NCBI GenBank assembly: GCA_964016885.1
Contig: OZ024746.1
Span: 29,884,001-29,948,000 of the forward strand
Source: Eledone cirrhosa
Taxonomy: Eukaryota
Length of the DNA stretch: 64,000 nucleotides
Direction: 5' to 3'
A program made the position numbers and the translations under genes. Of this stretch, positions 1 to 64,000 are shown one piece after another. The notes under the pieces are model-generated. The model worked only from the letters and a program-made list of their open reading frames with translations, was not told where the DNA came from and did no database searches. Every line of letters starts with the position of its first letter. The stretch's first letter is position 1.

Positions 1-10
1 TTTCTATAAA

Positions 11-188
11 AATTGTTTCTACGTTTGGCACAAGGCCAGCAATCACTCAGTGCATTACTGGTACTTTATTTTATCGACCCCGTAAGGATGAACGGCAAAG
101 TTAACCTAGACAGGATTTGAACTCAGAATGGCAAGGGGCGTAACTCTATGCGTCAAAGCATGCCGTCCGACCCTCTACCGATACAGCC
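11..188 (-). mobile_element. tRNA-derived SINE (family S1) copy
   Basis: Reverse complement of the repeat at 4948-5135 (B-box GAGTTCAAATCC; CCTTTCATCCTTACGGGGTCGATAAAATAAAGTACCAG-like core; GGCCTTGTGCC..TAGAAACAATT tail). Confidence 0.9.
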
Positions 189-279
189 TCTGCTCTGCGC
201 CAGCATCGATTACTCAAACGGTATAACGACTACGGACGCATTTATTGCAGCCATACAACAACTATATATATATATATAT

Positions 280-1240
280 ATACATACACTCATCTCCCCA
301 CATCACCACCTTCTCTCTCTACCTTTCACACCTACCCATTCTCTCCCCTGTCCACCGCACCTCCGCACACAGAGACACACAGTCCACAACACATACAGAC
401 CCTTTCTTCAGCTGTCATCCTCCTCTACTGCTATCTCTTCACCCTGCCTTGACCCTCTGACTACTTCCTGTTGCGCGCGTACTCCACATCTCTCCACTTC
501 TGCACCACCTCAAATGGATTTCACACCACCGGCCATCGTTCCAGCTATCCACTCTATAACATGAGAAATATCCAACATCTTATCGCACACTCCAGAACTA
601 CTTTAGGAACATACCCACGAACAAGCATTCACATTTTTTTTCGAACCACGCCACCTACATCCACACCACGTATAAACACAAACACAGACGTGGGTATCCC
701 CACATACACACACCCAGCCTCCGGAATCCAGATCCCCCACCCCTCTGACCTCTCTCCATCCACACGCACGCACACACCGACTTACACCCCACCTCATGTA
801 CACACTGGTTCCTCTTTACCTGAACATGGAACCTCGTTCCTCCCCCAACTCTCACATTCACATACACACACACACACACATACGTACACACATACACAAA
901 CACCACCTTCAGCCCTCCCCGCTCGGACCCCCCACCTCCCTCTCCCAAATACACCCGCCACCACCCCTACACGCCTAACACCCTTCCACCACATGTTTAT
1001 TTTTATGTTTATTTTTATTTTTATTTGTACTTCTAAAATCGTTTTTCCTCCCTTTTCTCCCCCCCTTTTTGAAATGTTTTTCGCTCACTCCCCCACACAC
1101 CTTCGGAACTCTCTTCCTACCCACTTTTCTTCTGATGAAGTGTTTATGCCCGAAACGTCCCCACCACACTCTCAAAAGCGTGAACCTAATAAACTAATAT
1201 TTGTACTGCCTCTCTGTTTTTGTTCCTGTCTAAGATTCAA
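280..1240 (+). mobile_element. Probable decayed Penelope-like element 3' region with degenerate hammerhead motif
   Basis: Bounded by (TA)n. CTGATGA at 1132-1138 and CGAAACGTC at 1151-1159. Downstream AAGCGTGAACCTAAT resembles AAGCGTTAACCTAAT after the hammerhead at 38785. The peptide RNIQHLIAHSR..GTYP weakly resembles a PLE RT-EN linker. Confidence 0.4.
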
Positions 1241-1263
1241 CTATATATATATATATATATATA

Positions 1264-1958
1264 TGAAAACATGGAGAAAAAGACGATTATTAGGAAGAAA
1301 CATTTTTTTTTCCCTTTTTATTTATTTCTCTCTTTTTTTGTGGGTTAGAAAATGATTAAAACGAAATGTTTTACTTTGTGTGAAGTGCTAAGGTATTAGT
1401 TGATTTATTTATTAATTAACAATGGCATTTATTTATTTATTTATATATTTAGTAATTGTTTATTACCGGTTTCAGCATTTTTATGCATTATCAAATGATA
1501 ATAATATGTATTGCTATATTAATACATTTTGATCTGCTTATCTTCAACAAGTATGCCTGTAAATAACATTATTTTTTCTTCAGATTGACTTATTATGCTC
1601 CACATTACGTTCCTTTTGTTCTTTATTCTTTTTTCTTTTCACTTGATAAACATTGTTTGTAAATAACATTATTCTTTCTGTACCATTTCTTTAACATGTC
1701 CAACACCACCATTCTACACCAATAAATATTATTATCATTTGATAATGCATAAAAATGCTGAAACCCGTAATAGACAATTATTAAATATATAAATAAATAA
1801 ATAAATAAATGCCATTGTTAATTAATAAATAAATAAACTAATACCTTAACACTTCACACAAAGTAAAATATTTCTTTTTAATCAGTTTCTAACCCAGAAA
1901 AAAGAGAGAAAGAAATAAAAAGGGAAAAAAATATTTTTTTCTTCCTAGTAATCGTAAA
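1264..1958. mobile_element. Fold-back (long inverted repeat) element in (TA)n
   Basis: Arms ~1282-1510 and ~1721-1955 are imperfect reverse complements (~230 bp). (TA)n on both sides, with a short extra tail on the left. Confidence 0.85.
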
Positions 1959-2053
1959 ATATATATATATGATATATATATATACATATATATATATTGT
2001 ATATATATATATATATATACAATATATATATATATATATGTTATATATATATA

Positions 2054-3705
<1,652 letters not shown>

Positions 3706-3791
3706 TTATTTATTAAAATAACAGATTTTAATAACGGACGTTGATTTTCGTTAATTCCTGAGCTGAAATACGATTCTCGCTAATTTATATT

Positions 3792-3955
<164 letters not shown>

Positions 3956-3966
3956 CATATATATAT

Positions 3967-4033
<67 letters not shown>

Positions 4034-4041
4034 CGAGAGAA

Positions 4042-4073
<32 letters not shown>

Positions 4074-4254
4074 TAACTAATTATATTTGCTACTGTACTA
4101 ATGTCTATAACTACCAACTAGCTGTCACCATAGTCTTCATCACCATCGTCGCATCACCATCATAACCATAACACTCAGCATTATTATTGTCTTTATTACT
4201 GCAACATTGTTATACACATCGTCTTGTAATTCTATCTCTATAACTACTTCCAAT

Positions 4255-4775
4255 AACACCAACACCACCATCAACACTACCACTATCTCCCTCACCATCA
4301 TCTATATTACCAGTCATGATACCAACTCCAACACCAACACTACCACCATCTCCCTCAACACCAACACCACCATCAACACTACCTCTATCTCCCTCACCAT
4401 CATCTATATTACCAGTCATGATACCAACTCCAACACCAACACTACCACCATCTCCCTCAACACCAACACCACCATCAACACTACCTCTATCTCCCTCACC
4501 ATCATCTATATTACCAGTCATGATACCAACTCCAACACCAACACTACCACCATCTCCCTCAACACCAACACCACCATCAACACTACCTCTATCTCCCTCA
4601 CCATCATCTATATTACCAGTCATGATACCAACTCCAACACCAACACTACCACCATCTCCCTCAACACCAACACCACCATCAACACTACCACTATCTCCCT
4701 CACCATCATCTATATTACCAGTCATGATACCAACTCCAACACCAACACTACCTCCATCTCCCTCAACACCAACAA
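4255..4775. repeat. 102-bp C/A-rich minisatellite, ~5 near-identical copies
   Basis: The unit translates as MIPTPTPTLPPSPSTPTPPSTLPLSPSPSSILPV (34 aa), repeated. It is open in several frames. Confidence 0.95.
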
Positions 4776-4947
4776 TACCACCTACTGCCCCACCACCAAC
4801 CATACTACCATCCCTGATACCGCTACCAACACCAAGTATACCGCAATTACAACCATTATTATTAACACCACCAACACAACCAGCAAACACCAGCATCGTG
4901 AACACCGCCACCAGCACAACACGTGTCACCATAAATACTACCATTAA

Positions 4948-5135
4948 GGGCGGTGGATTGGCAGTATCGGTAGAGGGTCGGACGCCATGCTTTCCAGCAT
5001 AGTTACGTCCCTTTACGATCTGAGTTCAAATCCCGCCGAGGTTGACTTTGCCTTTCATCCTTACGGGGTCGATAAAATAAAGTACCAGTAATGCACTGGG
5101 TAATTGCTGGCCTTGTGCCTAAAGTAGAAACAATT
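4948..5135 (+). mobile_element. SINE S1, full-length copy
   Basis: A-box-like TGGCAGTATCGG, B-box GAGTTCAAATCCC, conserved central core and tail. Near identical to copies at 15824, 46546 and 53457. Confidence 0.92.
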
Positions 5136-5289
5136 AATGTTATTATATGTTTCTTTATTAGCCACAGGGGCACAAAAGAAGGGGACAAATACAAAAGGGG
5201 AAGTTTACATACAATAAAAACGTGTAAAATATTATCACAAATGCAATTTAAAAATTAGTCGATTTTCCCCAATAGGAGGAGACATTACA

Positions 5290-8200
5290 TATGGGTAACA
5301 CATACCTCCGAAAAAAAATGTGCAACCCTCATCTCCAAGAGAACGAAGAGTTTGTACTCCTTTCCTTTCCTCCTCTTCTTCCTCAACCTACAGGCTGATA
5401 TAGAGAGAAGGCCCATTCTCGCCACTTTCACCCACCTTTCATAAAACTTGCTGGGGTACAGCACCTCTCTCTCCATCCTGATTCTTCGTCCAAAGTGGTA
5501 TTTGAAAAAAAGAATCACTTGTTGGCCGGAGAGAAAGGTGTCTGACTTCAGCCCTTTCAACATTGTCCACCATACAACCTCTTTCGCCATAGCTATCACA
5601 CAAAATAAAACCGCCTCTCCTTCGTTTTTGAAGGAGGGTGGCGGTTTGATCATGACAATGGACTCGGTGGTCAACCAGATTGGTCCCACCTGGCGACAAT
5701 AGTCGTTCTACATAGCCCCACAGTTCGGTGACGCCCGGACAGTGTATGAATGCGTGCGCGACGGTTTCTTCGTCTCGCACGCACCTCGGACAGATCTTTT
5801 TTGCAGGGTCCCTGTCCGGGCGCCCATGTCTGTAGAGCCTGTCTCGAACTGGTAGATCTCCTAGGTAGCACTGCCAGGCCAGGGACTTTTGGAAGTTGTC
5901 CATCGGTCCCGGACGGAAGGTCCTACCGAACAGACTGGCCAGTTCGTCTTCCTCTACGCCTAGAGTTTCACCGAGAACGTCGTCGCACTTGCTGCGGATC
6001 AACCCTCTATAGAATGACGAAGTAGAGTCTCCACTGATCGCCGAGTCCGCCTGCCAGAGGGCTGTAAGCGCCTGAGCACATTCGATGTGCCAGTCGCCCA
6101 TTTTCCTCGGTCTTTGCTTGACTCAGGACTGCAGCTCGATCAGCGAGACGAGTCGTGGGAAGGCTCGCTTCACAAAAGGGGCCCACACCGGTCGTCCGGT
6201 GAGGAATACGTAGAGATGCCGCAGCCTGAGCGCTTGTTTGCCCATCATAAGCCACGGCAACCCAAGCCCTCCGTTGGAAGGGTGTTGGCAGCAGATGGAT
6301 CTTCTCACCAAAGGATCCCGCCTCTTCCAAAGGAATTGGAAGAGCGCGCGCTCCATTTTGGAGACCGTTTTGACTGGACAAGGTACGACGGTCAAGCGGT
6401 AGTAGATGGCGGACGCTATAAAAGTCTTCGCCACCTCCACTCAACCTTTCAAGGATAGTTTGCACTCGGCCCACTTCTGGGTGAGTGCAAACCCTTGGCC
6501 GACACCTCGTTCCAGTTCTTCTCCACCTGTAGGTCCGGACCAAACCAGACCCCGAGTAGCTTTACTGGTTCTTCCGTCCAGTGTCCGACGACGCCATCGG
6601 AAGGCATCGGTCTGCCTCTGCACGATCCGAGTTGCAAACCGATGGACTTGTCCCAGTTCAGTTTCGCTCCTGTGAACCTTTCGTATTCCTTCAGTAAGGT
6701 GCCGACTTCCTCTATTTGCGAGGCGCTCGACACCATTACTGTCTAGTCGTCGGCGTAGGCCGACGCCGCTTTCCGCAGTCCCGGTTCCAGAAGGATGCCC
6801 TGCAATAGTTCCAACTTCGAGAGTCAGTACGTACAGAAGGGAGGAGAGAGGGCATCCCTTTCGAATGGATCGCGTGATATGGAACGGCTCTGAGAGGTAG
6901 CCGTTCACCTTAACCCTTGAGCAGATGTTGCTGTTGTGCATTGCAGCAATCCAGTCCCTGAACACGGGTCCGAAGCCTGCCGCCTCGAGTACCGCATCCA
7001 GGTAACGATGGTCAACCCTATCGAAAGCCTTAGACTGATCCAAGTTGATCAGGGCCCCACCGAAGCCGGGTTTACACCCTACCCTCTCTATGATGTATCG
7101 CATGAGGTGGAGGTTGTCGTGTATGGACCTGGTCGGGATTGCGCATGTCTGCGCTTCTCCCACCAGGTTCTCGACGACAAGCGTCAGCCTCTTTGCCAAC
7201 ACCTTGGCCAATGGGCCGGAAGTTGCCTATGTCATCCCCCTTATTCTCGTCCTTCCTGACTAGTGTGACTACGCCCCCGGTCACAGAACTGGGAATTCTC
7301 CCGCTCTGTTGCCAGTTGCAGTAGACCGCTTCCAGGAGACAGGAGAATAAGTCCGGCATTGCTACGTAAAATTCGTAGGGTAGACCGTCGAGACCTGGAA
7401 ATTTGCGTTTGCCGCATTGGCCTAGCGCGTCCCCTATCTCACCGGCTGAAATCGGCTTTTCGCAGAACTTTGTCTCGCTGTCCGAGAGTCGCGGTAGGCC
7501 GTCGAGGTATGGACCGAAATCCATAGCCCCTCCCGGCGCGCCGCCCTGCCCTAACAGTTGAGTAAAGTGCCGCTGAAAGGCCGCACGCATCTTCTTCGGC
7601 TCAGGTATCACGCGTCCGTTTTGGTCCTTCAAAGACCGAATCGTGGACTTGTCACTTTTTGCCTCCGTCACTCGGGCCCAGCTAACAGCTTTGGCTCCCT
7701 CGTTTCCCAGAGCACGTATTTTGCTCCTGACAACGCAGCCCTCATGCTTTGCGTCGAAGAACTGGTCCAAGACCGTTCTCGTTGCTAGCACGCTGGCTAC
7801 GTTGCCACTTCTAATTGCCTCTTCTACTTTATCTACCAGTTCTTTCTCGGTTCTATTTCTATCTAATGCTAATTCTTTACTAAAAACTAACGAGTCTAAT
7901 CTAACTGCCCTCTTGAGAGAGTACCACCATCTGTTGTTGACAATGGCCCCTGTCAAGTGCTGTTTAACTAACGTGCTAATCCGTCTACTGTAGGCTTTGC
8001 ATGTCGGTAATGACAAGTTCAGCTTCCAGTAGCCGGGTCCTTGTCTATGGGTTCTATCAAGGTTGACCATGCAGGTCACTAGTTTGTGATCTGAATAGGC
8101 AACCATGAACATTTGTGAACAGCTTAACATGTCCCTATCCTTATTTCTAACTAAAACCCTGTCTAGGTACGATCTAGATGTTCCGCTAAGATTAGTCCAC

Positions 8201-8765
8201 GTCCACAGTGGCACAGTCGGAAAATCTAGTCGATATCTATCGGCCAGGTCAAATAGGCCGATTAACTGTTTGAGGCTGTTACACCCCCCTTTATCGGGAC
8301 ATGCTCCCAGATAGTCCCAACGTGCATCTAGGATTCCATTCCAGTCCCCCACTAAAAGCAAGGAGCGGAACGTTCCCAGAAAAGTCTCTAGACGTTTGAA
8401 GAAGTCTGGCCGCGGTGTCCCGGTGGGGCATATACAGCCACCAGCCTGAAGGCTCCACCTTCACTGCCGTCAACGTCTAGGACCACCAGTCGATCCTCCG
8501 GGTCCAGATGTACCGTCTGTGTTACGAGGCCCAGGTGTTTCCGTAGCAAAACGGCAACCCCACCCCCACCACCCGGCCGACAGAGAGATGCGTAGATCTC
8601 AAAGTCATCGAAGATGGGGGCCAGCTGTCGCTCGCTGTGGATCCTGGACTCGCAAATGGCTACTACATCCGTACTGTGCGACCTGAGGTCGTTTAAGAGT
8701 TTGCCCTGTTTCCAGGGCATCCCCAGGCCGTGTACATTCACACATCCAACTCTTATATTAGCCAT
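5290..8765 (-). pseudogene. LINE ORF2 (APE endonuclease, reverse transcriptase, CCHC), frameshifted
   Basis: EN: CVNVHGL, AICES, AVYAP, LVGDWN, SYLDRV, SDHK, GPGYWKLN. RT: PGLDGLPYEFY, NFRPI, DQSKAFDRV, KGCPLS, AYADD (6746-6760, other frame), KLLGVWF. GGLGLP and CPRC..ETVAHAFIHC. Split over 6 or more ORFs. Confidence 0.92.
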
Positions 8766-9600
8766 GTTGGTTCAGAAAAGTTAAAAGAGGATAAGAAAAC
8801 ATTCACCTCTTCGTCTCCGGGGATCAGGCTGCACGGTTTCCATGGGGTGTTAGAGGGGTTGTCTGGGTGGGTGGTGGTTTCTGGCGGGGTGGCGACGGAG
8901 ATGTTTGGTGGGGTGGGGGTGTCTGGGGTGAGGGTGGGGAAACTGTTTAAAAGGACGCGGTTAATGGGTTTAACACAAGGATTACTCACGTCCTTAGGAT
9001 AGTTTTCCTTTAAAGACTTATAGGTGTCCGCAGGGACCCTAATCATCTTTAAATTAGGTTTGTCTACACAGTTCGAAAAAGTTTTCCCTTCAGTGAAAAC
9101 CGAAGGGTTGTTGGAGATGACCTCCATTAAAGTTTTGTCTTTACTGTTTATGAATGTGTAATGTTCTTGTTGTGTTGCGGTGGTTTTTGTCTGTTGTTCT
9201 TGTGGGAGCTTTCGTTTTGTTGTAGGTGTTTGTGGTTGAGGTGATGTCGTGGTTTTGTTTTCGGGACGGGGGGGTTTTGTTTGTAATGTTTGTGTTGTTT
9301 GTGTTGGTGGTTGTATTTTTGTTTTGTAGTGATGTTTGTTGTTTTTTTTGTTCTTGTGTCTTTTCTTCTTTCTTTTCGAACGGGGAGGCTCTCCCTCATC
9401 ATCACTTGGTGATGATGTGGAGGCTTCGTCCGTTGTGGTGTCTGTGTTATTTGGAAGGGGTATGTTTTGGGGAGCTGTTGTGTTTGTGGGTGTTTTTGCA
9501 GTGGTTTTAGGTGGAGTGAGGCTGGGTGGGACTGTGCTTGCAGGTTGGTTTGTTGTTTTTGTTTTGGTTGTGTTTGCGTGTTGTTGTTGTTGTTTTTGTG
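8753..9600 (-). pseudogene. LINE ORF1 C-terminal remnant (Pro/Thr/Lys low complexity)
   Basis: ORF 9127-8753 ends with a TAA that overlaps the ORF2 start (ATG at 8765) by 13 nt. Upstream low-complexity ORFs lie on the same strand. Confidence 0.6.
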
Positions 9601-10251
9601 GTAGTTACCAATACATCCATAACCAACACCACCACCACCACCACCACCATGACACCTCTACCAGACACGGTACCAGCACTAACAGCATCACCAAAAACAA
9701 CACCAAACCTACTACCACTATCTCCATCCTCAACTGCTTTACTATTACCAACACAACCACAATCAACACCAAAAGCACCACTACTACCACACAGAAAACC
9801 ACAACCACTGACAATACCACAACCACCCACAATACCATAACGCCCACCTCTACATTGAGTAGTCAATTCGTTGATATAGAAATTTCAGTAATAAATTAAA
9901 ATAGAGTTATATAGTTTTTCTTGTAAACATTTTATCGATGACTGAAACTGATCAGCGTTTAAATAAATATATCAATAAATCAACAAATAAGTATTCAATC
10001 ATAAAAATAAATACCAAAATAAATACAAAGTTTAAATATAATTTATTACAAACACTAATTGAATAGAAACATGAAAATATTTCTTAAAACATTCTGAAAC
10101 TCACGTTTTATTGATGTTTTTTATTCCATATCTCAAATCAAATAACATGACATTCCGACAAGATGGCCGTATGGATAATGGGTTCGATTATTTCTCTATA
10201 GATCGATAGTTCAAACTGTGTTGTTGGCACTATGTTATGTTAATCGGAGCA

Positions 10252-10448
10252 TGAGATTGGCAGAATCGTTAAATCATTTAATACAATTCTTTGCGGCATT
10301 TAGTTCCGGCTGTTTACGTTCTGAGTTCAAATCCCACCGAAACGCACTTTGCTTTTCGTCCTTCCTTGGTCAATAAAAGAATGAACCAGTCTAATGCTAG
10401 GGTTCATATTCTCGACTTTCTCCCTCTACCCACAAACTGTTGGCCTAC
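10252..10448 (+). mobile_element. Older diverged SINE S1-related copy
   Basis: TTGGCAGAATCGTTA..CTGAGTTCAAATCCCACCGA..TTTGCTTTTCGTCCT..TAGAAACAATT. Confidence 0.8.
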
Positions 10449-10714
10449 TGCATGAATTAGAAACAATTGTTCTTGTGCTTTTCGGAAGATCAGATGGTTA
10501 ATTTCTGCCACCATTTAACAAACTGTAGTTTTAGCTAACACTCCTGGTCGTAACACTACTAACACCATGTTACCTTATTGTATCATCTGTATTTAGAAGT
10601 CAGGGCAATATACAACCAACTACTAATGCGTGTACTCTTATAGCACTAGATATTATTGAAGCTCTATTTTATTGTAAGCTATTTAGCTACCAGTCGGACA
10701 AGCCGGTAAAAGAG

Positions 10715-11140
10715 CCTTTATGGTCAGTCACTCTACTAGAAACATCAACTAAACTCAACAGAAAGCACATGTTAATGAAACAGTCATTATATGGTCATTC
10801 GTACACAAAATAGCAGCACTATTTTCCTCTAGCCAAAAACTGGGGAGGGGAGGGGGGGCACTCTATGTGATTATTTGACGTTCAAGACATAGCAGCTATA
10901 TTTTCCTCCAGCATAGAATTAACGAGGGACACTATGTGGTTATTTGACGTACAAGACATATCAGCTGTATCTTACTCTAACTTAGAACCAATGAGAGACA
11001 CTATGTGATTGCTCTACCTACAAGAAATAATAGCTAAATTGCCTCAAATATAACAGCGAGGACAGGTCCCAACATGTATTGATTTGACTTGTTAGGAACG
11101 ACAAGCAAATTCCATCGAGCCCTAACTTACCATCTTAAAA
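10715..11140. repeat. Degenerate tandem array (~65-70 bp unit)
   Basis: Recurrent CTATGTGRTTATTTGAC..AAGACATAGCAGCTA motif, ~6 times. Confidence 0.6.
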
Positions 11141-11231
11141 TACAAAAGAACAAAGCAAAAAAAAAAACGAAAGGTATATAGATAATATAATATTGATGTA
11201 ATAAAGTACTACAAAATAAATCTATAGCTTT

Positions 11232-11454
11232 CACGATGGGGTGATGAAAACTTCCCGGCTTTGAGTAAAACGAAATACAGGAGGATCAGTTAATTATGAT
11301 TTTATTTAACATATTCCACTCTCAGACTCACGCACGTATTGCAGTGGTCCTTCAGGTTTTCCAAGCCCTGGACAAATAACTCGGAATGTTGGGTCTCCAC
11401 CCCCAGGCCTCTTAAATATCTTTAAAGCTAAGACCCTTTCAGCACCCCCTTGTA
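11232..11454. mobile_element. Mariner-type MITE
   Basis: Imperfect TIRs CACGATGGGGTGATGAAAACTTCCCGGCTTT / AAAGCTAAGACCCTTTCAGCACCCCCTTGTA. They match the mariner TACGAGGG..GAAAAGT terminal pattern. Confidence 0.7.
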
Positions 11455-11744
11455 TGTTTGTACATAAATATTTATGACTATAATATTTAATACAGTCGCT
11501 AAAAATCCAATGTAAGGATCTTGATTGAATCGTTTCGATTACATGTTTTACTTGATTAGGCCTGATCAGAGTCTAAACAACAGCAATAATATATAACAAT
11601 ATGTAACTAATATATAGTGTTATACAATACAATGTGTGTGTATTTATACAATGTGTGTGTATTTATTTATATAATAACAATATATAGCTACTATGTTGTG
11701 TGTGTTGCAACACAACATGTAATTCTAGGGTTCCAATAATAGAG

Positions 11745-12135
11745 CTTCAGTCGGTTTCGACAATGAGTATTCAGTTGTTCTATGAACTAAGCGCCCAACT
11801 TGTGAATCAACCTGTACGTGGGTGAATATTCCACAGGCACGTGCACCCTTAGCAGAATTCTTAAATCGAATCAGCGTAGGGGAGTACTTCACGAACGCAT
11901 ATCCGAATTCTTAAACTAATCCGAGTGACACAGTGTGGCAAGGCTGGATTCTTGAAATACAGGTACAAACCATTCAACGGACTTCCACATATTTTCCTTC
12001 TAACGAGTTTCACTCACATGTCATGTGCCGTCTCCAAGCTTTCAGAAAAAAAGGTGCTCCAGATGCCATACAGTGGTGTCGAAACCAGGAGCTAATGATT
12101 TTGGGGAAAATTTCTTAACCACTCAGCAATGTTGC
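11745..12135. mobile_element. Second interspersed repeat family (S2), diverged; other copies at ~17810-17930 (inverted), 19290-19530, 21555-21745, 24545-24800
   Basis: Shared GTGRCTGARCATTCCACAGACACGTGTACCCTTAA..GTGACAAGGCTGG-like motif in all copies. Confidence 0.65.
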
Positions 12136-12928
12136 ATCTACGTGTTTCATATAGAATATCTGCTTGTATTTAGGACAAGTAGGTAGAATGGGGGCGGAAG
12201 CATGCTTGGCGTAAATATCTCATTTGATTAGGGTTTCATAATTGCGGACGAACTTCTTAACTAGCCAGGTATACATACAAAAGCTATACTTTTCAAACAG
12301 CGTGAAATTTGTACCTGCCTATAGCTAGTACAAACAAATGGGTAGAAAGGGGGTAAGAGCATAGCGTAGAGGTGTTTATTTGGATTGTGTCAGATGAGAA
12401 CAAGATAAAACATAACAACAACAACAACAGGAATAGCGGCAGTGCCAAGGAAGGTCACGATTCCATAGAGAAGATGCCGAAATATTTTTCAAGTGTTTAT
12501 TGAAATTCTTGTATAAATCTTATGAATATAGACAATAAGATAGATAAAATTTGCAGAAATCTTTCCAGAACACAATAATATCTTTGATGTATGTGGACTT
12601 TAAGATGTCTTATTAGGTTTCCTTTGTGTTAAGCTTTCCGTTGCCATTAATATAAGATCTTTTTATCACATAAGCAAACATACTTTATGAGGTTTGTCTC
12701 TTTGAACAATGTAAAATATATTACATCTATATAAATACACACACACAAACACTCACACATATATTGTATATATATATATATATATATATAATTATACCTA
12801 TATACATATATATGTGTGTGTATATATATTTACATATATATATATACATATGTATATGTGTGTATGTATATATACATATATATATATATATAATATATAT
12901 ATGCGCGCGTGTGTGTGTGTATGTATGC

Positions 12929-12976
<48 letters not shown>

Positions 12977-13009
12977 GCATACATACATACACACACGCGC
13001 GCATATATA

Positions 13010-13102
<93 letters not shown>

Positions 13103-13113
13103 CACACATATAC

Positions 13114-13161
<48 letters not shown>

Positions 13162-13565
13162 ATATATATATATGTCAATATGTTGTTTCATAAATGGTTC
13201 AAACTGTTGGAAGAATACCACAATATTGTTTGACAAAATTATATGAGAAAGTATTAGAACATCTGAGATGTGATGAGATTTTGGGAAACTTGTGCCAAGT
13301 TAATTCTCTAAAAGGTTTTTTCCTTTAGTTGCCCTATACTCTTTCCATTTAATAAATGACACTGCGTTATTATTATTATTATTATTATTAATAATAGAAA
13401 CAATTATTATTAAAGTAGAAACAGTTATTATTATTATTAATACTACTACTAATAATAAACCAAATATGACTGCATGATGAAAATGGTTGCAGATCTAGAA
13501 ATGAAAAGAAATTACATTTACTCACAAAACAAAGGAGGTAGATTGCGGACGAATTCCACATGATG

Positions 13566-13764
13566 GTGTAGGACAGAACAAAGGAGAGACACAAAATAGT
13601 CACTGACGAGGTCCTCAGAATGTGTGACGAAAGAGCTTTGACAATATATAAACAACCTTCCGGTTATCGAACGAACGAACCAACCAACCAGAAACCTATA
13701 ATAAATTGAAGCGAAAACCACAGGTGCGTGTGTATTTAGTAGCAGCATGACCCTCCCGAAGTAT

Positions 13765-13770
<6 letters not shown>
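13566..13770 (+). mobile_element. Non-autonomous PLE-related element (family B) carrying a hammerhead
   Basis: Homologous to 37640-37836. Ends CATGACCCTCCCGAAGTATAACAA-(TA)n, like the PLE 3' end near 40388. Confidence 0.8.
13599..13642 (+). ncRNA. Type I minimal hammerhead ribozyme motif
   Basis: GTCA-CTGACGA-G-GTC..GAC-GAAA-GAGC-TT-TGAC. Stem I GTCA/TGAC, intact core, minimal stem III. Confidence 0.7.
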
Positions 13771-13817
<47 letters not shown>

Positions 13818-13911
13818 TAAATGAAAAATGGCGTGCTGTGTTGTTGCATATATGATATACAAATTAAAATGAAGAATTAGAAATTGAAGCCAGTATATAT
13901 ATATATGTGTG

Positions 13912-13994
<83 letters not shown>

Positions 13995-14613
13995 ATGAAA
14001 CGTCAAGACACCATGTTAGCTCTCACGATAGACAGCCAAACTAACAAAATGGAAGTGATGTAAGGATACTTAGGACACAAACCAGCGCACACTTAGGCAT
14101 TTAAAAGGTAATATAAAACATGGAATGAAAACACTAAAGTATTATAGAGTAACAGCATCGATTTCTCCAAGCTATCATATACAGCGATAAGAGAGCAGTA
14201 GATTCAGTGAGCTTTGTCTTGATGGAATACAGATGATAAATGCATGAGATACAATGGATCGCATATATAAAATATACAAGGAATAAACATGGAACACGAA
14301 AGATGTATATCGCATTGATTTCAGTTGTTGCCTATGACTGATAGATGGGTTAGAATAAAGAGAGAAGTATGCTATAGATTGATTCTGTAATAGAAATATC
14401 CACTAGAAATTGTAGACTACATATTGCCTAATTTTGATAGAATCATAATATAATTCAGAGGAAACATTGAATGTTGTTGGTTGGTTAGAATTCGTACAAA
14501 ATAATGTTTGTGATGTTGTTTCAATGTGTCCTGGCTGTTCTGAGAGACTGAACTTCCAATCTTGGATGCAAGTATTTAATTGCATTGTAACAGATTCACT
14601 AATCTATATTTGA

Positions 14614-14663
14614 TCTTGCCTGATCACCCTGTGATAAACAGGCGAAACTCCAGAGTAGCAAGA
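14614..14663 (+). ncRNA. Type I hammerhead motif with mutated core
   Basis: TCTTGC-CTGATCA-CCCTGT..ACAGGC-GAAA-CTCCAGAG-TA-GCAAGA. 6-bp stem I, 5-bp stem II, 4-bp stem III; G8 is C. Confidence 0.6.
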
Positions 14664-15823
14664 GTAACGAGACTAACTATTTAGCGTTAATAAAATGAAT
14701 ATATATATACACAAATAATCTCTTTTTTATATGTGGTACATTCCCTCTTTGTGTCTGTTCTTTCTTGCTCTATCTGTCCCCCTTCTCTCTCTCACTTTCT
14801 ATCGAATATCATCTTAACTTCCACTCCTCAGGATCTCTGGACGATTTCTAAACAAGAGTGAAACTAGAAATTCGTGGTTGAGCTGGAAATCCCAATAAGA
14901 TATTTTTTCTACAAATTACTCACACTTAATATGCCATGTATTTATTGAAACTGTGCCTTCTGTGTATAGTTAAATGCAAACGAAGGGACAGGGGAGCAAA
15001 AGTTATCAAAAATACGAAAATAACAAGAGTAAGAAATAAGAAAAATGTAAGAATGCTTTCGAAAAGTTATAAAAGTTGGCATAGTGGATTAAAGAAGCAA
15101 GAGAAATGTATAGTAGATAGAGAGGAGGGAAGAAGGAAGAGAGAACGAAAAGAGGAAGGGAGGGAGAGAGAGTGAGACATTATATTCGTTATAGTTAATT
15201 TACATTAAACATCTACTATTTCTCCTACCAGTTTGCCCTACAGTTGAAGATAATTCTTAATCTAATATAATTTTGATGTAGCAGTATCGTGACGTTTGTT
15301 GGCAATAGGATCGTTGAATTTGAAGTTTAAAGATTAATTCCAGATTTAGAAATCTTTGGAGCTCATAGAAAAATCTGGTTATTGTAATCTATTTCTATCG
15401 TACAAAGAAGCATATTCAATGTCCGAATTGATTTGAAATTTGGGAGACGAGGAATCAAAATAGATTCATTATGTTTGGGATTTATTTCGAGAATTGCAGA
15501 AATGATTGTTGCTGTCTATTTTGAGTTTTAAAACGCCTAAGTTTAGAACTCAATCTTTAAAACAACTTAGCGTATAAATCTGAATTTTAATTTAGATTTA
15601 TATTAAATTAATTTCATACCAGTATGAATTTTTTAACAAAAAATGTGAAATAAAACGCTAAACAATTTATTTGGGAAGGGTATGAAATTCCTGTTTAATT
15701 TGGATGAGTTTTTAACTCAGTTTTATCTATATATTATTTATTTGGCTCCAATTCTAGTTTCCATATCCTGTAAACTCTATTTAGAGGTCGTTTTAAGCTT
15801 GGAAAATAATTTAACTTCATTAT

Positions 15824-16002
15824 TTGGCAGTATCGGTAGAGGGTCGGACGCCATGCTTTCCAGCATAGTTACGTCCCTTTACGATCTGAGTTCAAATCCC
15901 GCCGAGGTTGACTTTGCCTTTCATCCTTACGGGGTCGATAAAATAAAGCACCAGTAATGCACTGGGTAATTGCTGGCCTTGTGCCTAAAGTAGAAACAAT
16001 TA
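15824..16002 (+). mobile_element. SINE S1 copy
   Basis: Near identical to 4959-5135. Confidence 0.92.
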
Positions 16003-16789
16003 TTTTTATAGACGTTGGAATTTGAATGACAAAAGGAGTTCGAATAAAAGAGAGCTAAATTATTTTTTTCATACTGTTTTTTTTTTGTTTTGTTTTTTGT
16101 TTAATTCCTAATTGAATTTCTTCTAGCTAAATCAGTGATATATTGAGAAGAATGTTTTTAATACAGTATTGCTGAATTCAAATGTCATTACAGGCCACAA
16201 GAAGGCCTTAAGTCATTTTTATATAGAATTCTAGATATATTTTCTTTTATATTTTGGTGAAAGGTGTTAGCCGAGTTATTAGGGGTCGTGAATAGCTATA
16301 TTTTGGTATTTGATCTGCTTCTCTGCATTCTGAGTTTAAATCCTACAAATATGAATTTTGCCTTAAAGAACGAGTTGCAGGTAGCGGATAGTGATATGGC
16401 CACCAGATATGATGGTTAGTTGCAACCTGCCGGACGAATATACAATCCCGAACCAACAACGATAAACTACTAGGGGCAGACGGAACAATGACTGACACCT
16501 TTAGCTCTCAACAAAACTCACACAACACAGTAATATGGCTACAATGAGTCGAGTAAAGGCTGCTTCTAAAACAAAATCTAGTTTCACGGGTCTGAGAAAA
16601 GTATCAGAATGGTGACTGGCACAAATAAGTCCAGCAAAAACACTACAATGTGGCAGCATACAACAAAAGTAGTCATACCACATTCCCTTCGTGCAAGATA
16701 ACACGGGACAGGTTCAGGCGTTAGGCAGAGCGGCCTGGTCGAAAGTTATATTACAGTCTCCAACTCATTCTGTGAAAATTGGTGATGAG

Positions 16790-17760
16790 CCTGCGACTTG
16801 GCTTTGGAGGTGCGGAATAGCTGCACAATGATTGTGTATGATGAGACTCTAAAGAAGCTTCGAAAGGGAGCGAACCATAAAAATTGTAACCTGGATCATC
16901 ACAACCCTTACAGTAAGAAGCAAGATATAGTGGAGGATGCTAGATGCTACGGGATAAATTTGGTGGGCGTTTCTTCAATAAAATTTCTCGACTCTTGTAC
17001 TGTAGATTTGGATGGAGGTTGGAAACTCCACTATTCAGGTGTGTTGCTAGAAATGACTGCTCAGACAGGAGTGGGGATAGTCAAGCACTCGGCGGCTGTC
17101 AGAATGTGTTATAGCCTGGAAGAGGGAAGAGTAAGAAGGAATATTACCTTTTGAAGCTTAGGCTGAAATATGTCCCTGTGGTTGATGCAAATTTATGCAT
17201 CAAACAAAGGGTCTGAATACAGGCCCTTCCTTCACTGCAGCGTTAGATGTGGTTAATACTGAGTCATATATCCTAATGGGAGACTTTAATGCACATTTTG
17301 GCACTGAACACCTGACATGGAAAAGAGTGATGGGAAGGAACAGTGTTACCGATCTAAATACGAATTGATAGACCTTATTAGATTTCTGTTCTATTAAAAG
17401 GCTCTCTATTATGAACCCCTTCTTTCAATACAAGAAGCATTCATAGATATACATAGTATAATGGGGAAACAGGAACAGAAATCAATAATTGATTTTGTTA
17501 TTGTCTCTTATCTTTTCGATTCTCTGCTGGATATTCGTATTAAGATAGAGGCTGAGCTGACAGAAAATTGCCATCTAGTTATCTACAACCTGAGACTACC
17601 ATAGGCCAAAGAAGCCCACAAAGCTGGCAAGTCCTGGGCAACCTACAGGTTAAAATGGGAATTGTTGGTGGATAAGGAAGTCAGGACAAATTATGCAGAT
17701 ACTATTACATCCAAATTCAGAGACCTCCCTGAGCAAACTGAGGACGTAGGAAAGACGGAA
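16790..17760 (+). pseudogene. RTE-clade LINE endonuclease region, decayed
   Basis: LVGVSS..LDGGWKLHYSGV..GVGI; ILMGDFNAH..TWKRVMGRN; LLDFC; DFVIVS. Many frameshifts and stops. Confidence 0.8.
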
Positions 17761-18399
17761 ATTCTTTGGAAATCTGTCGAGCGGACTGTTCCTCTCATTT
17801 AGTATTGCACTGAATGTTCCTGACAATAGCGTTAAGTGTATGTGTGTCTGTGGAATGATCAGTCACTTACACGTTACATGAATAGGCTGTCACATTGGTA
17901 GTACAACTGGAACACTCATCGTCGGAATCAGCGCTTTTCCACCCAGAAGATGCACTAAGTTTTTATTGACTAAAATACAAGAAAATATAGTTAGAGATTA
18001 CTGTTAAATCTAGTTATGGATAATTAAATGAAACTTTACAGGCTAGATTTAAATGGAGAACATTCACAGAAAGAAAACTATCAACATCAAAACAACAGCT
18101 AGATAGGAAGTATATAATTATTTAAACAAATATTCCACAGGCTTCTCCTTTGAAAGAACGGAATAATAATGGATTATAATGGATCTTAGTTTGAGAATAC
18201 TGCTGTTCGTAGACGTAGCTGAATAGAAAAATACCTTCTGGCAAGATTTCAACCATCAGAAAAGCTTTCTTACTTATGTGTCTAATACTATGAAAATAAA
18301 ATAATTCACCACAATTTCACCAACATGCATGCATAATATATATGTGATGAAGGTCATATATGTTCACACACACACACACACATGCGCACACACACACAC

Positions 18400-18546
18400 A
18401 TATATATATATACACTCACACACATACATATATATATATATACACCAACACTCACATACATATATATATATATATATATATAAATTCATGCAAGCGGTGG
18501 GGAGTTACTAGGAGCGAGACCATAATATTAGTATGACATGCATACA

Positions 18547-18591
<45 letters not shown>

Positions 18592-18716
18592 TCACACACA
18601 TACATATATATATATACACCAACACTCACATACATATATATATATATATATAAATTCATGCAAGCGGTGGGGAGTTACTAGGAGCGAGACCATAATATTA
18701 GTATGACATGCATACA

Positions 18717-18751
<35 letters not shown>

Positions 18752-18876
18752 TCACACACATACATATATATATACACCAACACTCACATACATATATATA
18801 TATATATATATAAATTCATGCAAGCGGTGGGGAGTTAGTAGGAGCGAGACCATAATATTAGTATGACATGCATACA

Positions 18877-18915
<39 letters not shown>

Positions 18916-18949
18916 TCACACACATACATATATATATACACCAACACTC

Positions 18950-18990
<41 letters not shown>

Positions 18991-19052
18991 TGCAAGCGGT
19001 GGGGAGTTACTAGGAGCGAGACCATAATATTAGTATGACATGCATACAAACA
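18400..19052. repeat. Compound tandem repeat, 4 copies of a ~160-175 bp unit containing variable (TA)n tracts
   Basis: ATTCATGCAAGCGGTGGGGAGTTACTAGGAGCGAGACCATAATATTAGTATGACATGCATACAAACA at ~18484, 18654, 18814 and 18986. Confidence 0.95.
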
Positions 19053-19828
19053 TAAAGATATGTACTGAATAATTTCACATCATATTAATGCTAGTCACTT
19101 AATGTATAGATATTATAATACAACTGACAAGGTTACAGTTTCAAATCTAACTTGGGGCTAGTTTCAGGAAATGAGTTATATTAAATTCTTTAATTTATTG
19201 AACAACAGTGAATGGGGCTGAATGAACCTACATCGGTTTCTGCGATGCAATTTGCTGTGATCGGATCCACAAAATAACCTACTAATGGTATTAACATGTA
19301 GGTGGCTGAACATTCCATATATACGTGCACTGTTAACGTAATTCTCGGGATTATTCAGGCTGATATACTGTGTTACAAAGCCGGCCCTTTCAATTTCCGC
19401 CTACTCAGTTTTCCTCACAAGTCGACCCGAACCCTTGGTAAAACGGTTCACCCAAGATGTCAGGCAGTGAAATCAAACTCCTTACCTAATAATTACTTAT
19501 TGTAACTCTTAACTACGCGGCCATGTTACATCTACTCACATAGAATACGTAGATAATGTATTCCGTCGTTCCTTTATTCTATTTGCAACATCAACTAATG
19601 AATTACAATGGTTGTAAGTATTCAAACCGCTAATCTCATTCTTAGAGATGAAAACTTATTATGATATTTCCATCTAATCTGTGTTTTGATTGGTTCCGAG
19701 TCCAATAACTGAATGGCTTCCTGGATAAGATCATTACTGCTATAATTTTTATTTAGAATTAAATTTATTGGTACATAGTTTGAATGCACACATGTATGTA
19801 GACACACACACGCACACACACACATACA

Positions 19829-19900
<72 letters not shown>

Positions 19901-20227
19901 TACATATATATATATACATGTTTAAAAGATATAGATGGAGAAGAAAAGGCATATATCTTTTGAGAAATACATAGCATTTTCTACACATAGCATTCTCTAC
20001 ACAAATATTATGTAGGAAAATATTGATACTTTAAGGTGGTACTAATTATATAAATATCTAACGGCCGTTTCGTAAATACATAGATATATGCCTGTTCTAT
20101 CTTCTAAACATGTATTATTGATGCTCTGAAATAAGGTCCATTGACCTTTTTTGATTGAGAATCATAACCGTTACACATTTAATATGTATAGATACCTTAA
20201 AATAATATATATATATATATATATATA

Positions 20228-20282
20228 TTTCGTTTCTGAATTTGTTTAGCAAGATTCTTTATCTGAAATCGTCCCAAAGTAT

Positions 20283-20290
<8 letters not shown>
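20228..20290. mobile_element. Family B terminal fragment (inverted tail fused to CCCAAAGTATAACAA end)
   Basis: TTTCGTTTCTGAATTTGTTTA..ATCTGAAATCGT matches 42794-42838, followed by the family B 3' end; (TA)n on both sides. Confidence 0.7.
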
Positions 20291-20320
<30 letters not shown>

Positions 20321-20325
<5 letters not shown>

Positions 20326-20459
20326 AACGAGTAGGACCCCGACGGCTGAGCTCAAGCCGTTTCGACGGTTAATTCTGGACACACTACTACTCTACTACCC
20401 TAAGTATTGAGTACTTTGGGACGTTATGGTCCACCTGGTTCCTTACCACATTTCCTTCG

Positions 20460-20462
<3 letters not shown>
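20321..20462. mobile_element. Family C (TA)n-embedded element, internally inverted
   Basis: Two segments of the repeat seen at 40253 and 55569 are joined in opposite orientations. Confidence 0.8.
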
Positions 20463-20505
<43 letters not shown>

Positions 20506-20506
20506 G

Positions 20507-20610
20507 AAGGTCACCTGGAAAGGAGTGATTGGATGGAATGGCGACCCTGATCTAAATAAGAATGGGGAGGGCTTATTAGACTTCTGTTCTAGCAATGGTC
20601 TGAAGATGTA
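20507..20610 (+). pseudogene. RTE endonuclease fragment
   Basis: VTWKGVIGWNGDPDLNKNGEGLLDFCSSNGLK, homologous to ~17310-17400. Confidence 0.75.
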
Positions 20611-20772
20611 ACAGTGAAATAGCAGAAATATTACTTTATCTAGGAAGTGTATTCCCCAAAACGAACTGCAGGAGACTCACACGTCGACCTAATAATACCT
20701 TAAGAATGATGAAAATAGAATGTCTGCTGTGTTCTTAATGCACGTTTTAAACAAAATATGTATTCCATCTCC

Positions 20773-20862
<90 letters not shown>

Positions 20863-21313
20863 AGGGTGTATACGTGTGTCAGTACATGTTTGAGTACATA
20901 TATATGTATGTGTCTGTGTGTGTGACTATGAACGATATTTATCCTAAAGACACGCCGATGACAATTCGATATTACTTCCATTTTAAATCTCATTACATTG
21001 AATTATAATTCTCTTACTGACGGCGGCTTACCATCTTATTTGATTATTAAAGTTAGGACGATGACGAAATTGTTTCCCCTCCCTCGCAAGCTTTTTTCTT
21101 CCTTTTCTATTTTTAAATTGAAAGTAAGGTATCTTTATACTTCAACGAGAATTACTTTGAGGACAAAGCACACTGAAATTTACACATGAAATATTTTTAC
21201 TTCATACTAACATATATGTGAATGCATATATATATTAATATATATATATATATGAATATATGTATATGCATATATGTATGTGAATATATATATATATATG
21301 TCTGTGAATATCC

Positions 21314-21364
<51 letters not shown>

Positions 21365-22148
21365 TTTGTTTCTGTGTATGTGTTTATATATCTATTGGAA
21401 TTTATAGAAGTGTATATATGTATGAGAATTTACGTATGCAAAAATTTATATTACAGAATTGTTATTAACTCTGTACAGGGAATAAATGAATGCTTAAAGG
21501 AAAAGGTCATCTAAAGTACACTATATTGACATTAATGGATTACCGGTTGAGCGTCGTTTTCAACGACGAATGTTCCAATTGATTCGTTCAACATAACAGC
21601 TTTCTCCTGAAACTGATATGTTAGTGACTAAGCATTCCAGAGACACGTGTACCCTTAATATTGGTCCCAAGGAAATTCAACGCGATACAGAACGTGGAAA
21701 GGCTGACCCATCGAATACGACTAATATGTGCCAGCTGAGTGGATTGAAACACGGCGCTTATTTATACTCGTTGGTAAAGTCTCGGTTACGCACTTTTTAT
21801 TTATACAGGTATAGCTTTTTCATACACTTCAGCTGCTACCACACTCTTACTACATATCTCAATTAATTACCATCATGAGCACTAAATATATGCGAATTAG
21901 TACGGCTATTTCAGATTAACACAAAGAGCAAATGGGTCTATATATATCCATCCAATACATATTTCCTTGTTGTTTATTGGATGATATACACATCTTCTGA
22001 TGTGCGGCCAATTACATCCGAAAATCGATTAAAATGTTTATCATGTTTTCAATTTACAATGAAATTCCTATTTTCAGATATGTGTATATACTGATACAAA
22101 TTCGTACTGCTTCGGTTACGCACGCTGTTTTCATACAAATATAACTGT

Positions 22149-22230
<82 letters not shown>

Positions 22231-22437
22231 CAAAATTAAGATAAATCAAAGTGAATTTAATCTAAATCTAAATTATGGGTGTCATGCCAGAAAGGCATGC
22301 GCCATATCACTGTACTTTATTTAGTTACCTACCTAGCTATGTGTGCTTACACACTTGTAAAAATTATCCCCTGTGATTGTTTCATATGTTTATTTATATG
22401 TTAATCAATTTCTAGTTGTTATATATATATATATATA

Positions 22438-22765
22438 TTTAAAAAATAGAGGTATGACACACGAGTTGTGATATATTAGTAAAAATGAAAAGAAAATGCT
22501 GACAAATAAAAAATAGTTTAATTAGGAATAAGTATAAATTAGTAATAAGTATTAGTTAGTATTCAGTTTTAGTTTTAAGTTTTTACCGGTTACGCTCTAT
22601 CTCAAAATTATTTTTGAAAGACATTAGAAATGCGCAACCGGAAAAAACTTAAAACTAAAACTGAATACTAACTAATACTTATTACTAATTTATACTTATT
22701 CCTAATTAAGCTATTTTTCTCTGGGAAAAATTTGTCAGCATTTTCTTTTCCTTTTTTCTAATATA
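22438..22765. mobile_element. Fold-back element in (TA)n
   Basis: Arms ~22473-22595 and ~22632-22764 are reverse complements; ~35-bp extra tail on the left. Confidence 0.85.
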
Positions 22766-23199
22766 TATATATATATAGTTAATAAATGAAACAAACAAAA
22801 CAAATGAGGCAATTTTACACCGTTACATATATAAGTTTTATCTGTATAAATAAAATTATATACACACTCACACTCACACACATACATATATATGTATGTG
22901 TGTGTATATGTATGTTTTTATGTATATGTATGTGGTGTGCGCGTGTTTACTGTTTGTTTATTTCTCTAGATTTACGAGTTAGACGAAATAGAACTACATA
23001 CGATATGTCCTAGAGTTGATATGATTGAGTAAAATCCCTTCGATGAGGACTCCAGAATAGCTGCAGTGAAACCAGTAACACAATATAAGAATATATCATA
23101 TTATAGTTTCGTTTAATCTCAATAATTTATGCCGTATCAGATGGTTGTCTAACGTTACTACCTACCGTGCAGAATCTCATTACTTAATGCAAGAAAGTC

Positions 23200-23725
23200 T
23201 TGATTTTCGGTAATTTTACTCTGTTGATAGTACCCGGTCCTCGGCCACATTCAACGATGACAATTTAGTTGCTGAACGACTTACTGTTTTGGTAACATTC
23301 GAACGACTTACTGTCTTGGTAACATTCATGTATAGATCAATTTTCCTGGCAAAGAATTTGACTTCAGGAAGCCTTTTACCTAGATCAATGATATTTGATA
23401 GAAGAGATATATTATCAGCAATATCTGTAACACATGTATAACAATTGGTGGGTTTCGCTTACTTCTCCTTTGTGCCAGTGTAAAGCTGAGATCTTGTTCA
23501 TTAACAAAGGCTTCCTCGATAGCAATTATGAAAAGCTTTGTTGTTTGTGTGGCTTGATTACATCTTTCAGCTACTTCAATCTAAAATTACCAACACCAAT
23601 AGACAGTGGGTCAAATACCTTGTCAATATTTCCTTCAACTAACAAGGGAGGTTGACCAAGTAACTTAACAAAATGCACTTTTCGCAACTTTAATCTTTCT
23701 TTTCAGGTTTCATCTTTCCTTGGTT
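23200..23725 (-). pseudogene. Highly decayed RTE-like LINE RT fragments
   Basis: ERLKLRKVHFVKLLGQPP; LFIIAI..DLSFTLAQRRSKR; VTDIADNISLLSN..IDLYMNVTKT (degenerate YADD region). Confidence 0.6.
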
Positions 23726-23870
23726 GGGTTGTTTTCTCCCAGTTATTCCGTTGATAATACACCATGTTTGCTTAGCGTTTCGAGTTATTTAGTAGATAAC
23801 ACTAGGTTAGCTTAATATTTCGAGTTATTTCATTGATAACACTATATGTTAGCTTAGCTTTTCGTATGTT

Positions 23871-24310
23871 AACTAAGTATATTTAAAATTCCAATATGTT
23901 AATTAAGTATATTTAAGATTACAATATATTAACTAAGTATCATTAAAGTTACAATATTTTAGCTAAATATATTTAAAGTTACAATTTATTAACTAGGTAT
24001 AATTAAAGTTATTATATGTTAACTACCTATATTTTAAGTTACAATATATTAACTAAGTATAATTAAAGTTGCAATATGCTAACTAAATATATTTAAAGTT
24101 ACAATATATCAATTAAGTATAATTAAAGTTAAAATATATTAACTAATTATATTTAAAGTTACAATATGTTAATTAATTATATTTAAAGTAACAATATGTT
24201 AACTAAGTATATTTAAAGTTGCAATATGTTATCTAAGTATATTTAAAGTTACAATATGTTAGCTAATAATATTTAAAGTTAAAATAGATCAGCTAAATAT
24301 ACTTAAGCTT
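23871..24310. repeat. 30-bp AT-rich minisatellite, ~15 copies
   Basis: Consensus AACTAAGTATATTTAAAGTTACAATATGTT. Confidence 0.95.
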
Positions 24311-24926
24311 AAAAATATATAATCAATAGAGTTCTGTTTATACAAAGGACAAAGAACGGAATATATAAGGTGCGGCGCCATTCATGAATTTATAATAAAG
24401 TACGTTGATTAGTTGTAATTAAACAAAATAACATCGACACAAAATGAAGACATAGTGGCTGTGTTCATTCTCCAGGGAATATTTCTTTGTTCTACAAAGT
24501 TCTCTAACAAGAAGTTACATGAATAAAATAACGATATCTCAAGAACGATCAATGTAACAGTTTGCCCATAGAATTAGTTTGTATGTGACTGAGCATACCA
24601 CAGACCCTTGTACTTTTGACGTAATTCTCAGGAACATTCAGTATAACAAAGTGCGTGACAAAGCTGAACTTTGGACGTACAGTATCCATCTACCTGATTT
24701 CACATTCAAGGCATCGTTCGACCCGAAGCTAAGCTGGTCCAAACTCGAATCAAACAAGGGATCTAATGATCATGAAGTAAACTTCATAACCCATTGGCCA
24801 ATCTGCTTCCAATTCTGTTTGCATATATATATAACCCCACCATCAGGCTAAATAACTTCTTTAATTTCTTTAGTCAAAATACGGCGATAGCTAACATTTC
24901 TAATAATATATATATATATGTATATG

Positions 24927-24965
<39 letters not shown>

Positions 24966-24988
24966 TTGGGCGACTAAATTTCGAATCA

Positions 24989-25098
<110 letters not shown>

Positions 25099-25181
25099 AG
25101 AGAGAGAGAGAGATATATATAATTCGAAATGTAGTCGCCCAAATGTAAATGACTATGAGATTAGCTGATCCGTAAAAATAA

Positions 25182-27227
25182 CACCGTGTAACAAAAAAAA
25201 ATGTTTCTCTGTTCCTGGCTTGTAATCACTTTTATTGTGTTGCTTAGGTCCCAAATAAATAAAAAAAAGTGCTATTAAGCAGTTAAAAGTTTGGGCTTGT
25301 AAAATTTCTAAGCTATTCACTAGAATTATTTGTATGCTGGATTTTACGTTGTATGTAAGTTTAAATTGCTTATGTTAAATGATTTTTTTATATATGTTTC
25401 AGGTTAAATTAAAATTATAAAATAAAGAATAATACCTAAAGAAAATTATAAAAGTGCAATAAAGTATAAAATTGTTAAAAAGTGGATTAAAGAGATTTAT
25501 TGATACTGGATTTTCGCACCCTGAATAAAGGGTAAGTTGTGTTTTAAGCACGAATTTTCATTAGTATGATTAGTGTTCTTTTATATTATTTAAATATGTA
25601 TTTCCCTTTCCAATATTTATTTTGTATTGCATATCAAATTTATTTTCCAAGACAAGTATTCTGATGAAGAGAAGGAAGTGGATGCTTAGGACTTGGATTT
25701 CCTGCCTGAGGTACCAGAAAAAGTTTCTCACTTTAAAATTATAAAATAAAGAGTAATACCTAAAGAAAATTATAAAAGTGCAATAAAGTATAAAATTGTT
25801 AAAAGGTGGATTAAAGAGATTTATTGATACTGGATTTTCGCACCCTGAATAAAGGGTAAGTTGTGTTTTCAGCATTCGTCTCCAGCATGAAGCAGTGGAA
25901 CTTGGTCAAGGAGGAAGTGCAGGTGACAAGTCAGAGAAGTCGACACGAACCTTTCTCAGGCTTTTACACTCTTAGGGATGGCCTCTGCTTCTGCCATGAC
26001 GTGTCTGGACTGTTTGACGTTATTGGGTGCCGTTTGTGCCCAAGGAGTGGCGGCTATTTATAGACAGCTCCACCACAAGTTTGAAGGCTGTCCTCCTCCA
26101 CAATGGAAACAAGTTCCCGACACTGCCCATTCAGTCTGCCTGAAGGAAGATTACTACAGTGTGAAAGTCCTCTTGGAAGCTCTGCAATACAACCGGTACA
26201 ATTGGGAAATCATTGGAGACTTCAAAATGGTGGCTTTCCTGCTTGGACTCTAAGGAGGCTTTATCAAATTCCAATGCTTCCTCTGCCTTTGGGACAGCAG
26301 AGCCACCTCTGACCACTACAAAAGAAAGAACTGGGAGCAGCGAACAGAATTTGTAGTTGGGACTCGGAACGTCATGTGGGAGCCACTGGTTGATCCCACG
26401 ATTGTGCTCATGCCGCCACTGCACATTAAGTTGGGGTTGATGAAGCAGTTTGTGAAGGCTCTCAACCAAGAATCAGCCACTTTTAAGTACCTTCTTGAGT
26501 TCTTCCCCAAGTTATCTGAGGCCAAAATCAAAGGTGGTATTTTTGTTGGACCTCAGGTAAAGAAGGTGTTTGAGTCTACCGAGTTCTCCAATAAGCTCAA
26601 TAGGATTGAGAGAACAGCATGGAACTGTTTCAAGGCAGTTGTTAAGGGCTTCCTGGGCAACTACAGAGCTGAAAACTACCAGCAACTGGTGCAGGATCTG
26701 ATAAAGGCTTTTGGCGCCATGGGATGCAGGATGTAGCTTAAACTCCATATGCTGGACGCTCACCTGGAAGAATTCAAGGACAATATGGGCGTCTACTCAG
26801 AAGAACAAGGCGAACGATTCCACCAAGATATGAAAGAGATAGAGCGGAGGTACCAGGGCCACTACAATGAAAAAATGATGGGGGACTATATCTGGGGGCT
26901 AGTGCGGGAATGCGACCTGGACTACAACCGCAAATCCAGGAAATCCAGTCATTTCTGACGTGTATAAGTTGCTTTATAAGTGTTATTTGTTTTTACTTGT
27001 TTGCTTTTGATAAGCTTGTGTAATAAAATAAATATATACTCTGTTGATTTAATTATATGAACTGATAAATTTTTTTAAAATGTGTTTTTTCTTGAAAAAT
27101 ATGAAAATTTCGAAATATAAAACTCCTGACCACAAACCAAATTTCTGATTAAATGATAGTGTTTTTTTATATAATAATGGGATATAACAAACCAGGAAAT
27201 GACACTTAGAACCAGGGAACAATTGTA
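25182..27227 (+). mobile_element. Chapaev3-like (CMC superfamily) DNA transposon, internally deleted
   Basis: Left end CACCGTGTAACAAAA..GTTCCTGG. Right subterminal CCAGGGAACAA is cut by a SINE. Transposase remnant inside. Confidence 0.75.
25875..26958 (+). pseudogene. Chapaev3-type transposase C-terminal part (stops and frameshifts)
   Basis: LFIDSSTTSLKAVLLHNGN, IIGDFKMVAFLLGL*GG, CFLCLWDSR, PPLHIKLGLMKQFVKAL, LKLHMLDAH, SEEQGERFHQD, MMGDYIW. Confidence 0.88.
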
Positions 27228-27440
27228 ATTGTTTCTACTTTAGGCACAATGCCAGCAATTTTCAGGGGAGGGGAAAGTCGAGTAAATCGACTCCAGCGCT
27301 TACTAGTACTTTATCTTATCGACCCCATAAGGGTGAAAGGCAAACCTCACCTCGATGGAATTTGAACTCAGAACGTTGAAGGATATAACTCTATGCGGCA
27401 AAACATGATGCCTGATGCTCTACCGACATTACCAATCCAC
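27227..27440 (-). mobile_element. SINE S1-related copy (longer subfamily)
   Basis: GTTTCTACTTTAGGCACAA..ATCGACCCC..GAAAGGCAAA..TTTGAACTCAGAA..CTACCGAC. Confidence 0.88.
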
Positions 27441-27688
27441 TATTCATACTGGAGGAAACTGAACATATTACGCCTGAAGATGGGTGCCTCTGCCCGCATC
27501 TTTCTACATGTGTGTGTGTGCGTATTTGTTTGAGTGTGTACGTGAATTCTAGAATCATATAAAATCGTGGAAAAATGTAATTCCTGAGAGAAAAGCATGT
27601 CAAATGTACAAAGAGAAAACAGTGAGATAGATAGATAGAAAGAGAGTGTGAGACTGCGCAAGATAGATATAGGCAGAGAGATGTAGGC

Positions 27689-27738
<50 letters not shown>

Positions 27739-28892
27739 GAGGATGGATAGATAGAGAGCGAGAGAGAGACAGCAAAATAGAGAGAGTGGTGGGGATCATT
27801 CTCTAGATAATACGATTTAGCATGCCACATTAACTATGACGTTTTCAATTCTTTGACAATAGAAACAACTATTGAATCTCGCTGTCGAATCACTCAAATT
27901 CTCACTCTCTATAAACCAATGTTTCTCTCTAATATCTGCTTGTCTATCTTTCTCCTCCCCTCCTCTCTCTCTCACTCTCTTCCCCACATAACTCTCTAAT
28001 TTTCGTCGTCATAAACCGTTTCTCTCTATATAAATATTATGGTGTGTGTGAGTTTGTGAGTGTGTGTTTACTTTCCTCGTCTCTCTTCTGTTTTTTTGGG
28101 GTTTTTTTTTTTAGGTAGTTATAAGAATAGTACTCCCTGTTATTCAATCAATTTATTGTCCACTACTAACACAATTTTCCATATCAAATGTATCCAGCAA
28201 CCAGAAAATACAGGCTTCCTTCTTTCTCCGATCTTATATTTGCTTCTTTGATTGATGGAATGTCCGTTTTGGTCTATTGAAAACCCCAGAAGCTCGGAAA
28301 TTTCAAATTACTTTTCAATCATTCATAAAAAACAGAACGCTATATATATATATATATATATAATATCAATTTCTAGTTTGAGATGTACGTTTTTTTTAAC
28401 CAATATTATTTTGTGGTACCCATTCTATATTATCTACAAATGAAATGTATAATGTGTTCGATCATTTTTGTAAACGGAGGTTAGACTGAAAGTAGAACCT
28501 CTGAGCTCTGAATTCAGTTTCAGATTCAGCTGTTAGATACTGTGAACGAATGTGGCTCGGTGTGTTCCCGTAGGGTCGAGGATACCCTGGCTCAATCATG
28601 TGATTAAAGATGCCATCCCAGCAAAGAATGCGGCTTCGCTTGAAAATAAGAGTTCCTCCTTGCACTCGCGATGCAAGCAAGCACGAAAAGTTACAACCGA
28701 CAGAGAGAGAGAGAGAGAGAGAGAGAGTAAATGTGTAAGTATGTAAATGTGTGTGTTTGGGAGCAGAGTAATAATCAACGTGGTGAGATAGTTCTATAAC
28801 AGTAGAAGAGGTACAAAGCTATCTAATGATATTCTCTGTTAATTAATGCTGTCAACTGGTTTTATACTACATTCATATTATTTGCTTATGGA

Positions 28893-29682
28893 TTGGGGTG
28901 GTGTTTGGCAGTATCGGTAGAGCGCCGGACAACATGCTTTGAAGCATAGAGTTATGGCCCTTTACGTATGGACACACTAAAAGAGGAAGGAAGACCAAGG
29001 TTAACGTATGTTGATGCCCTAAGGACAGACACTGGTCTGTTGGAGACGCAGGACATCGCAGCGATAATGAGGGACAGAGACCGCTGGAGAGAACTCGTCC
29101 ATGGACCTCGGGAATTTTACTCGCCTTACATAGACGTTCTGAGTTCAAATCCCACCGAGGTTAACTTTGCCTTTCATCCTTAAGGGGTCGATGAAATAAA
29201 GCACCAGTAACGTATTGGGGCCGATTTAATCGACTTTCCCCTCCTCCAAAATTACTGGCCTTGTTACTATACTAGAAATCATTATTTTCTTATGGGCGGT
29301 GAATTGGCAGTATCGGTAGAGTGTTAGACGCCATGCTTTCTAGCATAGTTACGTCCCTTTACGGTTTGAGTTCAAATCCCGCCGAGGTTAACTTTGCCTT
29401 TCATCCTTACGGGATCGATAAAATAAAGTACCAGTAATGTACTGGGTATTTGCTGGCCTTGTGCCTAGAGTAGAAACAATTATTTTCTCATGGGCGGAGG
29501 ATTGGCAGTATCGGTAGAGGGTCGGATGCCATGCTTTGCAGTAAAGAGTTACGCCCCTTTATGATCTGAGTTCAAATCCCACCAAGGTTAACTTTGCTTT
29601 TCATCCTTACGGAGTCGATAAAATAAAGTACCAGTAATACACTGGTTAATTTCTGGCCTTGTGCCAAACGTAGAAACAATTA
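28893..29682 (+). mobile_element. Three head-to-tail SINE S1 copies; the first is interrupted by a LINE 3' fragment
   Basis: Copies at ~28893-29283, 29293-29482 and 29492-29682. Confidence 0.9.
28968..29133 (+). mobile_element. RTE-like LINE 3' end nested in a SINE
   Basis: GRPRLTYVDALRTDTG..MRDRDRWRELV is a typical RTE C-terminus. SINE sequence resumes afterwards (ACGT on both sides). Confidence 0.75.
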
Positions 29683-30124
29683 TTTTCTTATGGATTATAT
29701 ATCTCGACATCTGTCGGGCAATCTTCAGATATTAATGTTAACAAATAAAGATTTGCAACCATTTGGGATTAAAAATTGTTGAGCAACTGTAGATGTATTT
29801 TATTTCCTATAACATGATATATATGCGGTATGAAACCCGCCGGTAGCCTTGATTAATGTTGTGCAATATCTTTAAATAACTAGTATGTATCCTGTCCACC
29901 CACACTTTTCTATTCTTGAGCTGTCTCATTCATTCTTTTCGTTCTTATAGCAGTAATTCATTATTTCCAGTCTCATTTGCTGTTTCACTAATGCCTTCGT
30001 CAAACTGATTAAAATGAACTAAACGACATCTTCCTTCGTTTTCTCCTCCTTTTAATTCACTTTCTACTCTTCCACCACTCTATCTATCCTTTTTCCATAG
30101 CTATCTATCTGTTTGTCTCTCTGT

Positions 30125-30235
<111 letters not shown>

Positions 30236-30667
30236 CTCTCACCACCTGTCAATTCATACGGATTTCTTCTCAGACTCTGCCTCTGCTTTTCATTTTCTCC
30301 ATTTCTCTCTTTCTTTCTCTACATCTCCCTCTCTCCCTCCAATGCTTTTTACTTAAAGTAAATTTCGTAAAACCTCAAACGACGTGTATGTACGTAGCTA
30401 TGTGTGTTCTTGGACGTGCTACTGAGACATTACGTGTACATGTGTGTGTGTTTCTGATTCTATATATATACTTTTATATGTCTGTGTACGTAGTGTCTGT
30501 GTGTGACGGTAATTGAACCAACTTGATGATAGTTAAATCCAAGACTCACAATTCTCTCTATTATATCAATGTACTGGTTAAGGCTGGAAGGCTTTTTCTT
30601 ATGCAGACTCTTTTCTTTAATCATCCCGTTATACACACACACACACCCACACACACACACACCCACA

Positions 30668-30743
<76 letters not shown>

Positions 30744-30786
30744 AATATATATATTAGTATCTTCTATATTGCGGCTACAACTTCGA

Positions 30787-30964
30787 TGGCAGTATCGGTA
30801 GAGGATTGGACGCCATGCTTTCTAGCATAGTTACGTCCCTTTACGATCTGAGTTCAAATCCCGCTGAGGTTAACTTTACCTTTCATCCTTACGGTGTCGA
30901 TAAAATAAAGTACCAGTAATGTACTGATTAATTGCTAGCCTTGTGCCTAACGTAGAAACAATTA
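30787..30964 (+). mobile_element. SINE S1 copy
   Basis: Same diagnostic motifs. Confidence 0.9.
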
Positions 30965-31519
30965 TTATATATATATATATATATATAATGAGGCTTTAGA
31001 TCAGTATATCAGTATATATATAACCATTGCTTATCACTTTCTTATCTTTCCCTCTATGTTACTCTATTACTCGCATTGATCTTCTCTCTTTCTCTCTCTC
31101 TACCCTTTCACTTTCTCCTCTCGTCTCTCCTCATGTCTATATTTATCTTAATTTCACTCTTTATTCTCCACATCACCTCCTCTCTTTATGTATATCTAAA
31201 TGTGTAGAATTATTTCTTTTGAACTTACCATTGCCTCAAGGTCCATTAGATCCCGGGCTATAATACATGTCTAACTTTCATTGGCACCAAACCCCACCAA
31301 ATGGCAGATAATAACGTTTATTCCTGTAAATCTGCTGTTGTTTCTGATATAAGTAAACAATTACATCAACATTCCTACACTACAATTACTTCAAATAAAC
31401 AGAATTACGTATCATTGCTGCTAAAAGTTTATATAATACAACAAGTAAACCTCAACACTGCCTCCAACCGGAGCTGCTGCTCGGCTTTTTGCTGCTTCGT
31501 ATGCAGCTTTACTACTGGT

Positions 31520-31623
31520 GTTATTGCCGTTGCTGCTGTTGTTGTTGTTGTTGTTGTTGTTGTTGCTGTTGTTGTTAGTATTCACTTTGTTGTTGTTGTT
31601 GCTGTTGTTGTTGTTGTTGTTGC

Positions 31624-31680
<57 letters not shown>

Positions 31681-32620
31681 CGATGTTGTTGTTGCTTTGA
31701 TATTGTTGCTGTTGCTATTGCTGTTATTGTTAATGTTCACTTTGTTGATTTTGATGCTGTTGTTGCTGTTGTTGTTATGGCTGATGTTTGTTTTCGTTGT
31801 TCTTGCTGTTGTTGCTGTTGTTGTTGTTGTTGTCGTTGTCGTTGTTGTTGTTGCTGTTGTTGTTGTTGCTGCTGCTGTTGTTGCTATTGTTGTTGTTGCT
31901 GTTGTTTTTGTTGTTGTTGTTGCTGTTGTTGTTGTTGTTGTTGCTATTGTTGTTGTTGCTGTTGTTGTCGATGTTGTTGTTGCTTTTGTTGTTGCTGTTG
32001 TTGTTGTTGTTGTTGTTGCTGTTGTTGCTGTTGTTGTCGATGTTGTTGTTGTTGTTGTTGCTGTTGCTGTTGTTGTCGATGTTGTTGTTGTTGTTGCTGT
32101 TGTTGCTGTTGTTGTTGTTGTTGCTGTTGTTGTCGATGTTGTTGTTGTTGTTGTTGCTGTTGTTGCTGTTGTTGCTGTTGTTGTTGTTGCTGTTGTTGTC
32201 GATGTTGTTGTTGCTTTTGTTGTTGCTGTTGTTGTTGTTGTTGTTGCTGTTGTTGTTGTTGCTGCTGTTGCTGTTGTTGCTGTTGTTGTCGATGTTGTTG
32301 TTGTTGTTGTTGCTGTTGTTGCTGCTGTTGTTGTTGCTGTTGTTGTCGATGTTGTTGCTGTTGTTGTTGCTGTTGTTGCTGTTGTTGCTGTTGTTGTTGT
32401 TGCTGTTGTTGTCGATGCTGTTGTTGTTACTGCTGTTGTTGCTGTTGTTGTTGCTTTTGTTGTTGCTGTTGTTGTTGTTGTTGCTGTTGTTGCTGTTGCT
32501 GTTGTTGCTGTTGTTGTTGTTGTTGCTGTTGTTGCTATTGTTGTTGTTGTTGTCGATGTTGTTGTTGTTGTTGTTGTTGCTGTTGTTGTTTCTGTTGTTG
32601 CTGTTGTTGTCGATGTTCTT

Positions 32621-32700
<80 letters not shown>
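31520..32700. repeat. Imperfect (GTT/GCT)n trinucleotide tract
   Basis: Direct inspection. Confidence 0.97.
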
Positions 32701-32834
32701 AGAGGTTATTGTTAATGTTGACTTTGTTTATTTTGTTGCTGTTGCGGTTCAAGTACTTCTTGATGTTGTTTATGTCGATGATGATAGTGCCGCTGTTATT
32801 TCTCTAGTTGCTGATTATCTTGTTCTTGTTGTTG

Positions 32835-34460
32835 CTACTATTGTTGTGTTTGCTACTGCTTATTGTGATGTTACTATTGCTCCTATTGTTGTGTTTGCTA
32901 CCGCTTATTGTGATGTTACTATTGCTACTATTGTTGTGTTTGCTACTGCTTATGATGATGTTACTATTGCTACTATTGTTGTGTTTGCTACTGCTTATTG
33001 TGATGTTACTATTGCTCCTATTGTTGTGTTTGCTACCGCTTATTGTGATGTTACTATTGCTACTATTGTTGTGTTTGCTACTGCTTATTGTGATGTTACT
33101 ATTGCTCCTATTGTTGTCTTTGCTACTGCTTATTGTGATGTTACTATTGCTACTATTGTTGTGTTTGCTACTGCTTATGATGATGTTACTATTGCTACTA
33201 TTGTTGTCTTTGCTACTGCTTATTGTGATGTTACTATTGCTACTATTGTTGTCTTTGCTACTGCTTATTGTGATGTTACTATTGCTCCTATTGTTGTGTT
33301 TGCTACCGCTTATTGTGATGTTACTATTGCTACTATTGTTGTGTTTGCTACTGCTTATTGTGATGTTACTATTGCTCCTATTGTTTCTTTGCTACTGCTC
33401 ATTGTGATGTTTCTATTGCTACTATTGTTGTCTTTGCTACTGCTTATTGTGATGTTACTATTGCTACTATTGTTATCTTTGCTACTGCTTATTGTGATGT
33501 TACTATTGCTACTATTGTTGTCTTTGCTACTGCTTATTGTGATGTTACTATTGCTCCTATTGTTGTGTTTGCTACTGCTTATTGTGATGTTACTATTGCT
33601 ACTATTGTTGTGTTTGCTACTGCTTATTGTGATGTTACTATTGCTCCTATTGTTGTGTTTGCTACTGCTTATTGTGATGCTACTATTGCTACTATTGTTG
33701 TCTTTGCTACTGCTTATTGTGATGTTACTATTGCTACTATTGTTGTGTTTGCTACTGCTTATTGTGATGTTACTATTGCTACTATTGTTGTCTTTGCTAC
33801 TGCTTATTGTGATGTTACTATTGCTACTATTGTTGTCTTTGCTACTGCTTATTGTGATGTTACTATTGCTACTATTGTTGTGTTTGCTACTGCTTATTGT
33901 GATGCTACTATTGCTACTATTGTTGTCTTTGCTACTCCTTATTGTGATGTTACTATTGCTCCTATTGTTGTGTTTGCTACTGCTTATTGTGATGCTACTA
34001 TTGCTCCTATTGTTGTGTTTGCTACTGCTTATTGTGATGTTACTATTGCTACTATTGTTGTGTTTGCTACTGCTTATTGTGATGTTACTATTGCTCCTAT
34101 TGTTGTGTTTGCTACTGCTTATTGTGATGTTACTATTGCTCCTATTGTTGTGTTTGCTACTGCTTATTGTGATGTTACTATTGCTACTATTGTTGTGTTT
34201 GCTACTGCTTATGATGATGTTACTATTGCTCCTATTGTTGTGTTTGCTACTGCTTATTGTGATGTTACTATTGCTCCTATTGTTGTGTTTGCTACTGCTT
34301 ATTGTGATGCTACTATTGCTCCTATTGTTGTGTTTGCTACTGCTTATGGTAATGTTACTATTGCTACTATTGTTGTGTTTGCTACTGCTTATTGTGATGT
34401 TACTATTGCTCCTATTGTTGTGTTTGCTACTGCTTATGGTAATGTTACTATTGCTACTAT
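32835..34460. repeat. 45-bp minisatellite, ~36 copies
   Basis: Unit ATTGTTGTGTTTGCTACTGCTTATTGTGATGTTACTATTGCTACT (CCT variant); one short deletion near 33385. Confidence 0.97.
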
Positions 34461-35861
34461 TCTTAATAATGCTGTCTTCCAAATAGGTTCATGTTATCCA
34501 GGAAGTTCACTCAGATATTTAATCTTTATAGAAATCACACTTAAATATTAAGGGTTCAAAACCATTTATAAAAAATTAAAAAGAAATATATACACGTGGT
34601 TGACCAACGTGTGGACAGAAGCAAGATTTATGTCGAATAAGAAAGATTTTAAAATGTTATCAAGGTGGAGTAAGAATAGAAAAGAATAAGTAATATGAAA
34701 GGTGTTGGAATGATATCTAGCAGGAGAGTATGTGTGGTTTGAAGACATTGACATTAACAGTTGAGTGTGGCAGGAGAATAGAACATTTGTGGTGTGTCTT
34801 CTTTTAAATGAGAAATTCTTGCTTAATTATAGCAATTTCAGCTTCTTCTTACGATATTAACGACCTTGGAAGAACCATTCACCTTCCAAGTCCAAGTTCC
34901 AAGTCTTAATACATCATATATATATATATATAGAGAGAGATATATATATATATAATTATCTATCATTATATAATTATCTATCAATATATATATGTGCTTG
35001 TATGTGTGTATATGTGTAAGTGTGTACACATATATATGTGTGTGTGTGTTTGTGTGTGAATGAGTTGATGCTCTAGTCAAGCTGAATATAAAGCAATGTA
35101 TAACTTAATTCCCACGTAGTTTATTGTTTCTTATTTGTAGTTTTCTAGCTATCTCTTGAAATATCTTCCATATATCCCGGCTATAAAGAAGAAATTGTGT
35201 TTCTAACCGTAAAAGTTATTTGCAGTTAAAGAAAGGTCTGGCTGTGTTTTAAACATAATTGCCATGAATGTGATACAACCTCATACCGAGACGATTTATT
35301 TCGTTGTTGGGATGATGCTGACAGAAATATAAAAAGAAATTCATGAATCATATATTAAATATTTATTCAGATATGTGGGCATTAGAACCTTTAATTATTT
35401 TGCGTAAATACAGATATACATAATATAAACATTCATACATAAAGACATACATACATACATAAAGACGTACGTACATACATACATATTTATGCTAATACAC
35501 ATCTCCCTGTATAAATAGAGCGAAATAGAAGGAGATATCTAAGTCTGTTCCTATAGATTGACCCTATGAGCTGAATTGGCTGCATAGTATCCCTTACGTA
35601 ACCGAGAAAAAAGACCACCCTAGAGTCCAGGACACCAATATTTACTACCATTTTGTATTCTGATTTTCGGCCACGTGTGATCGAAAATCAGCATACAGGT
35701 GTATTAACGAAAAAAAGACCAAACTATTTAACGTAATAACAAATATATTGATGATCCAAAACGGAGAAAGCAGGTTTAGCTAACATAAATTCTTTGTACA
35801 TAATATAAAGATCTGTTTTATATATATACCGTTTTTCAAACACTCTTTTAATAATTTTCCT

Positions 35862-35900
<39 letters not shown>

Positions 35901-35905
35901 GGGGG

Positions 35906-36006
<101 letters not shown>

Positions 36007-36234
36007 GGGAGGGTTCTTCTTGGATGATATATATATATATAAAATTTCTCAACACTGTTGCTTGTAACCTGAGGATTTAAAGCCTACAGGTAATAGAGAC
36101 AATAGATACACTAGTGGTGTTTCTCATTCAGGGAAATCTAGCATATATAGTGTCTCTCTGGCCTGTGTTGAGAAGTGATTTATAACAATATACATTGGGT
36201 CTGTACACACACAATCACACATACAAAACTGTCT

Positions 36235-36276
<42 letters not shown>

Positions 36277-37378
36277 CTCTTTATATATATATATATACAC
36301 ACACAGAGTAAGAGAGAAAGAGAGAGATAGTTTGATATATAGTCAGAGAGGTACATAGATAACAGTCAGACAAACATATAGATAGATAGATAGAGAGATA
36401 GAGAGAGAGGGGGAGAGAGAGAGAGCGTAAGAGAGAGAGCTTGATAGTCAGAGAGGTACAGAGATAGACAGACAGTCAGATAAATAAATACTGGCCATTC
36501 TACAATATAAATGTTTACGTTTCAAATCAAGATTTGTAATAAGCAAATACACAACAATAGTAATATATTATATTACTTAAGAATTAACACTCTTCGATTT
36601 GTTTCTGTAAAACGATATAATTGTGTAAATGTAGGCAACTGAATTTTGTAAATACTCGTATATAATTCTGTAAATATTATACAATTTCCTCGATAGTAAT
36701 GCTAAGGTCCATTGAGAATATATTAATAGGAATGTATGAATTTCGATTATAAATATTATTACTTATTGTAATATATATGACATTATAAACGGAACATATA
36801 ATTTATTACACAAGTATGAATATACTAATATTGTAATATCTAGTGAAGCCCTCGCCAGGGACCAACTATTAATGAATATGGTTATATTCTGGTGTTATAT
36901 TTCATATAATTGTCTCTAATAGCAATAGAATTATATTAAAATAGACAACAGAAAATTCATTGTGTTAATAGGATACAGCAAAACAAGATAGTGAAAATAT
37001 TTGATTTAATTGAGATACAGAATGTGATAAGTGATACGAAATATTCATTTAACTTGAAGTTACTACATTAATCGTGTTCAACTAACGTGACAGATATGTA
37101 GACCAAATCGGTAGCGGGGAATGAAAAGTACATAAATAATGTTGCATTGATGTGATGTAATCGTTTTCAGTTATATCAGTGGCAACGCCGTGTGTCCCTG
37201 CGACTTGTTCTTTTATCTTCAAGAATCTATATTACGTCTTCAACGTCGTCAGAATGCCTACATAATCGCAATTACGTTAACAACGAAGCATTACGTACCT
37301 CATATTACCTTCACAATTACTGGAGTCGCAATAAGCGACCTGAACCGATGTCATTTTACGCCCAGTAGCGTTACTACT

Positions 37379-37537
37379 GGTTACGTTCGTAGCGTAATAG
37401 CGACGCTAGAAGCGTAATTTGACACCCTTCAGCGTCACCAATATCATCACCACACGTCCTGTTGATTCATTAAGCAAACATACACCCACTGTGTCAAATT
37501 AGGTTTCTAGCGTAGCTGTGACGCCAAGAACGTAACC
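37379..37537. mobile_element. Old MITE-like inverted repeat
   Basis: 47-bp arms at 37379-37425 and 37491-37537 with ~7 mismatches; TA dinucleotides just outside. Confidence 0.55.
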
Positions 37538-37639
37538 AATACGCCTCAACTATCACTATTAAATTCTTATGAAAGATTAGTATCCGAAATGTAATCGCCC
37601 TCTTTCAAGCGTTAAACTAAAATATTTCTTCATTGTACT

Positions 37640-37830
37640 GTGTAGGACAGAACAAAGGAGAGACACAAATCACTCACTGAGGAGGTTACAGAATGAGTGA
37701 CGAAAGAGCTTTGACAATAAATAAAGAAGCATCTGGTTATTGAACCAACGACCCAGAAATTTACAATAGATTGAAGAGAAACGGAGCAGGTGCGTGTGTT
37801 TCTATTGCCAGCATGACCCTCCCAAAGTAT

Positions 37831-37836
<6 letters not shown>
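37640..37836 (+). mobile_element. Family B element with hammerhead (37674-37715)
   Basis: TCA-CTGAGGA-G-GTTAC..GTGAC-GAAA-GAGC-TT-TGA. Same start (GTGTAGGACAG) and end as the 13566 copy. Confidence 0.8.
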
Positions 37837-37875
<39 letters not shown>

Positions 37876-37986
37876 GTCTACTGTATAACCTATAAATATA
37901 TAAATATAAATGCGACACTGTAGTCACACAATGATATATAATCTAATATACATATATATATATATATATATACACAGACACACGAC

Positions 37987-38408
<422 letters not shown>

Positions 38409-38685
38409 AGTGTTTGTGTGCGAGTGTGTATATTGTTTCATGTTTAACCTGTCTTGTTAATTTTCACTAGGTTTTTTTTTCCAGCGAAACTAATTTGCGG
38501 CTGTAAATTCACTAGACTATGATGGCGTTAGACTGGTTGACTCCATAACACTAGAAAAGAAAAATCTCTGAAGAAAATGTAGAATATCTTATTACTTTTA
38601 TTATACGGTCATTGTTGGCACATATTCATATTCTCCTTGGGATATAGTCATGCTAAACTAAAGAAAATATATATATATATACATA

Positions 38686-38716
<31 letters not shown>

Positions 38717-38780
38717 GTTTATTTTTATCTAAAGACATTTTTTACGCCTGTCCCTTCAATCTATATTATTTCTGATTCTT

Positions 38781-38816
38781 TCTTCTGATGAAGGACTAGC
38801 GTCCGAAACGTTAAGA
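38781..38816 (+). ncRNA. Intact minimal type I hammerhead ribozyme motif
   Basis: TCTT-CTGATGA-A-GGAC-TAGC-GTCC-GAAA-CG-TT-AAGA. Stem I TCTT/AAGA, stem II GGAC/GTCC, palindromic ACGT stem III. Lies in a ~185-bp unit between microsatellites. Confidence 0.8.
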
Positions 38817-38900
38817 CCCTCTTCCTGTCATTTCAAGCGTTAACCTAATATATTCCTTCCATATGCTGCACCGATTGCGCCGTTATTCCTGTTTACCTTT

Positions 38901-38957
<57 letters not shown>

Positions 38958-39640
38958 CAAAAAAAAAAGCCAAGGAAGGAAAGAGTGGGGCGATTAAATG
39001 GGTGGGTATGAATTTAAAGTGGGAGAAGTATAGCGGCAAACTGAAAACCTTTGATTGGGTACAGCACCTTCGCTGCTGCGGCCCGCGTTAAACAATATAT
39101 CGAAAGTGACGCTCGCTCCCTATTCAGCCTGTCCACCTTCACGGAGTTCCTTTCACCTGAGATGTTCTCTAGTCCCGATTAGGTGAAGGAAAGTAAGAGT
39201 CATTGGACAAAGGACGCCGGACGTCACGACGGCAACATACACCAAAAGAAAACAGTTCTTCAATATTGATGTAGGGAGCTTCTTTGAATATTTCTTGTCT
39301 TACTACATTAAGATGTTAACTTTTTTTCTTACTTCCAGAAATTTCAGTTAGGGACTAGATGTGAGTGGAACTCTCTTGTATAAATAGGATTTACTAGTAC
39401 TGTACACGATGGAGAATTTACATAAAGTATTCTATATTTATATCCTTCCCTGATCTAGATATTTGTAGGTATTTTTTCCTTGAGATTTTCAGTATATTGT
39501 TGAAAAATAACCTTCTATTTGATATTGACTACTCCTTAGTAAACAAAATAAGAATTTTATATATATATATATAGAAATATATATATATATATATATATAT
39601 GATATTAAATAAATGGAAACTATATTTATAAAACCATATT

Positions 39641-39706
39641 TATTTCATTATATATATTTCAGGGATATCATATTAACAATATGTTATGCCTTCTTCAGAC
39701 AAAATA
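39641..39706 (-). ncRNA. Type I hammerhead motif (left arm, minus strand)
   Basis: Reverse complement of 39997-40062. Confidence 0.7.
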
Positions 39707-39996
39707 CAATATAAACAGTCTTATAAATAAATAGATACGACATACCTTTCAATCGACTTGCATTTGGGAAGTTGATTTGGCAGTAAAAATATTGTGGACA
39801 GTTGTAAAAAGAAAGAGAGAAAGAAAGAAAGAAAAACGAAGAAAAAGAAGAAATGCATGTGACTAAATAGAGAGATATAGAAAGATAGATAAAGAGAACA
39901 ACTGTCCACAATATTTTTACTGCCAAATCAACTTCCCAAATGCAAGTCGATTGAAAGGTATGTCGTATCTATTTATTTATAAGACTGTTTATATTG

Positions 39997-40062
39997 TATT
40001 TTGTCTGAAGAAGGCATAACATATTGTTAATATGATATCCCTGAAATATATATAATGAAATA
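39997..40062 (+). ncRNA. Type I hammerhead motif (right arm)
   Basis: TATTTTGT-CTGAAGA-AGGCATAACATATT-GTT-AATATGATATCCCT-GAAA-TATATA-TA-ATGAAATA. 8-bp stem I with two G:U pairs, long stem II. Confidence 0.7.
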
Positions 40063-40192
40063 AATATGGTTTTATAAATATAGTTTCCATTTATTTAATA
40101 TCATAAATATACTCCAAATACTTGTTGAGTGCTTTTATATCAGTTATAAATATTTACTCGTTGTTAACCCAACAATTTAAATATAACTTTCC

Positions 40193-40252
<60 letters not shown>

Positions 40253-40254
<2 letters not shown>

Positions 40255-40368
40255 CGAAGGAAATGTGGTAGGAACCAGGTGGACCATAACGCACCAAACT
40301 ACTCAATACTTAGGGTAGTAGAGTGGGTAATAGGAACGAGTAGGACCCCGACGGCTAATTCTGGACTA
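40253..40368. mobile_element. Family C fragment
   Basis: Matches 55569-55706 with an internal deletion. Confidence 0.8.
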
Positions 40369-40369
40369 A

Positions 40370-40405
<36 letters not shown>

Positions 40406-40407
<2 letters not shown>

Positions 40408-42398
40408 TGTTATACTTGGGGAGGGTCATATTTGTGTAATAATATTGCCAGAATTAATAACAGAACACATTAACTCTTTGGTTGGTTTTCGCTTCTGTGT
40501 CTTTTATATCGGTTAATTTAATTTATTCGGTCCTGAATGGTATCCATTGACTGACCAACGGTCAAAAATACAGATACAATATAGACACAAACGCATATAT
40601 ATAGTCTAACAAAGTTCTTTCGTTGCACATCTGCAACGCGTCAGTGGTGCTATTATGTTTCCTCCCGTTGTATTGTATGCCTACGCCATCTTTATTTAGT
40701 CTGTTTATTTATTTATTTATCTATTTACTTTTTTTTTTGTCTTCTCTGCGCATGCGTTTGCGTGTGTGCATAGTGTTTGATGTGTGTTCGTGTTTGGGTG
40801 ACTGTGTATTAGTTATTGTATTCTATCTTAGTTTACTAGTGTGTGTTTATATGTGTTTGTTGTTATTGTGCTTGTGTATTTATTTATTTATACTTCTCTT
40901 AGGTCAGTATTGTTAGTTTGGGTGTTGTTGTTATTCCATTCATTTTTTCTATTTAGCCTTGGCCTTCTAAGTTCTATTTCGCTGGCCTATCTGATTTGCC
41001 TATCTGCTGAGTCATTTCTATGTTTAGATATTATTCTAATTTCTATGTTGTCTATGTTACCGTCGTGTTGTTGTCTGGCATGTTCGTATAGTACTGAACC
41101 ATTTTTTCGTCCTTTTAGTTCCCCCCAGTGTTGGTCTATCCTTTCACCTATTCTACGAGCTGTCTCGCCTATGTATGTTGTTGTCATGTTTCTGCAAGTA
41201 CCCTCTGTACATCTTATGCTATAGACTACGTTTCTAGTTTTACAGTTTATCTGGGGGTTTACTTTACATATAATACATTTCCTATTAGTACAGTGGGTTT
41301 TCTTAAAAGAGTAGGCTTTGCTCATCAGGGATTTTATGGTGGTTCCCTGCTTTTCTACCACCTTAATCTTTAAGTGGGTCTTCCTCAGGACCTTTCTACA
41401 CTGGTTAGATACTTTCCCTCCAGGGGTAGCGTCCACAAACATGACACTCTGGTATCTCTGGTTGTCGTACCATGAGGTGGCTTTCCCTATCTTATGTCTA
41501 GTCCTATCTAAGCTATTCCATGATTTGCTCCTGTATAATGGGCAAATTTCTTTCATGTCCAGTTCTATGAGGGTCTTATACTTCTCCCTGGCTCCTTCGT
41601 ATATTCTGATTTTGTCTCTTTGGTTGTAGCCAGAGAACTGCATGCGGTTGATGAAGTGTTGGATGTGTCTTTCTATTTCTGTTGGGTCGCACATGCGGGA
41701 CACGTTCTTCATCACTCGTACCAAGTCTGCGATCAGAATATTAAAATTAGTACTACTGGACATTGCTGAGTTTTTGAGTATCAGGTATTTGGAGGCCATG
41801 GGTTTAGCATAGTGTGAGTGGAGAATTTGGGCTCTCTCGTCTATAGTGTTAATCCAGAGTTCCGTTTCTAATAGAGGTAGTCTATTGTTAGGGTGTTTGG
41901 AACGGTAGTCGATAGTTACAGTTATACTCTGCTGTATGGAATTAGCTATCTGCTGGATGCTTTCCATTGTGCTACGTTCTAAATCAAACTTGCTAGTACT
42001 CTCTTGTAGGGATGTCCTTATTACTATATTGATATCGTCTACGTAACGAGAGTACATGATGAGGTCTATGGAGCTCTCATCAAGGAGATCTTTAAGTCTC
42101 CTTTCCCACCATATCATAAAAAGGTTGGCAACGTCACCAGCTATGCTGACGCCAATGGCTGCTCCCTCATTTTGGGTGTAGATCTTCTCGTTGAATTTGA
42201 ATATGTGGCCCTTTAGGGTAGTTTTGATACTAGCCCCTATTGCATGTGCGACCATTTTTCTTACCTGATCATTGTTTTGGGGGATCCGTATAGCTTTGGT
42301 CCACACAATCCACCTTCCCATGGGAGTCTTTGCACCCCCCCCCCCAGTATAACAATATTTGTTTCGACACACGATTTCATATGAAAACCCTCGCAAAA

Positions 42399-42400
<2 letters not shown>
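40406..42400 (-). mobile_element. Penelope-like retroelement, 5'-truncated, with inverted terminal segment
   Basis: RT-GIY-YIG ORF and a 3' UTR with hammerhead-like CTGACGC-GTTGCA-GATG-TGCAAC-GAAA (~40612-40646, -). Ends GACCCTCCCAAGTATAACAA-(TA)n. Inverted CAGTATAACAATAT plus tail at ~42345-42400. Confidence 0.88.
40890..42330 (-). pseudogene. PLE reverse transcriptase (C-terminal half) plus Cys-rich linker plus GIY-YIG endonuclease
   Basis: IYTQNEGAAIG..ANLFM, RYVDDI, LPLLE, CTNRKCIIC..C, VVYSIRC, YIGETARRIGERI, HARQQH. After a TAG the frame continues ASEIELRRPRLNRKNEW. Confidence 0.9.
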
Positions 42401-42451
<51 letters not shown>

Positions 42452-42453
<2 letters not shown>

Positions 42454-42738
42454 AAGGACTGTAACGTGAAGTTACTCAGGTTCACTCAGGTTAGCACTCG
42501 ATGTTTAGGGTCATGTCAGTATCGAGGTGTAGAGCTAAACAGGGTGCAATATAATAATACAAGGACGATTTGTTAAGCCTTCATTTCGTTTATTGATTGG
42601 TGACGCGCGTTTCGTTGTTGTAATGACAACAGCAGAGGTCCGACGAGCTTTTGATACAGATAGAACCTTGAGCTGATTAATAGTGAAACGCACGTCACCA
42701 ATCCATAAACGTATTGAAGGCTTAACAAATCGTCCTTG

Positions 42739-42744
<6 letters not shown>
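42452..42744. mobile_element. Fold-back element in (TA)n with degenerate hammerhead
   Basis: Arms 42554-42613 and 42685-42744. The minus strand reads CTGCT-GTTGT..ACAAC-GAAA-CGCGCG-TC. Confidence 0.75.
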
Positions 42745-42793
<49 letters not shown>

Positions 42794-42796
<3 letters not shown>

Positions 42797-42905
42797 CGTT
42801 TCTGAATTTGTTTACCAAGATTCTTTATCTGAAATCGTGTTTGGAAACCGATATTGTTATACTTTGGGAGGGTCATGTTGCCAATAAGAAACACACGCAC
42901 CAGTT
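42794..42905 (-). mobile_element. Family B 3' end including tail
   Basis: The minus strand reads GGTGCGTGTGTTTC..CATGACCCTCCCAAAGTATAACAATAT plus a ~57-bp tail ending in (TA)n. Confidence 0.8.
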
Positions 42906-43123
42906 GCTTTCACTTCAATTTATTATATATATATATAAACTCACTAGTAGCTATTTATTTTGCTTCTAAATTAATGCAATAGTAAATACGAAATTTGGTA
43001 TTCTTTTAAGTATTTCTGCCATTGTTTGTTCAGATAAATCCTAAAACATCCTAAATCCTAACATGTTATTGGCTCTTATTTGAATAACATGTGCTGTGTG
43101 TGTGTGTGTGTGTATGTGTGTGT

Positions 43124-43157
<34 letters not shown>

Positions 43158-43518
43158 CTGTCTGTTTGTGTGTGGGCATGTGTGTGTGTATATGTATGCG
43201 TGTGTGTGTGTGTGTGCGTTTTTGTTTTGTATTGTGTTTCTTTTGACTAATTTTTTTAGAATATATCTTAGAAGTGGCTTGAATTCTTTTGTTTGTATTT
43301 AAAAAAGAAACTAACCTTTTTTTATATATTGTAAAGATTAAACTCAATGCATAGTTACTGTTGTTTGTTATGTGTAGAAGCATTTGAGCGTAGGGCAGTA
43401 AGGCTGAGATGGTGGTGGGGTGCATTCACTCATGGAAATACATTGTAGTGTTTGAATTCAAAACAAAAAACATATGATATATACATCCTTCTCATACAAT
43501 ATACACATGTATGTATAA

Positions 43519-43556
<38 letters not shown>

Positions 43557-43607
43557 TTATACTATATATATATGTATGTATAAGTATATATATATATATA
43601 TATATAT

Positions 43608-44048
43608 ACGATATTAATAAATGGAAACTACATTTATAAAACCATATTTATTTCATTATACATATTTCAGGGATACCACATTAAATTATGGTATGCCTTC
43701 ATCAGACAAAATACAATATATAACAGTTTTACAAATAGGTTTGACGTACCCTTTAAAATACAACCATTACTTTTGGAGGCTGTCTGGATAGTGATTTGTT
43801 TATATAATAAGTCATAGTGTTAAGCACAATTAGAAAAAGACGGAGAGAAAGAAAGAGAAAAGAACAAAGACAGAGAGAGAGAAAGAAAAGAGAAAGAAAT
43901 ATGTATAATGAAATAAATATGGTTTTATAAATATAGTTTCCATTTATTAATATCGTATATCTACTCCAAAAATTTGTCGAGTTCTTTATATCAGTTATAA
44001 AAATATTTACTTGTTGTATCCCAACAACTTTAAATAGAACTTTTGCAT
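43608..44048. mobile_element. Family D second copy; hammerhead at 43649-43713 (-)
   Basis: Homologous to 39599-40196; ~60-bp inverted arms; CTGATGA core intact. Confidence 0.85.
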
Positions 44049-44974
44049 ATATATATATATCTTTTTGCACATATGTCTATATGTAAAGGGTATATATATT
44101 TATATATAGTAAAAGAGAGAGAAAGAGAGTCATGTTTCAAATTTCAACCCGCACAATGCATGTTCTTTAGTTATTTCCTAACACCACCACCTCCATTGCA
44201 ACTAGCCAACTAACAATTCCTACATAAATACAGCCATGGATCCATTTTATGTGATTCAGCATATTTATATGTATTCAGTACGTAATAACGGCGGGGGGGG
44301 GGGGTCGATAGAATATATGTACAGATGTACACACACTTATTAGTTTTATTGATTCACTATAGATCAATTCTGATCTGGATATATGAGTAAATGTGTTCCC
44401 TCAGTGATCATCACGTATTTTATTTTCTTTCGGGCCCACTACATTCAAAACTACTGTATTTAAATTGCCATATATTATTTATTTCAATACTTTGCATTCT
44501 GCCTTCAAATAACCCTCGATTTTATCTTTGCTTTTCATCCTTCTGGGACGGTATTTCTGTTTCCCTTTGTATCAGTTGGAGATGAATGATCAACTTGCTG
44601 TTATTTGAACTCGAAACAAAAACGAGTATCCAAAGTGTATATGAACATATATACTGTATGCTATATACAGTGTAATGTATACATACGAACATATATACAG
44701 TATAATGTATACAGTATAATATATATAGTATAATTTAAACATATATAGTTCCTTAACTGCTGCGTGAGTCGTAGGGGTACTGTATTGATATACGACGTTT
44801 CCAGAACATTTTAAAGCAGATCTGAATACAACAGATTTCTTCCAGAGAAGGATAGAGAGTGACATAATGAAAGTAAGTAAGAGATATAGAGGAGTATAAT
44901 ATATACAGTAAAATATATACAGAGTATAAACATATATACAGTATGTTTCATATAATAAACATTAAAGCGATGAC

Positions 44975-45115
44975 TGAGCAGAATCCTTAGTACGTTGGAT
45001 ATAGTATTTCGCGGTATTCGTTTCGGTTCTCTCCACCTTGAGTTCAAATCCGGCCGATGTCAACTTTTACATTCATCGATTGAAGTTCAGTAAAGTACTA
45101 GTCTAGTATTGGGAT
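44975..45115 (+). mobile_element. Old SINE S1-related copy
   Basis: GCAGAATCCTTAG..GAGTTCAAATCCGGCCGA..AAGTACTAG. Confidence 0.65.
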
Positions 45116-45155
45116 CGAATCCCTCTCTTATTTCCGTCTCTCTCCTTCTTTCTTT

Positions 45156-45189
<34 letters not shown>

Positions 45190-46545
45190 CTATCTGCCTC
45201 TCTCATTGTGTGACATGCTGTGTTTAGACATGAAGTGGGATGGGTTCCATTAAGTTTACATCTGCTAGACAAGCACTACGGCACTCCTGCCATTCCATCG
45301 GGGCTGTATGATGTAACAAACAAATATTTAATCTCACTGCGAGTATTTTATACTGTAATCATACCACACCTACCTCAACATCGGAATAATCATAGCGGAT
45401 ACATCTCTCTGCCGATAAACCTTGACAACTGACTAATTAAACGTGTGTCATTTTATCCGCCGGAAGAGGGTTCAACTGAAACACATTAATAGGAAGTGTT
45501 GAAATTAATAGATGCAATATTTTACAGATGTCATGTCATTTCTTTATAGTCAACTTATTAACTTTTTAGCCGACTCGTAAATGGCTGCATATAAGCTGTT
45601 TATCTGAATCATGCGGCATAAGTGCTATCGCTAATCCCAAAGGAACTAAGTATTAAATACACCAACATAGCTCACTCATCATCAGGGTTACCATTAATGT
45701 TAACGACTCTTATTAACAACATACATATACTTAAATAGAATCTACCAGGATGAAATAGGAAATTTAGATTTACTAGCAAAATATATAGTATATATACAAG
45801 AAAACAAATGAAAAATGTGAGCCTCGCAATCGTAAAATATCTATACCAGTCCTAGAAACATGGTAACACTAATTGCACGAACGACCAAACCAGTTAAACC
45901 AACTTCATCACGCCTGCGTCGGTTGTCCGTACCGTCCTTTATTTAAGAACCGGTGCACGGAAAACCGCAGCAATAATTTTCATGAAATCACCATAATCAC
46001 CGTAACCCGTACATAATTGAGTATCTGAGTAAAGCAATATAGAAATTGTGTAAAACAACAGCAACAAGAACAACAACAAGGACAACAATAACTGCAACAA
46101 CAACCACAATATGGGAAAATAATCTACCATTCTGCTATTCTGACAGTCGAGTAAACTTAAACGTGTTCTTCTCATTGAGTAGCTACTCAATTATAGAATT
46201 ATATATGTATCGGTACGTGAAAATGGATGCAATGGTATATGCAAAGCGTCTACTTTGGAATTAGGAATATTTGCTGGACACTATCCAAGAACAATCTTTG
46301 AAAAGACATTTGGACATACAAACGCTATTGCTATCACTGTCACGTTTTCTGAATATTATAACTCCTTATACAAAAGGTACAAAAACAATTTAGTCACGAT
46401 ATTATCCCTAGTAAAAATAAAATATATATGGAAATACTTGAATACAAAAGTGTTGTTACTTCAATATTCTGACAATTTGAAAAATAATCTATATTATAAT
46501 AAAAGCGCTGTCCGTCTGTCCGTCCGTCCGTCACTCACATTATAT

Positions 46546-46730
46546 TGGATTGGCAGTATCGGTAGAGAATCGGACACCATGTTTTGAAGCATATAGTTAC
46601 GTCCCTTTATGATCTGAGTTCAAATCCCGCCGAGGTTAACTTTGCCTTTCATCCTTACGGGGTTGATAAAATAAAGTACCAGTAATGTACTGGGTAATTG
46701 CTGGCCTTGTGCCAAAAGTAGAAACAATTA
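46546..46730 (+). mobile_element. SINE S1 copy
   Basis: Diagnostic motifs. Confidence 0.92.
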
Positions 46731-47190
46731 TTTATAGGGGGGGGGCAAGGGAGCGAGCGATATGTACAAGGAGAGAGAAAAGGGATCTCCGTGTGTTTTC
46801 GAGGTGACGGAAAGAGGTAGTTAGACAGAAAGTTAACTTCACCTTCATCTATATAGAGAGAGAGGGAGCGCCAAGGGCGAGATATGTTTGTATATAGATA
46901 GAGTGAGAAAAGAGAACAGCCTGTGTTTCGAGATGTCAGTAAGAGGTACATAGAGACAAAGCAATGACTTCGCCCTCACGTACACGGAGAGGGTGGGAGC
47001 GCCAAGCGAGAGATATGTAGATAGATAGAGAGAGAAAAGGGAACTCCGTGTGTTTAGATAGATATATATAGAGAGAAAAGGGAACTCCGTGTGTTTAGAT
47101 AGATAGATAGAGAGAGAAAAGGGGAACTCCGTGTGTTTAGATAGATAGATAGAGAGAGAGAGAGAGTGAGAGAGAGAGAAGAGAGAGAGA

Positions 47191-47227
<37 letters not shown>

Positions 47228-47720
47228 TGTGTGTGTGTGTGTGTGTGTTAAAGAGAGAATACGATGAGAGAATACGATGTCACCTTCATATATGTAGAAA
47301 GAGGAGACTAGCAAGCGTTTATACAGAGACGCGTATGAAAATTATTCAGTGAAGGAAACAAACGGTGAATTAATTTATTAATTTAACAAGTTGATAGTAT
47401 TTTAAAATCTATATTGGAATTGTTAGACTGTTAAGAGCTAATATAGCAAGCTTTAAGAATGGAATATTTTAAGTAGATCATTGGTTTTGTTGCATCTTTG
47501 ATTTAGAAATTTTGAAATATTCTAATATTTGTGACGTCAACTCATCCCTACTTTCTATTCTCTACTTCTTCCAATATTTTCCTTCTTAATTCATTAGATC
47601 TGCCACATCTCAAGGCATATATTCTCAAGATTTATAGAATCCATCTTGACTTTAAGCTGTCACTGATGTAGGATATATAGATAGGAAAAAGGGTGAAGAT
47701 TAGATTAGATCTAACAATCG

Positions 47721-47856
<136 letters not shown>

Positions 47857-47895
47857 TAGAGAGAGATAGAGAGATATAGAGAGAGAAAGAGAGAT

Positions 47896-47927
<32 letters not shown>

Positions 47928-47933
47928 GGAGAG

Positions 47934-48005
<72 letters not shown>

Positions 48006-48079
48006 TTCTCCAAGAAGAGCAGAGAGCGGGTGAAATAGGGAATGAACAGAAAGACGATAAAATATTTTCCTATAGGCAG

Positions 48080-48345
48080 ATCATGTTAGGTCAGATTGTG
48101 TCAGATCAGGTCTGATGAGACCATATAAGTGCCTATCTGAGCAAGTGATGTCAGATGAGGTCAATTCAGGTCAGTTTAGGTCAGTTTAGATCAGATCAGT
48201 TTCTGTTATATGGCAGGGACAGATGAGGTCAGATGTGGTCATGAGGTCAGGTCAAATGACATTATAAATTCTGTGATGATTTTCCTATCAGATTCAGATT
48301 TGATGAAATCAGGTCATGCAAGATCTGTTAAGGTCAAGTCAGATC
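48080..48345. repeat. Degenerate pentanucleotide (AGGTC/AGATC) repeat
   Basis: Direct inspection. Confidence 0.7.
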
Positions 48346-48509
48346 AATAAATAACCAACAAAAACATAGTTACCATTCAGAAAATTTAAAATGCTAAAAT
48401 AAAGTTTTCGATCAATTGAAAATGACAGGAAAATATAAAATTCATAATTCAATAATTATTTGTTTTATTCTTCATATTAGAGATCATCTTTCCCTCGTCA
48501 TTCTCCCCT

Positions 48510-48626
<117 letters not shown>

Positions 48627-49165
48627 TTATATATATACGTATATATATATGTATATATGTATATATATTATATTTATATATATACGTATATATATATGTA
48701 TATATGTATATATATGTATATATATAAAATATATATATATATATATATACACATATATATATATGTGTGGGGGTGGGTATAGACTTCATTAATTCTCATC
48801 TCTATCTCATCTTCTGCTGCTGCCGCTTGTCTTTCTCTTTAAACAATTTTTTTTTTATTTCTCACTTTTCAAATATAATTTTAAAGAAATGAAAGTAATA
48901 CCATTCACATATATTGAGCAAGGAGTGAAAAGTAATTTCATATTTCACCGTTTAAAAAATATCGATCTTAATTTCAAATGTTAGGGAAGATCACGTTTGT
49001 TAATTGTTTGTCATCTTGTACACATGGATATATATACAGATACATACATACATACATACATACATACATACATACATACATACATACATACATACATACA
49101 TACATACATACATACATACATACATACATACATACCACTCACTAGACTGTCAACGTGATCAGTCG

Positions 49166-49865
49166 CAAAACACTGTACACTGCAGTTCGTAAAAAAGATA
49201 GCCCCGATAATAAACACATTAAAAGCTACAATAATGTGGAAGACATCCATGTACATAATATGAAAGAGTACTGGTGGAATGTTCCAGTAAAAACCCCAAT
49301 AAAATGCAGGCATAACAGACCAAATATTATGATATGGGACAGGGAGAAGAAAACATGCACAGTAGTGGAAATTAGCTGCCCAGCAGATGCCAATATAATA
49401 TCAAAGATTAGTGAAAAGGAGAATATTTATGCAGAACTGATGAGAAATCTGCAGATACTCCACCCTGATTACACCTTCAGATTTATGCCTGTGATTATTG
49501 GGGCACTGGGATATGTTAGTAACTGCCTCAATACAAATCTTGAGAGGCTGGGCTTCACAGGAGCAGAAAGAACACAACTAGTTAGGAAATTACAAGTACA
49601 ATCTATTAATGGAACAGTAAAAATATGTAAAACATTCCAAAAATGTTGCATCTAATAACTGCATATACACATGTACAGATACAAAGCATATATACATGCA
49701 CACATACAACTCAAAACATACACATCCATATCTACACATGCATTAATACATACATATCTACCTAGTTGATGTTGTGTAAATTCCAATGAGAGAGTCTTGT
49801 ATCTATGTTAGAAACCGACTCTCTCTCTATTGGTAAAACTTTTTGAATTTATAAAACCAGAAGAA
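49166..49865 (+). mobile_element. R4/Dong-like non-LTR element, short 5'-truncated copy
   Basis: REL endonuclease HNRPNIMIWD..VVEISCP..KENIY..PVIIGALG. Near identical to 51857-52581; (CATA)n on both sides. Confidence 0.88.
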
Positions 49866-50480
49866 CATACATACATGATGGCTGCCCTCGTTATCGAGTA
49901 TGGCCATTGCACGATATACTATTATTAATAATTATTAATTAATTCTATCGTGCAATGCCTGTGCATGAAGATATTTTTTAAAGTGAGGAAAGACTGTGCC
50001 AATCCCACTCTCTGAGCGACAGTAGCTATAACCCGAAAAGAAGAATAGATCAACATCATCGGTAACTACTAAACCGCAGGTTTTATATCGCAGTTATCCC
50101 ATTTTCCTGAGTTGGCTTCTTCTAGAATACCCTGACAAAGTCTAGTGGTCCTTGACTCCCAGTGGTTTAACCGCGCGGTACATGTGTATATACATATTTA
50201 CACACTTTTGGATGGCCGTTGACTCTTATGAGTTCTTCCGCCCTTTGACAGGTTTTGTTTTTGTCCTGCAGAGTGTCCAAAATAACCCTCCTCACCAAGT
50301 AAACTTGGTGGGGTTGCCAGTTTAATCGCCAACGACCCGACCATACGACAGGTTGTACTGGGTTACATGTTACCAGTAGCACTCAAGAGTGACACGACAT
50401 ACATACATACATACATACATACATACATACATACATACATACATACATACATACATACATACATACATACATACATACAT

Positions 50481-52581
50481 TACAGTCTGGCTGGACTACA
50501 AGAAAGCTTTCGATTCTGTTCCCCACTCTTGGATGATAGAGGCCCTTCAACTTGCTAAAGTCCCAGACATTATTGTCAGAGCCATAGAGAGGCTGTCTTC
50601 TTCTTGGGCTATTATCCTAAGGTTAAAGACAGAGAGGGAGGACTCTATTTTCACTGATAAAATAAAATACTGCAGGGGTATATTTCAGGGGGACAGTCTC
50701 TCTGTGATATTGTTCATCTTGTCATTAAACCCCTTGTCCTTTCTGCTCAAGAAATGTGAGGGATACATCATTGGCTCACAGGAGGACAGAAATACGAACC
50801 TAACCCATAACTTCTTTGTGGACGATCTGAAACTCTATGCCAAGAACATGGATGGGATGAAGAAAAATCTTGACCTGGTTACAACGTTCTCAAAGGATAT
50901 AGGAATGGAGTTTGGCCAAGATAAATGCTGATACGTGACTGTAAAGCGGGGAAAAACAACACCCCAATCTAGCAGATGAGGACTGCTATAGATACCTGGG
51001 GATAGATGAGAACATATCCTATAATGGTATCTGTAATAAAGAACGTGTAACCAGGGAATACTACACCCGATTAAGAAAGATCAGGTCATCGGAACTCTCT
51101 GCGCAAAACAAAACAGTGGCTCACAATGTGTTTGCTGTGCCTGTCCTAACACCAACGTTTGGAATACTCAATTGGACGATAGACGAAATCCGACCAGTTG
51201 ATGTTGGAACTCGAAAAATACTGAACAACACCGGAAACTTCCACATCAACAGTGACATAGACCGCCTTTACTTGAAACGTAGGCAGGGAGGCAGAGGCCT
51301 AACATCAGTCCAGACAACATTTGAATGTCGCATCATATATCTCCGACAACATCTACGAACCTCGAAGCGTAGGAGCCCGCTTCTCGAGCAAGTCTATCTG
51401 CATGAAACAGATAAGATGATGAGAGTTGGGAAGGAACTCCTTGAGAGATATTCCCTGTGTGATAATCGAAAAATCACACCCAGGGATGTCGCTCAGCAGT
51501 ATCGCAGTGAATCCATGGATGAAAAAGTGCATGCCTATCAGCAAAAAATCATGCATGGATATGTTGCCAGGAAGCTCCAGAGTGAGAGTAATATAGATAA
51601 GGAAAGTAGTCTATCTTGGACCAACAACCGTTATATTGGCTCCCACTTTGAAGGATACGCTTTTGCAATCCAAGAACAGGAGATTAGCACGAAATACCTG
51701 ATTCACAAAAGAGATAGGGATGCAGGCAAAACACCTAGATGTGATAACAAGTGCAGACTCTGCAGAACTAACATCTAGGATATCACCCATGTCAACAGCA
51801 GCTGCCCAAAGATGTCATCGCGGTACTATGTACATACGATGCATGATGTAGTGGCCAAAACACTGTACAATGCAGTTCGTAAAAAAGATAGCCCCGATGA
51901 TAAACACATTAAAAGCTACAACAATGTGGAAGACATCCATGTACATAATATGTAAGAGTACTGGTGGAATGTTCCAGTAAAAACCCCAATAAAATGCAGG
52001 CATAACAGACCAGATATTATGATATGGGACAGGGAGAAGAAAACATGCACAGTAGTGGAAATTAGCTGCCCAGCAGATGCCAATATAATGTCACAGATTA
52101 GTGAAAAGGAGAATATTTATGCAGAACTGATTAGAAATCTGCAGATACTCCACCCTGATTACACCTTCAGATTTATGCCTGTGATTATTGGGGCACTGGG
52201 ATATGTTAGTAACTGCCTCAATACAAATCTTGAGAAGCTAGGCTTCACAGGAACAGCAAGAACACAACTAGTTAGGAAATTACAAGTACAATCCATTAAT
52301 GGAACAGTAAAAATATGTAAAACATTCCAAAAATTTTGCATCTATTAACTGCATATACACATGTACAGATACAAAGCATATACACATGCACACATACAAC
52401 TCAAAACATACACATCCACACATACAATAACATCAGTATCTACACATGCATGCATGCAGACATACATACATATCTACCTAGTTGATGTTGTATAAATTCC
52501 AATGACATAGTCTTGTGCCTATGTTAGAAACCGACTCTCTCTCTATTGGTAAAACTTTGTGAAATTATAAAACCAGAAGAA
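50481..52581 (+). mobile_element. R4/Dong-like non-LTR element (RT plus CCHC plus REL endonuclease), 5'-truncated pseudogene
   Basis: [62 protein letters not shown]. Flanked by (ACAT)n. Confidence 0.9.
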
Positions 52582-52708
52582 CATACATACATACATACAA
52601 ACATACATACATACATACATACGTGCCTGCGTATATACAAATACACACATGTATATATATATATATATGTATATAAGTGGGTGTTTTTGTTTCTCTCTCT
52701 CTCTCTCT

Positions 52709-52792
<84 letters not shown>

Positions 52793-53064
52793 TATATCTC
52801 CATAAATATATCTACACATTTTTCCTCGGGGTACAGTTGAAACACAAGCAAGATTGGTTCATAGAGTATGTCGCTGAATTCTTTCTTCATTTTCTTTTTC
52901 TTTGCCCTTGTTTTATGTCCTTTTACCATGTATATTATACAGTTAAGTAATACCAAACTCTGCTGCAACATGGCTGGATCGATCGCAAAAACCCATTACT
53001 GTAAATGAACATTTCTTACTGCTCAGCAATGTTTTTAACCACAGCATAGTGTGTCTGTTTATTA

Positions 53065-53645
53065 TTGGCAGTATCGGTAGAGGGTTGGAAGCCATGCTTC
53101 CTAGCATAGTTACGTCCCTTTACAGTCTGAGTTCAAATCCCGCCGAGGTTGACTTTGCCTTTCGTCCTTACGGGGTCGATGAAATAAAATACCAGTAATA
53201 CATTGGGATAATAGCAGGTCTTGTGCCAAAAGTAGAAACAATTATTAAGACATATGGGAGGTGGATTGGCAGTATCGGTAGAGGGTTGGACGCCATGCTT
53301 TCTAGCATAGTTACGTCCCTTTACAGTCTGTGTTCAAATCCCGCCGAGGTTGACTTTGCCTTTCGTCCTTACGGGGTCGATGAAATAAAATACCAGTAAT
53401 ACATTGGGATAATAGCTGGTCTTGTGCCAAAAGTAGAAACAATTATTAAGACACATGGGAGGTCGATTGGCAGTATCGGTAGAGGGTTGGACGCCATGCT
53501 TTCTAGCATAGTTACGTCCCTTTACAGTCTGAGTTCAAATCCCGCCGCGGTTGACTTTGCCTTTCATCCTTACGGGGTCGATAAAATAAAGTACCAGTAA
53601 TGTACTGGGTAATTGCTGGCCTTGTGCCTGAAGTAGAAACAATTA
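53065..53645 (+). mobile_element. Three tandem SINE S1 copies (~201-bp period)
   Basis: Shared spacer ATTATTAAGACAYATGGGAGGT and shared variants (CAGTCTG). Confidence 0.92.
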
Positions 53646-53864
53646 TTATAGTTATATTATATTATTAGTAATATGATGATTGTCATCAGTATTGTTATTA
53701 AGCTGTTATTGTTCTCATAATGTTGCATAGAATATGCGTAAATATAATCAGCAAAGCTAACTTCCATATATTTAGCCGTAAAAGAAAGCAATAATAGCTA
53801 TGCTATTCAATGTCTCTTGTATGGGAGACGTTTCTATAGTCATATTAAATGTATCCCAGTTGGC

Positions 53865-53914
<50 letters not shown>

Positions 53915-53980
53915 TATATATAAACATATATATATGTGTAAATATATATACATATTTACCGATGTATACATTATATATAA

Positions 53981-54056
<76 letters not shown>

Positions 54057-55471
54057 TTATGTATGTATGTATTTATACTGATATGTTTAGCATTTAGCTC
54101 AGCTAAGTATAACTAGCAGCTTTAGATAAAGATGTAATTTATAGCTACTAAATTCACCACTCCCAATATGTACAGATGAAACATTCAATATTTGCTAAAG
54201 TATATTGATTCCATGTGGGTTTATCAAAGCAGCATTATGAAAAGCTGTATAACCTTGCGGAATTACACCTTATATAGTTTCTCAATTGCTTTTGAAATGC
54301 TCTTTCAGTGAACGATCAGGGAAAGTATCAATAGGACCACTAGCATGTGATTATAGAAATAGTGTAAACCGGAGAGAAAAGCGAAGAAAGCAACCTTATA
54401 CAAAGTCTCTCTATATCAAATTCGACAAATGAAAAGAATTGCATTTCATCTAGTTGTAAACTATGCAATATGATGATGCAAAATAAAGTCATATCTATAG
54501 ATGTATAACATAAACCAACGTGAAGCCATATACGTAGTCAATGGATAGACTAGAAATAACAACTAAATCTCCATGATGATATATCACTGTGAACGGAAAA
54601 GGAAGAAAACTACATAATAAAAAGTCATTTTGTCAAATAAAAAAAATTACATCTAAATGTAATCTATTCAAAATATAAACATTTAAAAACATTTATAAGT
54701 TTGTTGTGCTAGAAATAACAACCAAACCTATCTCAAATGGTTCACTGCCGTTTGAAAAGAGAAGGGCACATTGAATATGGTAGTCCCGGATACACAATTA
54801 AAGCTAAAAGGAGCGAAGTAGTCATATTTTAACCTTTCGTTGCTGACATGGGGAAGGGGCTGAAACAAAAACAGCAGCATTTCCCTTAATGAGGTATTTA
54901 GAAATAACAGCCACATCTCACTCAAATATCAAGTAATATTTCAAAAGAAGCGAGGCACAGAAGAGTATATAAAAACACATATATAATTCGCTCATACACA
55001 ATAAACATATAGGCGGCCTTGCTGTCAAAGAAAAATACTTTTTGCGGGGGAAAGAAACGAAACGAAAAAATTATATTTTTCTCGAATATCCACGATGGGT
55101 ATACCACCGATTTGACAGTATGTTCCGATAATGTCAGACAGCTGTTTCAAGATTTGCTAATCGCTCACTATATGCAAATGATCGATTCCAGCCGATCTTT
55201 TCTGCTCTGCTATATGTAACTGAGTATGTTCAGCAAGTGATCATCACGCAAAATTCTATATAAGCTATATATTCCAGTAAGTTATTCCAGTAAGTTATGA
55301 GTGACATAACTACTATCAATTACACAACTACTATCAATTAGTCACTATATCGATTAATAATGATCAATCAACCTTCTGAATCGATTGTAAAACAATGAAA
55401 TGATTAAGTACTAAACATCGCCTTTTGTTTTCTTTGTTTAGCAAACTTGCACACATTTATATTTATAGAGA

Positions 55472-55568
<97 letters not shown>

Positions 55569-55570
<2 letters not shown>

Positions 55571-55757
55571 CGAAGGAAATGTGGTAACGAACCAGGTGGA
55601 TCATAACGCACCAAAGTACTCAATACTTTGGATAGTAGAGTGGGTAATAGGAACGAGTAGGACCCCGACGGCTGAGCTCAAGCCGTTTCGACGGCTAATT
55701 CTGGACTGAATTAGCCGTCGAAACGGCTTGAGCTCAGCCGTCGGGGTCCTACTCGTT

Positions 55758-55802
<45 letters not shown>

Positions 55803-55804
55803 GC

Positions 55805-55848
<44 letters not shown>

Positions 55849-55985
55849 CGAAGCAGGTGTGGTAAGGAACCAGATGGACCATAACGCACCAGAGTACTCA
55901 ATACTTAGAGTAGTAGAGTGGGTAATAAGAAAATGTTTGACCCCGACGGCAGAGCTCAAGCCAGAAATAGCCGTCGAAACGGCTA
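55569..55985. mobile_element. Two family C copies; the first is a perfect fold-back
   Basis: 55647-55701 vs 55708-55762 are reverse complements around TGGACT. Second copy at 55847-55985. Confidence 0.88.
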
Positions 55986-56589
55986 TATATATATAAACAC
56001 ACGCCACATCCCAGACACATCCAAATCTCTCTTATATATAGTCACACATTTCAACACAACCTGATCTCAGGTTGACAATCGCCACATACAGACGAATGCG
56101 AGAAAGTTCTCCAATCCAAGTTAACCAGGAATCTCTAAAATTCTTCCCACCGAAGTTAACAAAGAATTTACTGGATCTACCAACTCACAATATTATAATA
56201 TTATAACATTAAATCAAAAAATGTTTAAGACTACAAGTGAAGTCATTCTTTTCCTTTTTTCAAATATACCTAACTGTACCAAGGATCTCGCACATTTTCA
56301 TATATTAAGCGCTCATATATTCACCTAGCTTATGCTAACAGAATAACTATGTAGCTTGTTCCCTTCCTCTCTACGGTTAGCTCTCTTTGTTGTTTACTTG
56401 TCTCACTCGCTTTACGCATTTTAATTGTCCTAATAACTTAATTTAGTTATTATTGCACCGACGTGAGGTATATGATTTTTAATGCAATGAAATATCTATG
56501 ATCGTCGGCAAATCACTGATGAGGGACTCATTTTATTACATGTTATCCATGTGCAACCTGCAGTATTCTTCTCCCCATTTTTTCATATA

Positions 56590-56685
<96 letters not shown>

Positions 56686-57721
56686 TATATATATAGAGAG
56701 AGAGAGTGAGAGGGGAGAGAAAGAGAGAGATTATCTAAGTATAATATATACATATAAAGTTATCAATGTATATATAGCTAACTACATATCTCCACACTTC
56801 TATAACTATTATGCATCATCTACATACCTACATTTATCTATATTTATTATGCCTTATATTTATGTATCACTATCGCTATATACGTTATAACTTATATTTA
56901 CCTATCTAAATCTTTATATCTGTATATATGTTACGAATTACACATATGCGCACATAAATACTACACACGCACACACAGACATATATATATATTTATACAT
57001 ATATATATATATATATATATATATGCTTACGTCTCTATATCTCCATAGCTATATCTATTATTCATAATATTCACCGTTTCATCTGAGCGCAAGAAAATCG
57101 CTAAATTTTCCTTGGCTGCTCTTATAATTCATTGAAAATTATTGTTGCACTTTGACTGAGTAGCATCGAAACTTAAAAATGAAATAAAGAATAAAAAACA
57201 CCTTTTATTAGCGAACCATAGAAAGGTAAATTCCAATTCCATGGATATTTTTTCATGTGTGATATAATGTAATTTCCTATAACATTTCGTTTGCAAAGGT
57301 TGAACCATAAGACAGTAATTTGCATTCATAATTGCTATTGAGGATTTAACAAAATTCCTCTGTAATCCGCATTATTATTTTATATTGGTTTACAAAGAAA
57401 ACCGGTTGGTAATATATTTTGAAGGTGTTATGAATGTAGAGAGGCGAATAACTGCAATTTTTCACTGGCATGATAATTGTCAGAAAGGAAAATAAAGGAA
57501 CGTGGGGGGGGGGGGGGGGGAGTGTGGATTACTGAAACGAAGTAAAATAAAATAAAATAAATACGATAAAAGATTCTGGAGAAAAAAACCCAAAGAATAA
57601 ATGGATTGAATAAGGTGAGTGCGATGAATAACATTTCAGTAGAGAGAGAAAGGACGAGTTCAAACAATGGAGAGAGAGAGGGGGGATACTGGGAGGGAGA
57701 GATGGCGAGAGAAACAGAGTT

Positions 57722-57838
<117 letters not shown>

Positions 57839-57958
57839 AGAGAAAGGGCTACGATAGAGAGAGAAATGTGAGATTATGTGAGAAAGAACATGCCGAGTTA
57901 AAAACGACAATGAGCTAGAAATGTCAAATGATAAAATCATTAAACTCTCTCTCTCTCC

Positions 57959-58032
<74 letters not shown>

Positions 58033-58224
58033 GCATGTGTGTGTGCTATATATATACATTTGAAATATACAAGCATATGTATGAACATAGTTTTTATATA
58101 TGTAGATATGTATGTGTACATGTACATCTCGGTATGCGTGCATAACATAAACGTACACACATACACACACATATATATATAAATATGTGTGCGTGTATAT
58201 ATATATATAGAGAGAGAGAGGGAG

Positions 58225-58326
<102 letters not shown>

Positions 58327-59559
58327 GAAATCGAAGAATATATATATATATATAAATATATATATGTATTCATGCATACATACATACACGCATTCATGTA
58401 TACATACACGAATGCATGTATACATAGATATACACATGCATTTGAATATGGTTTGGAAAGTATCATATCAATTATGGTGGATCCTAGGTCTACGAGGTTA
58501 AAACGTAATTGAATAGAAAATAAGAAAGCTGTATTCCTACTCCAAACATAGAATAAAACTAAGTAGATAAAAATAAACGCCAGTTATTTCTCTCGTTCTG
58601 TATCTTCTCTAGATTCTTAAGCTACATCGTTCTAGAATGTTCAGCTGCTTTCATCACCCAAAATTGTTGCAGCAAAATCAATTCGCTTATTCTTATACAT
58701 CATTCGGTATTTTTATTCGATTTTTCCCTCTGATGTTTTATGTTTTCTAAATAAATTATTGGAAGTAATAATTGCGTCAAGAAAAGCAAAATTCTATAAA
58801 TTCGTTTTCCTGCCTGCCTTGAAATCCATGCAAATAAAACTTCAGATCAATATTCACAACACAGTCACAAACAAATGTTCCCATTTCTCAGACAATCAGA
58901 AAAGACGTTACCATGTTTCTGTTGTGCAACATGCATAACGCTCATATTTAAAATTTTTTTTTTTTTTTTTTTTCAGTTTAATATGTATCTTACCATTTGT
59001 TACTCTGTGGGTTCTTTCTCGTTTTTGTTGTTTGTTGGTGTTGTTATTATTATTGTAATTGCTGTTATTGTTGTTATTGTAGTTGTTTGTTGTAGCGTGA
59101 GAGATTGGATAAATCAATAAGATATCGGAATACTAAATCGAAGCATTACAATACAATGGAACAAGCGTTTTTCTGCGTCATCAAATATAAAGTACAAAAG
59201 GTTTGCAAGTGTGGCATATATAATTTTTCTGCAAGAAATACACAACGAATGATCGTTGTTTTGCAGAATATTCTTTGGGCTGAATGAAGCGTATGACCCT
59301 ATTAGTCTACTCTCATTAACTGAGTCTATCCAATGCACCATTTAGTAAGAACAGTTTCACAGCTCTAAGCACTTGTCGGAGTTCTATAGAATTAACAAAT
59401 GTTACTTTGGTATGCGTTACAATAATCAATGTTTGGTATAGGTCAGGAGATGTTAACGAGAGAATAATCCAATTTACTGTTGTCTTCTCATCACCAGGAG
59501 GCCTACCACTCCTTCCTTGTAATTCAGTAACTATTTTAATTTGATGGATGTGTGATGTT

Positions 59560-59900
59560 AATATGCATAGATGAGCTGAGAGAAAAACTGAGTATAAGAG
59601 GAATTAAATTTAGTGTGCATGCGATACGATCCGGTAGGTATGGAAGATGATCGTTGAGTCAAGAAATACCGGGAGTTCCCACTGGAAGAAAGCTACAGTA
59701 TAGGAACACCAAGGAAGAACTGGCCACAGATGGTGAAGGCAGATTTTAAAATGCAAAGCATCACAAAAAAAGATGAAACAATGCAGTGATTAGAGGGAAG
59801 CTGCGTTGGAAAAGACCCGTCCAACCGACGCAAGCCTGAAAAAGTGGACGTAAAATGATGTTGATGATGACGATGATGGTGGTGGTGGTGAGGATGATGT
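59560..59900 (+). mobile_element. RTE-like LINE 3' end, decayed, with (GAT)n tail
   Basis: MEDD..KKYREFPLE..GTPRKNWPQMVKAD; AAGACCCGTCCAACC..GGACGTAAAATGATG tail. Confidence 0.65.
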
Positions 59901-60254
59901 TGAAAAAGAGTATTATATCCAAATCACTTGAATTTCCATCCAAGAAGGGACACATATGTATTTTCCCATATTCATTTCGTCTTTTATTCCTTTACTTGTT
60001 GCAATCATTAGACTCTGGCCATACTGGGGCTCTGCCTTGAACGAATTTAATCGAACATATATTCCACAGTGCTTATTGTTTTCAGGTTTGGCACATATTT
60101 ATTAGATCTTTTTTATCGAGCCTTAATGTACGTGACCTAAACAAATAGTAAACGTAAACAGACACTGAAACATACATACATACATACAAACATACATACT
60201 TACACATACACACACACACACATACATACACACATACACACACACATATATATG

Positions 60255-60305
<51 letters not shown>

Positions 60306-60344
60306 TACATATAAATATAAATATATATATGTATATATGTATAT

Positions 60345-60690
60345 ATAAAGAAAAAGAGATGAAACCGAAAATGCACTGGAGTCTTATTTTAAAAAAATAT
60401 ATATATTTATTTGGTTCCTTTTACAGGTTTCGCAGTTCTTCTGCTTTTCAAAAGTAGAGTTGAGATGGAGGGTCTGAGATGTGAGAAAAACCACAGACCC
60501 TCCATCTCAACTCTACTTTTGAAAGGCAGAACTGCGAAACCGGTAAAGGAACCAACCAAATAAATATATATATATTTTTTTAAATAAGACTCCAGTTGCA
60601 TTTTCGATTTCATCTTTTTTTTCTTTATACTTTCACTCGTGTAGGACACCTCGGTTATTTTTCATTTTGTAAAAAAAACCTCACTTTCTA
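60345..60690. mobile_element. Fold-back element in (TA)n
   Basis: Arms ~60345-60476 and ~60494-60629; ~60-bp tail on the right. Confidence 0.88.
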
Positions 60691-60723
<33 letters not shown>

Positions 60724-61419
60724 AGTATATATATATATATATAAATATAGAGGTAGCTCCTTCACAAGGCACTATATAGTGGGACTGAACCCATGGCCTC
60801 GTGGTTGCGTAGTGAAATCATTAAACACGCAGCTATACCTGTGTCTATGCTAAGTAATATATATCAAAACCAGGATTCTCAATAGCGAGGATGTTATTTC
60901 AAAATATTAAATTACCTTAGATATTTAAGATAAACCTTTCATGTGCAAGTCTGGGTATTTGATAATTAAGAATGCTAAAGATATACCAAGCCATACTAAC
61001 ACAAATGATTAACGAATGTGCTTGAGAAATTTGTTACAAATTTCAAGAAAATTCGTAATGAGAATTTAAACAACCAGCGTCAAGTTTCTACCATTATATA
61101 GAAGATTAAAATCTATTTGGAATAGAATTACGGAATTGGTTGAGAACGTTCAATCTGTGTAATCTTTCAATATTCATGAATTAATGTTCCAATTTTTTCT
61201 ATTACATATTATGAGAAATTAAAGAAATGTTTTAACCTCGAATTCTTTTATTCTTTTAATCCTTTATATTTTAGAGTCATTAGACTCTGGCCATACTAGA
61301 GCACCGACTTAAAAGGATTTTTTTGGATTAAGTTAAGTGTCGTAAACAGAGACACAAACGTAAAACATAAAAATTGTCAACGACACACACATTATCTCTC
61401 TTCCACACACACACGCGGG

Positions 61420-62720
61420 AATTCTTAAATGGAATGCAAACAAAAAAAAATAGAACTTTATAGAATGACAAGGAAACTAATGACTACCTACAGTATGTTT
61501 CATAAGTAGGGGGAGGTTTTCATAAGTAGGGGTCTGAAGGTGGGAGATGTTTTCTCTGCCTGGAGGACTGTGTTCAGGTGGAGAAGAGTTGTTTACACAA
61601 ATATGTGTCTGAGAGTAACGAGCTAATGCTTAAGGCTGTATTGATGGAGGAGATAATAAACCGCGGAATGTCCAAGTAGGATCAACAGAGAGGAAGCACA
61701 GCATGAATGGAAAAGCTCTTTATGGCGTCTTTTTGCAGAAAACAGAATTTAGTGATCCGAAGAAGTGGGACTGGTTAAAGAACGGGGACATTAAGAAAGC
61801 TACAGAAGGAATGCTACTGACCACACATGAGCAAGGCCTTAGAACGAAGTGGATGAAACATCATATTGACAAGGAAGAGGCTAACCCGCTGTGTAGGGTC
61901 TGTGGAGAGGGAGAGGGGGAGAGAGGAAACTGTAGATCACATCGTATCCGAGAGTAACCACGTAGCCCAGATTCATTATAAAGGATGGAGTCATGATATT
62001 ATTGGAAACGTGATTCACTGGTATTTATGCAAACTGAATAAGTTATCCCACTCGGAGAAGTGGTATGAGCATAAGCGAGAGTCGGTGATAGAAAACGATC
62101 GTGTAAAGGTACAGTGGGATTTCAAGATACGAACTGATAAATAATTGTTTCTACTATTGGCACAAGGCCAGAAATTACCCAGTACATTACTGGTACTTTA
62201 TTTTATCGACCCCGTAAGGATGAAAGGCAAAGTTAACCTCGGCGGGATTTGAACTCTGAATGGCAAGGGCCGTAACTCTATGCGTCAAAGCATGGCGTCC
62301 GACCCTCTACCGATACTGCCAATCCACCGCCTACGAACTGATAAATAATTAGAGCACAATAGGCCTGACCTGCTGGTTTTGAAAAGGAATGAATATCTTG
62401 ATTGACACGAGATTTCAAGAAAAGAAGGAAAACATTAACTGATACCAGGATCTAAAGTGGGAACTGTTAAGGATTTGGGACTGCCATGAGTTCAAGGTCA
62501 TCCCCATCGTCACGAGAGCACTTGGTAGAGTCTTGAAGAGTTTCCAAGGCTGGCTAATGAACATTAGCCCGGCCCCTTTTTTGGAACACTACAAAAGGCA
62601 TGCCTACTGGGAACATCAATATCATGAATATCTGATGCTGCGGGTAACGGCTTGATGTTGATTTGGGCAAGGAACATCAATGACTCAGATATCAATTTCA
62701 TAATAATAATAATAATAATG
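61420..62720 (+). mobile_element. Second R4/Dong-like family, decayed, ending in (TAA)n
   Basis: KALYG..WDWLKNGDIKKATEG..EQGLRT..CRVC..ETVDHIVS..WYEH..WDFKIRTDK..HNRPDL; (TAA)6 at 62701. Confidence 0.82.
62147..62331 (-). mobile_element. SINE S1 with 19-bp target-site duplication
   Basis: TACGAACTGATAAATAATT at 62128-62146 and 62332-62350. Confidence 0.93.
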
Positions 62721-62726
62721 GATCAT

Positions 62727-63150
62727 GGTTTCGGCACAAGGCCAGCAATTTGAAAGGGAGGCGAAAAAGTCGATTAAATCTACCCCAGTACACTACTGGT
62801 GCTTTATTCTATCTTCCCCGTAGCGATGGAAGGCAAAGCTAACCTCGGCGGGATTTGAACTCAGAACTTAAAGGGCCGTAACTCTATGATGCGAAACATG
62901 TTGACCGACGCTCTATCAATACTGCCAATCTCTAATAATGGTTTCTTATATAGGTACACGGCCAGCAAATTTGGGGGAAGGGGAAAGTCGATTAAATTGA
63001 CTCCAGTACACTACTGGTGCTTTATTCTATCGACCCCGTAGCGATGGAACGCAAAGCTAACCTCGGCGGGATTTGAACTCAGAACGTAAAGGGCCGTAAC
63101 TCTATGCTGCGAAACATGTTGACTAACGTATAATCGATACTGCCAATCCA
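62727..63150 (-). mobile_element. Two tandem SINE S1-related copies (longer subfamily)
   Basis: Copies at ~62727-62930 and 62938-63150, bracketed by TAA repeats. Confidence 0.88.
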
Positions 63151-63713
63151 TAATAATAATAATTTGCTCCCTCACATAAAACGTATTATGCCGATTCCTC
63201 CTCTTAGAAACGTCTGTTTTCCTATTTCTTCTTTAATCTTTCTCTCTATGTTTTTGATGAATAAGTGACGTCCGGTTCGATAAGACTCTTTTCCTATTAT
63301 ATCAAGTGTTAAACTAACATTTGCTCTCATTGTACTGCAGTGTTTTCCTGTATTATTTTTCTGTTTATTCTTCTTATACAGACATACATACATATATACA
63401 TATTTATATAGTCTCATGTATACAAATACATCTGTACACACGTATGTATTTGAGTATTATATATATATATACACACACACACGCACATACACACGTTTGT
63501 GTATGTATGTATGCGTTCGCCACATTATACACGCCATAAAAGATATATCTTGATTATATTTTGACATCATAGTTCACTTCATCTCTTTTAACGTTGATTA
63601 ACTTTCCCATATTTATAGACACTTCATATTATATATTATATATTTACATACACACAATATACTGTAGTTATATATACACAATACATTATATATATATATA
63701 TACAATTATATAA

Positions 63714-63770
<57 letters not shown>

Positions 63771-63773
63771 CAT

Positions 63774-63804
<31 letters not shown>

Positions 63805-63890
63805 CTAGATATCTTTCTATATTCATCCTATAGATTATATATTATGTATTTATACATCCACTATGTATCATAAATTTGTATACACTCTGC

Positions 63891-63945
<55 letters not shown>

Positions 63946-63956
63946 ATATATATATT

Positions 63957-64000
<44 letters not shown>

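What the first reader, a model, noticed from the sequence alone, without database searches (positions are those of the whole stretch)
13566..13770. Defined ~200-bp non-autonomous hammerhead element sharing its 3' end with the coding PLE
Seen: copies at 13566 and 37640 begin at the same base (GTGTAGGACAG) and end ATGACCCTCCC(G/A)AAGTATAACAA-(TA)n. That terminus also ends the RT/GIY-YIG element (~40406-40428, -) and recurs at 20272 and 42851. Merging the two copies reconstructs a perfect 8-bp stem II (GTCACTCA-GAA-TGAGTGAC). The autonomous element has a different stem II sequence (GTTGCA/TGCAAC) with the same CACTGAC..GAAAGARCTTTG frame. Inference: a PLE-dependent SINE-like/retrozyme family whose last ~22 nt are the RT recognition signal.
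Basis: partly seen in the sequence, partly recalled or inferred. Interest (0 to 1): 0.75.

Follow-up and report, generated by a model that had tools for sequence, protein, structure and literature searches.

The report
Penelope element end, not separate SINE
The 200-base repeat is the end-piece of a protein-coding Penelope-type jumping gene of this genome, with a predicted self-cutting RNA fold, rather than a separate small parasite; short copies of it are over-represented and are likely made when the element's enzyme copies only the leader of its own RNA.

Summary
The repeat and its minimal hammerhead fold are real, but it is not a separate SINE or retrozyme. It is the pseudo-LTR (pLTR) of a coding Penelope-like family ('A'), sister to the window's RT/GIY-YIG fragment ('B', 65% aa). 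It follows the ORF in 28 of 30 coding loci and flanks 1263-1283-aa ORFs in 12 of 12 young copies fetched. The shared terminus is ORF codons 1-8; an optional ~60-nt tail continues it. 5' ends are not fixed (3 of 42 within 2 nt of 13566), short and long copies are mixed in trees, and the '8-bp stem II' is a merge of two mutated copies (family: 6 bp). What survives: 5' ends pile up in a band near a YY1-like motif; in head-to-head insertions one arm alone has the tail (45 of 47), and a band-limited arm is never paired with a long arm (0 of 47, 7.2 expected). Best reading (inferred): two-site priming on one short, promoter-limited RNA. The scan noted the two-end rule before on other DNA of this genome. 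New member of a known kind.

The parts
13562..13770 (+). Old-subfamily (A1) copy of the family-A pLTR: 5'-short insertion without tail, followed by (TA)n
13599..13642 (+). Predicted minimal type I hammerhead: stem I 13599-13602/13639-13642, core 13603-13609, extra G 13610, stem II (mutated in this copy), GAAA 13629-13632, predicted cut after 13638
   Evidence: sequence; family parse; fold
13747..13770 (+). Shared terminus = codons 1-8 of the PLE ORF (MTLPKYNN); inferred first RT start site
13771..13819 (.). (TA)n target tract
   Evidence: 20 of 21 tailless termini in random DNA are followed by (AT)5
37639..37836 (+). Second A1 pLTR copy, no tail, stem II with two mismatches, followed by (TA)n
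20229..20288 (.). Minimal head-to-head insertion in (TA)n: inverted part of the family-A tail (20229-20271, -) joined to the last 17 nt of the terminus (20272-20288, +)
42793..42935 (-). 59-nt family-A pLTR fragment + terminus (42876-42853) + 60-nt tail (codons 9-28; 42852-42793), then (TA)n
40406..42336 (-). 5'-truncated family-B PLE: RT C-half and GIY-YIG (42330-40990, premature stop), own pLTR with damaged hammerhead (40648-40608), terminus without tail
42337..42403 (+). Inverted family-B terminus + tail at the 5' end of the truncated B copy (the tail-bearing arm of that insertion)

Best explanation
The unit is the pLTR plus the first eight codons of a coding, (TA)n-inserting Penelope-like retrotransposon family, and its short copies are likely run-off products of the element's own reverse transcriptase priming inside a promoter-limited RNA. 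Shown: the unit lies behind and in front of RT-GIY-YIG ORFs; copy ends fall at codon 8 or about codon 28; head-to-head insertions carry the tail on one arm; 5' ends are scattered but in excess within about -70 to +30 of a YY1-like motif at 13562. Inferred: the endonuclease nicks both strands of a (TA)n tract; the two DNA ends prime at two internal sites about 60 nt apart near the ORF start; when the template is an RNA that begins at the pLTR promoter and priming uses its 5'-proximal sites, both cDNAs stop at or before the RNA's 5' end and give 200-280-nt leader-only copies; priming behind the downstream pLTR of long read-through RNA gives long copies. The hammerhead does not set the 5' end: band copies include about 45-145 nt upstream of the predicted cut, so the template was likely uncleaved.
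For: L016 runs from GIY-YIG coding sequence into the unit. 28 of 30 loci found with that coding stretch (one is the query's own) have the unit right behind it; all 30 match the window PLE protein. 12 of 12 fetched young loci have pLTR - 1263-1283-aa ORF starting at the terminus ATG - pLTR, with the same stem II. 5' ends: 42 A1 copies taken in genome order by an internal 23-mer span +96 to < -550; 21 of 42 lie in -55..+30, rate 1.1-1.2 per 100 nt at risk against 0.07 in -340..-56 (p 1.6e-7). Independent sample (120 random 10-kb stretches + first 30 exact termini): 8 of 52 in -25..0 (p 2e-6 against upstream, 8e-4 against downstream). None of the band copies has same-strand element sequence further upstream. 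One tail per inverted pair: 11 of 12 random, 10 of 10, 24 of 25 (0.50 expected if independent, p 0.003 for the random set). Band arm paired with long arm: 0 of 47 insertions, 7.2 expected by permutation, P 7e-5. Short copies intermixed with long ones: 10 changes against 9.8 shuffled, one clade rejected p-AU 4e-85 (38 rows). Literature: two internal RT starts bracketing the tail, and cleavage not needed (PMC11167929); pLTR including the first 12 codons, 22 with tail (PMC3846280).
Against: No RNA data: promoter, start site and cleavage are untested. Band limits were chosen after seeing the data, so p-values are optimistic. The upstream pLTRs of full-length A copies do not respect the band (2 of 12 inside, 7 further upstream, 3 downstream), so long copies need another template (read-through, tandem or circle). 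The pooled old-subfamily tree shows mild clustering of short copies (23 changes against 29.8, 6 of 500 shuffles) and does not reject one clade (p-AU 0.57); the two sets were picked by different queries and the unbiased subset shows none (10 against 9.5), but it is unresolved. The band lies beside A/C-rich low-complexity sequence where alignment ends can slip or RT may stall. A second cluster of ends (4 of 42 at -361..-347) is unexplained.
Confidence: 0.8

Rival explanations
1. Plain random 5' truncation of a long element; the band reflects an RT pause or a microhomology hot spot, with no short RNA class.
For: 5' ends are spread over more than 1 kb; only 3 of 42 lie within 2 nt of 13566; the band borders A/C-rich sequence; upstream pLTRs of full-length copies ignore the band.
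Against: A pause site would act on each arm independently, yet band arms never pair with long arms (0 of 47, 7.2 expected); the rate of ends falls about 15-fold upstream of the band.
Confidence: 0.2
2. Solo pLTR+tail insertions are transcribed from their own promoter and re-mobilised in trans, so part of the short class behaves like a nascent SINE, renewed from each coding subfamily.
For: Tail-bearing short copies hold the putative promoter and both priming sites; pLTR sequences sufficed for mobilisation in trans in a rotifer (PMC3846280 passage); non-autonomous pLTR-forming PLEs exist (PMC8557442 passage); mild clustering in the pooled old tree.
Against: No diagnostic column (best p 0.003 among 190 tested; short-short, long-long and short-long identity 0.887, 0.883, 0.884); in the young set short copies are as close to long as to other short copies (0.96-0.996 for 10 of 11) and one clade is rejected.
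Confidence: 0.25
3. One reading: an independent, fixed-length hammerhead SINE/retrozyme family that shares only a 22-nt recognition signal with the coding PLE.
For: Two window copies start within 4 nt of each other; high copy number (24,953 exact matches of a 30-nt end motif, control 0); stem II differs from the neighbouring coding element.
Against: The whole unit is the pLTR of coding family A; no fixed 5' end; no head-to-tail unit arrays: same-strand termini under 700 nt apart were 31, of which 27 in one 24-nt minisatellite (L022), 1 a 24-nt duplication and 3 separated by TA tracts; the 22 nt are coding.
Confidence: 0.05

Closest known systems
pLTRs of EN+ Penelope-like elements with minimal hammerheads (Cervera and de la Pena 2014, PMC4209133; first quarter of text read)
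   Same: Minimal type I fold in the pLTR, short helix I (4-5 bp), an unpaired nucleotide 5' of stem II, unstable helix III, most motifs single and tied to truncated PLEs, some in opposite strands 100-700 bp apart.
   Different: Stem II is 6 bp here; family B helix I keeps only 2 firm pairs in this parse. Cleavage untested.
Neptune/Nematis-type PLEs and general PLE insertion structure (Craig et al. 2021, PMC8557442; passages read)
   Same: C-terminal GIY-YIG, CX2-5CxxC linker, (TA)n preference, 5' truncation, partial tandems, inverted 5' copy, tail at one end.
   Different: Tail about 60 nt rather than 30-40; ORF 1210-1283 aa with N-rich insert; clade not placed by a tree.
Adineta vaga Penelope pLTRs (Arkhipova et al. 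2013, PMC3846280; passages read)
   Same: About 200-bp pLTR that includes the first codons of the ORF (12 there, 8 here), more with the tail (22 there, about 28 here); tail on one inverted pLTR; solo pLTRs.
   Different: Those are Penelope/Poseidon group with TSDs; solo pLTRs were put down to recombination or deletion, not to a short template class.
Anolis Poseidon PAc in vitro (Frangieh et al. 2024, PMC11167929; first half of text read)
   Same: RT starts inside the ORF 5' region at two sites that bracket the tail; AT-rich target, both strands cut; hammerhead cleavage not needed.
   Different: There the ORF starts inside the hammerhead and RT starts at 111-118 nt; here the ATG is about 110-140 nt behind the cut site and ends are at nt 24 and about 85.
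Animal non-LTR retrozymes (PMC7229834, passages; bioRxiv 10.64898/2026.07.22.740005, parts 1-3 of 5)
   Same: Type I hammerhead, 200-300 nt, related to PLE pLTRs.
   Different: Retrozymes are head-to-tail arrays with canonical hammerheads; this unit forms none in the loci held and is colinear with a coding element.

Membership tests
EN+ Penelope-like element (pLTR of) | Single ORF with RT and C-terminal GIY-YIG, flanked by the repeat | tested here: met
   12 of 12 loci with pLTR-ORF-pLTR; DKSG, YVDD, Y-x-I-x-C...YIGET motifs. Pfam gave only a sub-threshold RVT_1 hit for the window fragment and none for full proteins.
EN+ Penelope-like element (pLTR of) | Partial tandems, inverted 5' copy, optional tail | tested here: met
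   62 of 93 arms have an inverted partner
EN+ Penelope-like element (pLTR of) | Minimal hammerhead in the pLTR | tested here: met
   Core conserved; stem II pairs 3 and 4 change on both sides between A (C-G, A-T) and B (T-A, G-C); 124 of 164 A and 44 of 49 B parsed motifs intact. Structure predicted only.
Neptune clade | CX2-5CxxC linker before the endonuclease | tested here: met
   C-x4-C-xx-C in both families; shared with Nematis per PMC8557442
Neptune clade | RT phylogeny with reference clades | not tested
   No named reference PLE proteins were at hand; homologues found are unnamed
Non-LTR retrozyme | Head-to-tail tandem units each with a hammerhead | tested here: not met
   No unit arrays in the 322 loci held
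Non-LTR retrozyme | Abundant circular RNA, self-cleavage | not testable with these tools
   No RNA holder listed
SINE-like non-autonomous family | Fixed 5' end | tested here: not met
   3 of 42 within 2 nt of 13566; a broad band instead
SINE-like non-autonomous family | Body not colinear with a coding element, shared 3' end only | tested here: not met
SINE-like non-autonomous family | Own lineage of master copies | tested here: not met
   Rejected in the young set; inconclusive in the old subfamily

The most novel reading that the evidence does not exclude
Each insertion is made from one RNA by paired priming at two fixed sites in the ORF start, and a large class of SINE-sized Penelope 'solo pLTRs' are not truncations but complete run-off copies of the mRNA leader, from a YY1-type internal start to codon 8 or 28. 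Internal priming would thus mass-produce ready-made, promoter- and ribozyme-bearing mini-elements, a direct birth route for animal retrozymes, and the genome's copy ends map the PLE promoter and priming sites without any experiment.
Probability: 0.4. Interest if true: 0.55.

Novelty: new member of a known kind. Interest (0 to 1): 0.3.

Why it matters
As an element it is ordinary: a very abundant Penelope-like family with a known type of ribozyme. It matters as a caution (a pLTR of an unseen sister family mimics a SINE in one window) and as a test bed: tens of thousands of copies, with young intact-looking ORFs, record where PLE reverse transcription starts and stops. The one-tail rule and the arm-length pairing are countable predictions about the still open PLE insertion mechanism and about how retrozymes arise from pLTRs.

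Tried and rejected
Rfam scan of the window: the 150 of 181 matches shown were microsatellite-driven miRNA models below gathering score; no hammerhead among those shown. Pfam on full-length proteins: nothing. Single-strand folding does not single out these minimal ribozymes (z 0.8 to -1.9 for 6 of 6), so it is no evidence either way beyond showing the family fold in L002 and L274 and not in the window copies. First 5'-end mapping was spoiled for some rows by untrimmed references and was redone; a nearest-neighbour table was spoiled by one gappy row and redone. Rows dropped before counts: family-B termini, L150 (unassigned), L233:8863 (B-type end on A sequence), and L207+ (2 nt aligned). Hammerhead cut as the 5' end: rejected, 1 of 42 A1 ends within 5 nt of the site. 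Extra silent-site conservation of the terminus: not shown. TSD at the two window copies: none visible. A genome-wide count of tandems reading into the family-A ORF was not obtained; their number is open. Look-up of earlier findings by sequence gave nothing. Literature searches listed no paper on this family or on promoter-limited leader copies; only listings were seen for most hits, Repbase and subscription papers are not covered, and bioRxiv supplements were not seen.

Full report
Observation. The two copies (13566, 37640) are real and homologous and end in the same terminus before (TA)n. The terminus pattern matches four places in the window, none expected by chance. 20272 is only its last 17-19 nt behind an inverted piece of tail. 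The window lies in a 3.0-Gb animal assembly (G000); the best protein homologue is labelled Octopus vulgaris, which suggests a cephalopod. A DNA search gave 2448 candidates and a 30-nt end motif 24,953 exact matches, control 0. In 120 random 10-kb stretches there were 39 termini, about 25 of family A and 14 of family B.

What the unit is. Among the 30 best copies, several ran on upstream, and L016 ran straight into GIY-YIG coding sequence 65% identical to the window's PLE. Searching with that coding stretch gave 30 loci; all match the PLE protein and 28 (one the query's own locus) carry the unit directly behind. Following the younger subfamilies, 12 of 12 fetched loci have a 1263-1283-aa ORF with the pLTR behind it and at least part of it in front. 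Their pLTR is about 70% identical to the window copies with gaps, 82-89% per aligned column, with the same stem II. So the unit is the pLTR of coding family A; the window's coding fragment belongs to sister family B (65% aa over 778 residues) with its own pLTR. Both have a C-x4-C-xx-C linker before the endonuclease, the Neptune/Nematis mark in PMC8557442; no tree with references was made.

The shared end. In tandems the terminus reads on as the ORF: it is codons 1-8, and the optional tail is codons 9 to about 28. The first nine residues are identical in A and B and both nucleotide differences are silent; silent-site identity (6 of 8) is not clearly above the RT region (0.54-0.58). This is the arrangement described for rotifer Penelopes (PMC3846280 passages), and PMC11167929 showed in vitro that RT starts at two sites in the ORF 5' region that bracket the tail. 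The end is therefore a likely priming site, but not a private SINE signal.

The ribozyme. The family fold is a minimal type I hammerhead: 4-5-bp stem I, core, one extra nucleotide, 6-bp stem II, near-palindromic 2-bp stem III, as in PMC4209133. Activity is untested.

5' ends. Of the first 42 exact matches of an internal A1 motif (41 mapped, plus L073, a coding locus already held), ends run from +96 to beyond -550 relative to 13562; 3 lie within 2 nt of 13566. But 21 lie in -55..+30 and only 2 in -340..-56 (p 1.6e-7); the second sample has 8 of 52 in -25..0, and family B 3 of 14 in -15..+1 of its own motif. The landmark reads CAAGATGGC in the middle subfamily, the motif given as the YY1 site at the start of mammalian L1 in PMC5381506 (passages); family B keeps a variant. 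That it is a promoter here is inference. Against a simple picture, upstream pLTRs of full-length copies mostly start beyond the band (7 of 12).

Paired arms. 62 of 93 mapped arms have an inverted partner at their 5' junction. Exactly one arm carries the tail in 45 of 47 pairs, none has two (one further pair seen, L104/L105, has a tail on one arm and an ORF-reading tandem on the other and fell outside the loci scanned). In 47 insertions with both 5' ends mapped, a band arm is never paired with a long arm (7.2 expected, P 7e-5; limits chosen post hoc, samples pooled). This fits both arms being copied from the same short RNA or RNA class.

Separate lineage? No diagnostic column separates short from long A1 copies. 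In the mostly younger set (11 short, 27 long) the label is not clustered and one clade is rejected. The pooled old set shows mild clustering and is unresolved; its unbiased subset shows none. No head-to-tail arrays of the unit were found in the loci held.

Verdict. Known kind of system, new family. The identity as a PLE pLTR is shown (about 0.95); the short-template mechanism is inferred (about 0.5); trans-mobilisation of some solo copies is not excluded. Earlier notes of this scan on other DNA of this genome report the two-end rule and single-template copying for other PLE families; I counted the tail rule before reading them and tested arm pairing afterwards. Interest 0.3.

Noticed in passing
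L105:1249-1508 (and its inverted partner in L104; G000:C1:2085000-2093000): A young family-A pLTR with 32 A>G changes and 2 other changes against L274 over about 260 nt, in both arms of the insertion: looks like ADAR-type hyper-editing of the template RNA fixed in DNA.
   Followed up: partly
L022:850-1524 (- strand): The 24-nt terminus is expanded into a head-to-tail minisatellite of more than 25 units directly behind a pLTR copy; L021 has a 24-nt duplication of it. Suggests repeated re-priming at the first site.
   Followed up: no
L293, L289, L296, L320: 4 of 42 A1 5' ends cluster at -361..-347, inside the endonuclease coding region; unexplained second stop site.
   Followed up: no
window 1132 (+), 38785 (+), 40005 (+), 39698 (-), 43705 (-): Other hammerhead-like cores from different repeat families; 39698/40005 form an inverted pair with a long stem II.
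   Followed up: no
window 5285-8771 (-), 49146-52348 (+): Broken non-LTR retrotransposon ORFs with RVT_1 hits.
   Followed up: no
window 20323-20460, 38028-38100, 40255-40365: Another short repeat family sits inside the same (TA)n tracts next to PLE ends; also seen beside L012, L041, L063.
   Followed up: no
L247, L255, L271-L282: Both families have long N/H/T-rich low-complexity inserts in the N-terminal half of the ORF, different in A and B.
   Followed up: no
L233:8274-8900, L286: Family-B ends inserted into the TA tract right behind family-A ends: the families nest in each other's target tracts.
   Followed up: no
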